DNA from: Hyalangium minutum | GTDB taxonomy: Bacteria; Myxococcota; Myxococcia; Myxococcales; Myxococcaceae | NCBI RefSeq assembly: GCF_000737315.1 | Contig: NZ_JMCB01000006.1 | Span: 558,001 to 622,000, forward strand | Direction: 5' to 3' | DNA length: 64,000 nucleotides | Part shown: one piece after another, positions 1 to 64,000 of the stretch | Position numbering within the stretch: position 1 is the first letter of the stretch | How the letters are laid out: every line of letters starts with the position of its first letter | Program-made: the position numbers and the translations under genes | Notes under the pieces: model-generated | Database searches by the model: none | Told to the model about the DNA's origin: nothing | The model's input: the letters and a program-made list of their open reading frames with translations, nothing else

Positions 1-251
1 AGCATCATGGCCCGCTCCAGGTGGCGCGGCTCCTGGAGCAACCCCACCTCCAACACGGGCAGCTGCTCCATGCGCTCACGGGCCCTGCCGGCGGCCAGCA
101 GCCCCGGGAGCTCCCGGCCCAGCTCATCCCACGGCGCGAAGGCCGTGGGCAGCCTCAGGCACGGGTCCTCCTCGGGAAGAAAGCCCCGCTGGAGGTGAGC
201 GGACGAAGCGGCGGCGAAGCCCTCCGCTCCCACCGCCTGCGCCTCGTTCAT
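1..251 (-). CDS. Indoleamine 2,3-dioxygenase/PrnB-like heme protein, N-terminal part (runs off window edge)
   Basis: Not in the ORF track. Manual translation from ATG 251 (GGAG upstream): MNEAQAVGAEGFAAASSAHLQRGFLPEEDPCLRLPTAFAPWDELGRELPGLLAAGRARERMEQLPVL...LERAMM. The GFLP..DP...LP..F..W..L...LP.LL pattern is typical of IDO/PrnB N-termini. Confidence 0.7.
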   Translation of the reverse strand, partial: MNEAQAVGAEGFAAASSAHLQRGFLPEEDPCLRLPTAFAPWDELGRELPGLLAAGRARERMEQLPVLEVGLLQEPRHLERAMM

Positions 252-327
252 GCGTGTCTCCACGGTGTACTCCCTCGGGGCACCTTGGCGGGCTTGCGCC
301 CCGGTGCCCAGCCCAGCTCATCCCCTG

Positions 328-1152
328 TCACGGCTGCTGAAAACGGCCCAGTGTCTCCTGCAGCCTGCGCACTTCCTCAGGCGCCAGTCGACAGTGTCTG
401 CGCTCGATGAAGCTCTTGAGCTCGTTACATCCGTCCTGCCCGAACCGCCGCAGATACGTCTCCAAGAATCCCAGGTCCTCATAGAGAAAGGCCACATCCG
501 GCCGGACCATGGTGCGAATCACCAGCAGCGGCGGCGAGGAGCGCAGCGGATGCCAGGCCGGGTTGCGCAGGCCCGTCTTCGCGCAGGCCGGGTAGAACTC
601 GCCCAGCATCAGCCCTTCCTTCACGAAGGCGGGCTTGAGCCGCTCGTGCAGGGCCTTCATGAACTCCGCCTCCTGCTCGCCGGGCATGCCCGTGAAGATC
701 GTCACGATGGCCTTGAACTGCCCCAGGCTGTGCTCCACCGGCTCCTTCTCCAGGAAGTACCGGCGCATCACGTGAAACGCCTGCTCCACCTCGTCCACGC
801 GCAGGTGCGGCTGATCCATCACCGTCAGGTGATACAGCCGGCGCTGGATGGATTTCTCGACCCAGGGGCACACCGGCCCCGGCCGCCCCAGCTCCGCGTG
901 AGGCCGCGTCAGGTAATCACGAGACCAGCGCGCGACCGCCCGGAGATAGCTCATCTCCTCCTCGCTGGCCCCCTCCAGCCGCGAACCTTCCTCCAGGTTC
1001 AGCACATCCAGCGCCTGATACATCGCGGGAAGCGGTAGCGCGGGCGTCTCTTCACCCTGCGCTGTGATCAGGTTGAGCCTTTCGGCTCTCTTGCTGGCTC
1101 CTACCTTGGAAACGCCAGGGATTCTCAGCGAGGGCTCGGAGGGGGGAAGCAT
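328..1152 (-). CDS. DUF6875-like protein
   Basis: Contains YLTRPHAELGRPGPVCPW. ATG 1152 has GAGGT upstream. Co-oriented with the IDO-like gene. Confidence 0.65.
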   Translation of the reverse strand: MLPPSEPSLRIPGVSKVGASKRAERLNLITAQGEETPALPLPAMYQALDVLNLEEGSRLEGASEEEMSYLRAVARWSRDYLTRPHAELGRPGPVCPWVEKSIQRRLYHLTVMDQPHLRVDEVEQAFHVMRRYFLEKEPVEHSLGQFKAIVTIFTGMPGEQEAEFMKALHERLKPAFVKEGLMLGEFYPACAKTGLRNPAWHPLRSSPPLLVIRTMVRPDVAFLYEDLGFLETYLRRFGQDGCNELKSFIERRHCRLAPEEVRRLQETLGRFQQP

Positions 1153-1180
1153 CAAAAGCACCTCACAACGATGAGGGGGT

Positions 1181-1207
1181 AAGAAATCAGTGAAAACCTG
1201 ATTTCTT
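1181..1207. promoter_or_regulatory. Perfect inverted repeat AAGAAATCAG-N7-CTGATTTCTT in AT-rich divergent promoter region
   Basis: Read directly. A second palindrome, AATTGT-N5-ACAATT, lies at 1218-1234. Confidence 0.55.
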
Positions 1208-1379
1208 CTCGTTGTCTAATTGTCTGGAACAATTTTACTCTCAAAAAAGCCGGTAGAAAAGCGAACAACACGTATCAATTTCGCGGCGGTGGAATGCGCA
1301 CATCCAGCGACTGATACCGACGGGCCAGCGGGGGGTGGCACCTTGGTGGCGCTCGCGAGGCAGGACTACACTGCGTCCC

Positions 1380-2033
1380 ATGCGCGTCCTCTACCTCTCT
1401 CAGATCATGTCGCATGATCATCCGCGCCGCGCCGCGTTGCCGGACGAGCGGAAGATGATCGCTCCTTTGTTTCAGGAGCTGGAAACCCAGGTCCACGTGG
1501 TGGATGCCACCTGCGAGCCCCTGCCGGATCCGCGCGAGTATGCCGGCGTGCTGGTGGGCGGCAGCGCGGGCTCGGCCAATGACACCGAGCCGTGGCGGCT
1601 GCGGCTGCGCGAGTGGATGGGCACCTGGCAGCAGGTGCCGCTGTTGGGTATCTGCGGCGGCCACCAGCTGCTGGCCCACGCGCTGGGCGCGCGCGTGCAG
1701 AAGATGGCCCGGGTGCAGGTAGGAGTGCACCCGCTCCAGCTGCCGGACATCCCCGGGTTCTCGGGCTGGGTGATGCACATGCACAGCGAGCACGTGGTGG
1801 ATGTGCCTCCCGGAGCCACCGTCTGGGCGGAGGACGTGGCGGGAATCCAGGCCCTGCGCTTCCCCGGACACCGGTGGACGGTGCAGTTTCACCCGGAGAT
1901 GCCCGAAGAGGTGGCCTACAGCTCGGGCCGCAGCATGGGCGCCACCGCCGAGAGCTGGCCACAGCGCGAGGTGCGCGCCGCCGTCTCGGATGGCAAGGCC
2001 CTCATCCGCACCTGGCTGGACGGCCTGCGCTAG
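1380..2033 (+). CDS. Type 1 glutamine amidotransferase
   Basis: GICGGHQ nucleophile elbow and QFHPE His-Glu: complete catalytic triad. Confidence 0.88.
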   Translation: MRVLYLSQIMSHDHPRRAALPDERKMIAPLFQELETQVHVVDATCEPLPDPREYAGVLVGGSAGSANDTEPWRLRLREWMGTWQQVPLLGICGGHQLLAHALGARVQKMARVQVGVHPLQLPDIPGFSGWVMHMHSEHVVDVPPGATVWAEDVAGIQALRFPGHRWTVQFHPEMPEEVAYSSGRSMGATAESWPQREVRAAVSDGKALIRTWLDGLR

Positions 2034-2095
2034 CGCCGCAGCCTGGCGCCGTGGCCGCCCCCGCCCGCCTCCCCCCCCCCGAAAGGCAGTGCCTG

Positions 2096-3115
2096 ATGAC
2101 GACCGAGAAGCAAGCCGCGCAGTCCGCCCCGAGCGCTTCGCCGCCGCAGCCGTCCCCGCTCCTCCTGGAGCGCTTCGACAGCCCCTTCTCCGTGGGGACA
2201 CCCGGGGCGCGGTGGGCCTTTTTCTCCGTGGGCCCCGTCCCATTCAACGATGGGCTGGCTCAGACGTCTCCGGACGGGCTCTGGTTGGTGCCTCCGGGGC
2301 GGAATCCCCGCACGGGCGAGCCCGCCTACAGCCTGTCTCAAGTGCCGGAGAAGAGCGCGGACGAAGTCCCCGGCCAGTTCGACCACTGCAAGTGGCTGGT
2401 GTTCAGCACGCACAAGGCCTCCACGGGCCTGCCAGGCTTCGACGCGGTGCGCGGTGAGGAGCTCGCCTTCGAGGCGTGGATGACCGGCCGGACCTTCGGC
2501 ACGAAGGCCCACCCTTTCGGCCCGGCGGTGCGCAACCCGGAGGAGGATTTCCGCCTGGCGACGTTCGGGCAGAACACGATCGACGTGGAGACCGGCATGG
2601 TCTTCGACTTCCTCTTCACCAACGAGCAGATCTACGCGCTGTACGAGCGCCTGCCCTTCGCACGGACGCCGCAGAACCCCTACGCGGCCTTCACCTACGC
2701 CATCCCCCTGGCCCGGCGGACCCCGGAGGCGGTGCACCACGTGAAGATCGCCTATGACCGGGCGGCGGGCACGGTGCGGTGGGAGCTCGAGGGGAAGGAA
2801 GTCTTCCGCGTGGACAAGCTGGGCCGCAGCCTCGACTCGCGGTGGCTCATCGGAGATCACGGCGGGCAGGAGCAGGACGTCGAGCTGCGCCAGCTCAACG
2901 TGGGCTTCGGGTTGTTCTCCCTGCTCGACTGCTTCCTGGAGGGCCGTGGCCTCGTGCGGCTCTCGGGCCAGCCCGACTTCTACGTGCTTCCCCCAGCGAA
3001 GCCGGGGCAGGCGGCGGGGTTCGCCGACGAGCAGAGCCACGCCAGCAACCGCCTGTTCGGCCAGGGCGCGGAGCTGCGCATGCGGCAGTGCAACGTCTCC
3101 AGCACCCCGCGCTGA
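2096..3115 (+). CDS. DUF6081-like protein
   Basis: FDFLFTNEQIYALYERLPF and FGLFSLLD segments. ATG 2096 follows GAAAGG. Confidence 0.6.
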   Translation: MTTEKQAAQSAPSASPPQPSPLLLERFDSPFSVGTPGARWAFFSVGPVPFNDGLAQTSPDGLWLVPPGRNPRTGEPAYSLSQVPEKSADEVPGQFDHCKWLVFSTHKASTGLPGFDAVRGEELAFEAWMTGRTFGTKAHPFGPAVRNPEEDFRLATFGQNTIDVETGMVFDFLFTNEQIYALYERLPFARTPQNPYAAFTYAIPLARRTPEAVHHVKIAYDRAAGTVRWELEGKEVFRVDKLGRSLDSRWLIGDHGGQEQDVELRQLNVGFGLFSLLDCFLEGRGLVRLSGQPDFYVLPPAKPGQAAGFADEQSHASNRLFGQGAELRMRQCNVSSTPR

Positions 3116-3133
3116 ACCCCTGAGCGCCCCTCT

Positions 3134-3161
3134 CCCCAGGAGCGCGGAGCGCTCCCTGGGG
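3134..3161. terminator. GC-rich hairpin between convergent genes
   Basis: CCCCAGGAGCGC-GGA-GCGCT(C)CCTGGGG stem with one bulge; no U-tract. Confidence 0.35.
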
Positions 3162-3184
3162 ATGGACGGCACGGGCGCCGAGGC

Positions 3185-4663
3185 TCAGCGCGCCTCGGAG
3201 GAGAGCTCGATGGGATGCTCCATCCAGCGGAAGCCATCGTCCGTGGCCACCAGGCCGCCGGGGAACATCGGCTTCTCCCGGGGGCGCTGGTCACCTTGGT
3301 TGGCCTGCGCGAGGATCTGCGAGCGCACGTCGTGGTACCCGTCGATGATGTCGTCCGGCTTGGGCGCGTCGTCCGTCTCGCGGTGCGTCTCCGCCATGCG
3401 CGAGCCAATGCCCTCGCGATCCTGGAAGAACTCGTGCGCGGAGGTGCTGCCGGCCACCAGGCGGATGAACTGCTCGTTGGCCTTCTCCTCGGTGTTGATG
3501 ACCTTGCGCGCGGCCCAGAAGTAGGACTCCACCTCCTGCTCCATGTCGTAGAAGGAGAGCAGGAAGTCGTAGAAGACGCCGTACTCCTTGCGGTAGCGCT
3601 TCTCGTATTCCTCCATGCAGCGCTCCTCGTTCACCTCTCCGCGCAGGAAGGTGTTGATGGAGCGTGAGGCGAGCAGGGCCGAGTAGGTGGCCAGGTGCAC
3701 GCCGCTGGACAGCAGCGGATCCACGAAGCACGCCGTGTCTCCGAGCAGCACCATGCCCGGACGCCAGAAGCGGCTGTTCATGTAGGACCAGTCGCGCCGG
3801 ATGCGGATCTTCCCGTAGAGCTCGTGGTCCTCGATGCGCTGAGCGTTGGCCAGGTACTCGCTGATGATGGGGCTCTGGCGAATGAACTCGAGGTAGGCCT
3901 TCTCGTGGCCGAGCTCGCGGATGCGGTCCGCGGACTCCACGGGCACCACCGCGCCCACGCTGGTCAGGTCGCTGTTGTGGGTGAGGGGGATGTACCAGAA
4001 CCAGCCTTCCTTGAAGGCCGCGGTGAGGATGTTGCCCTGGTTGGGCGCCGGCAGGCGCTTGCCGCCGCGCCAGTAGGCGAAGATGGCCAGGTTGCGGAAG
4101 AACTTGGACCACACGCGCTCGCCCACGTGGGTGTAGAGCGTGCCGGTGTTGCCCGAGGCGTCGGCCACATACCGGCCCCGCACCTCGCGCGGCTGGCCTG
4201 TCTCATCCTCGTAGCGCAGCCCCACCACGCGGCCGTTCTCCTCGATGACGCCGCGCACGGTCTGCTGCTCGCGGACCACCGCGCCCTTGCGCTTGGCGTT
4301 CTGCAGCAGGATGTTGTCGAACTTGGCGCGCTCGACCTGGAACGCGTAGCCGCGGCCGAAGGCGCCGCCCAGCAGCGGCGTGTCCCGGAAGTTGAAGGTC
4401 CAGGGCTCCGGACTGCGGCCCCACTTCAAGGTGCCGCCGTTCTTCGTGGTGAAGCCCGCCTGGTGGATCTCCTCGTACACGCCGAGCAGCTTGCAGATGC
4501 CCTGCACCGTGGAGGGAAGCAGCGACTCGCCAATCTGGTAGCGCGGGAACTTCTCCTTCTCCAGCAGCAACACCCGGTGGCCCTGCTGCGCGACAAACGC
4601 GGCCAAGGACGAGCCGGCAGGACCTCCGCCCACGACGATCAGATCAAATTGTTCGGCTGCCAT
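3185..4663 (-). CDS. FAD-dependent halogenase (carrier-protein/phenolic type)
   Basis: GGGPAG FAD motif, FPRYQIGESLLP, catalytic Lys in TTKNGG, WFWYIP (WxWxIP), FVDPLLSSGVHLA. RBS GAAAGG upstream of ATG 4663. Confidence 0.92.
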   Translation of the reverse strand: MAAEQFDLIVVGGGPAGSSLAAFVAQQGHRVLLLEKEKFPRYQIGESLLPSTVQGICKLLGVYEEIHQAGFTTKNGGTLKWGRSPEPWTFNFRDTPLLGGAFGRGYAFQVERAKFDNILLQNAKRKGAVVREQQTVRGVIEENGRVVGLRYEDETGQPREVRGRYVADASGNTGTLYTHVGERVWSKFFRNLAIFAYWRGGKRLPAPNQGNILTAAFKEGWFWYIPLTHNSDLTSVGAVVPVESADRIRELGHEKAYLEFIRQSPIISEYLANAQRIEDHELYGKIRIRRDWSYMNSRFWRPGMVLLGDTACFVDPLLSSGVHLATYSALLASRSINTFLRGEVNEERCMEEYEKRYRKEYGVFYDFLLSFYDMEQEVESYFWAARKVINTEEKANEQFIRLVAGSTSAHEFFQDREGIGSRMAETHRETDDAPKPDDIIDGYHDVRSQILAQANQGDQRPREKPMFPGGLVATDDGFRWMEHPIELSSEAR

Positions 4664-4676
4664 CTCGACACCTTTC

Positions 4677-5888
4677 TCATGCCACGAAATGCGGCATGAC
4701 TTCCTGAGCAAAGTACCGCATCTGTTTCAGCACCTCGTCGTGCCCCCGCGTGAACTCGAACCACAGCATCACGCAATCCTCCCGGTGGAACCCCCGAGCG
4801 CCCCCCTCGGCGAGCTGCTCGCGGATGGCGTGCGCGTCCCCCACCAGGGCCTTGGCCAGCAGCGCTTCCTTGGGGGGCGTGGCCAGCGTGCCCCGCATGC
4901 CCTCGAGGTAGATATCCATGCCGCGCGAGGCGGCCTCCTCGGCCCGCCGCTGATCCGGATCAATGAAGATGAGCGCGGTGCGCGGCAGCCGGCCGCGGTG
5001 CCAGACGCTGCCATGGGCGCTGGCGCGTCCCGTCATCTCGCGGTGGAGGGCGTTCAAGGACTCGGCCGAGGTGAAGGACAGGTTGAAGATGTCCAGGTCG
5101 GCGAACTTGCAGCCAATCTCCCGGGCCAGCGGATCCGCGGAGCCGAGCACGAAGCGCTGGCACTCCCGCATGGCGGGGGACAGGGAGGGGACCAGCCGGA
5201 TGGGCTCGAAGTTCCAGCGGCGCCTGTAGGGCAGACGCTCGGGCAGCGGCCCCGCGCTCAGCCGCGCCAGTTCCTTGCGGGCGCGCTCCCATTCGCCGTC
5301 GCTGTCGAAGTGCTCACGCCCCAGCGTGAGCGGGGTGAGCATCTCCGAGGAGAGCGTCTCGCCGTTGCTCAGCCGCAGGAAGATCTCCAGCGCCTCCAGG
5401 AACACGAAGCGCTTGTACTGCTTCCACAGCAGCTTCTCCTCCGCGTCACGGGGGTGCACGCCAAACGGCCTGTTGATGAACTCGAACCGGCCCGAGGCCA
5501 CGCCGATGCGCAGCATGCGCGGCGTGTCGCGCAGCCCGTTGAGGAAGGCGAGCATGCGCATGGCCTCCGCCGAGCGGATGGGCCCCCCGTTGCCTCCGAC
5601 GATGTTGTAGATGGCCGTGCCGAAGCCGATCCGCTGCGTGCGGTCCAGCAGGAACTGGATGAGCTGGGGCGCGTCATTGCTCAGCCCGAGCTCGCCCGGA
5701 TAGGTCGGAACGACCGGCTCGGCGTGCCCCTTCTGCGGCTCGCTCGAGTAGTGCGACTCCGACAGCCACATCGTCGTGTAGCCGAGCTGCTCGGCCAGGC
5801 GCGTCTGCTCCAGGAGCTCTTCGAAAACCTGCCGCTCTGCACGAACCCAATCCGTCGTGCCTACAGAGTGGAAAATATCGAATAGCAT
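4677..5888 (-). CDS. Luciferase-like (LLM class) flavin-dependent oxidoreductase
   Basis: AEQLGYTTMWLSESH and IGFGTAI motifs; 13-nt gap to the halogenase start. Confidence 0.85.
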   Translation of the reverse strand: MLFDIFHSVGTTDWVRAERQVFEELLEQTRLAEQLGYTTMWLSESHYSSEPQKGHAEPVVPTYPGELGLSNDAPQLIQFLLDRTQRIGFGTAIYNIVGGNGGPIRSAEAMRMLAFLNGLRDTPRMLRIGVASGRFEFINRPFGVHPRDAEEKLLWKQYKRFVFLEALEIFLRLSNGETLSSEMLTPLTLGREHFDSDGEWERARKELARLSAGPLPERLPYRRRWNFEPIRLVPSLSPAMRECQRFVLGSADPLAREIGCKFADLDIFNLSFTSAESLNALHREMTGRASAHGSVWHRGRLPRTALIFIDPDQRRAEEAASRGMDIYLEGMRGTLATPPKEALLAKALVGDAHAIREQLAEGGARGFHREDCVMLWFEFTRGHDEVLKQMRYFAQEVMPHFVA

Positions 5889-5894
5889 GCGACT

Positions 5895-5924
5895 ATTAAC
5901 TCAACGACACTGCGGCAGTGTCAA
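5895..5924 (-). promoter_or_regulatory. Putative sigma70 promoter (TTGACA-18-GTTAAT) overlapped by palindrome GACACTGC-G-GCAGTGTC
   Basis: Perfect -35 at 5919-5924 (minus strand), palindrome at 5906-5922, -10-like hexamer ending 6 nt before ATG 5888. Confidence 0.45.
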
Positions 5925-6013
5925 GGCACCCGCCCTGTCACATCTCCGAGACACGCCGGCCGTGAAACATGGCCCAAGGGGTGCCTCGAGGCTCGCCCCG
6001 GTGCGACGGGCAC

Positions 6014-6712
6014 TCACCCGAGGAAGGTAACGGGCAGGGCCGTCTCGCGAACCCCCTGCTCCGTGCGCTCCACGCGCCAGGCCTGGGCCTTCTCCCGCGA
6101 GGAGATGGTGTGGGCGAGCCGGGTGCCAATGAAGTGAAACCCCACTCCGTCATCGGCGGCGAACCCCCCCGGCAGGCCCTCGGCGATGGAGTGGTGGTAG
6201 GCCGGTCGGCGCGCCGGCTCGGAGTCATAGTGGGGGCACAGCGTGCCCGGCAGCAGCCCCAGCCCGTTCTGGAAGGCGGCCAGCGTCCCCAGCGAGTCCG
6301 TGAGGCCTCCCTCGAACCAGCACATGGCTCCGGCGCTCATGCCGCACAGCAGCACGCCTTGCTCCCAAGCCTCCCGGAGCACCGCGTCGAGCCCATGCAG
6401 CCGCCAGAGCGCCAGCATGTTGAGTGTGTTGCCTGGACCGACGAAGACAGCATCCTGCCGGAGGATGAGCTCACGCAGCGGCTCCGGGCCTCGCTGGAAG
6501 AGCGACAGGTGCGAGGGCTGGCAGCGGCTGGCGGGGTAGGCCCGGTAGAAGCGGACGATGAAGTCCGAGGCATCCCCCATGGCGGTGGGGATGAAACACA
6601 CGCGCTTGGGCGTGTCCTTCAGCAGCTCCAGCAAGTGGTTGTCCAGACACGGGTTGTTGGGCTCCATCAGGAAGCCGCCCCCGCTCAGTGCCACGATTTG
6701 CCGCTCCGCCAT
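6014..6712 (-). CDS. pepE: Peptidase E (S51 family)
   Basis: CFIPTA, GMSAG nucleophile and CPHY motifs; strong AAGGAGG RBS. Confidence 0.88.
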   Translation of the reverse strand: MAERQIVALSGGGFLMEPNNPCLDNHLLELLKDTPKRVCFIPTAMGDASDFIVRFYRAYPASRCQPSHLSLFQRGPEPLRELILRQDAVFVGPGNTLNMLALWRLHGLDAVLREAWEQGVLLCGMSAGAMCWFEGGLTDSLGTLAAFQNGLGLLPGTLCPHYDSEPARRPAYHHSIAEGLPGGFAADDGVGFHFIGTRLAHTISSREKAQAWRVERTEQGVRETALPVTFLG

Positions 6713-6839
6713 GGCCGCCTCCTTTGTATCAATTCATCCAATATAACGGACGTGAGCAGAGCCTGTTCGTCGCTGGACAGTCCTTCATCCGGCAGGCACC
6801 CTCCGAACTGCTTCTCCCCCCGCAAGAGGAACATCACGC

Positions 6840-7457
6840 ATGAAGGTCTACAACAACCCCTTCTCGGGCGCTGGCTTCAAAGTCACCGCCGTCGTCAATG
6901 AGCTGGCGCTGAGCAACGTGGAGCTGATCACCGTTGATCTCGGCAAAGGCCAGCATCAGGAGCCCTGGTTTCGGGCCATCAACCCCCACGCCAAGGTACC
7001 CGCGCTGGTCGACGGGGATATGTGTCTCTTCGAGTCCAACGCGATCATCACCTACCTGGGCGCGCTGAAGCCCGAGAGCGGGCTGGTGCCGACCGATCCG
7101 CGTGGCCTGGCCGAGGTGCAGAAGTGGCTGCACTGGCACTCGTCCACCTTCTACCCGGACGCCATGAAGATCAACTGGAACACCTACTACCAGAAGGTCC
7201 TCGGCCACCCGAAGGATGAGAAGACGCTGGCCGAGGGCCGCGAGCTGGTGGCGCGCGACCTGAAGGCGATGGACGGGGCGCTTCAGGGCCGCGAGTACCT
7301 GACGGGCAAGCTCACCGTGGCCGACTTCTCGCTGGTCTCCGCCCTGCTGATGCGGGACGTCGCGGGCATCGACCTCACGCCCTTCCCGAACGTGAAGGCG
7401 TGGGCCGAGCGCATGGAGGCGCGCCCGAGCCTGAAGAAGGCCCGGCCGCCGGTGTAG
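6840..7457 (+). CDS. Glutathione S-transferase family protein
   Basis: INPHAKVPALVDG, FESNAI and LTVADF motifs. Confidence 0.92.
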   Translation: MKVYNNPFSGAGFKVTAVVNELALSNVELITVDLGKGQHQEPWFRAINPHAKVPALVDGDMCLFESNAIITYLGALKPESGLVPTDPRGLAEVQKWLHWHSSTFYPDAMKINWNTYYQKVLGHPKDEKTLAEGRELVARDLKAMDGALQGREYLTGKLTVADFSLVSALLMRDVAGIDLTPFPNVKAWAERMEARPSLKKARPPV

Positions 7458-7478
7458 CCACCGGGCACCGTCCCGGGC

Positions 7479-8537
7479 TCAGCGCATGCTCGAGATCCAC
7501 TCCGAGATGAGCGCGAGGCCCTCGGGGTCGGTGAGGTGCGAGGCCGTGGGCGGCATCTGCTGCTCGGTGCCGCGGATGGTCATGCGGTGGTAGACGCAGC
7601 TCCCCTGGGGGTTGCCCGGATCAATGCGCCGGGTGATCCCGGGGGTGGCGAACTTCTCCACGGCCACGCCGATCCCCGTGCGGTAGGTGTCCGTGTCGGC
7701 GGCGTTCACGTCCTTCACGGAGAGCCTCAGGCTGAACGGGTTGTTGAACTCGATGCCCGTGGAGTTGTGGCAGTTGCCGCAGTTGGCGTGGAGGTAGCCG
7801 AGCGCGGCGGACTCCACGGAGTTGCCGGGGGCCTTGAAGGCCGCGGCCGGCGCCACGGTGAGCCGGCCCTCCTGGACGAGCGTGCTCAGCGTCACGCCGC
7901 TCCCCTCGTGGCTGAGCTGCAGCGCGCTGAAGCCGAGCGCCTGCTCCGACAAATAGGAGTGGCACGTCTTACAAGTCTTCGCCGCGGGGATGTCGTGGCC
8001 CGTGCCCTGGGCGCGGGTCTGCCCATAGGCGACATAGTCCGCATCCGAGCCATCCGCGCGCCAGGCGTACGCCCCGAGGATGAAGTCCTTGGGGCCCGTG
8101 CCATAGCGGGCGATGAAGCGCGTCTCCACCAGCTTGCCCTCGGCGGTGAAGTCCTTCCACAGGCGCGCCCCCACCGGGAGCACCCAGTGGTCCATGTCGC
8201 TCGTGTCGATCTGGCAGCCGTCCGGCAGCTGGACATAGCGGCGCTTCACCGCCGCGTCGGACCAGAGCGCGTAGCGCGGGGAGAACTCGCGCACCCCCGC
8301 CGCCAGGCTCCGGGTGGAGATGTCCTGGAAGAGCCCCGTCTCCGAGAGCGTGGCGGGGGCCTTCCCGCTCTCGAGCCCCGTCTGGAGCCCCGCGCAGGGG
8401 ACGTTCGGCTGCGGCGGGAGCGGATCCACGGGGGTGTCCGAGGAGCACGCCGCCAGCAACGACGAGGTGAGCAGGACCGTCAGCAGCTGGGCCCGGAGCC
8501 CTTCAAAGAGGAAAGAGAAGGTTGAGCTTCGCATCAT
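7479..8537 (-). CDS. Diheme c-type cytochrome lipoprotein (SO2930-like)
   Basis: Lipobox LAAC; CKTCH and CGNCH heme motifs; YALWSDAAVKRRY; distal QQMPP. Confidence 0.75.
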   Translation of the reverse strand: MMRSSTFSFLFEGLRAQLLTVLLTSSLLAACSSDTPVDPLPPQPNVPCAGLQTGLESGKAPATLSETGLFQDISTRSLAAGVREFSPRYALWSDAAVKRRYVQLPDGCQIDTSDMDHWVLPVGARLWKDFTAEGKLVETRFIARYGTGPKDFILGAYAWRADGSDADYVAYGQTRAQGTGHDIPAAKTCKTCHSYLSEQALGFSALQLSHEGSGVTLSTLVQEGRLTVAPAAAFKAPGNSVESAALGYLHANCGNCHNSTGIEFNNPFSLRLSVKDVNAADTDTYRTGIGVAVEKFATPGITRRIDPGNPQGSCVYHRMTIRGTEQQMPPTASHLTDPEGLALISEWISSMR

Positions 8538-8573
8538 CTTGAGGGCTCCGGGAACGTAACGGGGTGCGCTGGC

Positions 8574-9986
8574 TTAGATACCAGTCCGGAGGCAGGCGGA
8601 CGAGGCCTCGGGGGCCGCGCACTTGCTGTCCGTGCAGACCTGGCAGGCGCCACACTGCACGTCGGCCGTGCAGGCACCACCCACACACTCATTGGTAGCG
8701 GTGTTGCAGGTCTCCGAGGCGCCGCAGTCCGTCTGGCTGGCGCAATAGCGGGCAGGCTGCTGCGTGGCCTTGTCGCCGGCGCCCTGAATGGGCGCCTGGT
8801 TCTTCAGGTAGACGTAGATGGCCCGCACATCGCTGTCGGTCATCTTGACGAAGTTCGCGACGGTAAGCCCCATGGGGAAGGCGAGCTTGCGAGCCACTCC
8901 GTCCACGACCACATCACCCTTGGTGAAGGCCTTGTTGAAGTCCTCATACGCCTGGTAGCGCTTGGCCATGGCGCCATGCTGGGCGCCCAACAGGTTGGCG
9001 CTCATGGAGCGGGTGACCTTGGTGAGGGCGTTGAGTCCCGGAGGCACCGAGTAGACCGCTCCGCCGGACATGAACACGCTGGTGGTCACGTCGCCGAAGT
9101 CCGGCCCCGGCGCGAAGTTGCGCGACGGGTTGGTGTGGCAGTCGTTGCAGGAGCCCACTGCGTTCACCAGGTAGCTGCCGCGCCCGTACTGAGTCTTCTC
9201 GTTCGCGCTCAGGGTGGCCAGCGCCGCAGGGTCCGCCAGGGGCTGAACGGCGAGCCCACGGTTGGAGGCGAGGGTGTCCGCGCTGCTCTCGGCGGGGAGC
9301 GTCCGGGTGACCGCTCCCTCGTTGTAGGAGCCCGTGAAGGGCACAGGACGCATCGCCCCCGCAGCGCCCTTGATGTCGTCGGGGATCGGGTTGCTAATGG
9401 CGGGGATCTTCTTGAGGTAGGCGTACACCGCCTTCAGATCCTCGGTGGTCATCCACCGGTAGTAGAGCCAGGGCATGACGAAGAGCACCTCTTCGGCATT
9501 GTCGCTCTTGTAGTCCTTGCCCGTGCGCATCAACTCGATGAACTCGGCCTCGGTCAGCTTCATGCCGGTGGCCGAGTCGGGCGTGAGGTTGCGCGCGTAG
9601 ACGATCTCCCCGGACGCGCCGATCGCGAACGACGTACCGCCGGAGAGGTACTTGGAGGACCCATCCGGCGCATTGGTGTTGTGGCAATCCATACAGCTAC
9701 CAATGGAGTTCACCACATAGCTGCCACGGCCGAGCGCCTCCTTCTCCGCCAGAGAGAGCCCGTTGGTGTCGATGGTGAACGGGGCAATCTCCAGACCCTT
9801 CTGAGCCTGCTCCGAGAGCTGGCCCTCCTCGGGCGGCTCCTCGTCATCGTCACAAGCGGTGGCGCCCAGAAGGAGCCCCGACAGCGCGATGGCGGCGCCC
9901 ATGCGGCTCCAGCCTCCAGACTTGTTCAGCGACTTTGCTTCGGGCGCACCCTGACGGTGCGCTGCTGCGTGACGCTTCAGAAACAC
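8574..9986 (-). CDS. Diheme cytochrome c lipoprotein with two tandem cytochrome domains and C-terminal Cys-rich repeat
   Basis: GTG start with GAGGG RBS; lipobox ATAC; CMDCH and CNDCH each preceded by RGSYxVN; Cys-rich tail CASQTDC...C. Confidence 0.8.
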   Translation of the reverse strand: MFLKRHAAAHRQGAPEAKSLNKSGGWSRMGAAIALSGLLLGATACDDDEEPPEEGQLSEQAQKGLEIAPFTIDTNGLSLAEKEALGRGSYVVNSIGSCMDCHNTNAPDGSSKYLSGGTSFAIGASGEIVYARNLTPDSATGMKLTEAEFIELMRTGKDYKSDNAEEVLFVMPWLYYRWMTTEDLKAVYAYLKKIPAISNPIPDDIKGAAGAMRPVPFTGSYNEGAVTRTLPAESSADTLASNRGLAVQPLADPAALATLSANEKTQYGRGSYLVNAVGSCNDCHTNPSRNFAPGPDFGDVTTSVFMSGGAVYSVPPGLNALTKVTRSMSANLLGAQHGAMAKRYQAYEDFNKAFTKGDVVVDGVARKLAFPMGLTVANFVKMTDSDVRAIYVYLKNQAPIQGAGDKATQQPARYCASQTDCGASETCNTATNECVGGACTADVQCGACQVCTDSKCAAPEASSACLRTGI

Positions 9987-10061
9987 GGTGGATTCCCTCG
10001 TTCATCGCGCTCCCCGGCGGAGCGGCCAGCGTCATCTTGGGGCACTGCCCCGTGCCATTCA

Positions 10062-11357
10062 ATGGCTTTAGCCTCGCTGCGATGTGGCAAGTTCACCTCC
10101 CTCATGCGCCAGCTTCTCGAACAGCTCCTCAGCACTGACATGGCCGCCTCCCGTTCCGCCCGGGAGCAGCTCCAGCGGTCCCGCGTCCTCACCGCGGCTC
10201 AGGCTCATGCGGTGCTGGAAGCCCTCTCGCGGGAGGTGCCCAGCCACCCGGGCTCGGCCATCGAGGACTCGCCCCAGGCCACCCTGCTCCGGCTCATCCA
10301 GATGCCTGCGGCCCAGGAGTCGATGGAGACCTTCAGGGCCCACGCCTCGCCCGTCATCCTCGCCGCGTGGCCTCGGCTGTCCGAGCGGGACCGCACGCTG
10401 GCACTCATGGTGCTGGCGCGCATTGGCTCCCGGGAGGGGCTGGAGTTCGTCGCCCGGACGGTGGCGGCCCCCAACGGCCCTCAGGGCTTGAGCATCGCGG
10501 TCATCCTGGAGGAGGTGCCTGTGGAGAGCCCTCACGTGGAGGTACTCTTCCCTGCGCTGGAGCCCCTGCTGGATGCCGAGGACTCCCGCGCGCTCGAGGT
10601 GCTCAACCTGGCCAACCGGCTGGTCGCGGCCCGTCAGCTCTGGCCCCACCCCGCGGCCACCCGGCTGCCGCGTCTGCGCCGCTATCTCGAGAGTGAGAGC
10701 GAGAACGACTACGGCCCCGCGCTCGCCGCCTGCTATGCGCTCGCGTTGATTCCCGGCGCCGAGGCGCTGGTGCTCCTGGAGCGCGCCACCCAGCACCCGG
10801 ATCCCGAGGTCCGGCTGGAGGCGCTCTATGCCCGGAGCCGGCAGGGCGTCCCGGGCGCGGTGGAGGCGCTGGCCCAAGCCACGCTGGACCCCCTCATGGC
10901 GCTGCGCGCGCGCGAGTACCTCCAGGAGCTCGGCAAGGCGCACCTCCGCCCCCAGGAGGCGGATGATCCCGTCCTACTGGCCAAGGCGGAGATGATCTCC
11001 TGGCTGCGCCACCCCAACGAGTTTGGCGAGGAGCCCGAGTCCATCGAGCTGTGGGATCGCCGGGTGTTCGACTGGCCTCCGACTGGAGACCGCCGCGAGC
11101 TGTTCCTCTTCCTCTACCGCTATCCCGTCTACATCTATGGACAGGACGAGGAGACGGAGGTGGGCGTGGGGCTCGTGGGCTCCGACACCTTCAGCCTCAC
11201 GAACGAGACGAAGCCGCCTCCCGAGGGAACTCCCGAGGATGCCTACGTGGCGCACTGCCTGTGGGAGCTGCGGCAGTCACGGGATCCACGCGCCGGGACA
11301 TTGACACCGGACCAGGTCCGAGCACTGCTGGGCTTCCCTCCGAAGGTCTGGAACTGA
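10062..11357 (+). CDS. HEAT-repeat-containing hypothetical protein (start 10062 or 10104)
   Basis: Helical repeats such as LLERATQHPDPEVRLEAL; high-GC3 codon usage from about 10100. Confidence 0.6.
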   Translation: MALASLRCGKFTSLMRQLLEQLLSTDMAASRSAREQLQRSRVLTAAQAHAVLEALSREVPSHPGSAIEDSPQATLLRLIQMPAAQESMETFRAHASPVILAAWPRLSERDRTLALMVLARIGSREGLEFVARTVAAPNGPQGLSIAVILEEVPVESPHVEVLFPALEPLLDAEDSRALEVLNLANRLVAARQLWPHPAATRLPRLRRYLESESENDYGPALAACYALALIPGAEALVLLERATQHPDPEVRLEALYARSRQGVPGAVEALAQATLDPLMALRAREYLQELGKAHLRPQEADDPVLLAKAEMISWLRHPNEFGEEPESIELWDRRVFDWPPTGDRRELFLFLYRYPVYIYGQDEETEVGVGLVGSDTFSLTNETKPPPEGTPEDAYVAHCLWELRQSRDPRAGTLTPDQVRALLGFPPKVWN

Positions 11358-11367
11358 CCTTTCCCGC

Positions 11368-12816
11368 ATGCCGCACACACCCTCCAGCACCACCGCTCCC
11401 CGCCCGCAGGCGCTCTATGTGCTGCCCACCCTGCTCGCGGGAGCAGTGTTCTTCGTGGCACATCTCCCCACGCTGGGGGCCACAGTCGACTTTCTCCTCG
11501 CGGATGCGGGCGCCTCGCTGAAGCTGGAGGCCCTGCTCGACGCGGGCCTCCGCCCGGCGATCGACTTTGGCTACAACTATGGGCCGCTGTCCGCCGTCGC
11601 GAGCCAGCTCGGCTACAGCCTGCTCGGCCGGACCGTTACCGCTCACCTCATCCTGGTGGCGCTGCTGTGCGTGGGCGCGCTGACGGGGCTCGCCCGCTGC
11701 ATGGCGCGCCTGGAGAATGGCTGGACCGGGCTCGTCATGTCGGTGGTGTTCGCTCAGGCCATCGTCCGGAACCTCGGGCTCAACCTCACCTATGGTCTGG
11801 AGGCGGCCTGTCTGCTCCACGCGCTGGCCTTCCACCTCGAGGGCCGCCGCGATCGCGCCTTGATGCTGGCGGTCCTCGCCGCGCTCGTGAAGCCCAGCAT
11901 GGGCATCCTCTACGCTGGCATCCTGGTCGGGTGGATCCTCCTGCGCTCCTCCGGCTTGCGGGAGACATGGGCTCGGCTGTGGCCCGCCGCTGTGACGGCA
12001 GTGGTGGCCCTGGGGTGCTCCATGGTGGTGCTCGGGTTCCAGAGCACCTTGCGCACGGCGCTCCCGCTCTCGGGCATGACGCACTACGAAGCGCTGGAGC
12101 CACCGCTCACCAAGCTCGTGAACACCCTGGCGGCTCCGCCGGGAGTCAACTTCAAGTACTACCTGGGCAGCCTCTCTGGGTTCTGGATCCTCGGCAGCGT
12201 GGTGCTGGTGCTGGGCTCGCTGCGCGCCATCCCCGCGGCGATCCTGCAGAACGTCCAGGCCGAGGTGGGCCTCTCCTGCGCGGCGCTCCATGTGGCCTTC
12301 GCCACGCTCTTCTTCGGTCCCTGGCCCACTTACCTGGGCCTGCTGGCCGTGGGGCTCTTCTGTGTGGTGACAGCCCGGCCCTTGCGGTGGGTGCTGGTGG
12401 CCATCGTCGTGCTGGGCAGCAAGCAGATGACGTCGGGGGCCGTGGCCAGCTGGAAAGAGCGCCGCCCCGACGCGAGCCTGCTGGGCTCCTGGGTCCTGCC
12501 CTCCGAGCGGCAGGAGGTGGCCGAGGTGCTGCGCATCGCGGGCTCGCGGCCGATCTACTTCGTCACCACGGGCTACCCCGAGGGAGCCATTCCCAACAGC
12601 CGGGGGACACGAAGCTGGTTCGTCGCGCCTGGGATGATCTCCGAGAGTGAGCAAGCGGTCATCGTCCAGGAGGTGCGCGCCGCGCCCGTGGTCGCCGTGG
12701 GCAAGGTGCTGGGAATCGGAGCGCTCCAGTTCGACTGGCTGCGCGAGGCCCTCTCGGGCCACAAGCTCCAGCACGACGGCAAGCACTTCACCGTCTACGT
12801 CAAGGACGGTCCGTGA
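11368..12816 (+). CDS. Polytopic membrane protein, possibly GT-C-fold glycosyltransferase
   Basis: About 10 hydrophobic segments, DFGYNYGPL in an N-terminal loop, soluble C-terminal domain. Confidence 0.55.
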   Translation: MPHTPSSTTAPRPQALYVLPTLLAGAVFFVAHLPTLGATVDFLLADAGASLKLEALLDAGLRPAIDFGYNYGPLSAVASQLGYSLLGRTVTAHLILVALLCVGALTGLARCMARLENGWTGLVMSVVFAQAIVRNLGLNLTYGLEAACLLHALAFHLEGRRDRALMLAVLAALVKPSMGILYAGILVGWILLRSSGLRETWARLWPAAVTAVVALGCSMVVLGFQSTLRTALPLSGMTHYEALEPPLTKLVNTLAAPPGVNFKYYLGSLSGFWILGSVVLVLGSLRAIPAAILQNVQAEVGLSCAALHVAFATLFFGPWPTYLGLLAVGLFCVVTARPLRWVLVAIVVLGSKQMTSGAVASWKERRPDASLLGSWVLPSERQEVAEVLRIAGSRPIYFVTTGYPEGAIPNSRGTRSWFVAPGMISESEQAVIVQEVRAAPVVAVGKVLGIGALQFDWLREALSGHKLQHDGKHFTVYVKDGP

Positions 12817-12907
12817 GCTTCGAGAGGATGAAGGGCTTGAACAGCAGCCTGCCTTGAGCCGTGAGGCAGAGCCGCTAGCGCTGCCCGAAACCTTTTATAC
12901 TGAGGGT

Positions 12908-13225
12908 ATGTGCCGGAACATCAAGCTGCTCCACCACTTCCAGCCCCCCGCCACTGCGGAGGAGATTCGCGACTCGGCCGTGCAGTACGTCCGGAAGCTG
13001 AGCGGGATGAGAGACCCCTCGCGCGCCAACCGGAAGGCCTTCGAGCACGCCGTGGACGAGATCACCAAGACCGTCCACAAGCTCTTCGCCCAGCTCGAGG
13101 TGAACGGCCCGCCGCGCACCCGCGAGGCCGAGAAGCTCAAGGCCCAGCAGCGCGGCCAGAAGCGCGATCAGCAGATGGAGGCCCGCGTCTTCCGGAAGCT
13201 CGGGCTGCCGACCTCCTCCTCATGA
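12908..13225 (+). CDS. DUF2277 family protein
   Basis: MCRNIK...PPAT.EEIR.SA.QYVRKLSG signature. Confidence 0.85.
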   Translation: MCRNIKLLHHFQPPATAEEIRDSAVQYVRKLSGMRDPSRANRKAFEHAVDEITKTVHKLFAQLEVNGPPRTREAEKLKAQQRGQKRDQQMEARVFRKLGLPTSSS

Positions 13226-13226
13226 C

Positions 13227-13246
13227 CGCCTCCTTATAAGGAGGCG
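13227..13246. other. Perfect 20-bp palindrome CGCCTCCTTATAAGGAGGCG
   Basis: Read directly between the DUF2277 stop and the M14 gene. Confidence 0.7.
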
Positions 13247-13296
13247 AGGTGACAAGGGCTTGACGCCCTGGGCGGGGAGCGCTCGGATGCGCGCCC

Positions 13297-14955
13297 ATGA
13301 CCGAGCTGCTCACTCGCGCTGAAGCGTCCAACTACCAGGAAACCTCGCGGCACTCCGATGTGCTGGCCTTCGTCGATGCCCTCTGCGGCCAGACGAAGCT
13401 CGCCCGCCGCGTGGACTTCGGGAAGAGCGGCGAGGGTCAGCCCCTGGTGGCGCTCATCATCAGCGATCGCAACTGCTTCACCCCCGAGCTCGCCCGCAAG
13501 CAGAAGAAGGCCGTGGTGATGGTGGAGGCCAACATCCACGCCGGTGAGGTGGAGGGCAAGGAGTCCGTGCTCGCGCTCGCCAGAGACCTCACGCTCACCA
13601 AGCTGGGCCGCAAGCTGCTCGACACGCTGTGCCTGGTGCTGGTGCCCAACTTCAACCCCGACGGCAACGACCGCATCAGCCCGAACAACCGCAAGCTGGA
13701 CCTGAAGAACCTCGAGGGCCAGGTGAACCCGCCAGGCGGAGTGGGCACGCGCTACACGGGCGAGGGCTGGAACCTCAACCGCGACAGCATGAAGCAGGAG
13801 GCCCCCGAGACGCGGGCCATCGCCGCCCTGTACCAGCAGTGGTGGCCTCACCTCTTCATCGACTGCCACACCACCGATGGCAGCATCCACGGGTTCGATC
13901 TCACCTTCGACACCTCGCACTCCAACGAGCCGCTGTTCTCGGAGCTGCGCCAGTTCAACCGCGCGATGCTGGAGCGCGTGGCCCAGGCAGTGAAGAAGGG
14001 GCACGGCTTCAACAGCTTCTGGTACGGCAACTTCAAGAACGAGGGCGACCCCACCTCCGGCTGGCACACTTACCCCGCGCTGCCGCGCTTCGGCAGCCAC
14101 TACCGCGGGCTGCTGGGCCGCATGGACGTGCTGCTCGAGACGTACAGCTACATCGACTTCAAGCGCCGCTGCGCGGTGATGCGCGCGTGGTTGCTGGAGC
14201 TGTTCCGCGACGCCGCCAAGAACGCCAAGGCCTACCGCGCAGCCACCGAGGCCGAGGAGGCCCGCATCATCGCTCGCGGAGAGACGCCGGACCTGCAGGC
14301 GCTCGTGGGCATCAACTACGGCGTGGCCACGCGCGATGAGAAGGACGCGCTCGTGTTCGAGTACCCCGCCCATGCGAAGCCTCGCGACACCGCCGCCATC
14401 CAGTCCTTCGACGAGGCGAGCATCACCGAGCGCCGCTACCCCGGGAAGCGCCGCCGCACCTACCGCATGCCGCACCACCGGACGTTCATCCCCACGCAGG
14501 CGGTGAGCACTCCGGTTGGGTACCTGGTGCCCGCCGAGCTGGCCTCCCGCCTGGAGGGCCATGGCATCCGCTTCGAGCGCCTCTCCGCGCCGAAGCGGTT
14601 CACGGTGGACAGCTACCGCGTGGCGCGCCGCGAGGAGACCTTCAGCCCCGACGTGGCCGCGAACGTGCCGCCGCCCGGCGAGGCCGAGGTGCCGCTCAGC
14701 CAGAAGCCCAAGCCCGTGCGCTTCGAGACGGTGCTCACCGTGTCCCCCGAGCGCTCCTCCCGCGAGTTCCCCGCTGGGACGCTGTACGTCCCCACGGCGC
14801 AGCGGGCTGGAACACTGGCCGTGTACCTGCTCGAGCCCCACTCGGATGACGGGTTCTGCCGCTGGCAGTTCCTCGACAAGCTCATCACCGTGGGTGAACT
14901 CCATCCCGTTCACCGCGTGATGGACGCGGCGCGCGCGCCCAAGAAGGCCGAGTAA
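13297..14955 (+). CDS. M14 family zinc carboxypeptidase
   Basis: NIHAGE (HxxE), NPDG, LNRD and DCHTT motifs. Confidence 0.88.
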   Translation: MTELLTRAEASNYQETSRHSDVLAFVDALCGQTKLARRVDFGKSGEGQPLVALIISDRNCFTPELARKQKKAVVMVEANIHAGEVEGKESVLALARDLTLTKLGRKLLDTLCLVLVPNFNPDGNDRISPNNRKLDLKNLEGQVNPPGGVGTRYTGEGWNLNRDSMKQEAPETRAIAALYQQWWPHLFIDCHTTDGSIHGFDLTFDTSHSNEPLFSELRQFNRAMLERVAQAVKKGHGFNSFWYGNFKNEGDPTSGWHTYPALPRFGSHYRGLLGRMDVLLETYSYIDFKRRCAVMRAWLLELFRDAAKNAKAYRAATEAEEARIIARGETPDLQALVGINYGVATRDEKDALVFEYPAHAKPRDTAAIQSFDEASITERRYPGKRRRTYRMPHHRTFIPTQAVSTPVGYLVPAELASRLEGHGIRFERLSAPKRFTVDSYRVARREETFSPDVAANVPPPGEAEVPLSQKPKPVRFETVLTVSPERSSREFPAGTLYVPTAQRAGTLAVYLLEPHSDDGFCRWQFLDKLITVGELHPVHRVMDAARAPKKAE

Positions 14956-14960
14956 CCGGC

Positions 14961-15224
14961 TCAGGCCTTCCTGCGGCGCCCGGTGCCCTCCGTGCCCGCT
15001 GTCTTCGCGGGCCGGTTGTGCCACTGGTTCTCGATGCGCGCCTCAATCTCCTCACGCACCCGGCGAGCACCCGCCAGCGCCACGTCGATCTCCTCGCGCA
15101 CCCGCACGGCCTGCTCCTGCGCGGCGGCCCGATACGGCGCCGTGTCCCGACGGACCTGGATGCGCCCCGAGCTCCGTTTCCCCGCCGCCGCCTGCCGCTT
15201 CCCCGACTTCTGGCTCTGCGCCAT
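14961..15224 (-). CDS. Small basic coiled-coil hypothetical protein
   Basis: GGAGG RBS before GTG-ATG; duplicated VREEI motif. Confidence 0.5.
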   Translation of the reverse strand: MAQSQKSGKRQAAAGKRSSGRIQVRRDTAPYRAAAQEQAVRVREEIDVALAGARRVREEIEARIENQWHNRPAKTAGTEGTGRRRKA

Positions 15225-15376
15225 CACCGCCTCCAGTCCTGTGCTCTCCGAAAGGTGGATCAGCGCGCTCCCTCCCGGAACCCCTGCTCCCCCACCGCCG
15301 TGCCCTCTGCCTGCTGGCCAGCCAGGTACTCGTCCTCCTCTGCTAAACCCCTGACATCAGGCCCTTTCCATCCATC

Positions 15377-15437
15377 TACGAAACCTTTCGTTGACACCTA
15401 CGAATGGCTTCGTATATCTCTTCCGAAGATGTTGGAC
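15377..15437 (+). promoter_or_regulatory. BlaI-type operator array (TACGAA-N4-TTCGTA boxes) overlapping a TTGACA -35
   Basis: Boxes at 15377-15392 (1 mismatch), 15399-15414 (perfect) and 15422-15437 (degenerate); TTGACA at 15391-15396. Confidence 0.7.
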
Positions 15438-15449
15438 GCCGAGGGAGCC

Positions 15450-15836
15450 ATGAGCGAAGCGAACCTGCCGCGCCCCACCGATTCCGAGCTGGCCATCCTC
15501 CGGGTCCTCTGGAGCCGGGGGGCCAGCACCGTGCGAGAGGTGCACGAGGCCCTCCAGGATGGCAGCGGCTACACCACCATCCTCAAGCTGATGCAGATCA
15601 TGACGGAGAAGGGGCTCGTGGTGCGCGACGAGTCCCAGCGCGCGCACGTCTACACCACACGCCTGCCGCAGGAGAAGACACAGCGGCAGCTGGTGACGGA
15701 CCTGGTGGATCGCGCATTCGGCGGCTCACCGGCCCAGCTGGCCATGCAGGCGCTGTCCACGAAGAAGACTTCCCCCGAGGAGCTGGCCGAGCTGCGCCGC
15801 CTCCTCGACTCTCTGGAGAAAGAGGTGGAGCCGTGA
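15450..15836 (+). CDS. blaI: BlaI/MecI/CopY family transcriptional repressor
   Basis: PTDSELAILRVLW, YTTILKLMQIMTEKGLV and AFGGS motifs; GGGAG RBS. Confidence 0.92.
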   Translation: MSEANLPRPTDSELAILRVLWSRGASTVREVHEALQDGSGYTTILKLMQIMTEKGLVVRDESQRAHVYTTRLPQEKTQRQLVTDLVDRAFGGSPAQLAMQALSTKKTSPEELAELRRLLDSLEKEVEP

Positions 15837-17887
15837 ACGGTCTCGTCCTGGAGTCACTGGGTTGGGCGCTGCTGCACCTGCTGTGGCAGGGCACGCTCGT
15901 GGCAGGAGTGCTGGCGCTCGCGCTGCGCGTGATGGGGCGCCAGGCAGCAGTCGCGCGCTACGCCCTGGCCTGTGGCGCGCTGACGCTGATGCTGACGCTG
16001 CCCGTGGCCACCTTCTGGCGTCATTATTCCTCCGTCGCTCAGGCGCCGTCCGCTGAAGTCTCTGTCTCGGCATCCACGGCGGTCCCGGCTCCGGCCGCTC
16101 CCACGCTCGCGGCTCCAACCCTTCCTGCTCCGCGCCACTCCTTCGCCCCCGTCGCGCCCGTCTTCGCCGCGGGCACCGAGCTGGCGCCGCTGCCGGGCCA
16201 AGTCCTCTCGTTCGTCGGCCAGTACCTGCCGTGGCTCGTGCTCGCATGGGGCCTGGGCGTGGCGATGTCTTCGCTGCGGCTGCTCGCGGGATGGCTGCGC
16301 CTGCGCCGGCTGGTGCGTGCGGCCACTCCGGCTCCTGTCGAGTGGCAGGCTCGGCTGGAAGCACTGGCCTCGCGCCTGGGGCTGAAGCGCGCGGTGCGCC
16401 TGCTCCAGTCTGCGGCGGTGGAGGTGCCCTCGGCGGTGGGCTGGCTCCGGCCCGTGGTGCTCTTGCCCGCCTCCGCGCTCACTGGACTCACCGTGCGGCA
16501 ACTGGAGATGATCCTCGCCCACGAGCTGGCCCACATCCGCCGCTACGACTTCGTGGTGAACCTGGCCCAGACGCTCGTGGAGACGCTGCTGTTCTACCAC
16601 CCGGCCGTCTGGTGGGTGTCCCGCGTCATCCGCGTGGAGCGCGAGCACTGCTGCGATGACATCGCCGCAGGCACCAGCGGCAGCTCCCTCTCGTACGCCC
16701 GCGCGCTCACCGCGCTGGAGGAGCTGCGCGTCCTTCCTTCTCTCGCGCCGAGCCCGGCCCTGTCCGCGCTGGGTGGCTCGCTGCCGGAGCGCGTCCGCCG
16801 GCTGGTGCTCACCCCCGCCTCGCGCTGCTCCTCGCGCTGGGTCGCGGGCGCCTCCGTCCTCACGCTGATGAGCAGCCTCGCGGTGGCCGCGCCCATCACC
16901 GCCCTCATGCTCCCCGCCGAGGAGACGGGCGGCAGCCTCGCCACGAGCGTCTCCGCTCCCCCGTCGCTCCCTTCGGCTCCCGCGCCTGCCCGGGCTCTCG
17001 CTCCCGTGTCCGCGCAGGCCCCGGTGTCTCCTCCCTCTCCGGTGGATGCCCCCACGCCCGTGCCCGGTCCTCGGGTGGCCGCGCGCCCCAATCCGAATCC
17101 CAACCCGAACCCGAATCCCAACCCCCAGCCGCGCCACGGCCGGGACGAGGACGACGAGGACGACGAGGATGACCGCACCCGCGTGGGCGAAGGCCCGCTC
17201 TCGGTGGATCAGCTCGTCTCGCTGAAGGTCGCGGGCGTCACCCCGGAGATGCTGGAGACGGTGAAGGGCCTGGGCTACGAGCCCACGGTGGGCAACCTGG
17301 TCCAGTTCGGCCACGCGGGCATCACCCCCGAGTACGTGAAGGACATGAACGCCCGCCTCGGCCAGAAGCTGTCCGCCGATGACCTGGTGGGGATGAAGCA
17401 CCTGGGCGTCACTCCGGCCTGGCTCGAGGCGATGAAGGCCCAGGGCTTCACGAACATGACCCCGGACGATGTGGTCTCCGCGCGCGCCGTGGGCGTGGAC
17501 GAGAAGTACCTGAGCGCGCTGAAGGCCGCGGGCTACACCGGCCTGAGCCTGGAGGACGTCACCGAGATGCGCGCCGTGGGCGTGAAGCCGGAGACGATCG
17601 CCGAGCTCTCCCAGGCGGGCTACTCGAAGCTGGACAAGGACACCCTGGTCGAGTTCCACGCCGTGGGCGTCACGCCGAACTACCTGCGCTCGCTGCGAGA
17701 GGCGGGCTTGAAGGACCTCCCCGCGGACCAGCTCGTGGAGCTGCGCGCCCTGGGCGTGAGCGCGGACTTCATCCGCCAGATGCGTGACGCGGGCATGGAG
17801 AACCTGGATGTGGACACGCTCATCAAGCTGCGCACCAGCGGCATCGACGGCGAGTTCATCCGCCGCATGAAGAAGCCACAGAAGTAG
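15833..17887 (+). CDS. BlaR1-like M56 metallopeptidase sensor with C-terminal 29-aa helical repeats
   Basis: GTGA overlap with blaI; ILAHELAHIRR zinc motif, EREHCCDD; (PN)6 linker; eight L...GVTPE-type repeats. Confidence 0.9.
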   Translation: MNGLVLESLGWALLHLLWQGTLVAGVLALALRVMGRQAAVARYALACGALTLMLTLPVATFWRHYSSVAQAPSAEVSVSASTAVPAPAAPTLAAPTLPAPRHSFAPVAPVFAAGTELAPLPGQVLSFVGQYLPWLVLAWGLGVAMSSLRLLAGWLRLRRLVRAATPAPVEWQARLEALASRLGLKRAVRLLQSAAVEVPSAVGWLRPVVLLPASALTGLTVRQLEMILAHELAHIRRYDFVVNLAQTLVETLLFYHPAVWWVSRVIRVEREHCCDDIAAGTSGSSLSYARALTALEELRVLPSLAPSPALSALGGSLPERVRRLVLTPASRCSSRWVAGASVLTLMSSLAVAAPITALMLPAEETGGSLATSVSAPPSLPSAPAPARALAPVSAQAPVSPPSPVDAPTPVPGPRVAARPNPNPNPNPNPNPQPRHGRDEDDEDDEDDRTRVGEGPLSVDQLVSLKVAGVTPEMLETVKGLGYEPTVGNLVQFGHAGITPEYVKDMNARLGQKLSADDLVGMKHLGVTPAWLEAMKAQGFTNMTPDDVVSARAVGVDEKYLSALKAAGYTGLSLEDVTEMRAVGVKPETIAELSQAGYSKLDKDTLVEFHAVGVTPNYLRSLREAGLKDLPADQLVELRALGVSADFIRQMRDAGMENLDVDTLIKLRTSGIDGEFIRRMKKPQK
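17087..17122 (+). repeat. (Pro-Asn)6 coding microsatellite followed by acidic DEDDEDDED tract
   Basis: CCC AAT CCG AAT CCC AAC CCG AAC CCG AAT CCC AAC; synonymous variation between units. Confidence 0.8.
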
Positions 17888-17977
17888 TCCCCTCCCCTCC
17901 ACCTCATCCCGTCCCCCGGCCGCGCTCTCCCGAGCGCGCGCCGCAGGGCCGCGCCTTGCCCGAAGGAGTCCGAAGCC

Positions 17978-18766
17978 ATGACACCGAAACCGTTCCTCCT
18001 CCCCCTCGTCGCGGCGCTCCTGATGGCCGCGCCCGTCTTCGCCGCCCCCACGCACACCGGCACGTGGACGGCCAGCGCCAAGGAGTCCCAGCTCCAGCTG
18101 TCCCTGCGGATGAAGGGCGAGCCTGGCTCTCAGATGGGTTTCTCCGAGCCGCTCACCGCCTTCCAGGGCCTCTCCACCGCCGATGGCAGCACTGCGCCCT
18201 TCCGGATGACCCGCGAGGCCGGCACCTTCACCTTCGAGGGCCGCTTCTCCGGCGGCGAGGGCGCGGGCCACTTCCAGTTCGAACCGAACGAGTCCTACGC
18301 CAAGGCCATGGCCGGGCTGGGCTACCCGAAGCTCTCCTCGGAGGACCCGTTCAAGCTCGCGCTCTTCGACATCAGCACCTCCCGCATCAAGGAGTTGGCG
18401 GCGCTCGGGTACAAGGACATCCCGCTCAAGACGCTCTTCGAGGTGGGCATCTTCGACGTGACGCCGGAGTACATCCAGGCGCTCGCGGCGCTGGGGTACA
18501 CGAAGCTACCTTTGAAGGACTTGGTGGCGTTCCGCATCCACGGCGTGTCCCCGGAGTTCGTCCGGGAGATCCGCGGCATGGGCTTTCCCTCCATCTCCCA
18601 AGATGACCTGATGGCGTTCCGCATCCACGGGGTGACGCCGGCCTTCATCCGCGAGATGCGCGAGGCGGGTTACACGAACGCCACGGCGGATGACCTGGTG
18701 AAGCTCCGCATCCACGGGATTGACCGGGAGTTCGTGCGTTCCTTCTCGGGCAGCAAAGGGAAGTGA
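17978..18766 (+). CDS. Secreted protein with five 29-aa GVTPE-type repeats
   Basis: Signal peptide (AAPVFA); repeats such as LVAFRIHGVSPEFVREIRGMGF; AAGGAG RBS. Confidence 0.8.
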   Translation: MTPKPFLLPLVAALLMAAPVFAAPTHTGTWTASAKESQLQLSLRMKGEPGSQMGFSEPLTAFQGLSTADGSTAPFRMTREAGTFTFEGRFSGGEGAGHFQFEPNESYAKAMAGLGYPKLSSEDPFKLALFDISTSRIKELAALGYKDIPLKTLFEVGIFDVTPEYIQALAALGYTKLPLKDLVAFRIHGVSPEFVREIRGMGFPSISQDDLMAFRIHGVTPAFIREMREAGYTNATADDLVKLRIHGIDREFVRSFSGSKGK

Positions 18767-18873
18767 CGCGCGCAAGAAACCGTGAAATGGATGGCGCGCC
18801 CGTGCGTTCACCGGACTGCACCCGGTAGGCGCACGCCGTGAGGGGGGACGTCTTGAGGAACGGGGAGTCTGGA

Positions 18874-21438
18874 ATGCCGCGTCAGGGGCTGGCGCTCGCG
18901 CTGCTGCTGTCCGCCATGACCGCCCACGCGGCCGTCGAGGGACCCGGCCGCACCCAGTTCATCCAGGCCGCCCCGGCGCGCGGGGAAATCCGGGTGGACG
19001 GGAAGCTCGACGAGCCCTCCTGGGCCGGCGCCCCCTCCTTCGAGGCCTTCGTCCAGCGCTTCCCCACCGCGGGCGCTGTCCCCAGTGAGCGCACCGAGGT
19101 GCGCATCCTCTTCGACTCGGAGCGCGTCTACTTCGGCGTCATCGCTCATGACTCGAAGCCGGAGCTCATCGACCGGCGCCTGGGCCGCCGCGACAGCAGC
19201 CTCACCACGGACTCGGTCCAGCTCATCATCGACTCCACCCACGAGCACCGCACCGCCTACGCCTTCACGCTGAGCGCGGGCGGCGTGCAAGGGGACGGCC
19301 TGTTCTTCGATGACCGCAACTTCACCTCCGACTGGGACAGCGTGTGGGACGGAGCCTCCTCCCCCGTGGCGGACGGCTGGGTGGCCGAGTTCGCCATCCC
19401 CCTGTCCGTGCTGCGCTTCCCCGATGTGGCGACGCAGACCTGGGGGTTCTCGGTCCGCCGGCAGATCGCCCGCCTCAACGAGGAGATCGAGTCCGTGGAC
19501 AACCCGCGCACCAGCAACGCCACCGTCTCGCGGCTGGGCCACCTGACGGGGATGGAGGGCCTCAAGCCCCGGCGCGCGGTGGAGCTGTCGCCCTACCTGG
19601 CCACGCGCGGCATCCTCCGGCCGCAGTTCTCGGACTCGGCCGTGCCCACCCCGCGGCTGTTGGACCCCACGGTGGACGTGGGCCTGGACGTGAAGGCGGC
19701 GCTGACCAGTGATTTGGCCCTCAACGCCACCCTCAACCCGGACTTCGGACAGGTGGAGGCGGACCAGCTCATCCTCAACCTGTCCACCTTCGAGGCCTTC
19801 TTCCCGGAGAAGCGCTCCTTCTTCACGCAGGGCCTGGAGCTCTTCCAGCCGGTGGGCGGCTCCGTGGGCAATGTGCCGCAGTCGCTCTTCTACTCGCGGC
19901 GCATCGGCCTGAACACGCCCATCCTCGGCGCGGCGAAGCTGACGGGCACGGCGGTGAAGGGCCTGGAGGTGGGCGTGCTGGACGCGCTCGTCACCGGGCC
20001 TTGGCAGGAGCACGACGAAGAGCACCCGGACCGGCGCTGGCGCGTGCACTCCAGCCGCCCGCTGCACCTGGGCCCCAACAGCGCGCTGCCCGGCGAGCCC
20101 CAGCCCCCCACCAACTACTTCGCGGCGGTGGCGCGGGGCTCGGTGGGACAGAACTCCCGCGTGGGTGGCAGCTTCGCGGCGGCCACGCCCCTGGTGGGCG
20201 GGTGCACCCCCGAGGAGGCCGAGCTGGACGAGGAGGACCAACCCGCCGAGTGCCTGGCCCGAGGCGGAATGGGCGCCGCGGCGGACTTCGACGTGAAGAC
20301 CTCGGACAGCCAGTACGGCGTGCTGGGGCAGGTGGACGCCAGCCGCACCGTGGGCGGGCTGCCCGAGCGCACGCTGCGGGACGGCACGGTGCTGCGCCCC
20401 GGCTCCACCGGCTACGGTGGCTACGTGCGCGCGGGGAAGTTCGGCGGGGACGGCTTCCGCTTCGAGGTGGGCTACGACTTCTCCACCCCCACGCTGGACT
20501 TGAACGCCACGGGCTTCCAGCGCACGCAGAACGACCACTCGCCGCGGACCTGGCTGCGCTACCAGCGCTCCAATGGGGTGGGGCCGTTCCGAGCGCTCTC
20601 CCTCAACCTGGGAGGCGGCTCGAGCTGGACGACGGACGGGCGCGGCATCCACCGGGGCAACTGGGCGAACTTCAACGGCTACGTGCAGCTGCCCAGCTAC
20701 GACTACGTCGGCCTGGAGACGGGCATCAACTTCGGCGGCTATGACATCCGCGAGCTGGACCGCACAGGCATCCCGCTGGAGCAGGAGCGCAACAGCTTCT
20801 TCCTCCTCTTTGTGGAGACCAACGGCAACCGGCCGGTCGTGCTCAATGCCTACGCGGTGGTGGGCCACCATGAGCGCGGCCCCGCTCCGGGCGCCTGGGG
20901 CTGGGGTGGGGAAGCGTCGCTGTCGCTGCGGCCCCACCCGGCGCTGGAGACGCGCCTGGAGCTCAACGTGGACCGCACCGAGTTCGCCCCCCGCCACGTA
21001 GACACGCTGGAGGACCGGCGCTTCCTGCTGGCGAACCTGCAGTCCAACTTCATCTCCGTCACGCTGCGGCAGCAGTGGGTGCTGCGCCCGAACCTGACGC
21101 TGCAGGGCTACGCCCAGCTCTTCAGCGACTATGGCCTGTACGGCCCCTTCTTCGAGGCGGTGTCGGACGAGGCGCGCACGCCCATCCGCTTCGCCGCGCT
21201 GACGCCCACCGAGGCCCAGGCGGACAACTTCTACGACGTGGCGCTCAACCTCAACGTGGTGCTGCGCTGGGAGTACCGGCTGGGCTCCACGCTCTTCCTC
21301 GTGTACACGCGCTCGCAGCAGGGGCTGCCCACGCCGGACGGGGAGACACCGCCCGCCACCCTGCTGCCCCGGCGCCTGTTCTCCGGCCCCGCCACGGACG
21401 CCGTGCTCCTCAAGTGGAGCTACTACTGGACGGCCTGA
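18874..21438 (+). CDS. CBM9/DUF5916-like outer-membrane beta-barrel protein
   Basis: Signal peptide; IRVDGKLDEPSW, NPDFGQVEAD and FFPEKRSFF motifs; C-terminal aromatic strand. Confidence 0.8.
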   Translation: MPRQGLALALLLSAMTAHAAVEGPGRTQFIQAAPARGEIRVDGKLDEPSWAGAPSFEAFVQRFPTAGAVPSERTEVRILFDSERVYFGVIAHDSKPELIDRRLGRRDSSLTTDSVQLIIDSTHEHRTAYAFTLSAGGVQGDGLFFDDRNFTSDWDSVWDGASSPVADGWVAEFAIPLSVLRFPDVATQTWGFSVRRQIARLNEEIESVDNPRTSNATVSRLGHLTGMEGLKPRRAVELSPYLATRGILRPQFSDSAVPTPRLLDPTVDVGLDVKAALTSDLALNATLNPDFGQVEADQLILNLSTFEAFFPEKRSFFTQGLELFQPVGGSVGNVPQSLFYSRRIGLNTPILGAAKLTGTAVKGLEVGVLDALVTGPWQEHDEEHPDRRWRVHSSRPLHLGPNSALPGEPQPPTNYFAAVARGSVGQNSRVGGSFAAATPLVGGCTPEEAELDEEDQPAECLARGGMGAAADFDVKTSDSQYGVLGQVDASRTVGGLPERTLRDGTVLRPGSTGYGGYVRAGKFGGDGFRFEVGYDFSTPTLDLNATGFQRTQNDHSPRTWLRYQRSNGVGPFRALSLNLGGGSSWTTDGRGIHRGNWANFNGYVQLPSYDYVGLETGINFGGYDIRELDRTGIPLEQERNSFFLLFVETNGNRPVVLNAYAVVGHHERGPAPGAWGWGGEASLSLRPHPALETRLELNVDRTEFAPRHVDTLEDRRFLLANLQSNFISVTLRQQWVLRPNLTLQGYAQLFSDYGLYGPFFEAVSDEARTPIRFAALTPTEAQADNFYDVALNLNVVLRWEYRLGSTLFLVYTRSQQGLPTPDGETPPATLLPRRLFSGPATDAVLLKWSYYWTA

Positions 21439-21450
21439 GCCCTCCGCCGC

Positions 21451-21942
21451 TCACCCGTTGGTGCAGGCGCGCTGGAGCTGGAGGCGGGGCGCGCTCAGGG
21501 AGGCCGCGTGGTTCAGCACCTCGCGGCGCAGCGGCGTGTGCACCTGCCGGGCCTCGTCAAGGGTGAACTCGGGCTGGGCCTGGTACGCGGCCGACAGGCG
21601 GGAATAGGCCTCGGCCAGGCGCTCCACCTCCAGCCGGTAGTCCTCCAGGGAGCGCCGGAGCGCCACGTCCGGGATGTTCATCGCGCGCAGTTCCTCCGCC
21701 AGCTGCCGGAGCCGGAGGGCGTGCCGCTCGCAAGCCCACGGATCCGAGACGAAGTGCGGCGTCCTGTCCGTGGTGCGCAGCTCCTCCAGCACCCGGGTAT
21801 GCACCGTGGTGCAGAGCTCCGCCCTCATGCTGCCGCAGGCGGACAGCGCCACAGCGCTCACCAGGATGCCCGTGGCACGTCCCCACACACAGGGCCCGCG
21901 TGAACGCGGCAGGCCTCGAGAGCTCTCCAGGCGCATCGGCAT
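21451..21942 (-). CDS. Hypothetical helical lipoprotein
   Basis: Lipobox LSAC; amphipathic helices. Start uncertain (21942 or 21936). Confidence 0.5.
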   Translation of the reverse strand: MPMRLESSRGLPRSRGPCVWGRATGILVSAVALSACGSMRAELCTTVHTRVLEELRTTDRTPHFVSDPWACERHALRLRQLAEELRAMNIPDVALRRSLEDYRLEVERLAEAYSRLSAAYQAQPEFTLDEARQVHTPLRREVLNHAASLSAPRLQLQRACTNG

Positions 21943-22128
21943 GTCCCCCCTGTTGGACCCGGGCGTGGCCCGCAGCGTTCCCGGCCTCGAGGTGGGCGGA
22001 CAGTGGCCCCCGGTCAAACGTCGGAAACCTGGGGGCCCGAGGGTTCGAAACTCCACCCTGGAGCGTCCGGCGTGCGCGAGACCGGGCACTTGTGCCAGCG
22101 TGAAGGGGTGCTCTCTTGGAGGCTCTTG

Positions 22129-22584
22129 ATGCCGGGTGTCCGCCTCGCCGTGATGGGACTGCTGGTGCTGGCCGCTTGCTCCTCGGCGCCCAAGGCCCAC
22201 GTCCGCCCTGCTCCGCGGCATACCGAGGGGTGGCAGCCCGCCTGGGGCGAGGAGGGCGCCTACGGCTTCACACCCGAGAACCCCATCCACGTGGGGGGAG
22301 GCCCTTCGGGACAGCACGCCTTCCTGGAGGCGCTGCGCGGAGCCAACGGCGAGCCCCTGGCGTGGCGCCGGCTGGGCAGTTGCTGCGAGTTCGAGACGCC
22401 CAACAGCTTCATGGGCATGGGGCTGCTCGACTTGTACGAGGTGACGTACGAGGGCCTGGAGAAGCCCGTCATCCTCTACCTGGACATGTACGACTCCGGG
22501 CCGGTGGCGGCTCCCGCCGGCTTCCTGCTGCCGGAGGGCCATGAGACGGCGCCTCCCGGCAAGCCCAAGGTCATCGAGCTCTGA
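22129..22584 (+). CDS. Conserved hypothetical lipoprotein (GSCC motif family)
   Basis: Lipobox LAAC; YGFTPENPIHVGGGP, RLGSCC and LYLDMYD motifs; GGAGG RBS. Confidence 0.7.
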   Translation: MPGVRLAVMGLLVLAACSSAPKAHVRPAPRHTEGWQPAWGEEGAYGFTPENPIHVGGGPSGQHAFLEALRGANGEPLAWRRLGSCCEFETPNSFMGMGLLDLYEVTYEGLEKPVILYLDMYDSGPVAAPAGFLLPEGHETAPPGKPKVIEL

Positions 22585-22813
22585 GCTTTCCTCCTGCTCC
22601 TTCCCGCGGTGGCCTTTATTCCTGAGGGCCCTCTTCCTGCCCGCCCGGCGGCTATCCCTGCGACCCCTGAAAATCCGTGAAGCGTGAAGTCTTTTGCGTC
22701 CGCGCACGTCGGGGGCTGTAGGACTGTCAGAAGGTGGTTAGGTTCCGGCCCCGAGAGGCCCCCCCAGGCCGTGCCGGCGGCGCGGGCCGGGTTGCAGGAG
22801 GAGGACGTTCGCA

Positions 22814-25513
22814 ATGCAGGCTCAAAAGAAGAGGCGCTGGCCCTATGTGCTCGGGGGCATCCTCGCCGTGCTGGTGATTGCCGTGGCGGTGGTGCTGTGG
22901 CGGCTCGATGCCATTCTGTTGCAGCAGGCGCGCGCCCAGGCGGCCACGCTCTCGCAGCAGCTCGGGCGGCCGGTGGAGGTGGGCGGCATCTCCACGAAGC
23001 TGTTCCCCCACGTGGGAGTGGACGTGGACAACGTCACCGTGGGCCCCGCCGAGGGCGAGGAGCTGCCACTGACGCAGCTGAAGAACCTGGACGTGCGCGT
23101 GGCGGCCATGCCGCTGCTGCGCTCGAAGGGGCAGGACATCCAGGTGCTCAACGTGGAGGTGACGGGCCTGACGGTGAACGTCATCCGCCTGCCGGACGGC
23201 ACCACCAACGTGCAGCGGCTGATGGACAAGCTGGCGCAACAGCAGAAGCCAGAGGAGCCGCCCGCCGAGGAGCAGCCGCCCACGGACTTGTCCGGGGTGC
23301 GGGTGGAGCGCGCGGCGCTGACGGACGGCACCATCCGCTTCGTGGACCGCTCGGGCGAGAAGGCGCAGGAGCTGGCCATCTCTGACTTGGACATCGAGGT
23401 GAAGGACTTGCGGGTGGGCCAGCCGCTGGAGGTGAAGCTGGCGGCGGCGGTGCTGGCGCAGAAGCAGAATCTGTTCGCGACGCTGGCGGCGGCGCCGCTG
23501 CCGCCCACGCTGGTGCCGACGCCGGAGCGGCTCACGCTGAAGGCGGAGGCCATCGACCTGGCGCCACTGGGGCCGTACCTGCCTCCGAGCGTGGGGTTCC
23601 AGGCGGGCACGCTGACGGCGGACTGGAAGGCGGAGCTGGGAAGCGCGGTGCCGGGCGGCAAGGGGACCACGAAGCTGGAGGGCGTCATCAAGGCGCTCGG
23701 CCTGAAGTTCGCGGGGGCCGAGGGCGGCAAGGCGCTGGATGTGGTGCTGGACACGGATGTGAAGGCGGACCTGGACGCGGGAGACCTGGCGCTGGACCGG
23801 CTCAAGCTGGACTTCGGGCCGGCGGGCATCGAGGGCAAGGGCCGGGTGAAGGGGATGATGGGGAGCTCGCCCGCGGTGGAGGGCTTCGAGCTGAAGAGCC
23901 ATGACCTGGATCCAGAGGTGCTGGCCCAGTACTACCCGCCGCTGAAGAAGCAGCTCAACGGGATGATCGCCGGGCCGGTGGGGCTGTCGGTGAAGGGCAG
24001 CGGCACGCAGGAGGCGCAGGCGCTGAACCTGGACGTGGACCTGACGCCGGTGCGGCTGCGCGTACCGGAGCAGTTGACCAAGGAGGCAGGGGCGGCGATG
24101 CGGCTGACGGCGCGCCTGTCAGGGGCGGCGGCGAGCGGCGGCGCGCTGCGCTTCGACGCGAAGGCGGACCTGTCGGGGGCGGATCTGCGTCCGGGCCTGC
24201 TGCTGAGCAAGGCCCCAGGGCAGCGGATGGAGGTGGACGCTGCAGGCACCTACCAGCCGACGAAGGACGGGATGAAGGTGGACGTCAGCAAGCTGACAGC
24301 GAACGTGCTGGAGGACACGGTGAACGGCACGGCGTCGTTCGCGACGGCGGGCACGGGCAAGAAGGCGACGACGACGTTCGCGGCGGACTTGAAGACGCAG
24401 CGGCTGAACGCGGATGCGCTGCTGATGAAGGACGAGGAGATCATGGCGCGCAACAACGGGGTGTTGCCGCCGCCGCCGGATGATCCGACGCGCTTCAACG
24501 GGATGCGCGGGGACATCAAGATCCAGGCGGCCTCGGTGCGCTACAGCGAGCAGAACCTGTCCAACGTGGTGGGGCACATCACGATGGTGGATGACCTGAT
24601 CAAGGTGGAGAAGTTCTCCTCGGTGGCCTACGGCGGGACGGTGGTGGCGGATGGGACGCAGGTGAACCTGGGGCAGCTGCCGGAGAAGCGGGCGTTCGTG
24701 GCGAAGGTGCAGATGCAGAAGGTGGACATGGCGCAGGTGCTGGCGGCGCGCACGCCGAAGAAGGTGATGACGGGCGCGTTCAACGGGAACATCGACCTGC
24801 AGGGCGTGGGCTACACGCCGGAGAAGCTGAAGGAGACGCTGCTGGGGGCCATCAACGGGAACCTGGAGAACAGCACGTTCCTAGGCGTGGACGTGCTCTC
24901 GAAGGTGACGGAGCCGCTGGCCAAGGCGCTGCCGTTCGCGGCGAAGGCGCTGAAGAGCGGGGACATGACGCAGCTGGGAGAAAACCTGCCGTTCGGGGTG
25001 GAGATCAAGAACGGGGTGGCGCAGCTGGAGAAGCCCATCACGTGGACGCGGCCGGAGGGGGCCATGCGCTTCGAGGGCGGTATCCGGCTGGACGGGGTGC
25101 TGGATCTGACGGGCAATGTGTCGCTGACGCCGCAGACCATCAAGACGCTGACGCTGGGGAAGGTGACGCCCACGGAGGCCATTCCGGTGGGGATGAAGGT
25201 GACAGGCCCGGCGTGGGCGCCTGAGGTGACGGGGATCGACGTGAAGCCGGCGGCGCTGACGATCGCGAAGCTGGCGGCGACGGGGCTCGCGGGGCAGTTG
25301 CTGGGCGACAAGGCGAAACAGGTGCAGGACGTCATCTCGGGCGGCGAGCAGGCCGCGCGCGAGGAGGCCGAGCGCAAGAAGAAGGAGCTGGAGGCGAAAG
25401 CCGCCGAGGAGAAGGCAAAGCTGGAGGAGGCGGCACGGGCCGAGCAGGAGAAGGCGAAGAAGAAGGCAGAGGAGGAGGCCAAGAAGCGCCTGCGCGGCAT
25501 CCTCGGGAAGTAG
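22814..25513 (+). CDS. AsmA family protein
   Basis: N-terminal TM anchor, LGRPVEVGGI AsmA-N pattern, long beta-rich body, C-terminal coiled coil. Confidence 0.85.
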   Translation: MQAQKKRRWPYVLGGILAVLVIAVAVVLWRLDAILLQQARAQAATLSQQLGRPVEVGGISTKLFPHVGVDVDNVTVGPAEGEELPLTQLKNLDVRVAAMPLLRSKGQDIQVLNVEVTGLTVNVIRLPDGTTNVQRLMDKLAQQQKPEEPPAEEQPPTDLSGVRVERAALTDGTIRFVDRSGEKAQELAISDLDIEVKDLRVGQPLEVKLAAAVLAQKQNLFATLAAAPLPPTLVPTPERLTLKAEAIDLAPLGPYLPPSVGFQAGTLTADWKAELGSAVPGGKGTTKLEGVIKALGLKFAGAEGGKALDVVLDTDVKADLDAGDLALDRLKLDFGPAGIEGKGRVKGMMGSSPAVEGFELKSHDLDPEVLAQYYPPLKKQLNGMIAGPVGLSVKGSGTQEAQALNLDVDLTPVRLRVPEQLTKEAGAAMRLTARLSGAAASGGALRFDAKADLSGADLRPGLLLSKAPGQRMEVDAAGTYQPTKDGMKVDVSKLTANVLEDTVNGTASFATAGTGKKATTTFAADLKTQRLNADALLMKDEEIMARNNGVLPPPPDDPTRFNGMRGDIKIQAASVRYSEQNLSNVVGHITMVDDLIKVEKFSSVAYGGTVVADGTQVNLGQLPEKRAFVAKVQMQKVDMAQVLAARTPKKVMTGAFNGNIDLQGVGYTPEKLKETLLGAINGNLENSTFLGVDVLSKVTEPLAKALPFAAKALKSGDMTQLGENLPFGVEIKNGVAQLEKPITWTRPEGAMRFEGGIRLDGVLDLTGNVSLTPQTIKTLTLGKVTPTEAIPVGMKVTGPAWAPEVTGIDVKPAALTIAKLAATGLAGQLLGDKAKQVQDVISGGEQAAREEAERKKKELEAKAAEEKAKLEEAARAEQEKAKKKAEEEAKKRLRGILGK

Positions 25514-26149
25514 CAGAGTCTCGGAACTGCGGCGGGGAGTCGCTGCCCCGCCGCGGCTACCGAGAGCACCCGAACTCCGCGTACCTACTCGCGGATGATG
25601 GACTCGCCCTCGAATGCTTGCAGGGTGAGTCCGGCCGACTACACCACCTGGTTGCTGGCATAAACTCCGAATACGCACGATTCCCTTGGGCCACTCCCGA
25701 GAATGTCTTGGAGAACCCGTATACGGCTCGCGCTATCTCCCTGTTGCAGGTAGCGACCAAGTTGCTCGCCGAGTACGACGCGGCGCACGAGTAACGGAGA
25801 GGGCTAGCGCCGTCTGGAAGGGAGTGTCGAGCACCACGACACGGTCTGGCGACGGGAGGGACCTACACCAGCGCCAGCACCACCTGCTGCCCGGGCACAT
25901 GCGACCGGTGTCGGCACGCCGAGCACCTCGACCTTCTGGCACTGAGTTCCTCCGGCCGGGCCGCGAGTGGCCCCCCTTGGGCACCACGCAGGATCGTTGG
26001 AGCCCAAGTGCTGGGAAGAGCAGCATGCTCAGTCCAGCACCATGGGAGCGGTCGTTCCGCCTAGCCGTCTGTGGTCCGGCGGCTAGGCGCGTAGTTGGGA
26101 CTCGGTGCCAAGTTGAGCGGAGCGCCTTCGAAGTAAGCGCTGCGCGGCT

Positions 26150-27652
26150 TCAAGGAAGCAGTGCTCGGGCGGGTACTGACATAGTCCCCGACGTCCCATT
26201 ACCGAGCTGGCCGTAGTAGTTGTAGCCCCAGGCCCAAACGGAGCCATCGCTTCGCGGTGCCAACGAATGGTTGTTGCCTGCGACCAGGACGACGGCGTTG
26301 GTGAGGCTGGGCACCTGCACAGGCGAGGCCTGCCAGGTGGTAGTGCCATCGCCGAACTGGCCGTAAGCGTTGTAGCCCCACGCCCAGACGGTGCCGTCGC
26401 TACGCAGCGCCAGTGAGTGGCCGCCGCCTGCCGCGAGGACGGTGACGCTGGTGAGGCCGGGCACCTGCACCGGCAGGGCCCGCTGAGTGGTGGTCCCATC
26501 GCCGAGCTGGCCGTAGATGTTGTAGCCCCATGCCCAGACGGTGCCATCGCTTCGTAGCGCCAACGAGTGGTAACCACCGGCGGCTAGGGCGATGATGTTA
26601 GTGGTGTCGGGCACCTGCACCGGCGAAGCCTGGTAAACGGTGTCTGTCCCATCGCCGAGCTGGCCGTAGGCGCTGACACCCCAAGCCCAGACGGTGCCGT
26701 CGCTGTGCAGTGCTAAAGAATGGCGTACGCCGGCCGAGAGGACGGTGACGCCTGTGAGGCTGGGCACGCGTGATGGGAGGGTCCGCCGGGTGGTGGTTCC
26801 ATCACCGAGTTGACCGAATAGGTTGTCGCCCCATGCCCAGACGGTGCCGTCACTGCGCAGTGCCAAAGAGTGTCCGCCGCCGGCCGCGAGGGCAATGACG
26901 CTGGTGATGCCGAACACCTGCGCCGGCGAGGCCCGATGAGTGGTGGTCCCATCGCCGAGCTGGCCGAATGTGTTGTCGCCCCATGCCCAGACAGTGCCAT
27001 CGCCTCGTAGCGCCAGTGAGTGACTGCTACCTGCAGCCAGGGCGATGACGCTGGCGAGGCCGGGCACCTGCACCGGCGAGGCCCGATGGGATGTGGTCCC
27101 ATCACCGAGTTGGCCATAGCCGTTGTAGCCCCATGCCCAGACGGTGCCATCGTGCCGTAGCGCCAACGAGTGGTTGGCGCCAGCAACGACAGAGGGGGGA
27201 GGACATGATGTGGCCGTGAGGGTAAATGTCTTGGCAGTGGAAGCATAACTGCTGTTGGTAACGACGACGGTCACTGACGCGCTGGCGCCGGCGGGCACGC
27301 AGGCGGGTGAGGCCCAGATCACCTCGCTGGTGGTCTCGGTATTTGAAGGGGCGCCCAGTACCCCATGAGTGGCCGTCCATGCGAAGCTGAGTTGGGGCGA
27401 CTCGTCATCATGGGCGGTCACTCTGAAGGTGACGGTGCCGAGGTCTTGTACGGCGGTTGCGGACTGAGAGCTCTGAGTAATCGTCGGAGCTGTCGTGTCC
27501 GGCAGAGCGTCGTCGCCCACTGCGTGGCCGCATCGTGAAGGGTTGCGCTCGCAGAACGCGGCGGCCGCCTTTTCGAAGTCCGCACAGCCCGAGGCGACGA
27601 CAAGAAGAGCCGTGGCCAGCACGGCACGAAGACGTGACGCAGGGGAATTCAC
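26150..27652 (-). CDS. Lipoprotein with Ig-like domain and seven RCC1 repeats
   Basis: Lipobox ASGC; seven [31 protein letters not shown] units; more A/T third positions than flanking genes. Start uncertain. Confidence 0.85.
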
Positions 27653-28008
27653 CGCACATTGTCCATTAGCGAGGCGTCTCACGAGAGCCAGAGGAGGCGG
27701 CAGGTTAAAAACGGCGTGAGAGTGCAGGCGATACCCCCAAGGAAGTACGCTTGGCGCGGTAACCGCCGCCACCCCAGATCCGTTTAGGTGCTGCCTCCAC
27801 CGACGCGTCTGTGGGAATGGACCCGGCTTAGGTCATCGCGCGGCCGACAGCGGCCAGACTGTCGGCGCCAAGCCCGAGGCAGAGATCGTTGCGGTCCTGG
27901 AGCAGCGCGACGTGCGGCCGGAGCACGAGCCCCCCGGCTGGGAGCAACTCAACGTGCAGCTAAGGGCACACCGTCGAGAACCTCCGGCGCGCGGCCGGGC
28001 CCCAAGGG

Positions 28009-28218
28009 CTACCCCTCCTCTGGCACGGTGGGCTGAGCCGCAGGGGCACCATTGGCCGGAACAGTTGGAAGGTCTCGGTCGGAGTAGAAACGCCTCAGCA
28101 CGTCCATGCGCTGTGTTGGGGTCATCGACGCGACCCACGCGAAGAACTCAGGCGGCAGGCTGTCGGGGTCCTGGCCGAGAACTGGGGTCGGCGCCTCGTG
28201 AGGCTCACCGCTGCTCAT
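28009..28218 (-). CDS. Small hypothetical protein
   Basis: ATGA overlap with the upstream lipoprotein stop. Confidence 0.45.
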   Translation of the reverse strand: MSSGEPHEAPTPVLGQDPDSLPPEFFAWVASMTPTQRMDVLRRFYSDRDLPTVPANGAPAAQPTVPEEG

Positions 28219-28889
28219 AGCTTGCCCTCGTCAAGCCGCTGCGCCCATGCACGGCTCACCTGCACAATTGCATGCTCGGCGCGGAGGGGGAACACCACGT
28301 CCCTGCAGCTCGCGTCCTTGAAGCGTTTCGCCGTCTCATAGACCGCGAGGTGGAGGCGGCGTTCAGCCGGGAAGTTAACGAAGCTGCCAGGGATGCCACC
28401 CGCCGGGAAGAGAGCAAGCAACCCTTCGGCGCACTTGAAGTACAGCCGCGCCGCGAGGCAGCGGCGAGCCTGGGGAGGGAGTGCGGCGAGCTCGGACTGA
28501 GGCTCCGCCTTAGCCAGCAGTGCCCCCATGGTCTGGGCACACACGCGAGTGGGTCGCTCGGCATCTTCGTCGGTGTCTGCGTTCGGGATGAACGGCAAGG
28601 TGATGCCGAAGATCTCCGGCGGGCCCACCGGCTTCGTCGAGCGGCTCGCTACGGGAGACTCAGCAGCCCACAGGCCCGGTTCGTTGCTGGGAGGGAGGAC
28701 GCGGGCGTGAGGGCTCCGAGGGTACTGCTGGGGGCGCTGGCCAGGCTGGCCGACCACGGGCGCTCCGGTGCCGACAGGTGCCATGGGTGGAGCTGGGAAG
28801 GCTGGGCCAGGGATGCCCTGGGAGTAGGTGCTGCGTGACGGAGTGGAGCAGGCAGCGGTGAACAGGATGAGCAGGAACAGGTAGCGCAT
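28215..28889 (-). CDS. Hypothetical Pro-rich lipoprotein
   Basis: MRYLFLLILFTAAC lipoprotein signal; helical Cys-containing C-terminal domain. Confidence 0.6.
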   Translation of the reverse strand: MRYLFLLILFTAACSTPSRSTYSQGIPGPAFPAPPMAPVGTGAPVVGQPGQRPQQYPRSPHARVLPPSNEPGLWAAESPVASRSTKPVGPPEIFGITLPFIPNADTDEDAERPTRVCAQTMGALLAKAEPQSELAALPPQARRCLAARLYFKCAEGLLALFPAGGIPGSFVNFPAERRLHLAVYETAKRFKDASCRDVVFPLRAEHAIVQVSRAWAQRLDEGKL

Positions 28890-29513
28890 AGGGAGGGAAG
28901 GTACAGAGCTGGTCTGCCAAGTGCGTGCGAGCATCAGTGAGTGGACGCGCCGGCAGAGTCAGCGCGTCCTTGAAGAACCACTCGGACGGAAGCCAGGGCA
29001 CCCACAACGAACTCTGGTGCCACATCGTGCCGCTTGCAGGTAAAGAGGAAGACGGCCTCGGCTAGGTGGACGATGGTGCCCACGAGAGAGAGGACCACCG
29101 AGGCGGCCTCAGCATTGCCTTGAGCACAGGCGCCCGCAACCTGGCTGGGGCCCACCAACCAGCCAACCCGAGTTTCTCTTGCCGGGCAGCCCAGTCACGG
29201 CAGCGCCGCGTATCCCCCCGCAGCAACAAGAGCAGTGCGGAACAGGAGAGGCAGCAGCGGCGAACGAATCTAGTGGGCACCGGGTTGCGGGAAGAGATTG
29301 GCTCTGCTTGGGTCTGTGCCGTTAGGCATGCTTGGTGCCCACGTACCTGGAGAGCCTCAATGCACAAACCACCTTTCCTCGAACTCCTCCCGCCTGGGGC
29401 TACCGCTCGAGCCCTGCTGAACGATGTGGCGATTCAGATCGGCAAGGAAGTGCGCACCGTCACGCGGCCCTGGGCGTGAAGCCCTTCCGCGTCTCTCCCT
29501 TCTGGGGAGTCCG

Positions 29514-30422
29514 ATGAGCGAGCACTACCCGCGCATTCGCATCCCCGCTGAGAACGGAGAGCTGCAGATCCGCGAAGGCGTGAACATCTGCTTCTTCATG
29601 CAGCGCTCGCACCCGGACGTCGCGCCGTTCGTCCTGCGATCACTGGACACGTACCTGAACGCGGTGGGCCCCCACTCGCTGTGCTGGTACGCGGACGCAC
29701 AAGGGGACATGCAGGAACTCGATGAGCGAGCCTGGAGCAACCTCCGCAAGGAACTCCTCGAGAAGCGTGGGGCCCTCCTCTACTTGAAGGATCGCCCGGG
29801 CGGAGCCGGAGAGTTCCAGTTCGAGTACTACGGGAAGTGGCTGGAGGATCCTGCCCTCGCGAAGCGAGACTTGCCGGTCTGTGCCGCCTCCTTCTGGCTG
29901 TCGACGGAATACCTGGAGAAGCACGGCCCGGGGCGCATTCGCGAGCTGGCGCTGGAGCTGGCCACTCCCCTGCCCTTCAACTCCGGTCACGCAGGCCTCT
30001 CCTTCAACGCGCTGATGGATGACCTGGGTGTCTCCAGAGAGGTCCGCCGCTGGTGCTTTCGCTACCCGGGGCTGGATGTCCTCCAACTGAACTACCTCTC
30101 GATGGAGCTAGGCACGCGAGTCCGAGGCGCACACTGGCTCACGTTCCTGGGACAACCGGTGCTGGGACACCTGGGGGGCACTGCAGGCTTACGGACTCAG
30201 CTCTCCTCACCGGACGTCACCGTGCAGCCGCTGGATGGCGATCGCGCGGCCGTCACGCTAGGCCCTTGGCCGGAGGCGGGAGACACGGAGTCCGGCCGCG
30301 AGCTGCCTCCGTACCGTGAGCTGGCTCGGGTGCTGGAGCCTTGGACCTACCGGGAAAGCGCTCCCCTCACCGGCTTCACCGAGGAGGACACGCGGCGCTG
30401 GGAGCGGCGCTTCCTCGGGTGA
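29514..30422 (+). CDS. DUF3396 (TsiV-like) immunity protein
   Basis: LPFNSGHAGLSF, RYPGLDV, VRGAHWLTFLG and LPPYRELARVLEP motifs. Confidence 0.85.
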   Translation: MSEHYPRIRIPAENGELQIREGVNICFFMQRSHPDVAPFVLRSLDTYLNAVGPHSLCWYADAQGDMQELDERAWSNLRKELLEKRGALLYLKDRPGGAGEFQFEYYGKWLEDPALAKRDLPVCAASFWLSTEYLEKHGPGRIRELALELATPLPFNSGHAGLSFNALMDDLGVSREVRRWCFRYPGLDVLQLNYLSMELGTRVRGAHWLTFLGQPVLGHLGGTAGLRTQLSSPDVTVQPLDGDRAAVTLGPWPEAGDTESGRELPPYRELARVLEPWTYRESAPLTGFTEEDTRRWERRFLG

Positions 30423-30434
30423 GCCCCGCCGCGG

Positions 30435-32030
30435 CTACACGCGGAACTCGGAGACGATCCTCCGCAACTGCGACACCGTGGAGTTGATCTGCCCCACCGC
30501 CTCCTCCGCGGTGGTGGTGGCCAGCACCACGTCGCCCATCATCCCCGACAGCTGCGTCATCACATCCGTCATCTGCGAGATGCCCGCGTTCTGCTGCGTC
30601 ACCGAGGCGACGATCTGCCGCGCCGCCTTGCTGCTCTCCTGCATGACGTGGGTGATTTCCTTCAGCTTGTCCGCCGAGGTGAGCACCTGCTCGATGCCCT
30701 CCTCCATCTCCTTGCTGTCACCCTCGGCCGCCGCCACCGCCTGACGAATCGCCGTGTTGATGTCCAGCAGGATGCGTCCGATGCGCTCGGTGCTCTGCAG
30801 CGACTGGCCGCTCAGCACCCGCATCTCCCGCGCCACCACCGCGAACCCGCGCCCACCCTCGCCCGCACGCGACGCCTCGATGGCCGCGTTCAGCGCCAGC
30901 ACGTTGCTCTGGTCCGCCAGGTCCTTCACGCTGCCGATGATCTCCCGCGCGTGCACCGCTTGCTCGGACAGCTGGCCGATGTTGCCCACCATCGCGCTCA
31001 CCCGGCGCCGGATCTGATCCAGCCCCTGCGCGCTGCTCTCGATGGATTGCTGGCTCGCCAGCGTGAACGTGTCCGCCTGCTCGGCCACCTGGAGCACCAT
31101 CTCCGCGCGGTTGGAGGCCACGCTCGACGTCTGGGCAATCTCCGCCATCGTCGTGCCCGCCTCGGAGAGGCTGCGCGCTTGCTCCGTCAGGAAGGCGATC
31201 TGCTCCTGGCTCACCTTCGTCAGCCGCTCGGAGGCCGTGGCCAATTCGCCCACCACGCTCTGCAGCGCCACTGGCACCGCGCGCAGCCGCTTCACCAGTA
31301 AGTCCAGGCTGCGGGCCAGCTCCCCCACCTCGTCCTTGGCGCTCACGTCGATGGAGACCGTCAGGTCCCCCTCCGTGGCAATCCGCGAGGCCATCGCCGA
31401 CAGGCGCTCCAGCGGCTCGGCCACCTCCTTCACCATCCAATACGCCATGCCCGCCAGCACCCCGATGCACAGGAACACCAGCACGCCAATCAACACCCGC
31501 CCCCGGGTGCCCGCCCGCGCCGAGCGCTGGAAGGCGTCCGTGAGCCCCCGCTGCTGCTCATTCACCATCAACTGCAGCGCCTTCTGCATGGACGCGAAGC
31601 GCGTGTTGAGCCGAGCCAGTGCCGCCGTGTCCTCGCCCTTCTGGACGAGGTAGAACTCCACCACCTGCTCCCGGTTCTGCTGGTACTCGGTGAAGTCCTG
31701 CAGGAGCACCGTGAGGTGCTGGGCGCTGAGGACCGGGTTGCGGCGCGCCGCCTCCAGGTCCGCGGAGAACTTTCGCGCCATGGCCCGCATGGGCTCTCTG
31801 CGCTTCTCGTCCTTCAGCGCCACCGCGTCCTGCAGCTCGTGGTGGAGGGTCTGCAGGTCCGCCAGCATCAACTGGCTGTGCGCGAGCGCCGGGGCATGGC
31901 CCTGCTCGATGAGCTCGTGGGCGTTGCCCGTCTTGACGCCGACGATGATGGACAGGCCCAGGATGGCCAGCAGGAACAGCGCGGCCAGCGCGGGCAACAA
32001 CATCATCTTTCGCTTGAACGTCAGCGTCAT
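30435..32030 (-). CDS. Methyl-accepting chemotaxis protein
   Basis: Two TMs, HAMP (DEVGELARSL), signalling hairpin QSNVLALNAAIEASRAGEGGRGFAVVA. Confidence 0.95.
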   Translation of the reverse strand: MTLTFKRKMMLLPALAALFLLAILGLSIIVGVKTGNAHELIEQGHAPALAHSQLMLADLQTLHHELQDAVALKDEKRREPMRAMARKFSADLEAARRNPVLSAQHLTVLLQDFTEYQQNREQVVEFYLVQKGEDTAALARLNTRFASMQKALQLMVNEQQRGLTDAFQRSARAGTRGRVLIGVLVFLCIGVLAGMAYWMVKEVAEPLERLSAMASRIATEGDLTVSIDVSAKDEVGELARSLDLLVKRLRAVPVALQSVVGELATASERLTKVSQEQIAFLTEQARSLSEAGTTMAEIAQTSSVASNRAEMVLQVAEQADTFTLASQQSIESSAQGLDQIRRRVSAMVGNIGQLSEQAVHAREIIGSVKDLADQSNVLALNAAIEASRAGEGGRGFAVVAREMRVLSGQSLQSTERIGRILLDINTAIRQAVAAAEGDSKEMEEGIEQVLTSADKLKEITHVMQESSKAARQIVASVTQQNAGISQMTDVMTQLSGMMGDVVLATTTAEEAVGQINSTVSQLRRIVSEFRV

Positions 32031-32235
32031 CGCCTCTGACCCGGGACAAAGACGCGCCGGGACACCTTACCTCGTAGGATAGCTGCCAGATCCCCCTCTC
32101 ACTCAAGGACTCGTGACCGCGTGCGTCGGTCACCCAACCCCTGGCAGCACATTGGCTTACAGCCGCAGGGAAGCGGATCGCCGCCAGCGACCTTCTAGGT
32201 TGCCTGGAGGGCGGGCGGGCAATCCGCCTCGTGCC

Positions 32236-33312
32236 TCAGGACTGCACCTCCTGGCGCTGGCACCCGGGAATGGTGAGCACGAAGTCGGCGCCGAAGGCCC
32301 GCGCGGGCGTCTGCGTCCCCACGGGCTTCTGGGCCAGCACCTCCTCCACGGCCCGGACGGCGGACACGGCGGTGAAGGCGTAGCCCTCGGGCAGATCCAG
32401 CCACGCCTGGCTGCGGCGGCCATCGGCGGCGCGGGCCTCGGCCCAGAGGTGGGAGCGGCTCTCGCTGCGCGCGGTGGCGTCGGGCCCGTGCATGCGGGAC
32501 TCGATGAGGCGCTCGGCGCCGTGGCGGACGGCGTCCACGGCCATCACGCGCTTGAGCAACGGATAGGTGACGCGAAGGAACCGGGCGGCGGCTCGCGGCA
32601 GCGCCATATAGGTGGTGATGTTGGGGATGCCGGTGGTGTGCCAGGCCGTGACGAGGTCGCCCCAAGGAATGGGGATGACCGTGCGCTCGGCGTCGGAGAA
32701 GCGCACGCGGCGCTGGCCCTTGCCCAGGGGCCACAGCTGGAGCGTTCCCCCCCGGCGCACGCGTCCGCCCGAGGGCAGCTGCTCCAGCGCGGACTTGGTG
32801 GTGCCGGCACTGGCCTGGCCGCTGGTCGTGATGGCGATGTCCAGCTCGTGCGCTCCAGGCACGCGCTCGGCCACGTAGCGGGCAAGGCAGTCGGTGGGCA
32901 CCACGTCGAAGCCCACGCCGGGCATGAGGGTGATGCCGCGCGCGCGGGCCTCGGCGTCATGGTGGAAGGCGTTCTCGAAGACCGGAATCTCCCCGGTGAT
33001 GTCGAGGTAGTGCGCGCCCGCGGCGAGGCACGCCTGGACCATCGGCTCGCTGGTGCGGACGAAGGGGCCCGCGGCGTGGAGCACCAGGGGCAGGCCCTCC
33101 AGCGAGGCCACGAGGCCGCGGATGTCCTCCAAGCCCATCACGGCCACCTCGAGGCCGAGGGGTTCAGCCACGGGCGCCAGCTTCTCGCGCGAGCGGCCAG
33201 CGAGCACGGGGCGATGGCCTCGGCGCACGGCCTCTTCAGCGATGAGGCGGCCGGTGTAGCCAGAGGCGCCGTACAACATCCAGCGGGGGGCGGAGGACGA
33301 AGGGGCACTCAC
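32236..33312 (-). CDS. Saccharopine dehydrogenase-like NAD(P)-binding oxidoreductase
   Basis: YGASGYTG, AGPF, HYLDITGE and GFDVVPTD motifs. Start uncertain (33312-33330). Confidence 0.85.
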   Translation of the reverse strand: MSAPSSSAPRWMLYGASGYTGRLIAEEAVRRGHRPVLAGRSREKLAPVAEPLGLEVAVMGLEDIRGLVASLEGLPLVLHAAGPFVRTSEPMVQACLAAGAHYLDITGEIPVFENAFHHDAEARARGITLMPGVGFDVVPTDCLARYVAERVPGAHELDIAITTSGQASAGTTKSALEQLPSGGRVRRGGTLQLWPLGKGQRRVRFSDAERTVIPIPWGDLVTAWHTTGIPNITTYMALPRAAARFLRVTYPLLKRVMAVDAVRHGAERLIESRMHGPDATARSESRSHLWAEARAADGRRSQAWLDLPEGYAFTAVSAVRAVEEVLAQKPVGTQTPARAFGADFVLTIPGCQRQEVQS

Positions 33313-33342
33313 GCGGCGGCACGCTACCACCGCTCACGGAGG

Positions 33343-33705
33343 TTACGGCGTGGATCCTTGGAGCGAGGGGGCCAGTTCCTTGCGGCAGGCCTCGTCGCAC
33401 TGGGGGAATTGGAGGAGGTATTCGGCGCGCTTGCGGCAACGGGCCTCCGAGTCCCGGGGTCCGTCGACTTCCAGACAGCGGGCGCGCTGCTCGGCCCAGG
33501 CCTCCTGGTAGAAGGCCTCGCGTTGGGCGGGAGACATGGCGCGGAGGCCACCGCCCGCCGAGCCGTGGACCCACATCCACACGCCGATGGCCACCAGACC
33601 GATGGCGCCGATGACCACCGCGCGCGTCGCCTTGGACTGCCGGGGCGGCGGTTCGAGCTCCCGCGAGAAGAGCCCTCCCGTGGGCGAGTCTTCACCGTCC
33701 GTCAT
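33343..33705 (-). CDS. Single-TM protein with 4-Cys periplasmic domain (paralog of 44153-44521)
   Basis: GGAG RBS; TM followed by AMSPAQR...W...C...RCRKRAEYLLQFPQCDEACR. Confidence 0.7.
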   Translation of the reverse strand: MTDGEDSPTGGLFSRELEPPPRQSKATRAVVIGAIGLVAIGVWMWVHGSAGGGLRAMSPAQREAFYQEAWAEQRARCLEVDGPRDSEARCRKRAEYLLQFPQCDEACRKELAPSLQGSTP

Positions 33706-33830
33706 GCCACGCTCCAGAGCATGGCTCCTCATGCCGCAGGGCGCGCGCGTTTACCAGCGCGCCGAGCGTCCGCTGTACGGGAGGCGTCACCGGCACGGCA
33801 CCGGGAAGGCGAGGCGCTTATGATGACGGC

Positions 33831-35216
33831 ATGAAGCCCCCGCCCGAGCCCCTGCCCGCCGAGCCCAGCCCGATGCGGGTGCTGGTGGTGGACGACGAGC
33901 GCAACATCCGCAGCACGCTGCGCATCTGCCTGGAGGGCTTTGGCTGCACGGTCCGTGAGGCCGCCACCCCGGAGGCCGCCCTCGCGGCGCTCGCACAGGG
34001 GCCGGCCGATCTGGCGTTCGTGGATCTGCGCCTGGGCACCACGAGCGGCCTGGAGCTGCTCCCCCGGATGCTGGCCGAGTCCCCGAACCTCGACATCGTC
34101 CTCATCACCGCCTACGCCACCTTTGACACCGCGGTGGAGGCCGTGAAGCGTGGGGCCCGCGACTACCTGCCCAAGCCCTTCACCCCCGCGCAGATCCGTC
34201 ACGTGGTGGACCGGGCGCGCGCCCACCGGGAGCTGAGCTCGCGGCTGGGAGACCTGGAGGGGCAGCTGGCGCAGACGGTGCCGGAGGCCACGCTGGAGAC
34301 GGCCTCTCCGGCGATGCACGCGGCGCTGGGGCTCATCACCCGGGCCGCGGCCTCGGACGCGGCGGTGCTGCTGCGCGGCGAGAGCGGAACGGGCAAGGGC
34401 GTGGTGGCGCGGGCGCTGCATTCGATGAGCCCTCGGCGGCTGCGGCCATTCGTCACGGTGAACTGTCCCACGCTCTCCGAGCAGCTCCTGGCCAGCGAGC
34501 TCTTCGGCCATGTGCGCGGCGCCTTCACGGGTGCGGTGAGAGATCAGCCCGGCCGCGTGGAGCAGGCCGAGGGTGGCACGCTCTTCCTGGACGAGGTGTC
34601 GGAGACGAGCACGGCGCTGCAGGCCCAGCTCCTGCGCTTCCTGCAGGAGAAACAGTTCGAGCGGCTGGGCGAGGGACGCACGAGGCGCGCGGACGTGCGA
34701 GTGGTCGCGGCCACCAACCGGGACCTCGAGAAGGAAGTGGCCCAGGGACGCTTCCGGGAGGATCTGCTCTACCGGCTGAACGTGGTGGAGGTGAAGCTGC
34801 CCGCGCTGCGGGAGCGGCCGGAGGACCTCCTGCCCCTGGCGCGGCGGTTCGTGGCCTTCTTCGCACGCGCGGCGAAGCGTCCAGTCCCAGAGCTGTCTCC
34901 CGCGACGGAGCGGATGCTGCTGGCCTACGGGTGGCCGGGCAACGTACGCGAGCTGCGCAACGCCATCGAACGCGCGCTCATCGTCTGGCCCGCGAACGTG
35001 CTGGAGCCGCAGGCTTTCCCCGAGCGGATCGCCGCGGCCTCGGGCTCCCTGGTGACGCTGGGCGGGCCGCACACGCTGGAGGAGGTGGAGCGCGAGCACA
35101 TCCTCCGCGTCATGGCCAGCGCGCCCACGCTGGACGAAGCCGCGAAGGTTCTGGGCATCGACTCCTCCACGCTGTGGCGCAAGCGCAAGAAGTACGAGTC
35201 TCCCACTTCGAACTAG
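33831..35216 (+). CDS. Sigma54-dependent response regulator (NtrC-type; probable Kdp activator)
   Basis: REC domain (VDDE, phospho-Asp), GESGTGK, GAFTGA, C-terminal HTH; stop overlaps the kinase stop (CTAG 35213-35216). Confidence 0.93.
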   Translation: MKPPPEPLPAEPSPMRVLVVDDERNIRSTLRICLEGFGCTVREAATPEAALAALAQGPADLAFVDLRLGTTSGLELLPRMLAESPNLDIVLITAYATFDTAVEAVKRGARDYLPKPFTPAQIRHVVDRARAHRELSSRLGDLEGQLAQTVPEATLETASPAMHAALGLITRAAASDAAVLLRGESGTGKGVVARALHSMSPRRLRPFVTVNCPTLSEQLLASELFGHVRGAFTGAVRDQPGRVEQAEGGTLFLDEVSETSTALQAQLLRFLQEKQFERLGEGRTRRADVRVVAATNRDLEKEVAQGRFREDLLYRLNVVEVKLPALRERPEDLLPLARRFVAFFARAAKRPVPELSPATERMLLAYGWPGNVRELRNAIERALIVWPANVLEPQAFPERIAAASGSLVTLGGPHTLEEVEREHILRVMASAPTLDEAAKVLGIDSSTLWRKRKKYESPTSN

Positions 35217-37051
35217 GAAGCCGAGGACGCGGGCTGTGGCAGGGCGAACCAGAAGGTGCTGCCCTGGCCCGGAGCGCTCACCACCCCCAGCTGTCCACCG
35301 TGCGCCTGGACGATGTCGCGGGCAATGGACAGGCCCAGCCCCGCACCGCCCGCCGGAGCGCCCGGGGCCCGGTAGAACTTCTCGAAGATGCGGGCCTGCT
35401 CCTCGGGCGGAATGCCTTCGCCCGTGTCCCTCACCTCGAAGCGCACCCGTGCGCCCTCTCGCGTCACCCGCACCAACACCTCTCCGCCCGAGGGCGTGTG
35501 CCGGACCCCGTTGCCCACCAGGTTCGACAGCACGAGCTGCACCCGCTCGGGATCCACCTCCAGCTCCTCGGCCTCGGGGGAGATCTCCTGCAGAAGCCGC
35601 ACGCCGCGATCCTCCGCTGCCACCCGGTGTGTCCCCAGCGCCCCCTCCACCAGCTCCAGCGCCGTCACACGCCGCAGGTTCAACGTCAGCTGCCCCGACT
35701 GGATGCGCGACAGATCCAGCAGGTCATCCACAATCCCTTGGAGCCGGCCACAGTCCTCCTGCGCCGCGGACAGCAGGTCCGCCTGCTTCTCCGTCACCGG
35801 CCCCACCACGCCCTCCGCGCACAGGTGGATGGCCATGCGCAGCGAGGTCAGCGGGGTGCGGAACTCGTGCGCCACCGTGGCCACCAGGTCATTCTTCAGC
35901 TCGTCGAAGCGGCGCAGCCGTGTCACGTCCTGGAGGATGACCGTGGCGCCGGCCACCTCCCCGCTCTCCGCGTACACGGGGCTGCCACGGGGCAGCAGCC
36001 ACCGGTCTCCCTCGGAGGAGCTCACCCGCACCGCCTCCTCATAGCCGCGCGGCTGATAGGCTCCCTTGCCCTCCAGCATGTGGAGCCGCACCCGCTCCAG
36101 GACCTCCCGCACCTCTGGAGCCGCCCGGGCCAGCGGGTCTCCCTCCGCACCCATCGGCATGCGCAGCACGTCCTCCGCGGCACGGTTGACGTTGAGCAGC
36201 GCTCCATCCGCGCCAAACACCAGGACCGGATCCGGCAGGCTGTCGATGGCGGCCTGCGAGGCGGCCTGAGCCTGGAGCAGCTCGCCCAGGCTGCTCTGGC
36301 GGTAGCGCTGGAGCCGCTCCGCCATGGCGTTGAACTCCTGGCCGAGCTGGGCAATCTCGTCTTGCCCCTCGACCACCGCGCGCACCGCCAGGTCCCCCTG
36401 GCCAATCCGCTGCACCGCCTGCGAGAGCACGGACACTGGCCGCAGCGCCCGGTGCGTCAGCGACGTGGAGGCGAAGAGCCCCACCAGGAACGCGGCCAGC
36501 ACCGCCACCCCCGTGAGCGCGTTGACGCGCTGGCTCAGCCGGCGCTGGGCGTCGCTCTTGCGTGCCATGGCATCCTGGTTCAGGTCCAGGATGGCGGAGG
36601 CGGCGGCCTTGGCCTCGGAGAACGCCGGCGAGAGCGACTCGAAGTAGTGCTCACGCGCGGCCTCCCGATCCGAGAGCGCCAGCAAGGCGTCATAGCGAGT
36701 CACATAGCGCGTCCAGGCCTCCCTCAGACGCTGGGTTGCAGAGGCCTCGCCCTTCTCGGTGAGGTTCGCCTCCTGCACGCGCAGCTCCGCCTCCAGCTTG
36801 GGGCGCTGCACGGCCTGCTGCGCCTCGCCCCGCTGGCGCTCGCCCGCGACGATGAAGAGCGCCGCGCTGTCCATCCGCTCGAGGTGCTCCGTCATCCGCT
36901 GCATGGCGAGCACGCTGCGGTAGTTATCCTGGAGGATCTCCTGCCCGGAGCGCCCCACCCGTCCCAGGGTGACGACCGCCACCACGCCCACCAGCACCAG
37001 CGCGAGGGCCAGCGGAGCCTGGGCCAACAACAGACGGCCTCGCAGCGTCAT
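35213..37051 (-). CDS. Sensor histidine kinase (TM-HAMP-PAS-HisKA-HATPase), catalytic half of a split KdpD
   Basis: VAHEFRTPLTS H-box; NLVGNG, DTGEGI and GLGLSI boxes; ATGA overlap with KdpD-N. Confidence 0.9.
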   Translation of the reverse strand: MTLRGRLLLAQAPLALALVLVGVVAVVTLGRVGRSGQEILQDNYRSVLAMQRMTEHLERMDSAALFIVAGERQRGEAQQAVQRPKLEAELRVQEANLTEKGEASATQRLREAWTRYVTRYDALLALSDREAAREHYFESLSPAFSEAKAAASAILDLNQDAMARKSDAQRRLSQRVNALTGVAVLAAFLVGLFASTSLTHRALRPVSVLSQAVQRIGQGDLAVRAVVEGQDEIAQLGQEFNAMAERLQRYRQSSLGELLQAQAASQAAIDSLPDPVLVFGADGALLNVNRAAEDVLRMPMGAEGDPLARAAPEVREVLERVRLHMLEGKGAYQPRGYEEAVRVSSSEGDRWLLPRGSPVYAESGEVAGATVILQDVTRLRRFDELKNDLVATVAHEFRTPLTSLRMAIHLCAEGVVGPVTEKQADLLSAAQEDCGRLQGIVDDLLDLSRIQSGQLTLNLRRVTALELVEGALGTHRVAAEDRGVRLLQEISPEAEELEVDPERVQLVLSNLVGNGVRHTPSGGEVLVRVTREGARVRFEVRDTGEGIPPEEQARIFEKFYRAPGAPAGGAGLGLSIARDIVQAHGGQLGVVSAPGQGSTFWFALPQPASSAS

Positions 37052-38214
37052 GGGCGGTGCTCCTCTCCAGGGGCATCGAACGCGACGACGTGGATGTCGA
37101 AGCCCGTGCCCTCTCTCAACAGGCGCACATCCGCGGCGCGCCCCAGCAGCCGCCTCCACCACGGCTGGTGCGAGCGGCCCACGATGATGTGGCCCACTCC
37201 GTGCGAGCGCGCGAAGTCCAGCAGGGCCTCCACGGGCTGCTTCGCGCGCAGCCGCACCACCTCCGCGCCCAGCTCCTTGGCCTTCTCGATGTTGGCCAGC
37301 AGGTGCCGCTGTGCCTCCGCATCGATGAGGTGCGGGGCCTCGCCGGGCGTCTCCACGTAGACGACGAACCAGTCCGTGTTGAGCCGGCCCGCCATGCGCG
37401 AGCCCCGGCGCAGCAGCGTCGCCGCGCGCGGTGGATAGCTGGAGAGCGCCACCATCACCCGCCCCCACCCTCCACCCTTGGCGGGCAGCTCCTCACCGGC
37501 GCGAGCCTGTTGGCCGAGCGTGGCGCGGTCCAGGCTCTCGGCCACCTCGCGCAACGCCAGCTCGCGCAGCGTGGAGAGGTTCTCCTGCTTGAAGAAGCTC
37601 TCCAGCGCGTGGGTCACCTTCTCCGGCGCGTAGATCTTCCCCGTCCGGAGGCGCTCGTGCAGGTCCTCCACCGCGAGGTCCAGGTTCACCACTTGATCCG
37701 CGCTCTTGAGGAAGCTGTCGGGGAGGGTCTCCCGGACGGTGACGCCCGTGGCCCGCTCCACCAAATCATTGAGGCTCTCCAGGTGCTGCACGTTGAAGGC
37801 GCCAATGACGTTGATGCCCGCGGCCAGCAACTCCTGCACGTCCTGGTACCGCTTGGCGTTGCGGCACAGCGGCACGTTGGTGTGGGCCAGCTCGTCCACG
37901 ATGGCCACCTGGGGCTTGCGGGCGAGCACCGCGTCCAGGTCCATCTCCTCCACGGTGACATCGCGGTAGGTGAAGGCCTTGCGCGGCACCACCTCCAGGC
38001 CTTCCACCAGGGCCAGGGTCTCCGGACGGCCGTGGGGCTCGACAAAGCCGAGCACCACATCCACGCCGCGCTTCTTCAAGGCGTGGGCCTCCTCCAGCAT
38101 GCGGTACGTCTTGCCCACGCCGGCGGCAAAGCCGATGTAGAGCTTGAGCCTGCCGCGCCGGCCCCTCTCGACCAGCTCCAGGAAGTCTTCCGCGCGTGCG
38201 CGCCGCGTCCTCAC
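37048..38214 (-). CDS. kdpD: KdpD N-terminal sensing plus USP domain protein (no TM, no kinase)
   Basis: GRLKLYIGFAAGVGKTY, VDELAHTN, KRYQDV, LRELALR; USP domain at the C-terminus. Confidence 0.92.
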   Translation of the reverse strand: MRTRRARAEDFLELVERGRRGRLKLYIGFAAGVGKTYRMLEEAHALKKRGVDVVLGFVEPHGRPETLALVEGLEVVPRKAFTYRDVTVEEMDLDAVLARKPQVAIVDELAHTNVPLCRNAKRYQDVQELLAAGINVIGAFNVQHLESLNDLVERATGVTVRETLPDSFLKSADQVVNLDLAVEDLHERLRTGKIYAPEKVTHALESFFKQENLSTLRELALREVAESLDRATLGQQARAGEELPAKGGGWGRVMVALSSYPPRAATLLRRGSRMAGRLNTDWFVVYVETPGEAPHLIDAEAQRHLLANIEKAKELGAEVVRLRAKQPVEALLDFARSHGVGHIIVGRSHQPWWRRLLGRAADVRLLREGTGFDIHVVAFDAPGEEHRP

Positions 38215-38287
38215 GCCTGTGCCCTCTCTTATGATGCGGGGGTGTAGCGCTCCTGGGCCCGGACAGCCACTCCCGTGGCCCTGCTCC

Positions 38288-38932
38288 TCACCGGGCCGCC
38301 TCCGAGCTCCCTGACGGCCCGGCCGTGCGCCCCACTGCGGACCCTGGCAGCTCGGGCCGGCCGAACTGGCGATCCAGCGCCAGGTTCAGGGCCAGCACAT
38401 TCACCCGAGGCTCCCCGAGGACGCCCAGAGTCCGTCCCTCGGTCTCGACACCCACGAGGGCCAGGATCCGCTCGGGTGCCACGCCGCGAGCCTTGGCCAC
38501 GCGGGCCACCTGCCAGCGCACGGCCTCAGGAGACAGGTGCGGATCCAACCCGGAGGCGGACGCGGTGACGAGCTCCGCGGGCACCGGGCCTGAAACATCC
38601 GGGTTCTCGCGGCGCAGACGCTCGGCCTCGGCCTCGGCCCGGTCGCGCAGCTTCTGGGAGGTGGGGCCGAGATTGCTGCCGGAGGATGCGATGGCGTCAT
38701 ACCCACTGCCCGCCGCCGAGGGCCTCGGCTGGAAGTACGCGGGATGGGTGAAGCCCTGCCCGATGAGGGCACTGCCCACCACCTGGCCTTTCTCGCCGGT
38801 GATGAGCGAGCCATCGGCCTCATGGGGAAAGAGAAGCTGAGCCCCACCCGTGACGACCAGGGGGTACAGCCCTCCGGTGAGCACCAGGGTTACGAAACAG
38901 GCCCGCAGGGCCGTGAGGAGCGCGGATGCCAT
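38288..38932 (-). CDS. kdpC: K+-transporting ATPase subunit C
   Basis: [32 protein letters not shown] and PRVNVLALN motifs. Confidence 0.97.
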
Positions 38933-38946
38933 GGCGAAGTCCTTTC

Positions 38947-41007
<2,061 letters not shown>

Positions 41008-41008
41008 G

Positions 41009-42727
41009 TCAGAACACCTTTCCGGCCCCGGCGAGGAAGTGCTCGACGATGGGGCCCAGAGAGAGCGCGGGGAAGAACGTGAGCGCGCCTACGATGACGA
41101 CGATGCTCACCAGCAGACCGGTGAAGAGCGCGCCGTTGGTGGGGAAGGTGCCGGGTCCGTCCGGTACCACCTTCTTGCCCACCATGGAGCCGGCGATGGC
41201 CAGCACTGGGATGATCATCAGGAAGCGGCCGGCCAGCATCGCGAGCCCCAGGCTGAGGTTCCAGAAGGGGGTGTTGGCGTTGAGGCCCGCGAAGGCGCTG
41301 CCGTTGTTGCCGGTGCCACTGGTGAACGCGTAGAGGATCTCCGACAGGCCATGCGGCCCCGTGTTGTTGAGCGAAGAGATGCCCTGGGGGATGACAGCCG
41401 CCACGGCTCCTAGGCCGAGGATGACCAGCGGGAAGATGAGCACGTACAGCATGGCGAGCTTCATCTCCGGGGCTTCGATCTTCTTGCCGAGGTACTCGGG
41501 CGTGCGGCCCACCATCAGGCCAGCGATGAAGACGGCGAGCACCACCATGACCAACATGCCGTAGAGGCCGGCGCCCACGCCGCCGAAGATGACCTCGCCC
41601 AGCTGGATGTTGACGAGAGGCACCAGGCCGCCCAGCGGGGTGAAGCTGTCATGCATGGCGTTGACGGCGCCGCACGAGGCGTCCGTGGTGACAGTGGCGA
41701 AGAGCGCCGAGGCGGAGATGCCGAAGCGCACCTCCTTGCCCTCCATGTTGCCCGCCTGCGCCACCTGCGCTGAGGCCACAGCGGCGTTGCCGCTGGACTC
41801 GGCGGCATAGGCGGCCGCCACGCCCACGAAGAAGAGGAGGCTCATGGCCGCGAAGAGCGCCCAGCCCTGCTTCGGGTCTCGGGCCATCATTCCGTAGGTG
41901 GAGGTAAGGGCCGCGGGGATGGCGAAGATGGACACCATCTGGACGAAGTTGGTGAGCGGCGTGGGGTTCTCGAAGGGGTGTGCGCTGTTGGCGTTGAAGA
42001 AGCCGCCGCCGTTAGTGCCCAGCATCTTGATGGCCTCCTGGGAGGCCACCGGGCCCATGGCGAGCGTCTGCTTCACACCCTCCAGCGTCGCCAGCTCGCG
42101 GTAGGGCGCGAAGTTCTGCAGCACGCCCTGCGACACCAGGAAGAGCGCATAGACGACGCAGAGGGGCAGCAGCACGTAGAGCAGCCCGCGGATGAGGTCC
42201 ACCCAGAAGTTGCCCAGCGTCTTCTGTCCCTCGGGGCCTGGGCGCCGGGTGAAGCCACGAGCCAGCGCCAGCGCCACACCGAGCCCCACCGCTGCGGAGG
42301 TGAAGTTGTGCCACGTCAGTCCCACCATCTGACTGAAGTAGCTCAAGGTCGACTCGCCCGCGTAGGACTGCCAATTGGTGTTGGTGGTGAAACTGGCGGC
42401 GGTGTTGAAGGCCAGCTCCGGCCCCACCGGTCCGAAGGACTGCGGGTTGAGCGGCAGCACGTGCTGCAGCCGCAGGATGAGGTAGGTGATGAGCAGGCTG
42501 AACAGGCTGAAGGCCAGCACTGACAGCGTGTACTGGCTCCAGGTCTGCTCGTGCTTCGGGTCCGCGCCGCACAGGCGCAGCAGCACGCGCTCCACCGGGC
42601 CGAACACGCGCGGCAGGGGCTGCTTCTCTCCCTCGAAGACGCGGAAGAGGTAGCGGCCCAGGGGCTTCGTCAGCACGAGCACGAGCCCGAAGAACAGAAG
42701 GATCTGCAACCAACCGATGAGGGTCAT
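41009..42727 (-). CDS. kdpA: K+-transporting ATPase subunit A
   Basis: [25 protein letters not shown] and NNGSAF pore motifs. Confidence 0.99.
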
Positions 42728-42737
42728 GACGGTGCCT

Positions 42738-42827
42738 CTAGAACCGCTCTGGGCGGAGCAGGGCGTAGACAAGGTAGGCGGTGAGCAGCACCGAGAGCAC
42801 GGCGCCAGCCGCGTATTCGAAGGTCAT
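42738..42827 (-). CDS. kdpF: K+-transporting ATPase subunit F (29 aa)
   Basis: Below the ORF-track cutoff. [29 protein letters not shown] with the canonical LxPExF end; AAGGA RBS. Confidence 0.93.
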
Positions 42828-42845
42828 GGCGTGAATCCTTTCTTC

Positions 42846-42926
42846 TCAGAGGCGCTCGCAGCCGCGGGCATAAGCCCACGCGAGCGCGAAGAAACTGGTG
42901 GTGACGAGCACGAGTACGAGGTCCAT
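42846..42926 (-). CDS. 26-aa hydrophobic kdp-associated micropeptide
   Basis: MDLVLVLVTTSFFALAWAYARGCERL, single TM ending in CERL; AGGG RBS; directly upstream of kdpF. Confidence 0.72.
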   Translation of the reverse strand: MDLVLVLVTTSFFALAWAYARGCERL

Positions 42927-42943
42927 GGACACAATCCCTTTCC

Positions 42944-44110
42944 CTAGAAGAAGGCCGTGACGCCGCCGATCAGGAGCGTCTGGGAAGGCTTTGACGTGGG
43001 CGCGCCGTCCTCCATCTTCCCGTGGCCCGCGAAGACGTCCTCGGTCGAGCGGTCGTGGCGCGCCTCGAGCTTGAGGGTGAGGTGCTCGGCGGGCTTGACC
43101 TCCAGGGTGAGAGTGCCCTCGGAGAGCATCTGCGCGGTGCCGCTGATGAGGCCGTCGCGATCCTTGAAGAACTCAGCGCGGGCGGCCACGGCCACCGGCT
43201 CGGAGAGCTGCACGCGGGCGCTGAGCGCGGCGGCATACCAGAGGGCCGTACCGGCCTCCGGAACGCGCTGCGTGCCCACGTCCGCGGTGAAACCCAGGCT
43301 GAAGGCGTCCGTCACCTTGTAGGTGGCCACTCCGTCGCCGAACAGACGCAGGCCGTCACTGCCCTCAGGGCCCTCCTCGCCGATGAAGGTGTTGAACGAG
43401 GCGGACAGGCGCTCGCCCGCGTAGGCCACCTGCGTACCCAGTGCCTTGCCGGGGTTGTTCTCGCCGATGTTCTGCCAACCGTTGATCAGGTGGAGCTGCG
43501 CGCTCCACGCATCGCTGAAGCGCCAGGTGCCCTTGAGACCGGTCTGGTAGTAGGGCGACAGCTCGCCCATCCACGAGCGTGTGTACGTCCAGTTGAGCTG
43601 AGACTGCAGCGACTCGAAGCCGATGTGGCTGGGATAGATGCCAGCCTCCAGTGTGAGCGGTCCCCGGGCGAACGAAGCCGAGGCCTGCTGCACGAAGCGC
43701 CACACGTCCGGTCCCACCGCGGTGCCCGTGGGCTCACCCGCGTGGAGCACCTCCATGCCCGTGCCGTAGCCCAGCAGGAGGCGGAAGCCCACCGGCGCTG
43801 GCTCCAGGCTCGCGCCCAGCGTGGCGAGATTGAGGGAGAACTCGTTGTGGCGCTTGGCGCTGGTACCCGTGCCTGGAATGAAGCTGGCTGCATCCACGGG
43901 CCGGTTGAAGTTGAAGCCGTAGTACGCATCGACTCCGGCCTCCACCTTCAGGCGGGAAGCGAGCGCCTCGACAAGAGACGGTGCAGGAGACTGCGCGACA
44001 GGTACGGCGGGCGGCACTTCGGCTGGGCCAGCTTCCGCCTGCGGAGCAGGGGATGCCGCCTGCGCGGTGCACACGCCGCACAACACGAGAGGGAGCGGGG
44101 AGAGCGCCAT
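42944..44110 (-). CDS. Outer-membrane beta-barrel porin (OmpL/BBP2-like)
   Basis: VDAYYGFNFN, alternating beta strands, C-terminal Phe; co-oriented with kdp. Confidence 0.8.
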   Translation of the reverse strand: MALSPLPLVLCGVCTAQAASPAPQAEAGPAEVPPAVPVAQSPAPSLVEALASRLKVEAGVDAYYGFNFNRPVDAASFIPGTGTSAKRHNEFSLNLATLGASLEPAPVGFRLLLGYGTGMEVLHAGEPTGTAVGPDVWRFVQQASASFARGPLTLEAGIYPSHIGFESLQSQLNWTYTRSWMGELSPYYQTGLKGTWRFSDAWSAQLHLINGWQNIGENNPGKALGTQVAYAGERLSASFNTFIGEEGPEGSDGLRLFGDGVATYKVTDAFSLGFTADVGTQRVPEAGTALWYAAALSARVQLSEPVAVAARAEFFKDRDGLISGTAQMLSEGTLTLEVKPAEHLTLKLEARHDRSTEDVFAGHGKMEDGAPTSKPSQTLLIGGVTAFF

Positions 44111-44152
44111 GGCTTTCCTGAAGAGAGGGGGACGGACCGAGCCAGCGAGAGC

Positions 44153-44521
44153 TCACCGGGTCGCGCGGTTCATGTCGGCCAGTTGATCCCTGCAGGCCGC
44201 GTTGCACTCTGGGAACTTCAGGAGGAACTGGGCCTCTTGCCTGCACCGGCCTCCGAGCCCCGGCTTCGCCTGCGGCTGACACACCGCCTGGAATCCGTCC
44301 CAGGTCTCGCGGAAGAGCTGGGCGCGAGCTTGAGGGTCCATGCCCGCAATGGCCCGCTGCTCGGCCGTGAGGGTCCTCGCCAGGAGAAGAAATGCCCCCA
44401 GGACCACCACTGCGCCGCACAGCAAGGCAAGCCACCGGATCCTCGCCCTTGCCTTGAGCGAAGGGGCGTCATCCCTCGAGGGTCGTGGCAGCGAGAGCGT
44501 CATCAAAGAAGACATGCGCAT
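44153..44521 (-). CDS. Single-TM protein with 4-Cys periplasmic domain (paralog of 33343-33705)
   Basis: TM followed by GMDPQAR...W...C...RCRQEAQFLLKFPECNAACR. Start may be 44521, 44515 or 44503. Confidence 0.7.
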   Translation of the reverse strand: MRMSSLMTLSLPRPSRDDAPSLKARARIRWLALLCGAVVVLGAFLLLARTLTAEQRAIAGMDPQARAQLFRETWDGFQAVCQPQAKPGLGGRCRQEAQFLLKFPECNAACRDQLADMNRATR

Positions 44522-44534
44522 ACGCCCCTCCCAG

Positions 44535-44550
44535 TGCAATCGACGCGCCG
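44535..44550 (-). promoter_or_regulatory. Sigma54 (-24/-12) promoter of the extended kdp operon
   Basis: Minus strand CGGCGCGTCGATTGCA gives GG-N10-GC; palindrome CTTGC-N5-GCAAG upstream at 44606-44620. Confidence 0.65.
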
Positions 44551-44812
44551 GGAGCAGGAAGCAAGCGTTCCGAGTGGAGTGCAGAGGCCCCCTACCCGGG
44601 GCCACCTTGCAAAACGCAAGATTCACCCCAGGGTCAGGCTGCAACGGGCAAGGTCGATGTCCGCTCCAGGCACTGTTTGGGGAGCATGCGAGGAGCGGGG
44701 CTCCTCACACCGCTTCAAGAGCAGGCCGTGGGGACCCAAATTTCAGAAAGGATCAGCACCCGCAGAGAGGCGGTAAGAGACTCCGGTTCTGCCGAGCGTG
44801 GAACCGTCCGGG

Positions 44813-45553
44813 TCAGGGAGCTGCGGGGAGGACGCGGAACTCGGCGGCGCAGTCCAGCAACCGGTGGATGGCCGCTTCGTGATCGCCGTGGGCGGCCTGG
44901 AGGAAGGCGTCCTCCCAGGTGTGCCAAGGGGGAACGCGGGCGGTGTCCTGAAGCCAGCGCTCGAAGCGCAGGTACTCCTCGTCCTTCAGGCCCGCCAGGG
45001 AGAGGCACAACCGGTAGCCGTCGATGTACCCGGCCATGCGCTCCACTCTCGCCTCGCCGATGTACATGAGGATGCGGCCCACGCGGCGGATCTCCAGCAG
45101 CTCGTCCAGGGTGGGCACGGGAGGTTGGGTGGGCCGCATCGCCGACGGTCTGCCCAGCCGGCTTCGCTCCTCGGTGTTCAAGGGCATGGCCGCGAGTTCC
45201 TCGGGGGACAGGCCGCGGAACTCGGCCACGGAGTCGAGGTACTTGCGGACCGCGCGGGTGTGGTCGCCATCAAACTCCCGCAGGTAGGCCTCCGCCCAAC
45301 CTTCCGCGGGCCACGCCTTCTTCACATCACGCAGCCAGAGGCCAAACAGGTGGTCCTGACCTTCATCCATGCCGAGATGATACGTACACTGCCAGTACCC
45401 GCCCGTGAAACACCTGAGCCGCCCCGCGTTCGGGATACCCATGTACAAATAGGGCGGTGACTGGCGCGTCCGCATGTCGCTGCGGATCTGGAGGAGCACG
45501 TCAACTCGGGTAGGCGGGACCTTTGCTGCAGGAGAGAGCTGTTCCTGGCTCAT
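44813..45553 (-). CDS. Hypothetical protein with internal two-fold duplication (immunity-like)
   Basis: Two roughly 120-aa units, each ending WL.D...W..A(Y/F)L....GDH..A....LD..AEFR. Confidence 0.65.
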   Translation of the reverse strand: MSQEQLSPAAKVPPTRVDVLLQIRSDMRTRQSPPYLYMGIPNAGRLRCFTGGYWQCTYHLGMDEGQDHLFGLWLRDVKKAWPAEGWAEAYLREFDGDHTRAVRKYLDSVAEFRGLSPEELAAMPLNTEERSRLGRPSAMRPTQPPVPTLDELLEIRRVGRILMYIGEARVERMAGYIDGYRLCLSLAGLKDEEYLRFERWLQDTARVPPWHTWEDAFLQAAHGDHEAAIHRLLDCAAEFRVLPAAP

Positions 45554-45747
45554 GGTGACTCCACGACCTTCTCGACGATGGGCGCCAGCGCGGCAAGCCG
45601 ACTCATATAGTCGGCCCAGGGGAGCCCTGATGCGGAGCGCTTCCGAGAGGCAGCGCCCAAGGTACAAGCTCTCGCCGATTCCGTGACTGGGGCACCTCCA
45701 GAGAGACTCCTGGAAACCACCTGGGCTACCCAAGCCCGCGAGTGCAT
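45550..45747 (-). pseudogene. Probable 3' remnant of a toxin gene coupled to the downstream ORF
   Basis: Short frame ending GLPWADYMSRLAALAPIVEKVVESP whose stop overlaps the next ATG (ATGA); upstream part is degenerate. Confidence 0.3.
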
Positions 45748-45939
45748 GGAAGCGCTCGGGTTCCGGAGCCTTCTGAAGGATGGGACGCCTTCGAGGGATA
45801 CCCCGCCGGAAGCAAGTGAGACGAGGTTGGCTCACTCGGTCAGGTGACGGCCGTGGGGCCCCAAAAGGGTGCAAGCGGCAGCGCTCTCCTGTATTTTCAG
45901 CTTCTCGAGAAAAGCAGGTGAGTCACGTGGGAGAGCAAG

Positions 45940-46602
45940 ATGGGCTGGAGACTTCAGGGTGTTGGGGTGCTGTGTGTTATAGGCAGCGTCCTGACATGCT
46001 CAAGCCCCAACCCCAACCTGCGCGCCACCCGCTTACCTGACGGGAGCATCGAGGTGAAGGGGCCACTGGCGGGCCCCTTTTCAACTCTGGAGGCACTGGC
46101 CATGAACGCGTGTGCAATCGTGACCAGTCAACCCGGGGCGTCAAACGGTGTATATGGGTTTGAGTATTGCGCCCTGAACTACTATTCACCCCAGGAGAAG
46201 GCGTACTTCCTCAGCTACCTCTCCGATTTCAAGAACAGGCCCGACACGACTACCAAGACCTGTGCGCTCCCCAGGTTGCTGGATGACGCTGGCCATAGAG
46301 ACGCAATCATCATCGGTGGTGTTCATGGACATCCCCACAACCGGCGTTTTTCAAGATCTGACTTGAGCATCTGGTCGAACTGGAATCCCACTCGTTTCAA
46401 GGACAAAACCACCGAGCACCTATGGGATCGCCATCTCATGCTTTTCTACCGCGAGAGAACCGGCGAATGCAGAACCTACCTGTACAACCAGGCAACACGA
46501 ATTGTCCATGCACTGCGCAATGACAAATGGGTTGCTATCGGCAAAGCCTACAACGACGTGGGTGATATCCAGATGTTCGAAGGCCAGGATTGGCTGCCTT
46601 GA
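45940..46602 (+). CDS. Exported protein with JAB/MPN-like (DUF4329-type) motif, putative toxin
   Basis: N-terminal signal with Cys; upstream Glu in FEYC; HGHPHNRRFSRSD matches HxH-x6-S-x2-D. Confidence 0.55.
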   Translation: MGWRLQGVGVLCVIGSVLTCSSPNPNLRATRLPDGSIEVKGPLAGPFSTLEALAMNACAIVTSQPGASNGVYGFEYCALNYYSPQEKAYFLSYLSDFKNRPDTTTKTCALPRLLDDAGHRDAIIIGGVHGHPHNRRFSRSDLSIWSNWNPTRFKDKTTEHLWDRHLMLFYRERTGECRTYLYNQATRIVHALRNDKWVAIGKAYNDVGDIQMFEGQDWLP

Positions 46603-46683
46603 GCAAGAGCATCACGGCAAGGAGCGCGGGAACGAATCGCAACCGCAGGGCCTACTGGCAACACCCCACCGAGGCGAAGCGAC

Positions 46684-47103
46684 ATGAGGCTTCTTCTTCC
46701 TTCTCTACTCTGTTGCGCCAGCATGCTGGCGGGCTGCTCTTTCTTTGGGTACTACAAACAGGAAAAGCCAATCTGGGCACATCCTGAGGAGGGCGCCAAG
46801 GTTCAGTTCTTGAACTCATTGGAGGGAGGAACCCGGCTGACCGGGCCCATGATGGCAGCCTTGAAGGTAGCCATGGATGACTACCTTCCTCCCAGCGTCA
46901 GGGCTGAAGACCAGAAGTATCCGGCTGGCAAGTGCCTCGCCCAGTGGAAGTACATCAACGTCACGGTTTTCCAGGCCAGCGATGACCTCTTCTTCGTGCT
47001 CTTCATTCCGGATCTCTCCCACTGCGGGCCCGGGTTCATCGAACTGGACGCGGGTGCTGAGTACGCGATTGATGGCAAGGGGCGCATTCTCGCCAAGCAG
47101 TGA
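46684..47103 (+). CDS. Hypothetical lipoprotein (putative cognate immunity)
   Basis: Lipobox LAGC; two further Cys; directly downstream of the JAB-like gene. Confidence 0.6.
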   Translation: MRLLLPSLLCCASMLAGCSFFGYYKQEKPIWAHPEEGAKVQFLNSLEGGTRLTGPMMAALKVAMDDYLPPSVRAEDQKYPAGKCLAQWKYINVTVFQASDDLFFVLFIPDLSHCGPGFIELDAGAEYAIDGKGRILAKQ

Positions 47104-47240
47104 CCCGGTTCGCCTCTGGAGCCAACCCTGCCCAGGTGGGAGGACCGCTGAGTTTCATGGGCGGGCCGTGGGGACCCATTTGCCCTTCCAGTAGCACGAG
47201 GAAAGGCCCCTGGGTCCTCTCCTCTCTCCTGGAGACGGCC

Positions 47241-47660
47241 ATGGCCAAGGCGTACAGCTACCTGCGATTCAGCACCCCCGAGCAAATGAAGGGAGATTCC
47301 CACCGGCGGCAAAGCACCCTCGCCCAGAAGTACGCGGTAGATCACCACCTGGACCTGGACGACAGGTTGACGTTCAAGGACTTGGGGGTGAGTGCCTTCC
47401 GGGGCAAGAACGCGGGGGAAGATGGACAGCTTGGAGCCTTCCTCGCTGCCGTAGAGGCTGGGAAAGTGGAACCGGGTTCGTACCTGCTTGTTGAGAGCCT
47501 GGACCGCATCAGCCGCGAAGCAGCCTGGATTGCACTTGGCACCCTGACGAACATCCTTGCTCGGGGGATCTCGCTCGTGACGCTCTATGACGGGAAGGTC
47601 TACTCCCAAGCGTCGATGACGATGAACCCCATGGACCTCATGTTGGAAACGACCCTCTGA
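47241..47660 (+). pseudogene. Truncated large serine recombinase (catalytic domain only)
   Basis: MAKAYSYLRFSTPEQ (catalytic Ser), DLGVSAF and VESLDRISR motifs; ends abruptly after NPMDLM at 139 aa, with no DNA-binding domains. Confidence 0.85.
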
Positions 47661-47817
47661 TAACGCGGGTTTTCGATCGCGGGGATCGCGGCGAAGCGCG
47701 GGATCGTCCTCCCGGATTAGGATCAGGAACTCGCAAAATCGGTGGGTTAGCGAGCTTCGGGTCGCGGGCTCTCCAACTCCTGGCTGACCGCGCTGGGCAG
47801 GATCGTTCTGAACGATC

Positions 47818-47875
47818 GCGTCGAGAAGCCCCTGTTTTGCGTCCGCTTCTTGGCAAAACAGGGGCTTCTCGACGC
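47818..47875. repeat. Perfect 23-bp inverted repeat with 12-nt spacer
   Basis: GCGTCGAGAAGCCCCTGTTTTGC ... GCAAAACAGGGGCTTCTCGACGC. Confidence 0.85.
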
Positions 47876-48371
47876 CACAGGGGGCCCGGGGGCTGTAGGC
47901 CCCTGGAACTCGCAAGTGCGGGCACTGTCTTGGTTTTTCGATCAGATCAGCCCGCGCTCAAGGTGAGTCGCGCTCGCGACCGCCGCGATCGTTACGCCGC
48001 GCTTCTTGAGGATCGTCTCCACTCCGCACGGCCGACAGAGCCCAGGGCACTCCCGAATGTTGCAGCACTTCCCCGTCCCACCACACTCGGCGCATACCAG
48101 CCGAGCATTCCCCTGACTGCCGGCGTCCTTTGTGGGAGCAGGACTGGACTGGTCCTCCTGTCCTCGCCCGAATGCCCCCCCGTCTAACCCTGTGGAAGGA
48201 GAAGAGACTTTCCCCCCTCCACCCTTCAAAACTGCCTTACGCCTTGAAGGCCCTGAAAGGCCCTAGGAGCCACGGAAGGTGGCGCGGCCCCCCACAGAGG
48301 GTTGCCCGGCAACGTGGCCCTGCGAGGCCCCTGGAGGCCCTGGAGGGGCTGTTTGAGGCTGGGGGGCCTTA

Positions 48372-48450
48372 GAACTCCTAACAAAAATCAGCTTTGAGGG
48401 GCCTCTCCCCTCGGGGCGGTGGCTCCAGCCCTTATTTTTGTTAGGAGTTC
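48372..48450. mobile_element. 79-bp MITE-like element (17-bp TIRs, TTA flanking direct repeats)
   Basis: TTA|GAACTCCTAACAAAAAT...ATTTTTGTTAGGAGTTC|TTA. Confidence 0.55.
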
Positions 48451-48475
48451 TTAACCAGAAACCAGCGGAGCAGGC

Positions 48476-48730
48476 TTAAAGCCGCACACCAACAGCACCA
48501 TGGATCGACGCTTCCACAAGAGTACGCACCTGCGCTTGAAGCATGTCCAAGTCGGACTGACCAGAGCGGTGCAGGATGCCACCAGGCGTCCCCCGAAGTT
48601 CAGCATCGCATCTGACAGTCGCGTCCCAAATGATCACTTGGGGGCTGTCGCCTGCTCTGAACTTCGCTTCGTACGTGTACCTCTGCATGCTGTGCGGGTG
48701 TTCGTACTCTCCGCTGAACTTCCAAGCCAT
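48476..48730 (-). CDS. Small hypothetical protein (84 aa)
   Basis: GAGG RBS before ATG 48730; lies downstream of the bstA-like gene. Confidence 0.45.
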   Translation of the reverse strand: MAWKFSGEYEHPHSMQRYTYEAKFRAGDSPQVIIWDATVRCDAELRGTPGGILHRSGQSDLDMLQAQVRTLVEASIHGAVGVRL

Positions 48731-48817
48731 AGTGCGTGCCTCGTTGAGCGGGGAGGGAGGTATCCCCAGCGGGTGGTCGGCATCGTGGCCCATAAGGGAC
48801 TGAGGCTCTAAGTGGGG

Positions 48818-49684
48818 CTAAGCGTCAGGCAGCTTCTTCGGATCGACGGCAGCGAGGATCGCATCAACTGCGCGAGCAGGTAGGACGCCCTTGCTCACTT
48901 GGCGCGTGAGGTACTTAGGGAACTTCTCGGGCAGGTAGGTTTCCTGCATCCAGATCCAGAACTCACTAAGGGCCGCGAGAGGATAGATCCACGCCTCAAC
49001 CCCCCCTTTCGCCTGCGGGAAATAGGCCGGGTAGCGGTGCGGGTACTTCTTACGCTTGCCGAGCCGCGCCTGTGCGCCGCTTTCCTCCCAGTACTGAGAC
49101 CAAGCCATCCCGATGCTGATGTCTGGCACCGTATGTTCGTCCAGCGGGAGTCCGTTCTGAGCAGCGGTCACTACCACGTCGCCCATTTCCCGGAACACGC
49201 TGAAGTAACCAGCGGGGAGGGGGTTCAACATGAGGCGGTCGTAGTACTTCCGCCAGTGCTCAGGAACGGCCTGATTCTGAGTAGGGGTGTACCCGAGTGC
49301 GTTGTAGACGAACGCCTTCATACCGGCATGAGCAAACTTCCGGTACACGTCCCGCGCTTTCTTACTCGGCTGAGCAACCTCGAACGCGTAGTAATCTAGG
49401 AAGACCATGCAGACGTCATCGGGGTATGGGTGCTCAGTGCCTCCAGTCTGCAGATGCAGGGTCCGGCGTGTGATCCCCGCCTTCATGAGCATCCTGGCCA
49501 GCTTCCCGTCCCGCTTGCCCTTGGACCAGTTGGCACCCTGCGCAATGACGGCACTTGGAACAACGCCACAAGCGCGCGCAAGCCCACGTGCTGAGAGATA
49601 GGCAGTCCCGTCTTCCAGCACGCCCATCTGCACCTCGTTGATCGTCTTCTCGACTACAACCTTCATCGGCAGTGCGAGTTGCAA
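48818..49684 (-). CDS. bstA: BstA-like antiphage (abortive infection) protein
   Basis: QMGVLEDGTAYLSARGLARACGV, YPDDVCMVFLDYYAFE, PDISIG..W..YW, YP.YFPQA, YP..AL.EF..W....YL..KFPKYL: the motif series I recall for BstA. TTG start with GGAGG RBS; lower GC3. Confidence 0.8.
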   Translation of the reverse strand: MQLALPMKVVVEKTINEVQMGVLEDGTAYLSARGLARACGVVPSAVIAQGANWSKGKRDGKLARMLMKAGITRRTLHLQTGGTEHPYPDDVCMVFLDYYAFEVAQPSKKARDVYRKFAHAGMKAFVYNALGYTPTQNQAVPEHWRKYYDRLMLNPLPAGYFSVFREMGDVVVTAAQNGLPLDEHTVPDISIGMAWSQYWEESGAQARLGKRKKYPHRYPAYFPQAKGGVEAWIYPLAALSEFWIWMQETYLPEKFPKYLTRQVSKGVLPARAVDAILAAVDPKKLPDA

Positions 49685-50186
49685 GGTGGGTACCTCCCCC
49701 TGTTTCGTGGCTACGCGGTACAGGATGCTTCACGTAGGGTGTCCGACTGGACTGACCATACGTGACATAGTATGCCCAGGCACATCCGTTCAGTCAACCC
49801 AGCCCCTTCCCTACATGCCCGTAAAGGCCCCTGGCTGGCCTCAGGATCCACGAAGCGGAGAGAGAGATCCCCCGGGTGAGGCGCGGCCCCTCCAGCGCTT
49901 GGCGGCCCCTTTCCGTCGATCTGAAGCGCTTCTGTGGTCTACAGAACGGGACTCAGAGGCTCCGTGCTTTTGGTGGCGATTTTCGCGGGGCCACCCTTGG
50001 TCTTTCCCGCTCAAAGTTCTCCCCCTGTACCCCTAGGGCCCACCCCCAGTGTGGCCAATGCCCCTGCCCCATCCCGGTTCCCGCTATGGCGGTCTCCGTC
50101 TGGAGGGGCGAATGAAGAGGACCTCGCGGGGCACTACCCGAGAGTCCGAGCCACCGGACTTCACTACCCGCAAAGCGGAAGGCACT

Positions 50187-50215
50187 GAGGGTCTGTTGCG
50201 GGACCCTCTTTTTTT
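50187..50215 (+). terminator. Intrinsic terminator
   Basis: GAGGGTC-N8-GACCCTC followed by T7. Confidence 0.8.
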
Positions 50216-50305
50216 GCTATTTGGGTCACCACGGCCCGAACCTGTTCATGGGCAGGCCCCCAAAAACCCAGGCGTTCAACGGAAGAGGGGCGAGAAGCAC
50301 TTCCT

Positions 50306-51037
50306 TCACGCCCCAGTGGCCGGATCCCACCCGTAGAAGCGCTTCAGCTCCTCGTACAGGTCCGGCGTGCGCTCCTTCATCTGCCGGGGCTTCTCGAAGA
50401 AGGACTCTGTCGCCACCGCGAAGAACTCCGCCTCGTTCAGCGCGCCGTAGTCGTCCATCACCTTGCGCTCCTGCGGCCGGCCCTCCCGGAGCGCCTGGTA
50501 GTGCTCGTCCATCACCGCTGCCCACGCGCGATAGTGCGAGTACTCCCGCAGCCTCGGTGTCCCATCGAAGGCACCGTCCGCGCGATCCAGCGCATGGGCG
50601 AACTCGTGCGCCGCCGTGTCGTGCCCATCCCTCGGGTTACTCAGCCCCGCCAGCACCGCCTGCCACGAGAGGATCACCTGCCCCCAGTGCTTCGCCTCGC
50701 CCAGCACCTCCCCGGTTCGCTCCGGCAACTTGAACGAACCCGGGTAAACGATGATCTCCCTCAGCCGGTCGTAGTACCCGAGCCCCAGGTGCAGCACGAG
50801 CTGCACCGCCGTGGCCCCCACCACCACGCGCACCTCGTCCGTAATCTCGAAGCCGTTGGCTCCGATGAACTCCTTCTCCCAGACGAACACCTTCAGGAAG
50901 TCCTGGAAGCGCTGGCGCAGCTCCGGCGAGAGCACTCGGAAGACCGGCACGCGCGCCTCCAGGTAGCCCAGCCACTCGGGCGGAAAGGGCCGGCGCAGCA
51001 ACTGTCGTCGGTGAAACCAGCGGAAGGGACCAGCCAT
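50306..51037 (-). CDS. MtfA/M90 family zinc peptidase
   Basis: AHEFAHALD zinc motif; YGALNEAEFFAVATESFFEKP. Confidence 0.9.
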   Translation of the reverse strand: MAGPFRWFHRRQLLRRPFPPEWLGYLEARVPVFRVLSPELRQRFQDFLKVFVWEKEFIGANGFEITDEVRVVVGATAVQLVLHLGLGYYDRLREIIVYPGSFKLPERTGEVLGEAKHWGQVILSWQAVLAGLSNPRDGHDTAAHEFAHALDRADGAFDGTPRLREYSHYRAWAAVMDEHYQALREGRPQERKVMDDYGALNEAEFFAVATESFFEKPRQMKERTPDLYEELKRFYGWDPATGA

Positions 51038-51061
51038 CAACGCGGCAGCTTGCCACGTGAA

Positions 51062-52861
51062 TCAGAAGCTGACGACCGTCTGCTCCTGAGTGCCACTCAC
51101 GCTCCCGTTGGACACCGTGAGCGCCACTGTCCCCGTCTGCGCCACCTTGAAGAAGAAGGCTCCAGCCGCCTCGGGCGTGGAGAGTTCCACCGCGCTGATC
51201 ATCGGCCCCGCACACGCCGAGTCCGCATAGAAGGTGAGGCCCGAAGCCGCGCCCCCGCTCGCCGTCAGGCTGAACACCGCCGGAGACGCCGTCGACAGGT
51301 TGCCCCCCGCGTCCTGGCTCTGCACCAGCACCTGGCCCGAACACGCTCCTGCCGCCACCGTCCGCGCAGGCGTGAGGAACGTCACCCGGGACGCGGGCCC
51401 TGCCACCACATCCACAGCAAACGTGGCCCCTGGCTGCGTGACCGGATCGTACCCCGCGCCCGAGATCTCATTCGAATGGAGGATGTTGCCGCCCCCGAGA
51501 TCCGAGATGGCCGCCTGGTACGGATAGCCGTTCGTCACCGCCTCGTTCCGCAAGGTGTTGCCCACCACCTGGATCCGCGTCGCCGTCGCCGGGCCGCTGC
51601 CATCCGCCTCGGCCTGATCGAGGTAGATGCCAATGTCGTTCCCCGTCACCGTGTTGCCCTGGATGAGCGCGTCCCGCACCAGTGCCATCCCGAAGTACGG
51701 CCCACCCGCCACCAGGATGCCCGAGGCCACGTCCGTGCTCCCCGTGTACGCGTGGCCAGACACCTGGTTCCTCGTCACCTCGCCCGTCGCCCCATCGCTG
51801 AGCTGCAGTCCGTTCTGCGCGATGTGCGCCACCGGCCCCGCCCCCGTCACCCCGTTCTCCACCACCGTGGCATTCACCCGCCCAGTCACCAGGATGCCTC
51901 CCTTTTGATACCCACGGACCTGGTTGTTCCGGAGCTCCACCGTCTTCGTGACCGTGGCGTCCCGGTTGCGGACCTCGATGGCGATGCCCTCCTGGCAGCC
52001 TCGCGGCGTGCCCTCGGGGTTGCCCTCGCTCCGCTGGTTCCGGCGGATGTCCACCACCTCGGTCCTCGTCACGGAACCCGTGGCATCCTGCAGCAGGATT
52101 CCCCGCAGCCGGTCCTCGCCCCCATCGCATGGCCCGTCCTTCTGGAGCCCCTGCGCCTTCACCTTCAGGTTGCGCACGAAGGTCCGCTCCCCCCGGTTGC
52201 GCACGATGGCCCCTTTGAACGCGCCGCCCACCGGATCCCTCGCGACAATCCAGTGCTCGAAACCCTCCAGCGTGTGCCCTTCCGGGATGAACACCGGCGT
52301 GTCCGTGGTGCAGTCCCCCTTCAGCGAGAGAACGCCCGAGTCGAGCGTCACGTCACACGGTGGGTGCCCACAGGCCGGCCCGTTCCACGCCACCTCGAAG
52401 CGCAGGCGCACGCTCAGCCCACCAGCGTTGGTGACCGTCACTTCAACCGTCGGCCTTAACCCCACGGGCACACAGGAGAGCGCCGTCCACAGCACCTCGC
52501 TCGTGTTCCCCGTCTGCACAGGGACTCCCAGGGTGCCGGTGCTCGCCTTCCAGGCGAACATCAACGGCCCACCGTTGGGATCATCGGCCGAGACGCTCAG
52601 CCTCACCAGCTCACCCGGGACCGCGCTCAGCGCCGTGGGCGTTACCGCGCGGACCGTGGGCAACAGCGGCGCAGGCTCGCACGCGCCCGTGCCACAGGGC
52701 TCCTCCCCGGGCGCTACCTCGGCCGCGCACCCCAGCCACGCCAGCATCCACACCCCAGCCAGCCAAGGCAGGGTCCTCGCGCTCAACCGGATCATGTCTC
52801 GAACTCCCTGGCGCATCGCTCGGAAGCGCAACCGGCCCACCCTCATGGCAGGCCGGCTCAC
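51062..52861 (-). CDS. Lipoprotein with Ig-like domain and right-handed beta-helix repeats
   Basis: Lipobox WLGC; GI.L/N.V.G beta-helix pattern. True start probably near 52795-52846. Confidence 0.7.
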   Translation of the reverse strand: MSRPAMRVGRLRFRAMRQGVRDMIRLSARTLPWLAGVWMLAWLGCAAEVAPGEEPCGTGACEPAPLLPTVRAVTPTALSAVPGELVRLSVSADDPNGGPLMFAWKASTGTLGVPVQTGNTSEVLWTALSCVPVGLRPTVEVTVTNAGGLSVRLRFEVAWNGPACGHPPCDVTLDSGVLSLKGDCTTDTPVFIPEGHTLEGFEHWIVARDPVGGAFKGAIVRNRGERTFVRNLKVKAQGLQKDGPCDGGEDRLRGILLQDATGSVTRTEVVDIRRNQRSEGNPEGTPRGCQEGIAIEVRNRDATVTKTVELRNNQVRGYQKGGILVTGRVNATVVENGVTGAGPVAHIAQNGLQLSDGATGEVTRNQVSGHAYTGSTDVASGILVAGGPYFGMALVRDALIQGNTVTGNDIGIYLDQAEADGSGPATATRIQVVGNTLRNEAVTNGYPYQAAISDLGGGNILHSNEISGAGYDPVTQPGATFAVDVVAGPASRVTFLTPARTVAAGACSGQVLVQSQDAGGNLSTASPAVFSLTASGGAASGLTFYADSACAGPMISAVELSTPEAAGAFFFKVAQTGTVALTVSNGSVSGTQEQTVVSF

Positions 52862-52895
52862 ATCTCTCTGTCCAGGGTACTCCGCTGACTGTGGA

Positions 52896-53336
52896 TCAGC
52901 GAACAGCCGCCAGCTGGTGTGCGCTCGAGGGCCGCATCACCGTCGTGCGCCGCCGCATCGCGTCCCGCTCCGACAGCAGCGCCATCAGCGCCTGCACCCG
53001 CGTCTCGTACTGGTTCACCGGGTGGCCGTGCAGCACGCCGCTGGTGCTGAGGAACATCCGCGTCATCTCGTCGCCGCCGTAGCAGTACGCGCGCTGGGTG
53101 TAGCGCTCCAGCACCTCGCGCCGCGCCTGGCCGAACAGCCGGCCCGCCGTGAACGTCACCTCGAGCCCTTCCAGGTTCAGCAGCAGGTCCACCTTGCGGC
53201 CGAACTGGGAGAGCTTCTCCTCCATGTCCGCCTTCCACTGCTGTACGTCCACCGCGCTCACCAACAGGCAGCGCGAGAAGTGCGCGAGCACCACGTCATT
53301 CTGCGGGTCGTACTCGAAGGTCATCCTCCAGGACAT
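52896..53336 (-). CDS. Hypothetical protein (STAS/SpoIIAA-like)
   Basis: KVDLLLNLEGLEV beta-alpha pattern; family assignment weak. Confidence 0.5.
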   Translation of the reverse strand: MSWRMTFEYDPQNDVVLAHFSRCLLVSAVDVQQWKADMEEKLSQFGRKVDLLLNLEGLEVTFTAGRLFGQARREVLERYTQRAYCYGGDEMTRMFLSTSGVLHGHPVNQYETRVQALMALLSERDAMRRRTTVMRPSSAHQLAAVR

Positions 53337-53487
53337 TGTCTCTCCTCCTCGGAGTCTTCTGGCCCATGCAGTCCAGCCGTGCGCTGCGGACCGGCCTTCA
53401 CGGGCAAACCTGATTTTACCGGCAGTTTCGTTACTTCCTGATTTGAATGTTTAACCTGTTTTTGGATCTCAATCAACGGGGCATAGT

Positions 53488-56265
53488 GTGCGTCCCATGT
53501 CCCTTCGCTGGGTCCTGCTGCTGTGGCTCAGCCTGCTGCTGGGCTGCACCGCGCTGACGCTGCCTCCGAACCGGCCCTTGGCCCGGCCCGTGGCGTTCCG
53601 TGGTGCCTACGAAGAGTTCCCCAGTGGACTCCGGTTGGTGGTGCACGAGGCACCGCACATGTCCCGGGTGACGATGAACGTCTCCTACCGTGTGGGCGCG
53701 ACGGATGAGCCCTCGGGAAAAGAGGGACTGGCACACCTCGTGGAGCACCTCACCTTCCAGGCCCGGCCCGGTGGCGAGAAGGCTCCTCGGCTGGCGAGCC
53801 TGCTGCTGGCCTCGGGTGCCGAGTTCAACGCCGTCACCTCCTATGACAGCACGGACTACTTCTTCACCGCGCCTCCCGAGCAGCTCCCGCTGCTGACGGC
53901 GCTGGAGGCCGAGCGGCTTCGCGACCCTCTGCGGCACGTCACCGAGGAGGATTTCCGCGTCGCGAGGGACGTGGTGGTGGCGGAGCTGCGCCAGCGCTAC
54001 GAGACGAGCCCCGAGGGCGCGCAGCAGCGGTGGCTGCACGAGGTGCTGTTGCCCAGCCACCCCTATGGGCGCACCTCGGGAGGCACTCCAGAGTCGCTGC
54101 AGCGGCTCACGCTGGAGGATGCGCGCGCCTTCGTCCAGGCGCACTACACCTCGGCGCACGTGGTGGTGGTGGTGTCCGGCCCGAAGCCCGCGGACGCGAT
54201 GCGGAGCACGGTGACGCAGGGCTTCGCGGAGCTCACGCTCTCGGGGAAGAGCGGCCCCTCGAAGCCGGTGCGCCGCGAGCCTCCGCCCTTCCCTGCCGAG
54301 TCGCGCGCGCGGGCTCCCAGGGTGGTGCGCAGCGGCCCCGTGGAGCACCCGCGCCTGTGGCTGGTGTGGACCGTGCCGGGCTTGTACTCGGGCATGACGC
54401 CCCAAGCCTTCGCCGCAGAGGGCATGCTGAACAACCGGCTGGCCACGCAGCTCGCCCGCGAGGAGCAGGCCCACGGCAGCTCCGTGACGCTGGAGGTGCT
54501 CGATGGCGTCACGCTCCTCGTCGCCCGCGTGGACTTGATGAAGGCGGAGGATGCCGAGGACGTAGCGGACCTCGTGCTGGATCAGCTCGTGGACCTCTAT
54601 GGGAACCCGGGCAGGCTGGGCGGGCTCACCGCCGCCGCGCGCTCCTCGCTGCTCACCGAGGCCTTCCGCTCCCTGGAGCAGTTCCCCGCCCGCGAGGCGG
54701 CCCGCTTCCTGCGCGCCACGGGCGAGCCGGACTACGTGCAGGGCTGGCCCCAGCAGATCCGCGAAGGGCTCTCCCGGGACCTCGGGCCCTACCTCTACAA
54801 GTACGTGCGGCGAGAGCGCGCCCGCATGCTGCTGATGGTGCCGGAGCAAGCCGGCTCCGGACGCGCCACGGTGGCCGAGCGCTTTGCTCCGCTGGCGGGC
54901 CCAGAGGACTTCGGTGACGAGGAGCGGAGCCTCCCGCCGGGAGCCTCGGACGCGCGCCAGGTGGCCCGCCCTCCAGGGCTGGCCCAGGCCGAGCGCTTCA
55001 TCCTGGGCAACGGCCTCCAGGTGGTGGCGCTGCGCCGCACGGGCATGCCGCTGCTGGAGGCCCGCCTGTGGGTGCGGACGCAGACGCCCACCACCGAGGG
55101 CGCCCTGTCGCTGTCACGGCTCGCGGTCCATGGCTCGTACATGTCCGCGGGCCGCAAGTGGTACCACGGGGCGAAGGTGGGCGCGCGCACCGAGCTCCAG
55201 CTCCGCGAGGAGGGCCAGCCCGTGCTCTCCGTGTCCGCGCCCTCGGGAAACCTCGTTCACGTGCTGGAGGACATGCAGCAGTGGATGTGGGACGCGGAGG
55301 TGGAGCTGCGGCCCTTCGAGGCTGTCCAGGATTGGCAGGTGCGCCAGTTGGAGCGCGAGGCCTCGAGCTCGGACGTGCTCGCCGAGCGTGCGCTGCTGTC
55401 CCGCATGTTCCCCGGCCACCCCTACGGCCTCGCACCGGGCGTGGAGGAGGCGAAGCGGTTCACCGCGTCCCAGGCCACGAAGTGGGTGAAGGAGGAGCTG
55501 AACCCGGACCGGGCGACGCTCCTGCTGGTGGGGGATCTGCCGCCGGCTCCCAAGCTGCGCACCCTGGTGTCGGAGATGCTCGGGCGGTGGCGAGGAAAGG
55601 GCGGACGCGTGGAGCCGCCTCCGGTTCCGCCGCTGCCGCGCCGGAGACAGGTGGTGGTGCTGGACCGGCCCGGTGCCTCTCAAGCGGAGCTGCTGGTGGG
55701 CGTCCGCTGGCCGGAGCTGTCGGCCCAAGAGGACGCGGCGGCGAGCGCGCTGGTGTGGCTGCTGGAGCACCGGCTGGACCGTCAGCTCCGGGAGCGACTG
55801 GGGCTCACCTATGGCGTCCGCGTGGGACATGAGGCCCGGCCGCGCGCCTCGTTGTTAAGAATCCGCGCGGCGGTCGAGCGTGGCGCGGCAGCGGGCGCGC
55901 TGGAGCAGCTCCTCGCCGAGCTGGGCACGCTGGAGGCGGAGCTGCTGCCACGCGAGGTGGTGGAGCTGGCGCGCTGGCAGGTGGCTCGCGGCTATGACTT
56001 GCGCTTCCAGACGTCGGCCGCGGCGGCGGAGCGGCTGCTGGAGCTGGAGCGCCTCGGGCGTCCTCCGGACTTCTGGGAGACGTATCCGGAAGCCATCGCG
56101 GCGGTGACGCCCGAGGCCGTGCAGGCGCTGGTGAGGAAGCTCGGCCTGGGCTCGGAGGCGGTGATCATCCTCGGGGACGCAGCCACGTTGCGGCCGCAAC
56201 TGGAGAGCGCGGGCTACCCGGTGGAGGTGCTGTCCCGGTCCACCCAGCCGAAGCAGGAGCGGTGA
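53488..56265 (+). CDS. M16 family (insulinase-like) zinc peptidase lipoprotein
   Basis: GLAHLVEHL (HxxEH), NAVTSYDST, HPYG repeated, LRERLGLTYGV; lipobox LLGC. Confidence 0.92.
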   Translation: MRPMSLRWVLLLWLSLLLGCTALTLPPNRPLARPVAFRGAYEEFPSGLRLVVHEAPHMSRVTMNVSYRVGATDEPSGKEGLAHLVEHLTFQARPGGEKAPRLASLLLASGAEFNAVTSYDSTDYFFTAPPEQLPLLTALEAERLRDPLRHVTEEDFRVARDVVVAELRQRYETSPEGAQQRWLHEVLLPSHPYGRTSGGTPESLQRLTLEDARAFVQAHYTSAHVVVVVSGPKPADAMRSTVTQGFAELTLSGKSGPSKPVRREPPPFPAESRARAPRVVRSGPVEHPRLWLVWTVPGLYSGMTPQAFAAEGMLNNRLATQLAREEQAHGSSVTLEVLDGVTLLVARVDLMKAEDAEDVADLVLDQLVDLYGNPGRLGGLTAAARSSLLTEAFRSLEQFPAREAARFLRATGEPDYVQGWPQQIREGLSRDLGPYLYKYVRRERARMLLMVPEQAGSGRATVAERFAPLAGPEDFGDEERSLPPGASDARQVARPPGLAQAERFILGNGLQVVALRRTGMPLLEARLWVRTQTPTTEGALSLSRLAVHGSYMSAGRKWYHGAKVGARTELQLREEGQPVLSVSAPSGNLVHVLEDMQQWMWDAEVELRPFEAVQDWQVRQLEREASSSDVLAERALLSRMFPGHPYGLAPGVEEAKRFTASQATKWVKEELNPDRATLLLVGDLPPAPKLRTLVSEMLGRWRGKGGRVEPPPVPPLPRRRQVVVLDRPGASQAELLVGVRWPELSAQEDAAASALVWLLEHRLDRQLRERLGLTYGVRVGHEARPRASLLRIRAAVERGAAAGALEQLLAELGTLEAELLPREVVELARWQVARGYDLRFQTSAAAAERLLELERLGRPPDFWETYPEAIAAVTPEAVQALVRKLGLGSEAVIILGDAATLRPQLESAGYPVEVLSRSTQPKQER

Positions 56266-56320
56266 CAGCACTGTCCCATCCGGGCATCCTGCGGCGCTCG
56301 AAGCCACGGGCGGAGGACAC

Positions 56321-57025
56321 GTGACGGAGTCAGGTGCGGGTGGAGCATCGGAGCGGCCCGAGGGCCAGCGCACGGTGGAGTGCGCCGATGCGCGGGTGTG
56401 GCTGGAGGGCCGGCAGGTGCTGGAGGGCTGCTCGGCCATCACCTCGCTGCCGGACGTGTCCGAGTTCCCCGAGCTCTCGCTGGCCGAGTGGAAGCAGTGG
56501 TTCATCCGCGCGGCCGTCCTCGTCATGTCGAAGGTGCCAGCGCAGGGCGTGGCCATCTTCTACCAGACCGATGTGAAGAAGGACGGGGCCTGGGTGGACA
56601 AGGGGTACCTCATCAGCAAGGCCGCCGAGGAGGCCGGCTGCGAGCTGCTCTGGCACAAGGTGGTGTGCCGGCGGCCCCCCGGCACGGTGACGTTCGGGCG
56701 CCCTGCGTACTCGCACATGCTGTGCTTCTCGCGAGGCATCCGCGTGGACCTGGGCAAGGCCACGCCGGATGTGCTGCCCGACGCGGGCGAGGTGACGTGG
56801 ACGCGCGGCATGGGCCTGCACGCCTGTCTGGCGGCGTGCCGCTTCATCCTCGAGCACACGGCGACGCGCACGGTGGTTGATCCGTTCTGTGGCCACGGCA
56901 CGGTGCTCGCGGTGGCCAACGCGCTGGGCCTGGACGCGGTGGGCGTGGAGCTCAGCCGCAAGCGCGCGAAGAAGGCCCGTGTTCTCCGAGTCACACTGGA
57001 CCGCACAGGCGCCCCCGCCCTTTAG
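56321..57025 (+). CDS. SAM-dependent methyltransferase (beta-class DNA-MTase-like motif order)
   Basis: ITSLPD near the N-terminus, VVDPFCGHGT SAM motif near the C-terminus. Confidence 0.7.
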   Translation: MTESGAGGASERPEGQRTVECADARVWLEGRQVLEGCSAITSLPDVSEFPELSLAEWKQWFIRAAVLVMSKVPAQGVAIFYQTDVKKDGAWVDKGYLISKAAEEAGCELLWHKVVCRRPPGTVTFGRPAYSHMLCFSRGIRVDLGKATPDVLPDAGEVTWTRGMGLHACLAACRFILEHTATRTVVDPFCGHGTVLAVANALGLDAVGVELSRKRAKKARVLRVTLDRTGAPAL

Positions 57026-57247
57026 GGAGGGGCTGTGTCGACTCACAACCGGTCGGGCCCGCGCGGCTGCACCGTGGCCAACAGTTCCCCGAGCCGTGGT
57101 TTGACGCCCCCCCGGCCTCTCGCGTGACATGGGCGTGTGATTGAAGGCTGGACCCGGGGGGGAGCCAGCATGGGTCTTTCAGACAGTTCTTACTGCATCG
57201 CTCCGGGCTCCCCCTTTCGGCCCCGCCTCACCACACGGGGGCACCGC

Positions 57248-57559
57248 ATGAGCCAGGACAGCGCTTCACGCCGCATCATCCATCTCTCGTTCGCCGCGTC
57301 GCTCGGGGAGTACCTGGAGCGCGTCCGGGACCTGGGAGCCATGGAGGGCCACACCGGCGCGGTGGAGCTCAACCCGACCCTGCGGCCCGTGGTGGAGGCC
57401 ATGCACCACGTCCTCGCGGGCGGCGAGGTGGAGGTGCGCGTGGTGCGCGAGGGCCAGCCGGACATCGTCCGGGAGCTGGCGCAGCGCGCAGCGCGGGCCA
57501 CCGTGGAGACCAATGCCCTCAACAAGCAGTCGGAGACGCTGGTTCTCACCGTCGTATGA
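57248..57559 (+). CDS. Small hypothetical protein, first gene of the four-gene operon (alternative start 57170)
   Basis: High GC3; its stop overlaps the kinase ATG (ATGA). Confidence 0.65.
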   Translation: MSQDSASRRIIHLSFAASLGEYLERVRDLGAMEGHTGAVELNPTLRPVVEAMHHVLAGGEVEVRVVREGQPDIVRELAQRAARATVETNALNKQSETLVLTVV

Positions 57560-58908
57560 GCCTGCTCTCACGCATGCGCGGGGGCGTTCGCGCCGCCTTC
57601 CGCCGCTGGGTCCACGCCCAGAACGTCCCCGAGGTCCTCGCGGCCAGCAGCGTGGGCGCGTGGCTGTCCCTCGTCGCGCTGATCCTCGTACTGCTCGCGG
57701 CCGCCACGTGGGCCCCCCGCGCCCAGGAGTTCTTCGGCCTGGACCCGGGTACCGCCCTGCTGTGCCTGGGCCCTGCCCTGGTGGACTTCGCCTTCGCCCT
57801 GCTGCACCGCCGGCGCCAGCACATCGAGACGTGGGGGTGGGTGCTGTCGCTCACCGGCACCGCGGGGCTCCAGTTCTTCGTGGCCAGCCTCATGGCCATC
57901 TCCGCCCCGAGCGGCGCCACCCTCTTCGCCGGCTTCTTCCTCTTCACCGCGGCCTTTCACGGACGAATCTTCCGGGTGACGCCTCGCACGCCGTTCCTCC
58001 CCCTGGGCACGGCGCTGGCGTTGGGGCTGGCCGCCCTCCTGACGCGGCCGGAGAACCTGCCCCTGTTCGGCGTGATCGGCCCGGCGGCGCTGATGGCCGA
58101 GCTCTACCTGGGCACCTTCGCCCTCCAGCATGACCGGACGGCCGCGGAGGCGGAGCGGCTGCGCGCCGCCGTCCAGGCGCAGATGCTGGCCCAGCAGGAG
58201 CGCGACGTGGGCCGCATGTCCCAGGCCCTCACGGAGATCATCCACCACAGCCAGGACATCCGTGACGCGCTGCTGTCGGCGGGCAGCGCCGCGGATCTGC
58301 TCAAGGGGCTCGTCGCCCGCGGAGGCACCCTGGGCCGCGGAGAGCCGGAGCGGCTCGTGCAGCAACTCCACTCGGACCTCTCGCACATCCGCGAGCGCGT
58401 CATGGACATCCACCAGAAGGGCCGCCGCCACATCGGCGGAGAGCCCGAGGGCGTGGACCTGGTGCCGGTGCTGGACTCGGTGCGCCAGAGCGTGGCGCTG
58501 CGCTTCCCCGAAGTGGACATCCAGGTGCAGGCGGACCGCCAGACGGCCCTGCGCGCCTGGGTGCGCGGAGGCACCACGACGCTGCGGCGGGTCGTCGAGA
58601 ACCTCGTCACCAACGCGTGCGAAGGCGATGGCATGCGCGCCGCCGGGAGCGTGCGCATCTCCGCACGCACCGAGCCCCTGAGCGGAAGGCTGGAGATGGT
58701 CATCTCGGACGACGGCCCCGGCTTTCCGCCCGAGCGGCTGGCCGCGCCCATTCAAGGCCTGTCCACCACCAAGCCCCAGGCCACGGGGCTGGGGCTCTAC
58801 ACGAGCGAGTGCCTCATTCGCGCCAGTGGAGGTGTGCTGGAGCGCCAGAACGCGCCTGCGGGAGGCGCGGTGCTGCGAGTCCTACTCCCGAGGGAGGTGC
58901 GCGCATGA
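57556..58908 (+). CDS. Multi-TM sensor histidine kinase with degenerate H-box
   Basis: About six TMs; N box ENLVTNA, G1 DDGPGF, G2 GLGL; H-box position reads SQDIRDAL. Confidence 0.85.
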   Translation: MSLLSRMRGGVRAAFRRWVHAQNVPEVLAASSVGAWLSLVALILVLLAAATWAPRAQEFFGLDPGTALLCLGPALVDFAFALLHRRRQHIETWGWVLSLTGTAGLQFFVASLMAISAPSGATLFAGFFLFTAAFHGRIFRVTPRTPFLPLGTALALGLAALLTRPENLPLFGVIGPAALMAELYLGTFALQHDRTAAEAERLRAAVQAQMLAQQERDVGRMSQALTEIIHHSQDIRDALLSAGSAADLLKGLVARGGTLGRGEPERLVQQLHSDLSHIRERVMDIHQKGRRHIGGEPEGVDLVPVLDSVRQSVALRFPEVDIQVQADRQTALRAWVRGGTTTLRRVVENLVTNACEGDGMRAAGSVRISARTEPLSGRLEMVISDDGPGFPPERLAAPIQGLSTTKPQATGLGLYTSECLIRASGGVLERQNAPAGGAVLRVLLPREVRA

Positions 58909-59633
58909 GCGGAGGAGCCATCTATCAGGAGTCTCTTCGGGTGCTTCGCAAGCTGGCGCTTCCCGAGCAGGCCGAGCGGGACGTGATGGCCGCGCTGGAG
59001 GCGGCGCACCCAGGGCCTCTCGCGCTGCTGTACGAGGCCGGCGTGGAGGCCGGGCTCCAGCGCGAGTCGCTGCTGATCCGCGGCGCGGGCATCTTCCTCA
59101 GCTTCGCCGCGGGCAACCTCGCGGATGATCTCAGCGATGGGGACTGCACGTACTACACGCGGCCGTTCCAGGTCGGGCCCTACGTGCAGTTCCTCCTGCA
59201 GAACATGGCCTGGTCCACGCTGGCACGGGCGGACATCCCCTCGAATGTGCTCACCGAGGCGGCGTTGGTGCTGGCGCAGGCCGCCGGTCCCCAGGCCCTG
59301 GAGGTGCGGACGCTGGAGTGGACGGCGCCCGTCTTCCGGCAGGTGGCCGAGGGGCTCGCGGGGCAGCAGTGGGCCTCGTACCTGCGCCTGCTCTGGGCTG
59401 GGACGCCGCTGGCGGAGTGCTCGGTGGCGGGCCACCTGCTGGGCATCGCCGCCCACGTCGCCGAAGACATCCGCTCCAAGGACCGGCGCTTCTTCAGCAT
59501 GCCCGAGGAGGATCAGCGCGAGGTGGTGCGCTGGGCCCGGGCAGGCATGGAGGGCGTGCGGCGCCAGGGCCTGCGCTGCCTGGACGCGGCGCTGCGCCGA
59601 ATCGATCCCATTCTTCCGGAGGTCACACCATGA
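58905..59633 (+). CDS. Class I isoprenoid-synthase-fold protein (ComQ-like prenyltransferase?)
   Basis: LADDLSDGD (DDxxD) motif, degenerate second motif HVAEDI, all-helical, 242 aa; ATGA overlaps at both ends. Confidence 0.65.
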   Translation: MSGGAIYQESLRVLRKLALPEQAERDVMAALEAAHPGPLALLYEAGVEAGLQRESLLIRGAGIFLSFAAGNLADDLSDGDCTYYTRPFQVGPYVQFLLQNMAWSTLARADIPSNVLTEAALVLAQAAGPQALEVRTLEWTAPVFRQVAEGLAGQQWASYLRLLWAGTPLAECSVAGHLLGIAAHVAEDIRSKDRRFFSMPEEDQREVVRWARAGMEGVRRQGLRCLDAALRRIDPILPEVTP

Positions 59634-60496
59634 GCGCTGAAGCACTGCGGCAGGAGCGAGCGGGCACCGAAGTCACCGCGTACTATGAGGCCAAGACGGA
59701 GGGCATCCTCCAGCGCTACGGGCCCGGGCCCCGGGTGCACTACCACATCGGCCTGGTGGACGACACGCCGCCTCCCGGGCTGCCGCCAGCGGCCCTGCGC
59801 ACGCTCATTCACGAGTCCCAAGAGCTGACCATGCGCGAGCTCGCGCTGGACGCGGGAATGCCGCGCCGGGACAGCCACGTGCTGGATGTCGGCTGCGGGC
59901 TCGGAGGCAGCTCGCTGTACTGGGCCTCCGTGCACCGCGCGCGCGTCACCGCCCTCACGAATGTTCCCTCGCACGTTTCCTGGGTGAACCAATTCGCCGC
60001 CGTGGAGGGCGTGGCGGACCGGGTGAACACCGTGCTGTGCGACGCGCTGGAGCTGCCCGGGCGCGAGTGCTTTGACCTCGTGGTGGCGGTGGAGAGCTCG
60101 TGCTACCTGCCGCGCCGCGCGTGGTTCCGCCGTGTGTACTCGCTGCTGCGGCCGGGCGGCATCCTGGCCATCGCGGACTGCTTCCTCGGCCGGCCCGACC
60201 TGGCCGGGCCGTTCGACCAGTACTGGCGCGCGAAGATCGGCACCGTGGAGGAGTACTTCCGCGCAGCGGCCGCAGAGGGCCTGGAGCTGGAGCTCCACCA
60301 GGACATCTCCGGGCGGGCGGTGAACTTCTGGACGCTGACGCTGGACCTCCTCGCGCGGGAGCGGGCCATGCTGCCGCGCTCGAGCCTCGAAGGCCTGGGC
60401 CGCAGCGAGTCCCAGCGCCAGCACCTGCGGCTGCAGCAGGCCTTCCTCGATGGAGGCCTCCACTACGCGATGATGATCCTCCGGCGCCCGGACTGA
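59630..60496 (+). CDS. SAM-dependent methyltransferase resembling prenyl-diphosphate C-methyltransferases
   Basis: HYHIG, LDVGCGLGGS, VESSCY, EEYFRA and AFLDGGLHY match the GPP 2-C-methyltransferase motif order as I recall it. Confidence 0.75.
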   Translation: MSAEALRQERAGTEVTAYYEAKTEGILQRYGPGPRVHYHIGLVDDTPPPGLPPAALRTLIHESQELTMRELALDAGMPRRDSHVLDVGCGLGGSSLYWASVHRARVTALTNVPSHVSWVNQFAAVEGVADRVNTVLCDALELPGRECFDLVVAVESSCYLPRRAWFRRVYSLLRPGGILAIADCFLGRPDLAGPFDQYWRAKIGTVEEYFRAAAAEGLELELHQDISGRAVNFWTLTLDLLARERAMLPRSSLEGLGRSESQRQHLRLQQAFLDGGLHYAMMILRRPD

Positions 60497-60636
60497 AGGC
60501 CCATCCTCAGGGGTGCCAGCCCCTGCCTGCCTGGCTGCCCTGGGGCCTTGTAGGAGGACCTGCGCCTTTGTCCCATGCCTCTCCGGGGGAGAGCCCCCAG
60601 CCTTCTGGGCAACTCCAACCCAAAAGGGAGACGGAC

Positions 60637-61161
60637 ATGACTTTCAAGCGAATGATGGCTCTGGGTGCGGTGGCTGCGGCGCTGGCGTTCACCGGGTGTC
60701 AGGACCGGACCCGGACCGAGCAGGAGCTGGGCACCGGTGGCTCGGGCACCCCGGTGCAGCAGCCCGCAGGTGAGCAGCGCCCCATGGACTCCACCATTCC
60801 GGGCAGCAGCAACACCATCGGAGGGACTCCCCAGGATCAGACCCAGCCGGGGATCGAGCTGGGCGGCACGGGAGCCACGGGCGGCTCGGGCTCGATGAAT
60901 GACACCGGCGGCACGACCCACGACACGGTGGTCCCGCCGGCCAATGACCTGGACCATGGCAGCTCGGGCAGCGTGCACCAGCCGGGCACGGGGGATTCGC
61001 TGGACACCAGCGGCACCGGTGGCTCGGGCATGGACATGGACACCAACACCCTGCCCCAGGACAGCCTGGACGAGAAGAACCGGGACCCGAGCACCCTGGA
61101 TCAGCGCAACCAGCTCGATGACCAGGAGAACATCGGCGACACGAACACCGAGGCCCGCTAG
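60637..61161 (+). CDS. Low-complexity Gly/Thr/Asp-rich lipoprotein
   Basis: Lipobox FTGC; repeated GTGGSG; GGGAG RBS. Confidence 0.7.
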   Translation: MTFKRMMALGAVAAALAFTGCQDRTRTEQELGTGGSGTPVQQPAGEQRPMDSTIPGSSNTIGGTPQDQTQPGIELGGTGATGGSGSMNDTGGTTHDTVVPPANDLDHGSSGSVHQPGTGDSLDTSGTGGSGMDMDTNTLPQDSLDEKNRDPSTLDQRNQLDDQENIGDTNTEAR

Positions 61162-61243
61162 CCCGCCACTTCAGGGCTGAACTTCAGTGGCCATGGGGCC
61201 CGGGATGGCGCGAGCCCTTCCCGGGCCCTGATTTCGGAACTCG

Positions 61244-61618
61244 GTGAGCTTCGGGGCGGAGGCAGTGGCCGCGTACGAGCTGAAGATGGAGAACGCCTAC
61301 GAGTACAAGGGTGACATCCGCTGGGCGCTGACCGCCGAGGGCAAGACGCGCAAGGGCAAGGTGCCGGCGAGGGATCAGATCGCACCGGAGCTGCTGACCT
61401 TCAGTGACTGCATCATCGAAGGACGGGACCCCGAGCCGGACGGCTGGGAGGGGTTGGCGGACGTGCGCATCATCCGCGCGCTCTACGAGTCCGCGCGCAC
61501 GGGCCAGCCGGTGAAGCTGGCGCCCTTCGAGAAGCCCCAGCGGCCGACGAAGGAGCAGGAGGAGCACCGCCCACCGGCGAAGGAGCCCGACTACGTCAAC
61601 GTGCAGCCTCCGTCGTAG
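61244..61618 (+). pseudogene. C-terminal fragment of a Gfo/Idh/MocA oxidoreductase
   Basis: DQIAPELLTFSDCI, EGLADVRIIRALYESARTG; no Rossmann domain; in-frame stop at 61229-61231. Confidence 0.8.
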
Positions 61619-61621
61619 CCG

Positions 61622-62380
61622 CTACTCCGGGGCCGCGCACAGCGCGTGCTCCGCGCTGTACGCACCGGAGAGCGGCGCACCGTCGTCACGGCCGTGGTAC
61701 TCGTGCCACCAGCGCGCGGCCTGCCAGATGGCCTCGGGGCAGCTCGCGCTGCTGGCGTTGCCCGGCGACAGCTCGAAGCCGGCCGCGCCCAGCACCAGCT
61801 CCACCATGGCCGCCGAGGGCAGGCCGAAGCCATCCAGCAGTGGGTTGGTGGCCCGGCCCGCGCCCCACACGTACGGCAGCCACCGCGTCACCAGATCCAC
61901 CGCGTCCAGCGTGGAGCGCTGGCGCATGAAGCGCTGCACGGTGTCGCGCACCGGCGCCGCCTCCAGCGGCACGTGCAGCACCGCGATGTTGGGGAACCGT
62001 CCCGCATCGTCATAGCGGCGCAGGTCCGCGCGCTGGACGCCATTGGTCGGCGGCGGGTAGCCAAAGCCTCCTGCGGGGTCGAGGGAGATCTCCCAGGCCG
62101 CGGCGGAGGTCAGCTCGTCCGCGCTGGACTCCACCAGCACCACGTGGGACCAGGCGCTGGGCGTCAGGTCATGCCGCACCTGGGACTGCGCCACGCGCAG
62201 CCGGAAGGAGATGGGATCGCTCCCGCCGAGCAGCACCAGGAGGGGCCCGCCGCCGCCCTTCTTTCCCCTCCCCTTCAGCGCACGGCCGAGCCAGCCGAGG
62301 TTCGTCTGATTGCGTGCGCGCGCCTGGCACACGAGGTTCGGGTTGGGCGCGGTGGCGGGAGAGGAGCGGATGTCGAGCAT
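61622..62380 (-). CDS. Permuted papain-like (NlpC/P60, YiiX-type) protein with atypical catalytic position
   Basis: SAWSHVVLV His motif precedes LPSAAMVE (Cys position replaced) and SCPEAIW. Confidence 0.5.
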   Translation of the reverse strand: MLDIRSSPATAPNPNLVCQARARNQTNLGWLGRALKGRGKKGGGGPLLVLLGGSDPISFRLRVAQSQVRHDLTPSAWSHVVLVESSADELTSAAAWEISLDPAGGFGYPPPTNGVQRADLRRYDDAGRFPNIAVLHVPLEAAPVRDTVQRFMRQRSTLDAVDLVTRWLPYVWGAGRATNPLLDGFGLPSAAMVELVLGAAGFELSPGNASSASCPEAIWQAARWWHEYHGRDDGAPLSGAYSAEHALCAAPE

Positions 62381-62392
62381 GACAGGGACTCG

Positions 62393-63832
62393 CTAGCGGT
62401 GGCGGAGGACGAAGGGAGAAGCGGTGGTGGGCTGCAGGGTGGGGTGCAGCGGGTAGTAGCGCGGCGTCACCTCGAGGCTGTCGCCCCGGCGCCGGAAGGC
62501 CAGCACGCACACGTTGTTGCCGCGGTGGCGGTAGAGCGTGTAGCCGAAGAAGGGCGAGCGCGCCCCCTCCAGCTCCACCACGCCCCCCACCAGCGTGGCG
62601 TCCGAGTGCCGGGGCCACGGGTTTCGCTTGTCCGCCTGCGCCACGGCAATGGGGTCCCGGACCGGCGTGACAACGAGCGAGGTGGGCGAGCTGATTACCT
62701 CGATCATCTGCATCCCGCTGGCGAGCGCGTCCTTCGGAGACAGGCGCAGGATGCGGCCCCAGTGCATGTCGCCGGTGAGGAGCAGCACGTCACTGCCCTC
62801 GCGCATCAGCCGGTCCAGCTGTCCCATCAGGAAGCGGAAGTCGGCGTAGTTGTTCATCGTCGAGTCGCCGAACCGGCGGTTGAGCTCTCCTGCCCTGCTC
62901 ATGGGCAGCGACTGGCCGGTGGCGAAGACGCCAAACTTGCGCTCGCGGATGCAGCGCGACACCCAGTCCGCCAGCGCGTCGCGGGCCCCGGGCGTCATGG
63001 TGAACTGGAAGTCCGGGTCGCGCCATGAGCGCGCATCCAGGAGGAAGAAGGAGAGCGGATCCACGTCGATCTGCACGGGCGTGCCCACCGGCGTGGGGTC
63101 CACGTGCTGGAACTGCCCGTACAGCATCCGCGCCACATCCGCCCACGCCGCGCGCCCCGCAGCGTTCCAGGTGTTCTGCGACTGGACCGAGGGCATGGGG
63201 AAGTTGTTCCAGTAGTCGTGGTCGTCCGGCACGCACGCATACGGCGCGGCGTGGATCACCTTGGCGTAGGCGCCGTCGTCGAACCAGCTGCGCGCGTAGT
63301 CCTGCTCGAAGTTGCGCGCGAGCGCGGGGCGCGCATCCGGCAGATTCTGCAGCGGAGGCAGATCCAGGTACACCTGATCCCCGAGCAGCAGGAGCATGTC
63401 TGGCGTGACGCCCCGGAGAATGGCGTCCAAGGACTTGCCCGCCATACCTCCCCGGTCCTCGTCCGGGTAGAAGCACGAGGAGAGCAGCAGCTGAAAGCCT
63501 GTCTCCAGCCCCGTGGGCACGGCGCTCGGCACCACTCGCAGGGACGACGTGACAGGAGGTGCACCGTCCACGCTCACGCCCACCCGGAACGCGCGAGCCA
63601 CCTCCCCGGGCACGGAGAACTCATAGAGGCCCGCGAAGATGCGCGGGCTGTCGCCCCCGAGAAATGGGCCCGAGCGCACGCTCTGAATGGGGCGCAGGGC
63701 ACGAGGCTCCGCGGGCTGCCCGTCCAGGCTCCAGCTCAGCGCGGGGGCCGTGGTCCGCTCCCGAGCCCCGAGCCAGACTCGCAAGCGGCCAGCGCCGGCG
63801 GCACACGCATGCAGGACGACGTTGGCGCTCAT
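62393..63832 (-). CDS. PhoD-like metallophosphoesterase without export signal
   Basis: LGDQVYLD, PDDHDYWNN, FFLLDARSWR and LTGDMHWG motifs. Confidence 0.8.
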   Translation of the reverse strand: MSANVVLHACAAGAGRLRVWLGARERTTAPALSWSLDGQPAEPRALRPIQSVRSGPFLGGDSPRIFAGLYEFSVPGEVARAFRVGVSVDGAPPVTSSLRVVPSAVPTGLETGFQLLLSSCFYPDEDRGGMAGKSLDAILRGVTPDMLLLLGDQVYLDLPPLQNLPDARPALARNFEQDYARSWFDDGAYAKVIHAAPYACVPDDHDYWNNFPMPSVQSQNTWNAAGRAAWADVARMLYGQFQHVDPTPVGTPVQIDVDPLSFFLLDARSWRDPDFQFTMTPGARDALADWVSRCIRERKFGVFATGQSLPMSRAGELNRRFGDSTMNNYADFRFLMGQLDRLMREGSDVLLLTGDMHWGRILRLSPKDALASGMQMIEVISSPTSLVVTPVRDPIAVAQADKRNPWPRHSDATLVGGVVELEGARSPFFGYTLYRHRGNNVCVLAFRRRGDSLEVTPRYYPLHPTLQPTTASPFVLRHR

Positions 63833-64000
63833 GTCCCCTCGGGGTGATGCGGGACGGACGACCCAGCCTCACCCTCCGAATTAGCACGCCGTTCCGACGC
63901 GGCGATACGCCCCTTCAGGACACGGTCGGCGAGACAACGGTGGAAGTGGGCTATGCTTCGTGCATGGCCGAGAAAAAGAGCGCAGCCCTCGTCAACCACA

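Follow-up and report, generated by a model that had tools for sequence, protein, structure and literature searches.

A BstA-family gene on a probable serine-recombinase element remnant in a myxobacterium

Does a myxobacterium keep a working relative of the abortive-infection protein BstA, what kind of element brought the gene there, and does the gene come with a self-immunity DNA of the type described for prophage BTP1? These questions are raised by a gene on the minus strand at 48818-49684 of the window, by which we mean the whole 64-kb stretch of DNA analyzed here. BstA of the Salmonella prophage BTP1 is a single-protein abortive-infection system that is accompanied by a self-immunity DNA called aba (Owen et al. 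2021, PMC8585504). An earlier note on this DNA had proposed an active defense gene left by a prophage, with a new aba variant at about 49660-49800. The explanation that we prefer, to which we give as a whole a probability of roughly 0.6, is an intact BstA cargo on a dead recombinase element, without a canonical aba. A literature search for BstA in myxobacteria found no specific report, and we know of no myxophage that is restricted by BstA.

Family membership, start codon and protein model

The sole open reading frame with a coding-type GC pattern in the interval 48818-49800 is 48818..49684 on the minus strand, which is intact and encodes 288 aa from a TTG start. The PADLOC BstA profile PDLC02356 matched the product over profile positions 6-288 of 292 (E 4.6e-97); this comparison with an HMM of BstA had been named beforehand as a check of the proposal. 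PHROG 6287 ('BstA abortive infection system, replication inhibitor') matched with E 4.6e-75, and by tblastn BTP1 BstA (gene st313-td) aligned at 37.6% identity over residues 10-287 (97% of the query, E 7e-55). These matches span the frame, in agreement with the BstA-type motifs that had been noticed along its full length. All 18 columns that are invariant across 61 family members are present in the window protein, which likewise keeps every invariant column of a 24-member alignment. The Pfam domain BstA_C (PF26567) is precomputed on P0001, the database copy of the protein, and on all listed database homologs; local copies of Pfam and NCBIfam gave no match to the bstA protein. Judged by these comparisons, the product of 48818-49684 is almost certainly a BstA-family member, and automatic annotation by PADLOC or DefenseFinder would pick it up.

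The TTG at 49684-49682 is the first possible start after the in-frame stop. A Shine-Dalgarno sequence, GGGGGAGG (49693..49700, minus strand), precedes it with an 8-nt spacer and is identical in L001, one of the closest relatives, so that the start with a strong ribosome-binding site described in the earlier note was found again. Public annotations of the gene differ and give 43, 282 or 288 aa: P0001 has 282 aa and begins at ATG 49666, six codons downstream of the TTG, P0122 is a public record of the 288-aa product, and another record comprises a 43-aa C-terminal piece only. Residues 2-6 (QLALP) align with the N-terminal 'QLxLP' motif of most homologs, and the BstA profile match begins at residue 2 of the 288-aa product. 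On the strength of this motif, the profile match from residue 2 and the P0122 annotation, TTG is, as read from the sequence, a better start call than ATG 49666.

An AlphaFold2 model, made from the 61-sequence alignment without BTP1, has a mean pLDDT of 93.8 and a pTM of 0.65, with residues 131-150 as its sole dip in confidence. The layout in this model is a DNA-binding-like N-terminal domain (about residues 1-130), a low-confidence linker (about 131-150) and a C-terminal BstA_C domain, and this two-domain layout is the same as that inferred by Owen et al. for BTP1 BstA (PMC8585504). A PDB fold search found no solved-structure relatives of the model, and a PDB profile search reached only E 0.052. 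The family is expected to have a KilA-N-like N-terminal domain with its boundary near residue 150; Pfam gave no KilA-N match to this part of the window protein, and the likeness was not confirmed. Among predicted viral structures, the best fold matches were of antirepressor, KilA and Bro-N types (E 1e-4), and the PADLOC 'HTH' profile matches residues 25-135. These similarities, as well as the loss of bstA from the orthologous site in L035 that is described below, would suit a product without a part in defense, either an inert relic or a regulator of the element that is of the KilA-N/antirepressor type. We regard such a role as quite improbable: the viral fold matches are weak (TM 0.24-0.37), homology to the tested BstA is full-length and includes the BstA_C domain, and homologs of BstA taken from three genera all showed anti-phage activity (PMC8585504).

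Selection on the gene also argues against a relic. The closest relatives are metagenomic only, namely L001 and L002 (83% amino-acid identity) and L003 (63%); species-representative genomes contained no bstA relative above 45% identity, and JGI metagenome contigs contained none above 51%. The dN/dS ratio of bstA is 0.22 versus L001 and 0.27 versus L003, which indicates purifying selection. Along the gene, dS is uneven (0.15 for codons 1-30, about 0.65 for codons 30-150 and about 0.2 for codons 150-288), a profile that resembles a recombination mosaic across the N-terminal domain. By these sequence measures bstA is apparently intact and kept by selection. If BTP1 homology is a guide to its action, BstA would bind the replicating DNA of an infecting phage and would then block phage replication and abort the infection; taken together, our analysis makes an active anti-phage function of the product somewhat probable.

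The carrier element

Across 46-50 kb the GC content drops from about 0.69 to 0.56-0.62, and a GC content of 0.61, compared with about 0.69, points to a foreign origin of bstA. The KdpA protein of the window shares 90% identity with its counterpart in Hyalangium versicolor, 89% with that in Archangium violaceum, and 87-89% with those in Archangium and other Hyalangium species, which identifies the host of the BstA-family gene as a myxobacterium of the Archangiaceae type. Open reading frames with a coding GC3 pattern at 30.4-63.8 kb (-18 to +14 kb of bstA) were scanned with Pfam and NCBIfam. The neighbors identified in this way include an MCP, two-component systems, the Kdp operon, a porin, M90 and M16 peptidases, a beta-helix protein and methyltransferases, and no phage domain was found in the scanned frames. 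Owen et al. classified loci by phage genes within 20 kb on either side; because no scanned frame has a phage domain, the bstA locus is 'prophage-independent' by their criterion, with the window ending at 64 kb. Neither a tRNA nor a tmRNA gene is present within the 64-kb window as an integration site.

The bstA segment comprises 3.1 kb (47154-50246) and is bounded by an inverted att-like pair. The end beside the recombinase gene (47154..47180, plus strand; CATGGGCGGGCCGTGGGGACCCATTT) is homologous to the 36-nt inverted ends of L003, and the end beside bstA (50218..50246, minus strand; GGGCCGTGGTGACCCAAAT), at which homology to L001 stops, is the inverted partner of 47162-47178. The core of the pair consists of CGGGCCGTGGGGACCCA at 47162-47178 and TGGGTCACCACGGCCCG at 50222-50238, which are 17 nt long and 94% complementary. 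The end motif follows the pattern TTCA[AT]G.G..GGCCGTG[GA]GGACCCAAA, and further copies lie between neighboring genes at 44724 and 45849. An intrinsic-terminator-like hairpin with a T7 run (50187..50215, plus strand) points out of the element and is kept in L001 as well as in the bstA-less L035.

The recombinase gene of the segment (47241..47660, plus strand; ATG at 47241) encodes a truncated large serine recombinase that retains the catalytic domain only. Its 139 codons are homologous through residue 133, and this part is 73% identical to residues 1-133 of the L003 recombinase (519 aa); the product matches positions 1-113 of 145 of Pfam Resolvase and has no Recombinase or zinc-ribbon domain. 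Since the recombinase is cut off after the catalytic domain, the element should now be immobile. In the decayed interior that follows (47661..48817) there are two hairpins (47818-47875 and 48371-48451) and, at 48476-48793, downstream of bstA, an unsupported 105-aa open reading frame for which Pfam, PHROG and PADLOC gave no match. No DNA or protein similarity was found between this interior and the interiors of L001, L003 and L035. The 105-aa frame and the small open reading frames of L001, L003 and L036 were also considered as partner genes of bstA and set aside, as none except the Xre regulator has a PHROG or PADLOC assignment.

Comparison with relatives showed how the segment is built. DNA similarity to L001 is confined to exactly two stretches, 50238-48815 (87%) and 47353-47161 (95%), the first of which takes in bstA and the entire upstream arm, and both stop at the inverted pair. 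L001 retains 37 recombinase codons and the C-terminal end of an Xre gene, and its flanks are swapped relative to the window, which indicates that the element is inverted between its ends in L001. An intact relative of 5.9 kb is present in L003, a metagenome contig, inside a 36-nt inverted pair (2097-2132/8002-8037). This element encodes bstA, a 62-aa frame, an Xre-type regulator, a 199-aa frame and the 519-aa large serine recombinase, which has Resolvase, Recombinase and zinc-ribbon domains. L035/L036 represents the orthologous site in a related genome, with the same M90 peptidase and beta-helix neighbors, the same ends and the same recombinase remnant, broken off at the same point, and it also shares the terminal 86 nt, in which the outward terminator lies; bstA is absent, and 1.4 kb of unrelated sequence stands in its place. 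The shared ends and breakpoint imply that insertion and truncation predate the split of these lineages, and, on this sequence comparison, the interior of the element differs between the window and L035/L036 lineages.

These observations are consistent with bstA being the cargo of a 3.1-kb remnant (47154-50246) of an integrative element of about 6 kb with a large serine recombinase; the remnant adjoins the M90 peptidase gene in an Archangiaceae-like myxobacterium. The earlier note had instead taken the gene to be left by a prophage, and the segment might indeed be the rest of a true prophage, in which integrase, immunity regulator and bstA outlasted the loss of structural and replication genes. 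The BstA family is common on viral contigs (123 relatives in IMG/VR), 79% of the homologs are prophage-associated (PMC8585504), integrases sit at prophage ends, an Xre/CI-type regulator is found close to bstA in L003, just as it is in BTP1, and extensive deletion of a prophage could have left the 5.9-kb element of L003 as an integrase, an immunity region and a moron. On the other hand, the window, L001 and L003 copies are all without phage structural, lysis or replication genes, and both ends together with an intact recombinase are found within 5.9 kb in L003. Relatives of the recombinase above 23% identity were not found in the viral contigs of IMG/VR, and among the first 34 bstA loci the recombinase is present only in L001-L003. 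A prophage origin is accordingly rated unlikely, and the claim in the earlier note gives way, as no scanned frame at 30-64 kb has a phage-related domain, to a carrier that is with good probability a recombinase-element remnant rather than a recognizable prophage.

A broader version of this reading, which we put forward tentatively and at somewhat less than even odds, is that a form of BstA without aba travels on a minimal serine-recombinase element (BstA, Xre regulator, recombinase and two small open reading frames) that was never lytic, and that the window holds a domesticated, immobilized copy. If this is true, aba would be predictable from sequence in most bstA loci with the 56-57-nt rule given below, and would be lost where the carrier has no replicating genome to protect.

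Upstream arm and the search for aba

Between bstA and the att-like end lies an arm (49685..50217, minus strand). When the arm is compared with L001 in 50-nt bins between 50210 and 49761, identity is 86-94% throughout apart from one bin (49910-49861), where it is 80%. No open reading frame with a coding signature (GC3 pattern) was found at 49685-50246, and several 1-nt indels relative to L001, the closest relative, indicate that the arm is truly non-coding, as the long non-coding upstream region of the earlier note had implied; a small protein in the arm is ruled out by the same indels and by the GC3 pattern. Rfam gave no match at the gathering score in the whole window, and matches at 49600-50320 were at chance level only (E >=0.59). 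A structured RNA in 49800-50222 was also rejected, with folding z-scores of +0.54 and +0.02 and an unfavorable covariation term in a three-sequence RNAalifold analysis.

A candidate sigma-70-like promoter, TTGACT-17-CATACT (49769..49797, minus strand), is the sole promoter-like site in 48300-50400, where 0.5 would be expected, and its -35 hexamer with flanks is conserved in the window, L001 and L003. bstA is probably transcribed from this promoter of its own at about 49797-49769. Directly after the -10 hexamer there is a dyad, TCACGTATGGT-N14-ACCCTACGTGA (49730..49765, minus strand; 91% complementary), whose core TCACGTA/TACGTGA is kept in L001; at this position L003 has a different dyad, ACTCCT-N10-AGGAGT. 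From its sequence and location, the dyad is a candidate operator or 5' stem-loop. As an operator it may have served the Xre regulator of the element, which would have been lost from the window.

The aba of BTP1 is a 63-bp DNA made up of 29 bp upstream and the first 34 bp of bstA, and its ends are CCCGCC direct repeats, in either of which one substitution abolishes function (PMC8585504). It acts only on multicopy replicating DNA, is inactive as a single chromosomal copy, and its effect is limited to the cognate BstA allele (PMC8585504). Cognate immunity has also been shown for bstA loci of Klebsiella and E. coli. No literature after 2021 on an aba consensus or mechanism was found. We therefore surveyed direct repeats in 240 nt around the bstA start of all fetched loci, anchored on the conserved MGVL and reduced to 64 non-redundant loci (<85% identity). 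Among the exact direct repeats, those with 8 nt or more cluster at a spacing of 56-57 nt (13, versus 0-6 at every other spacing of 20-120 nt). Repeats of at least 6 nt were present at this spacing in 39 of the 64 loci (3-10 at five control spacings) and repeats of at least 7 nt in 23 (1-6 at the same number of control spacings). Counted back from the MGVL anchor, the two copies are found at 113-143 nt (first) and 56-87 nt (second). The repeats co-vary, in that about 30 different sequences occur and the two copies within one locus are identical, examples being CCGGCCACCCATT, ACCGGCCACC, GGTTGCCACC, GGTGATCGGAT and TTGAAGGCC; long repeats occur, for instance, in L110 and L078. BTP1 itself fits the pattern with CCCGCCA at -28 and +28. 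Among relatives outside the recombinase-borne clade, the pair is GATCGAC in Sorangium L004, TCACCA in Kofleriaceae L005, the 11-mer GGTGATCGGAT in L038, and an 8-mer in L009 and L039. The 56-57-nt rule is our own generalization of the BTP1 architecture from sequence, validated for BTP1 alone, and we did not find the rule stated in PMC8585504. The fixed spacing of these repeats suggests a fixed geometry of BstA binding.

In the window, the canonical interval of the aba repeats maps to about 49683-49770, which falls within the 49660-49800 of the earlier proposal; the features present in the proposed stretch are the promoter-like site, the dyad, the ribosome-binding site and the 5' UTR. At 56-57 nt spacing, exact repeats reach only 4 nt in the window and only 3 nt in L003, and no repeats of at least 6 nt straddle the start codon in the window or L001. 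In the only sequence test available, i.e. the search for a direct-repeat pair at 56-57 nt, the new aba variant that had been expected at about 49660-49800 thus found no support. A 9-mer repeat, ACTGCCGAT/ACTGCCTAT (49673 and 49606, 67 nt apart), was considered for the aba ends and discarded, as its second copy is not conserved in L001.

A cognate aba may still be encoded without exact terminal repeats in an invariant block at 49659..49738 (minus strand), as the earlier note would have it. These 80 nt, identical in the window and L001, are the longest identical run in the 1.43-kb window/L001 alignment (the next is 47 nt), with a simulated P of about 0.005 if 87.4% identity is assumed and of about 0.03 for 90-91%, and they occupy a position equivalent to that of the BTP1 aba (-54 to +26 of the TTG versus -29 to +34). 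An imperfect 12-mer pair, CGTAGCCACGAA (49715-49704) and TGTAGTCGAGAA (49658-49647), is spaced by exactly 57 nt and matches at 8/12 positions in the window and 9/12 in L001. Furthermore, aba sequences are allele-specific (PMC8585504), and 25 of the 64 bstA loci (39%) are without any exact repeat of 6 nt or more at this 56-57-nt spacing. Several points stand against this possibility. Conservation is common for the first 9 codons, the ribosome-binding site and the 5' UTR, all of which fall within the block and explain its invariance more simply, and in L003 the block is poorly conserved. Measured from the MGVL anchor, the 12-mer pair is shifted some 30 nt downstream of where canonical pairs lie, and 5 of 61 spacings in this region give a match level of 8/12, which is the noise level. 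In BTP1 a single repeat mismatch kills aba (PMC8585504), and an immobile single-copy element gains nothing from one. An aba hidden in this block is hence unlikely.

We favor the reading that the clade represented by the window and L003 lacks a canonical aba, which is offered as a prediction from sequence. That the window locus has no functional aba at all appears reasonably probable to us, and this fits a carrier without replication or lytic genes, which would have no replicating genome to protect.

Implications and comparison with known systems

To our knowledge, phage defense has hardly been tested experimentally in myxobacteria, and a 'hypothetical protein' becomes here a confidently assigned single-gene anti-phage candidate in such a host. 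The carrier outweighs the gene in interest: BstA would have traveled on a 6-kb recombinase element and been retained after the death of that element. Beyond routine annotation, the locus points to a small recombinase element as a vehicle of bstA and to the 56-57-nt rule across the family. With co-varying repeats in about 60% of bstA loci, the rule may serve to locate aba, which has so far been mapped only in BTP1.

The window protein resembles BTP1 BstA in its full-length family relationship (37.6% identity), its two-domain layout and its conserved invariant residues, and it is likewise encoded by a single gene with an own promoter (predicted here) on horizontally acquired DNA; the intact relative L003 also has an Xre/CI-type regulator nearby. 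It differs in an N-terminus that is 10 residues shorter and in its TTG start. The carrier is a small serine-recombinase element, dead in the window, whereas that of BTP1 BstA is a 40-kb P22-like prophage, and the hosts belong to Myxococcota and Gammaproteobacteria, respectively. At its start codon the window lacks a repeat pair at 56-57 nt, and it shows no similarity to the aba of 63 bp. Outside the recombinase-borne clade, the closest bstA loci are those of two other Myxococcota, Sorangium L004 (54%) and the Kofleriaceae MAG L005 (45%), and that of L038 (51%), the closest homolog on a viral contig; unlike the window, they have the canonical repeat pair and no adjacent serine recombinase. With integrative elements and prophages mobilized by phiC31/Bxb1-type integrases, the L003 element shares a large serine recombinase of 519 aa at one end and imperfect inverted att-like ends, but the window keeps the catalytic domain only, and the element is far smaller than a phage.

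Att-like sites and possible neighbouring modules

The att-like end motif TTCA[AT]G.G..GGCCGTG[GA]GGACCCAAA was found in four copies inside 5.5 kb of the window, on the plus strand at 44724-44740, 45849-45865 and 47164-47180 and on the minus strand at 50220-50236, against a chance expectation of about 0.6 copies per whole 64-kb window. Copies also occur at 1346, 2250 and 4176 in L035, a locus of a related genome, and at 3316, 5780 and 8726 in L001, the metagenome locus with a close bstA relative; in related loci, the motif is present between genes as well. The excess in the window and these intergenic copies together suggest that several modules share one bounding recombination site, via serial integration or as cassette-like units. 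Two copies flank the stretch 45940-47103, whose GC content (0.56) is the lowest of any window stretch, and where two ORFs of 220 aa and 139 aa, both on the plus strand, have no family assignment. Farther along, a plus-strand ORF of 234 aa (56321-57025) has a short C-terminal match to the DNA methylase profile N6_N4_Mtase (E = 3e-6), confined to positions 183-217 of the profile.

Rearrangement of the element in related loci

The site orthologous to window 47164-50246 was located in the related genome at L035/L036 2250-4186. Flanks, element ends and recombinase breakpoint are common to both sites, and bstA and the arm, i.e., the non-coding stretch between bstA and the att-like end, are replaced there by 1.4 kb of unrelated sequence. 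In L001 (5770-8755), the flank sequences are exchanged between both ends relative to the window, which means that the entire element lies there in the opposite orientation between its inverted ends. A clean intrinsic terminator on the plus strand (50187-50215), just inside the element end and directed outward, is kept in L001 and also in L035, which lacks bstA; on the plus strand, neither a gene nor an RNA was found that it would serve. The decayed interior of the element contains two long hairpins (47818-47875 and 48371-48451), one, unique in the window, with a perfect 23-nt stem and a 12-nt loop, and the other with a 21-nt stem, 95% complementary, and a 39-nt loop.

The bstA gene and its 5' repeats

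The product of 48818-49684 is listed in public records at three lengths, according to the start assigned: the TTG gives 288 aa, the ATG at 49666 gives 282 aa, and Met246 gives 43 aa. The BstA_C assignment was taken from precomputed annotations, the model being absent from the Pfam copy searched. The N-terminal domain (codons 30-150) shows a synonymous divergence of about 0.65 from the L001 gene, compared with 0.15-0.25 in the rest of bstA; this unevenness resembles a recombination mosaic across the putative DNA-binding domain.

We compared 64 non-redundant bstA 5' regions, from L004-L117 and Salmonella phage BTP1 (L008). In 39 of them, an exact direct repeat of 6 nt or longer was present at 56-57 nt spacing, compared with 3-10 at control spacings. 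About 30 different repeat sequences occur among the loci, with the paired copies co-varying inside each locus; the window counterpart of this region lies at about 49683-49770. The repeat pair thus looks like an aba (self-immunity) architecture common to the whole bstA family, an architecture with spaced repeats that was previously described from BTP1 only.

Follow-up and report, generated by a model that had tools for sequence, protein, structure and literature searches.

Gene organization of the locus

The window analyzed is a stretch of 64,000 nucleotides of Hyalangium minutum DNA. It contains four open reading frames (ORFs) on the plus strand that are chained by three ATGA start/stop overlaps, at positions 57556, 58905, and 59630:

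57248..57559, + strand, small protein (103 amino acids [aa])
57556..58908, + strand, six-TM histidine-kinase-type membrane protein with a HATPase_c domain (450 aa)
58905..59633, + strand, protein with a predicted trans-isoprenyl diphosphate synthase (class I alpha) fold, here called the DDxxD protein (242 aa)
59630..60496, + strand, homologue of SAM-dependent prenyl diphosphate C6-methyltransferases (288 aa)

The ORF analysis confirmed the four genes and the overlaps at these three positions that an earlier note on this DNA had described. The length of 103 aa that it had given for the first protein also held, but not the start of the span at 57170. An in-frame ATG at this upstream position would lengthen the protein to 129 aa, and since the orthologues run from 103 to 105 aa, the start at 57248 was preferred. 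As noted earlier for a cognate response regulator, none was found in the window in the roughly 3.5 kb that flank the cassette to its left and right, and neither an exporter nor a protease gene adjoins it. The flanking genes, encoding an M16 peptidase and a DNA-methyltransferase-like protein, show only local synteny. Homologues of each protein are conserved, and dozens of Myxococcota genomes show the same arrangement, which rules out chance.

Conservation, co-occurrence, and gene fusions

Co-occurrence was counted in 66 locus rows from 65 related Myxococcota loci, many of which come from one family-level clade, so that the counts are not independent. The genes for the small protein and the DDxxD protein adjoin in 62 of the 66 rows, whereas the kinase is present in 49, the methyltransferase in 36, and all four genes in 30. 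The small and DDxxD proteins thus form the conserved core, to which a kinase and a methyltransferase are frequently added. Whole clades dispense with the methyltransferase (Archangium) or with the kinase (several lineages, which have a STAND regulator instead). The earlier claim that the four genes are conserved together therefore holds from Hyalangium, Myxococcus (M. xanthus included), Pyxidicoccus, and Corallococcus to several distant Myxococcota MAGs, but neither the kinase nor the methyltransferase is required.

The association is maintained despite gene-order permutation and strand inversion in five loci of distant lineages (L039, L051, L054, L056, and L058), at 31 to 50% identity. Moreover, the DDxxD protein is fused to the methyltransferase in P0133, P0135, P0142, P0146, and P0157 and in a single ORF of L058, the reverse order is found in P0184, and the small protein is naturally fused to the DDxxD protein in P0189. 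Between the window and Hyalangium versicolor, the identities were 61% (small protein), 76% (kinase), 86% (DDxxD protein), and 71% (methyltransferase); the DDxxD enzyme is thus the most conserved of the four and is not co-diversifying.

The DDxxD protein has a predicted trans-isoprenyl diphosphate synthase fold

The AlphaFold model of the DDxxD protein is all-helical (pLDDT 94.8, pTM 0.91). Its Foldseek matches, with TM-scores of about 0.7 and a probability of 1.0, were GGPPS (4lfe), FPPS (2ftz, 2for, and 1rqi), and MoeN5 (5b02), so that the top matches were all short-chain trans-isoprenyl diphosphate synthases (trans-IDSs) plus one non-elongating prenyltransferase, MoeN5. The isoprenoid-synthase fold, on which the earlier proposal had been made to depend, is hence what the model predicts. 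At the sequence level, there was no match in Pfam or NCBIfam at E ≤ 0.1, PF00348 (polyprenyl_synt) included; the best and only match among the PDB sequences was the GGPPS 4lfe, with a non-significant E of 0.6; and no terpene synthase was matched in Pfam or the PDB. The family comprises about 284 representatives among 1.84 billion, and all named ones are termed "hypothetical." Based on the model, we consider the DDxxD protein to represent an undescribed family with a predicted trans-IDS (class I alpha) fold, about 40 to 50 aa shorter than its Foldseek IDS matches.

The first Asp-rich motif (FARM) has the form D74-D75-x-x-D78-G-[DE] (D74-D75-L-S-D78 in the window), and D74, D75, and D78 are kept in at least 111 of 115 diverse members. 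The second motif, aligned by the family profile to the SARM of 4lfe, is non-canonical: it reads E-D188-I-R-S191-K-D193-R-R195 in the window and D188-x-x-[ST]191-x-D193-x-R195 in the family, with T, E, G, or A at position 187 and an invariant Arg195. The canonical SARM sequence DDxxD is absent from the whole family in the alignment of 115 diverse members. Model and alignment thus bear out the earlier description of an all-helical protein with a degenerate second motif. The NSE/DTE triad, (N/D)Dxx(S/T)xxxE, is matched by the family at D188 and S/T191, but its first ligand is variable and its last is Arg. In the alignment with 4lfe, H184 takes the position of the Gln in FQxxDD (His in 69 and Gln in 9 of the 115 members), and further conserved aromatic or polar residues are Y83, W139, Q155, Y159, and W164.

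The methyltransferase resembles C6-methyltransferases of prenyl diphosphates

The motifs HYHIG, GCGLGGS, and ESSCY are present in the methyltransferase, matching the HYHIG/GCGxGGS/ESxxY set noted earlier. The best PDB matches were C6-FPP-MT (9tb4; E 3e-49, residues 13 to 252) and BezA (7fbh; E 4e-48), to both of which the protein is about 40% identical with full-length homology. In contrast, GPP 2-C-methyltransferase 4f84 was matched with an E of only 3e-7, and the score on the corresponding model NF041943 was 38 bits against a cut-off of 400 bits. Identity as a GPP 2-C-methyltransferase was thus ruled out; the prenyl diphosphate type assigned earlier stands, but within the C6 family.

In C6-FPP-MT and BezA, roles have been assigned to a catalytic Glu (Glu165/Glu170) and a Phe243-Trp244 pair (PMC12929941, PMC10881772). 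The corresponding catalytic Glu, E155, is present in 31 of 36 orthologues and the F233-W234 pair in all 36, and Y30 is also kept. The end of the pocket differs from both characterized enzymes, with C184, F195, and W199 in place of H194, I205, and Y209 in C6-FPP-MT and of V199, W210, and F214 in BezA. His194 is essential in C6-FPP-MT and Trp210 is the GPP gate of BezA (PMC12929941, PMC10881772); because C184 and F195 replace them, neither specificity can be assigned. From its sequence, the protein belongs to a third clade beside BezA and C6-FPP-MT, predicted to be of the prenyl diphosphate C6 type.

The kinase and its replacements

The hydropathy profile of the kinase has six hydrophobic peaks at residues 27 to 190, separated by loops of, by eye, at most 12 residues. 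This TM region is followed by a coiled DHp-like helix (about 195 to 260) and a HATPase_c domain (PF02518, residues 341 to 447, E 7e-16), in line with the kinase of roughly six TM segments and short loops proposed earlier. Only the catalytic domain matches named kinases in Pfam and NCBIfam, and no Pfam match to HisKA was obtained. In an alignment of 50 orthologues, the N, G1, and G2 boxes are invariant. The family H-box is LGYNHDINNxL, and the His of HDxNN is present in 39 of the 50; in the window version, IIHHSQDIRDAL, Gln (residue 233) takes the place of the canonical His. The window kinase and its Hyalangium relatives carry Q or E there and a His two residues upstream. The best-conserved loop of the TM domain (R137, R140, P146, and F147) is basic and predicted to be cytoplasmic.

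Most loci without the kinase have a cyclase or DNA-binding STAND regulator in its place: among the kinase-less rows with the small gene (n = 14), nine adjoin a Guanylate_cyc- or Trans_reg_C-AAA_16-TPR protein. As to a cognate response regulator, Archangium-type loci contain only a 122-aa receiver-like protein, by eye without the acceptor Asp. The minimal loci L068 and L069 contain no signal transducer at all.

The small protein

The family alignment and the AF2 model (pLDDT 79.6) divide the small protein into a conserved body of about 90 aa, with three helices and a hairpin, and a disordered C-terminal tail of about 10 aa that varies between clades (residues 95 to 103, SETLVLTVV in the window). 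Residues Y22, G30, G37, G58, G59, G69, and N89 are invariant. The protein had no match in Pfam or NCBIfam, the leader families NHLP and Nif11 included, and its model had none among PDB folds. There is no Trp in the small protein of the window, nor in the tails of about 60 orthologues, and it therefore cannot be a strict ComX-type substrate. The tail is nearly invariant across Archangium, so that it shows no pherotype-like diversification, and the natural fusion to the DDxxD protein is easier to reconcile with a stable subunit than with a released pheromone.

Comparison with known systems

No paper describing the cassette was found in the literature. The analogy to ComQ/ComX/ComP of Bacillus, drawn in the earlier note, is reasonable, except for a strict ComX-type substrate. 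In both systems, one operon encodes an IDS-like enzyme that has a FARM but lacks a true SARM, together with a small protein and a histidine kinase with multiple TM segments. However, ComX, at about 55 aa, carries its prenyl group on Trp; pherotypes arise there by co-diversification of ComQ, ComX, and the N-terminus of ComP, whereas conservation in the present cassette is highest in the enzyme gene; ComP is of the HisKA_3 type, whereas the kinase family here has an HDxNNxL-type H-box; and ComA has no counterpart at the cassette.

By analogy, PalP-PalX-PalQ of Paenibacillus alvei, which the earlier note did not name, appears to be an even closer precedent. PalPXQ consists of a kinase, a long-leader precursor, and an IDS-fold prenyltransferase; PalX has a 72-aa leader and an 8-aa core, and PalQ, distant from all named subfamilies and with only generic annotation, binds this small partner (PMC10853753). 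The likeness extends to the proportions of body and tail in the small protein (about 90 plus 10 aa against 72 plus 8 aa, the precursor of about 80 aa having a long folded leader and a short C-terminal core) and to the lack of a response regulator among the three genes listed. In contrast to the small protein, which lacks Trp and a leader-family match, the PalX leader is of the NHLP type and ends in Trp; PalQ retains the SARM Asp residues D200 and D204; and the Pal cluster lacks a methyltransferase and is found in Firmicutes, not Myxococcota.

ComQ and PalQ lack a canonical SARM (PMC10853753), and a FARM that is kept together with a SARM that is lost or repurposed marks the trans-IDS-like peptide Trp prenyltransferases (PMC10853753, PMC13290415). 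The DDxxD protein shares this pattern with ComQ (IPR033965), PalQ, and the P domain of ChrPC. All characterized enzymes of this type target Trp, and the Gln immediately upstream of the SARM serves in its recognition (PMC13290415); the DDxxD protein has His184 instead.

MoeN5 (5b02/5b0l/5b0m, TM-scores of about 0.68 to 0.70) combines an IDS fold with prenyl transfer to a non-IPP acceptor and lacks a canonical SARM; it differs in having no detectable sequence similarity, a lipid-linked intermediate as acceptor, and another genomic context. The methyltransferase shares the catalytic Glu, Tyr30, and the Phe-Trp pair with the Streptomyces enzymes BezA and C6-FPP-MT of the SvaMT family (PMC12929941), but its partner here is neither a terpene cyclase (SvaTC) nor an aromatic prenyltransferase pathway (benzastatin). 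As with GPP 2-C-methyltransferase and 2-methylisoborneol synthase, SAM-dependent methylation of a prenyl diphosphate would precede a class I enzyme, although the similarity is remote and no MIBS-type cyclase is present.

Interpretation of the cassette

The cassette looks like an uncharacterized isoprenoid-based modification or signaling system. From the gene structure, enzyme folds and families, conservation, fusions, and co-occurrence observed, we infer a substrate, a transfer reaction, an acceptor, and a mode of sensing. At a probability of about 0.45, a C6-methylated prenyl diphosphate serves as substrate of a trans-IDS-like prenyltransferase that acts with the small partner and is coupled to a signal transducer. 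The cassette would then be Myxococcota specific and built on a FARM-only trans-IDS-like enzyme and an obligatory 103-aa partner, which is our best reading and not a proven one. The BezA-family methyltransferase would methylate a short prenyl diphosphate (GPP or FPP sized) at C6; the DDxxD enzyme would bind the product via Mg2+ at D74/D75/D78, ionize it, and pass the methyl-prenyl cation to an acceptor without IPP elongation. By analogy with ComQ/ComX and PalQ/PalX, the small protein would be the likeliest acceptor or an essential co-subunit. Coupling to the transducer, here the six-TM kinase, may be through the lipidated product or through the enzyme complex as such; because this kinase has almost no extracellular loops, it would read a membrane-embedded or cytoplasmic cue.

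We counted in favor of this reading the fold (pLDDT 94.8), the FARM kept with the SARM replaced, the C6-methyltransferase homology, the PalPXQ-like make-up of the gene set, the PalX-like proportions of the small protein, the ATGA translational coupling, the fusions, the co-occurrence, and the swap of signal transducers. Counted against it were the lack of Trp, His184 in place of Gln, the small protein without leader-family or PDB-fold match, the near-invariant Archangium tail, an enzyme that is the most conserved component, the fusion suited to a stable subunit, the lack of an adjacent exporter, protease, or response regulator, the window kinase without the canonical His, and the two loci without a transducer. 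The interpretation in the earlier note, a cassette that makes and senses a methylated isoprenoid, thus survives in part: the IDS fold, the prenyl diphosphate type of the methyltransferase, the four-gene conservation, and the fusions agree with it, but not the methyltransferase subfamily or the core set.

An unlikely alternative is a homoterpene pathway. In it, the DDxxD protein would be an IDS-derived type I terpene synthase that converts a 6-methyl prenyl diphosphate made by the methyltransferase, by cyclization or hydrolysis, into a volatile C11/C16 terpenoid. The small protein would assist as an accessory subunit, and the role of the kinase or STAND protein would be confined to regulation or response. 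Outside benzastatin, all characterized BezA/C6-FPP-MT/GPPMT-type enzymes have a terpene cyclase as partner (PMC12929941, PMC12723460), the invariant DDxxD and the conserved Y83, W139, Y159, and W164 recall cation-stabilizing pockets, and fusions to the methyltransferase would channel substrate. Although the second motif retains the D-[ILV]-x-[ST] portion of the NSE/DTE motif, its N and E ligands are missing, with an invariant Arg at position 195; no terpene synthase was matched in Pfam or the PDB, and the nearest structures are IDS enzymes, not cyclases. Furthermore, terpene synthases need no co-conserved 100-aa partner, and the small protein is more constant here than the methyltransferase. 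A dedicated or irregular prenyl diphosphate synthase that provides or lengthens the substrate of the methyltransferase by condensing C5 or methylated units would account for the FPPS and GGPPS structures as best matches, for 4lfe as the sole, non-significant PDB sequence match, and for G153-x-Q155 and an R-x-G-P after the FARM, which by eye recall IDS regions. Heteromeric IDSs with small subunits are established, and the small protein would be a non-catalytic subunit as in the hexa- and heptaprenyl synthases. We regard this as very unlikely, because the whole family lacks the SARM DDxxD, which chain elongation requires, the protein is shorter than the IDS matches and escapes PF00348 even at E 0.1, and the small protein is not IDS-like.

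It is equally improbable that the DDxxD and small proteins act together as a sensor module, binding prenyl diphosphates, perhaps with slow turnover, and informing the kinase or STAND protein of the isoprenoid or membrane state. The pair nearly always adjoins a transducer of interchangeable type, the most conserved loop of the kinase TM domain is cytoplasmic and basic, and product-export genes are lacking; but the invariant metal-binding FARM, the conserved aromatic pocket, and the fusion to a biosynthetic methyltransferase argue for catalysis, and loci without any transducer exist. That the genes are unrelated and adjacent only through the shared ancestry of closely related genomes is extremely improbable and already disfavored: the dominance of one family-level clade and the merely local synteny of the flanking genes would suit it, but the association survives permutation and inversion in the five loci named above and is backed by independent gene fusions.

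Implications for Myxococcota

Until now, the known contexts of prenyl diphosphate methyltransferases were terpene cyclases (homoterpenes) and a single pathway of aromatic prenylation. Here, such an enzyme is linked to an undescribed IDS-fold family that comes with a dedicated small partner and a signal transducer, and some genomes encode the two enzymes as one fusion. If the DDxxD enzyme is a transferase, trans-IDS-like prenylation would extend beyond tryptophan and methylated prenyl donors would enter protein or peptide modification; we know of no peptide with methyl-prenyl chemistry. Should it be a synthase instead, it would represent a new terpene-synthase sequence class, invisible to current genome-mining models (Pfam, antiSMASH-type rules). 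We think it unlikely, but conceivable, that the cassette represents a new bacterial protein or peptide lipidation, in which the trans-IDS-like transferase would place a C6-methylated ("homo") prenyl group on a non-Trp residue of its partner of about 100 aa, and the lipidated product would serve as a membrane or intracellular cue, read in some Myxococcota by a six-TM kinase without loops and in others by STAND cyclases or transcription factors with TPRs. If true, a ComX-like circuit would have been reinvented in social Gram-negative bacteria. Fruiting-body development of Myxococcus and its relatives depends on cell-cell signaling, and few of the signals are chemically defined; the conserved, genetically tractable cassette in M. 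xanthus thus provides a concrete and testable signaling candidate.

Gene organization of the cassette

The earlier note described four genes chained by overlaps, and all three junctions are indeed ATGA start/stop overlaps. The cassette and its surroundings are organized as follows.

Genes and sites of the cassette region in the window
53488-56265, + strand: M16 (insulinase) peptidase, 925 aa, secreted-looking, with an HxxEH motif, just upstream of the cassette
56321-57025, + strand: DNA-methyltransferase-like gene, 234 aa, with only the C-terminal part of the DNA methylase domain (N6_N4_Mtase, E 3e-6)
57248-57559, + strand: small protein, 103-aa ORF
57556-58908, + strand: kinase, 450-aa ORF
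58243-58254: Hyalangium-clade change in the kinase H-box (kinase residues 230-233), with a His two residues upstream of Gln/Glu
58905-59633, + strand: DDxxD protein, 242-aa ORF
59630-60496, + strand: methyltransferase (MT), 288-aa ORF
60628-61161, + strand: Gly/Thr/Asp-rich protein, 177 aa, with a lipoprotein-type signal (…LAFTGC)
61244-61618, + strand: 124-aa ORF whose match to GFO_IDH_MocA_C (E 6e-7) is limited to the final 50 positions of that domain model

The motifs quoted previously were also found, namely, DDLSD at residues 74-78 of the DDxxD protein and HYHIG, GCGLGGS, and ESSCY in MT. The proposed left edge, 57170, corresponds to an in-frame upstream ATG, but the orthologues, which have 101-105 aa, place the start of the small protein rather at 57248. 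As had been noted, there is no response regulator near the cassette in the window. Promoter, terminator, and Rfam scans of the window from 56.0 to 61.5 kb returned no result. An anti-phage defence system was discarded, as nothing beyond a generic MT-domain match was found.

The M16 peptidase was rejected as a maturation protease and not counted as a member, because its synteny with the cassette is confined to three Hyalangium loci; it is probably unrelated. The product of the DNA-methyltransferase-like gene is 71-87% identical across Myxococcaceae and more conserved than the cassette kinase and MT. This gene was excluded from the cassette because its distance varies and it is missing from distant loci. 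Downstream of MT in Myxococcaceae loci, only the N-terminus of the Gly/Thr/Asp-rich protein is conserved, and the 124-aa ORF looks like the leftover of a truncated oxidoreductase gene.

Conservation of the cassette in Myxococcota

We surveyed one genome per species with a pattern-plus-tblastn scan, which resulted in 60 loci, and nine more were retrieved by contig look-ups. All-versus-all clustering of stop-to-stop ORFs in the flanks gave too much noise at 70% GC and was abandoned in favour of targeted tblastn and contigs annotated with Pfam. The scanned loci were all from Myxococcota, save for a few evidently mislabelled records. Two records, L012 and L043, bear the titles "Comamonas sp. KCTC 72670" and "MAG: Klebsiella pneumoniae." The cassettes in them resemble those of Myxococcus (68%) or of Deltaproteobacteria, and the assemblies are probably mislabelled or contaminated.

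Of 66 locus rows, corresponding to 65 distinct loci, 62 have the small gene beside the DDxxD gene, 49 have a kinase gene, and 36 an MT gene. The complete set of four was found in 30/66 rows. The gene order of the window is kept in Hyalangium, Myxococcus (M. xanthus included), Pyxidicoccus, and Corallococcus, as well as in metagenome-assembled genomes (MAGs) that are just 40-48% identical (L052, L055). The association persists where the genes are permuted (L039, L051, L054) or divergently oriented (L056, L058). A tandem pair of DDxxD paralogues lies beside a divergently oriented small-kinase pair at L050:7001-8468. Decayed copies were also observed: at L064:7001-7186 (Myxococcaceae bacterium GXIMD 01537), the DDxxD gene is reduced to its first 62 codons between intact kinase and MT genes, and at L061:7001-7679 it is frameshifted and the small gene is missing.

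The cassettes of Archangium and Vitiosangium lack MT and have instead, upstream, genes for a DyP-type peroxidase and for a receiver-like protein of 122 aa. In L004:5122-6263 (Archangium lansingense) and 13 similar MT-less loci, the cassette is preceded by a short DyP-type peroxidase (Dyp_perox_C, E 1.5e-21) and the receiver-like protein; the latter matches Response_reg with E 0.005 and, by eye, has an Ala at the position of the acceptor Asp. Some distant cassettes have the DyP gene as well (L039, L048, L053, L056, L059). Among the kinase-less rows that keep the small gene, 9/14 have an adjacent STAND protein of the AAA_16-TPR type. Such proteins have 1000-1100 aa (L001:4317-7364, L065:5102-8443, L066:4720-7845, L067:5189-8329), and carry at the N-terminus an output domain, which is an adenylate/guanylate cyclase domain where the gene is on the same strand and an OmpR-type DNA-binding domain where it is divergent, as if one signal transducer had been exchanged for another.

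The two minimal loci consist of the small and DDxxD genes and nothing more (L068) and of small-DDxxD-MT (L069, Sorangium). Among the individual DDxxD homologues, fusions to MT occur in P0133, P0135, P0142, P0146, P0157, and one ORF of L058, the reverse fusion MT-DDxxD in P0184, and a small-DDxxD fusion in P0189. P0263 (722 aa) and P0266 (525 aa) carry an N-terminal HExxH domain (HEFFH/HEYCH) fused to a divergent DDxxD domain, with no significant Pfam match; the fusion may represent a metallopeptidase link. P0164 (DyP, small, kinase, and DDxxD; 1187 aa) and P0152 were rejected as multi-domain fusions and treated as frameshifted gene calls because of their long Arg-rich out-of-frame stretches, so that they inform on gene order only. 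As the locus counts are phylogenetically non-independent, fusions and rearranged distant loci, which are free of this problem, are the stronger evidence for the cassette.

The DDxxD protein has a predicted isoprenoid synthase fold

Pfam, NCBIfam, PADLOC, and phmmer and hmmsearch against PDB sequences yielded no significant match for the DDxxD protein, and a sequence-level family assignment was dropped. Its homologues, all annotated as "hypothetical protein," are from Hyalangium, Myxococcus, Pyxidicoccus, Stigmatella, Archangium, Vitiosangium, Sorangium, and uncultured Deltaproteobacteria/Myxococcota, and when all 1.84 billion cluster representatives were searched with the profile, just 284 family members were returned. 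The AlphaFold2 model, based on a 70-sequence alignment, is all-helical (pLDDT 94.8, pTM 0.91). Foldseek against the PDB matched it to the short-chain trans-isoprenyl diphosphate synthases (IDS) GGPPS 4lfe and FPPS 2ftz, 2for, and 1rqi, and to the non-elongating prenyltransferase MoeN5, with a TM of about 0.7 and a probability of 1.0. The modelling thus supports the isoprenoid synthase fold that had been proposed.

In 115 diverse members, D74, D75, and D78 of the first Asp-rich motif (FARM) are essentially invariant, as are D188, D193, and R195, and strong conservation (77-90% of members) is seen at Y83, E133, W139, Q155, Y159, and W164. The sole PDB sequence match of the family profile, a non-significant one, aligned HVAEDIRS to FQVRDDILD of 4lfe. 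By this alignment, the second Asp-rich motif (SARM) is replaced by x-D-x-x-[ST], and the Gln upstream of it by His. Since the SARM is required for chain elongation, such an activity is unlikely.

MT belongs to a family of C6 prenyl-diphosphate methyltransferases

The best PDB sequence match of MT was 9tb4, a "C6-FPP methyltransferase" (E 3e-49, residues 13-252), followed by 7fbh, which is BezA, the enzyme that methylates GPP at C6 in the benzastatin pathway (E 4e-48). An identity as GPP 2-C-methyltransferase was rejected: the match to 4f84 has just E 3e-7, and the NCBIfam GPPMT model scored 38 bits against a cut-off of 400 bits. MT shares about 40% identity with C6-FPP-MT and BezA alike, and the identity between these two is 43%; sequence comparison therefore places it as a third clade of this family.

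Residue roles were mapped from C6-FPP-MT (PMC12929941) and compared in 36 cassette orthologues. The catalytic Glu165 corresponds to E155, Tyr37 to Y30, and Phe243-Trp244 to F233-W234, all kept in 31-36 of the 36. His194, essential in C6-FPP-MT (PMC12929941), is Cys in the window MT and Val in BezA. In BezA, Trp210 is the chain-length gate, and W210A converts it into an FPP enzyme (PMC10881772); this position is Phe in the window MT, and that of Tyr209 is Trp. As bulky residues, F195 and W199 give a weak hint that the pocket is GPP-sized.

Small protein and kinase

The small protein had no family match, NHLP/Nif11 included, and no PDB sequence match, and was thus rejected as an NHLP/Nif11 leader, receiver, STAS domain, or known fold. 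Its AlphaFold2 model (38 diverse homologues, pLDDT 79.6) had no Foldseek match in the PDB below E 1 and no structural neighbour. The model comprises helices 17-28, 46-56, and 71-94, a short hairpin, an extended, confidently placed segment (57-70), and a disordered tail (95-103). Y22, G30, G37, G58, G59, G69, and N89 are invariant, and there is no Trp. The final ~10 residues differ between clades: AAG[FY]Y[LV]T-x-x in Archangium, Sorangium, and several MAGs, GDTLSATV in Myxococcus, and SETLVLTVV in the window.

The kinase has six hydrophobic segments between residues 27 and 190, with intervening loops of ≤12 residues, and a HATPase_c domain (341-447) in which the N, G1, and G2 boxes show no variation among 50 orthologues. 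From the positive charge of the kinase N-terminus, an N-in, C-in topology is predicted, which would make the best-conserved membrane-domain loop (G-R137-x-x-R140-V-T-P-x-x-P146-F147) cytoplasmic. The family H-box is LGYNHDINNxL, with the His (HDxNN) in 39/50 orthologues. The window kinase and its Hyalangium relatives have IIxH-[ST]-[QE]-D, with Gln or Glu replacing the canonical His, and their phospho-acceptor may possibly be shifted or lost.

Proposed function of the cassette

The data provide solid grounds that MT, a C6 prenyl-diphosphate methyltransferase homologue, acts together with a FARM-only enzyme of IDS fold, that the latter acts with the small protein, and that this enzyme unit is usually tied to a signal transducer, the type of which is interchangeable. 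In the best-supported model, to which we assign a probability of somewhat below one half (about 0.45), the DDxxD enzyme would carry out a trans-IDS-like prenyl transfer from a methylated donor, and the small protein would be the acceptor of the prenyl group or an obligatory subunit. Rival models would make the DDxxD protein a non-canonical homoterpene synthase, which we consider unlikely, an irregular prenyl diphosphate synthase, or a sensor of prenyl diphosphates.

The transferase/partner model resembles ComQ/ComX/ComP, and PalP/PalX/PalQ is a closer parallel, consisting of a kinase, an 80-aa precursor (folded leader, 8-aa core), and an IDS-fold transferase formerly annotated as a terpene synthase (PMC10853753). 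However, the characterised trans-IDS-like peptide prenyltransferases all target Trp and share a Gln beside the SARM (PMC13290415), whereas the small protein has no such target residue and the DDxxD protein has the His substitution. The cassette also differs from pherotype systems in that the enzyme is the slowest-evolving of the four genes (86% identity between the window and H. versicolor, compared with 61% for the small protein). Furthermore, the natural fusion of the small protein to the enzyme points to a complex that is stable rather than to a product that is released.

In recent work, the only contexts given for C6 methyltransferases were terpene cyclases in Actinomycetota and benzastatin biosynthesis (PMC12929941, PMC12723460). 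Our full-text literature searches found no paper on this myxobacterial cassette, and neither the DDxxD nor the small-protein family carries an annotation. The cassette is of the isoprenoid-enzyme, small-protein, and kinase type; if methyl-prenylation at a residue other than Trp were true, there would be a realistic chance of something more.
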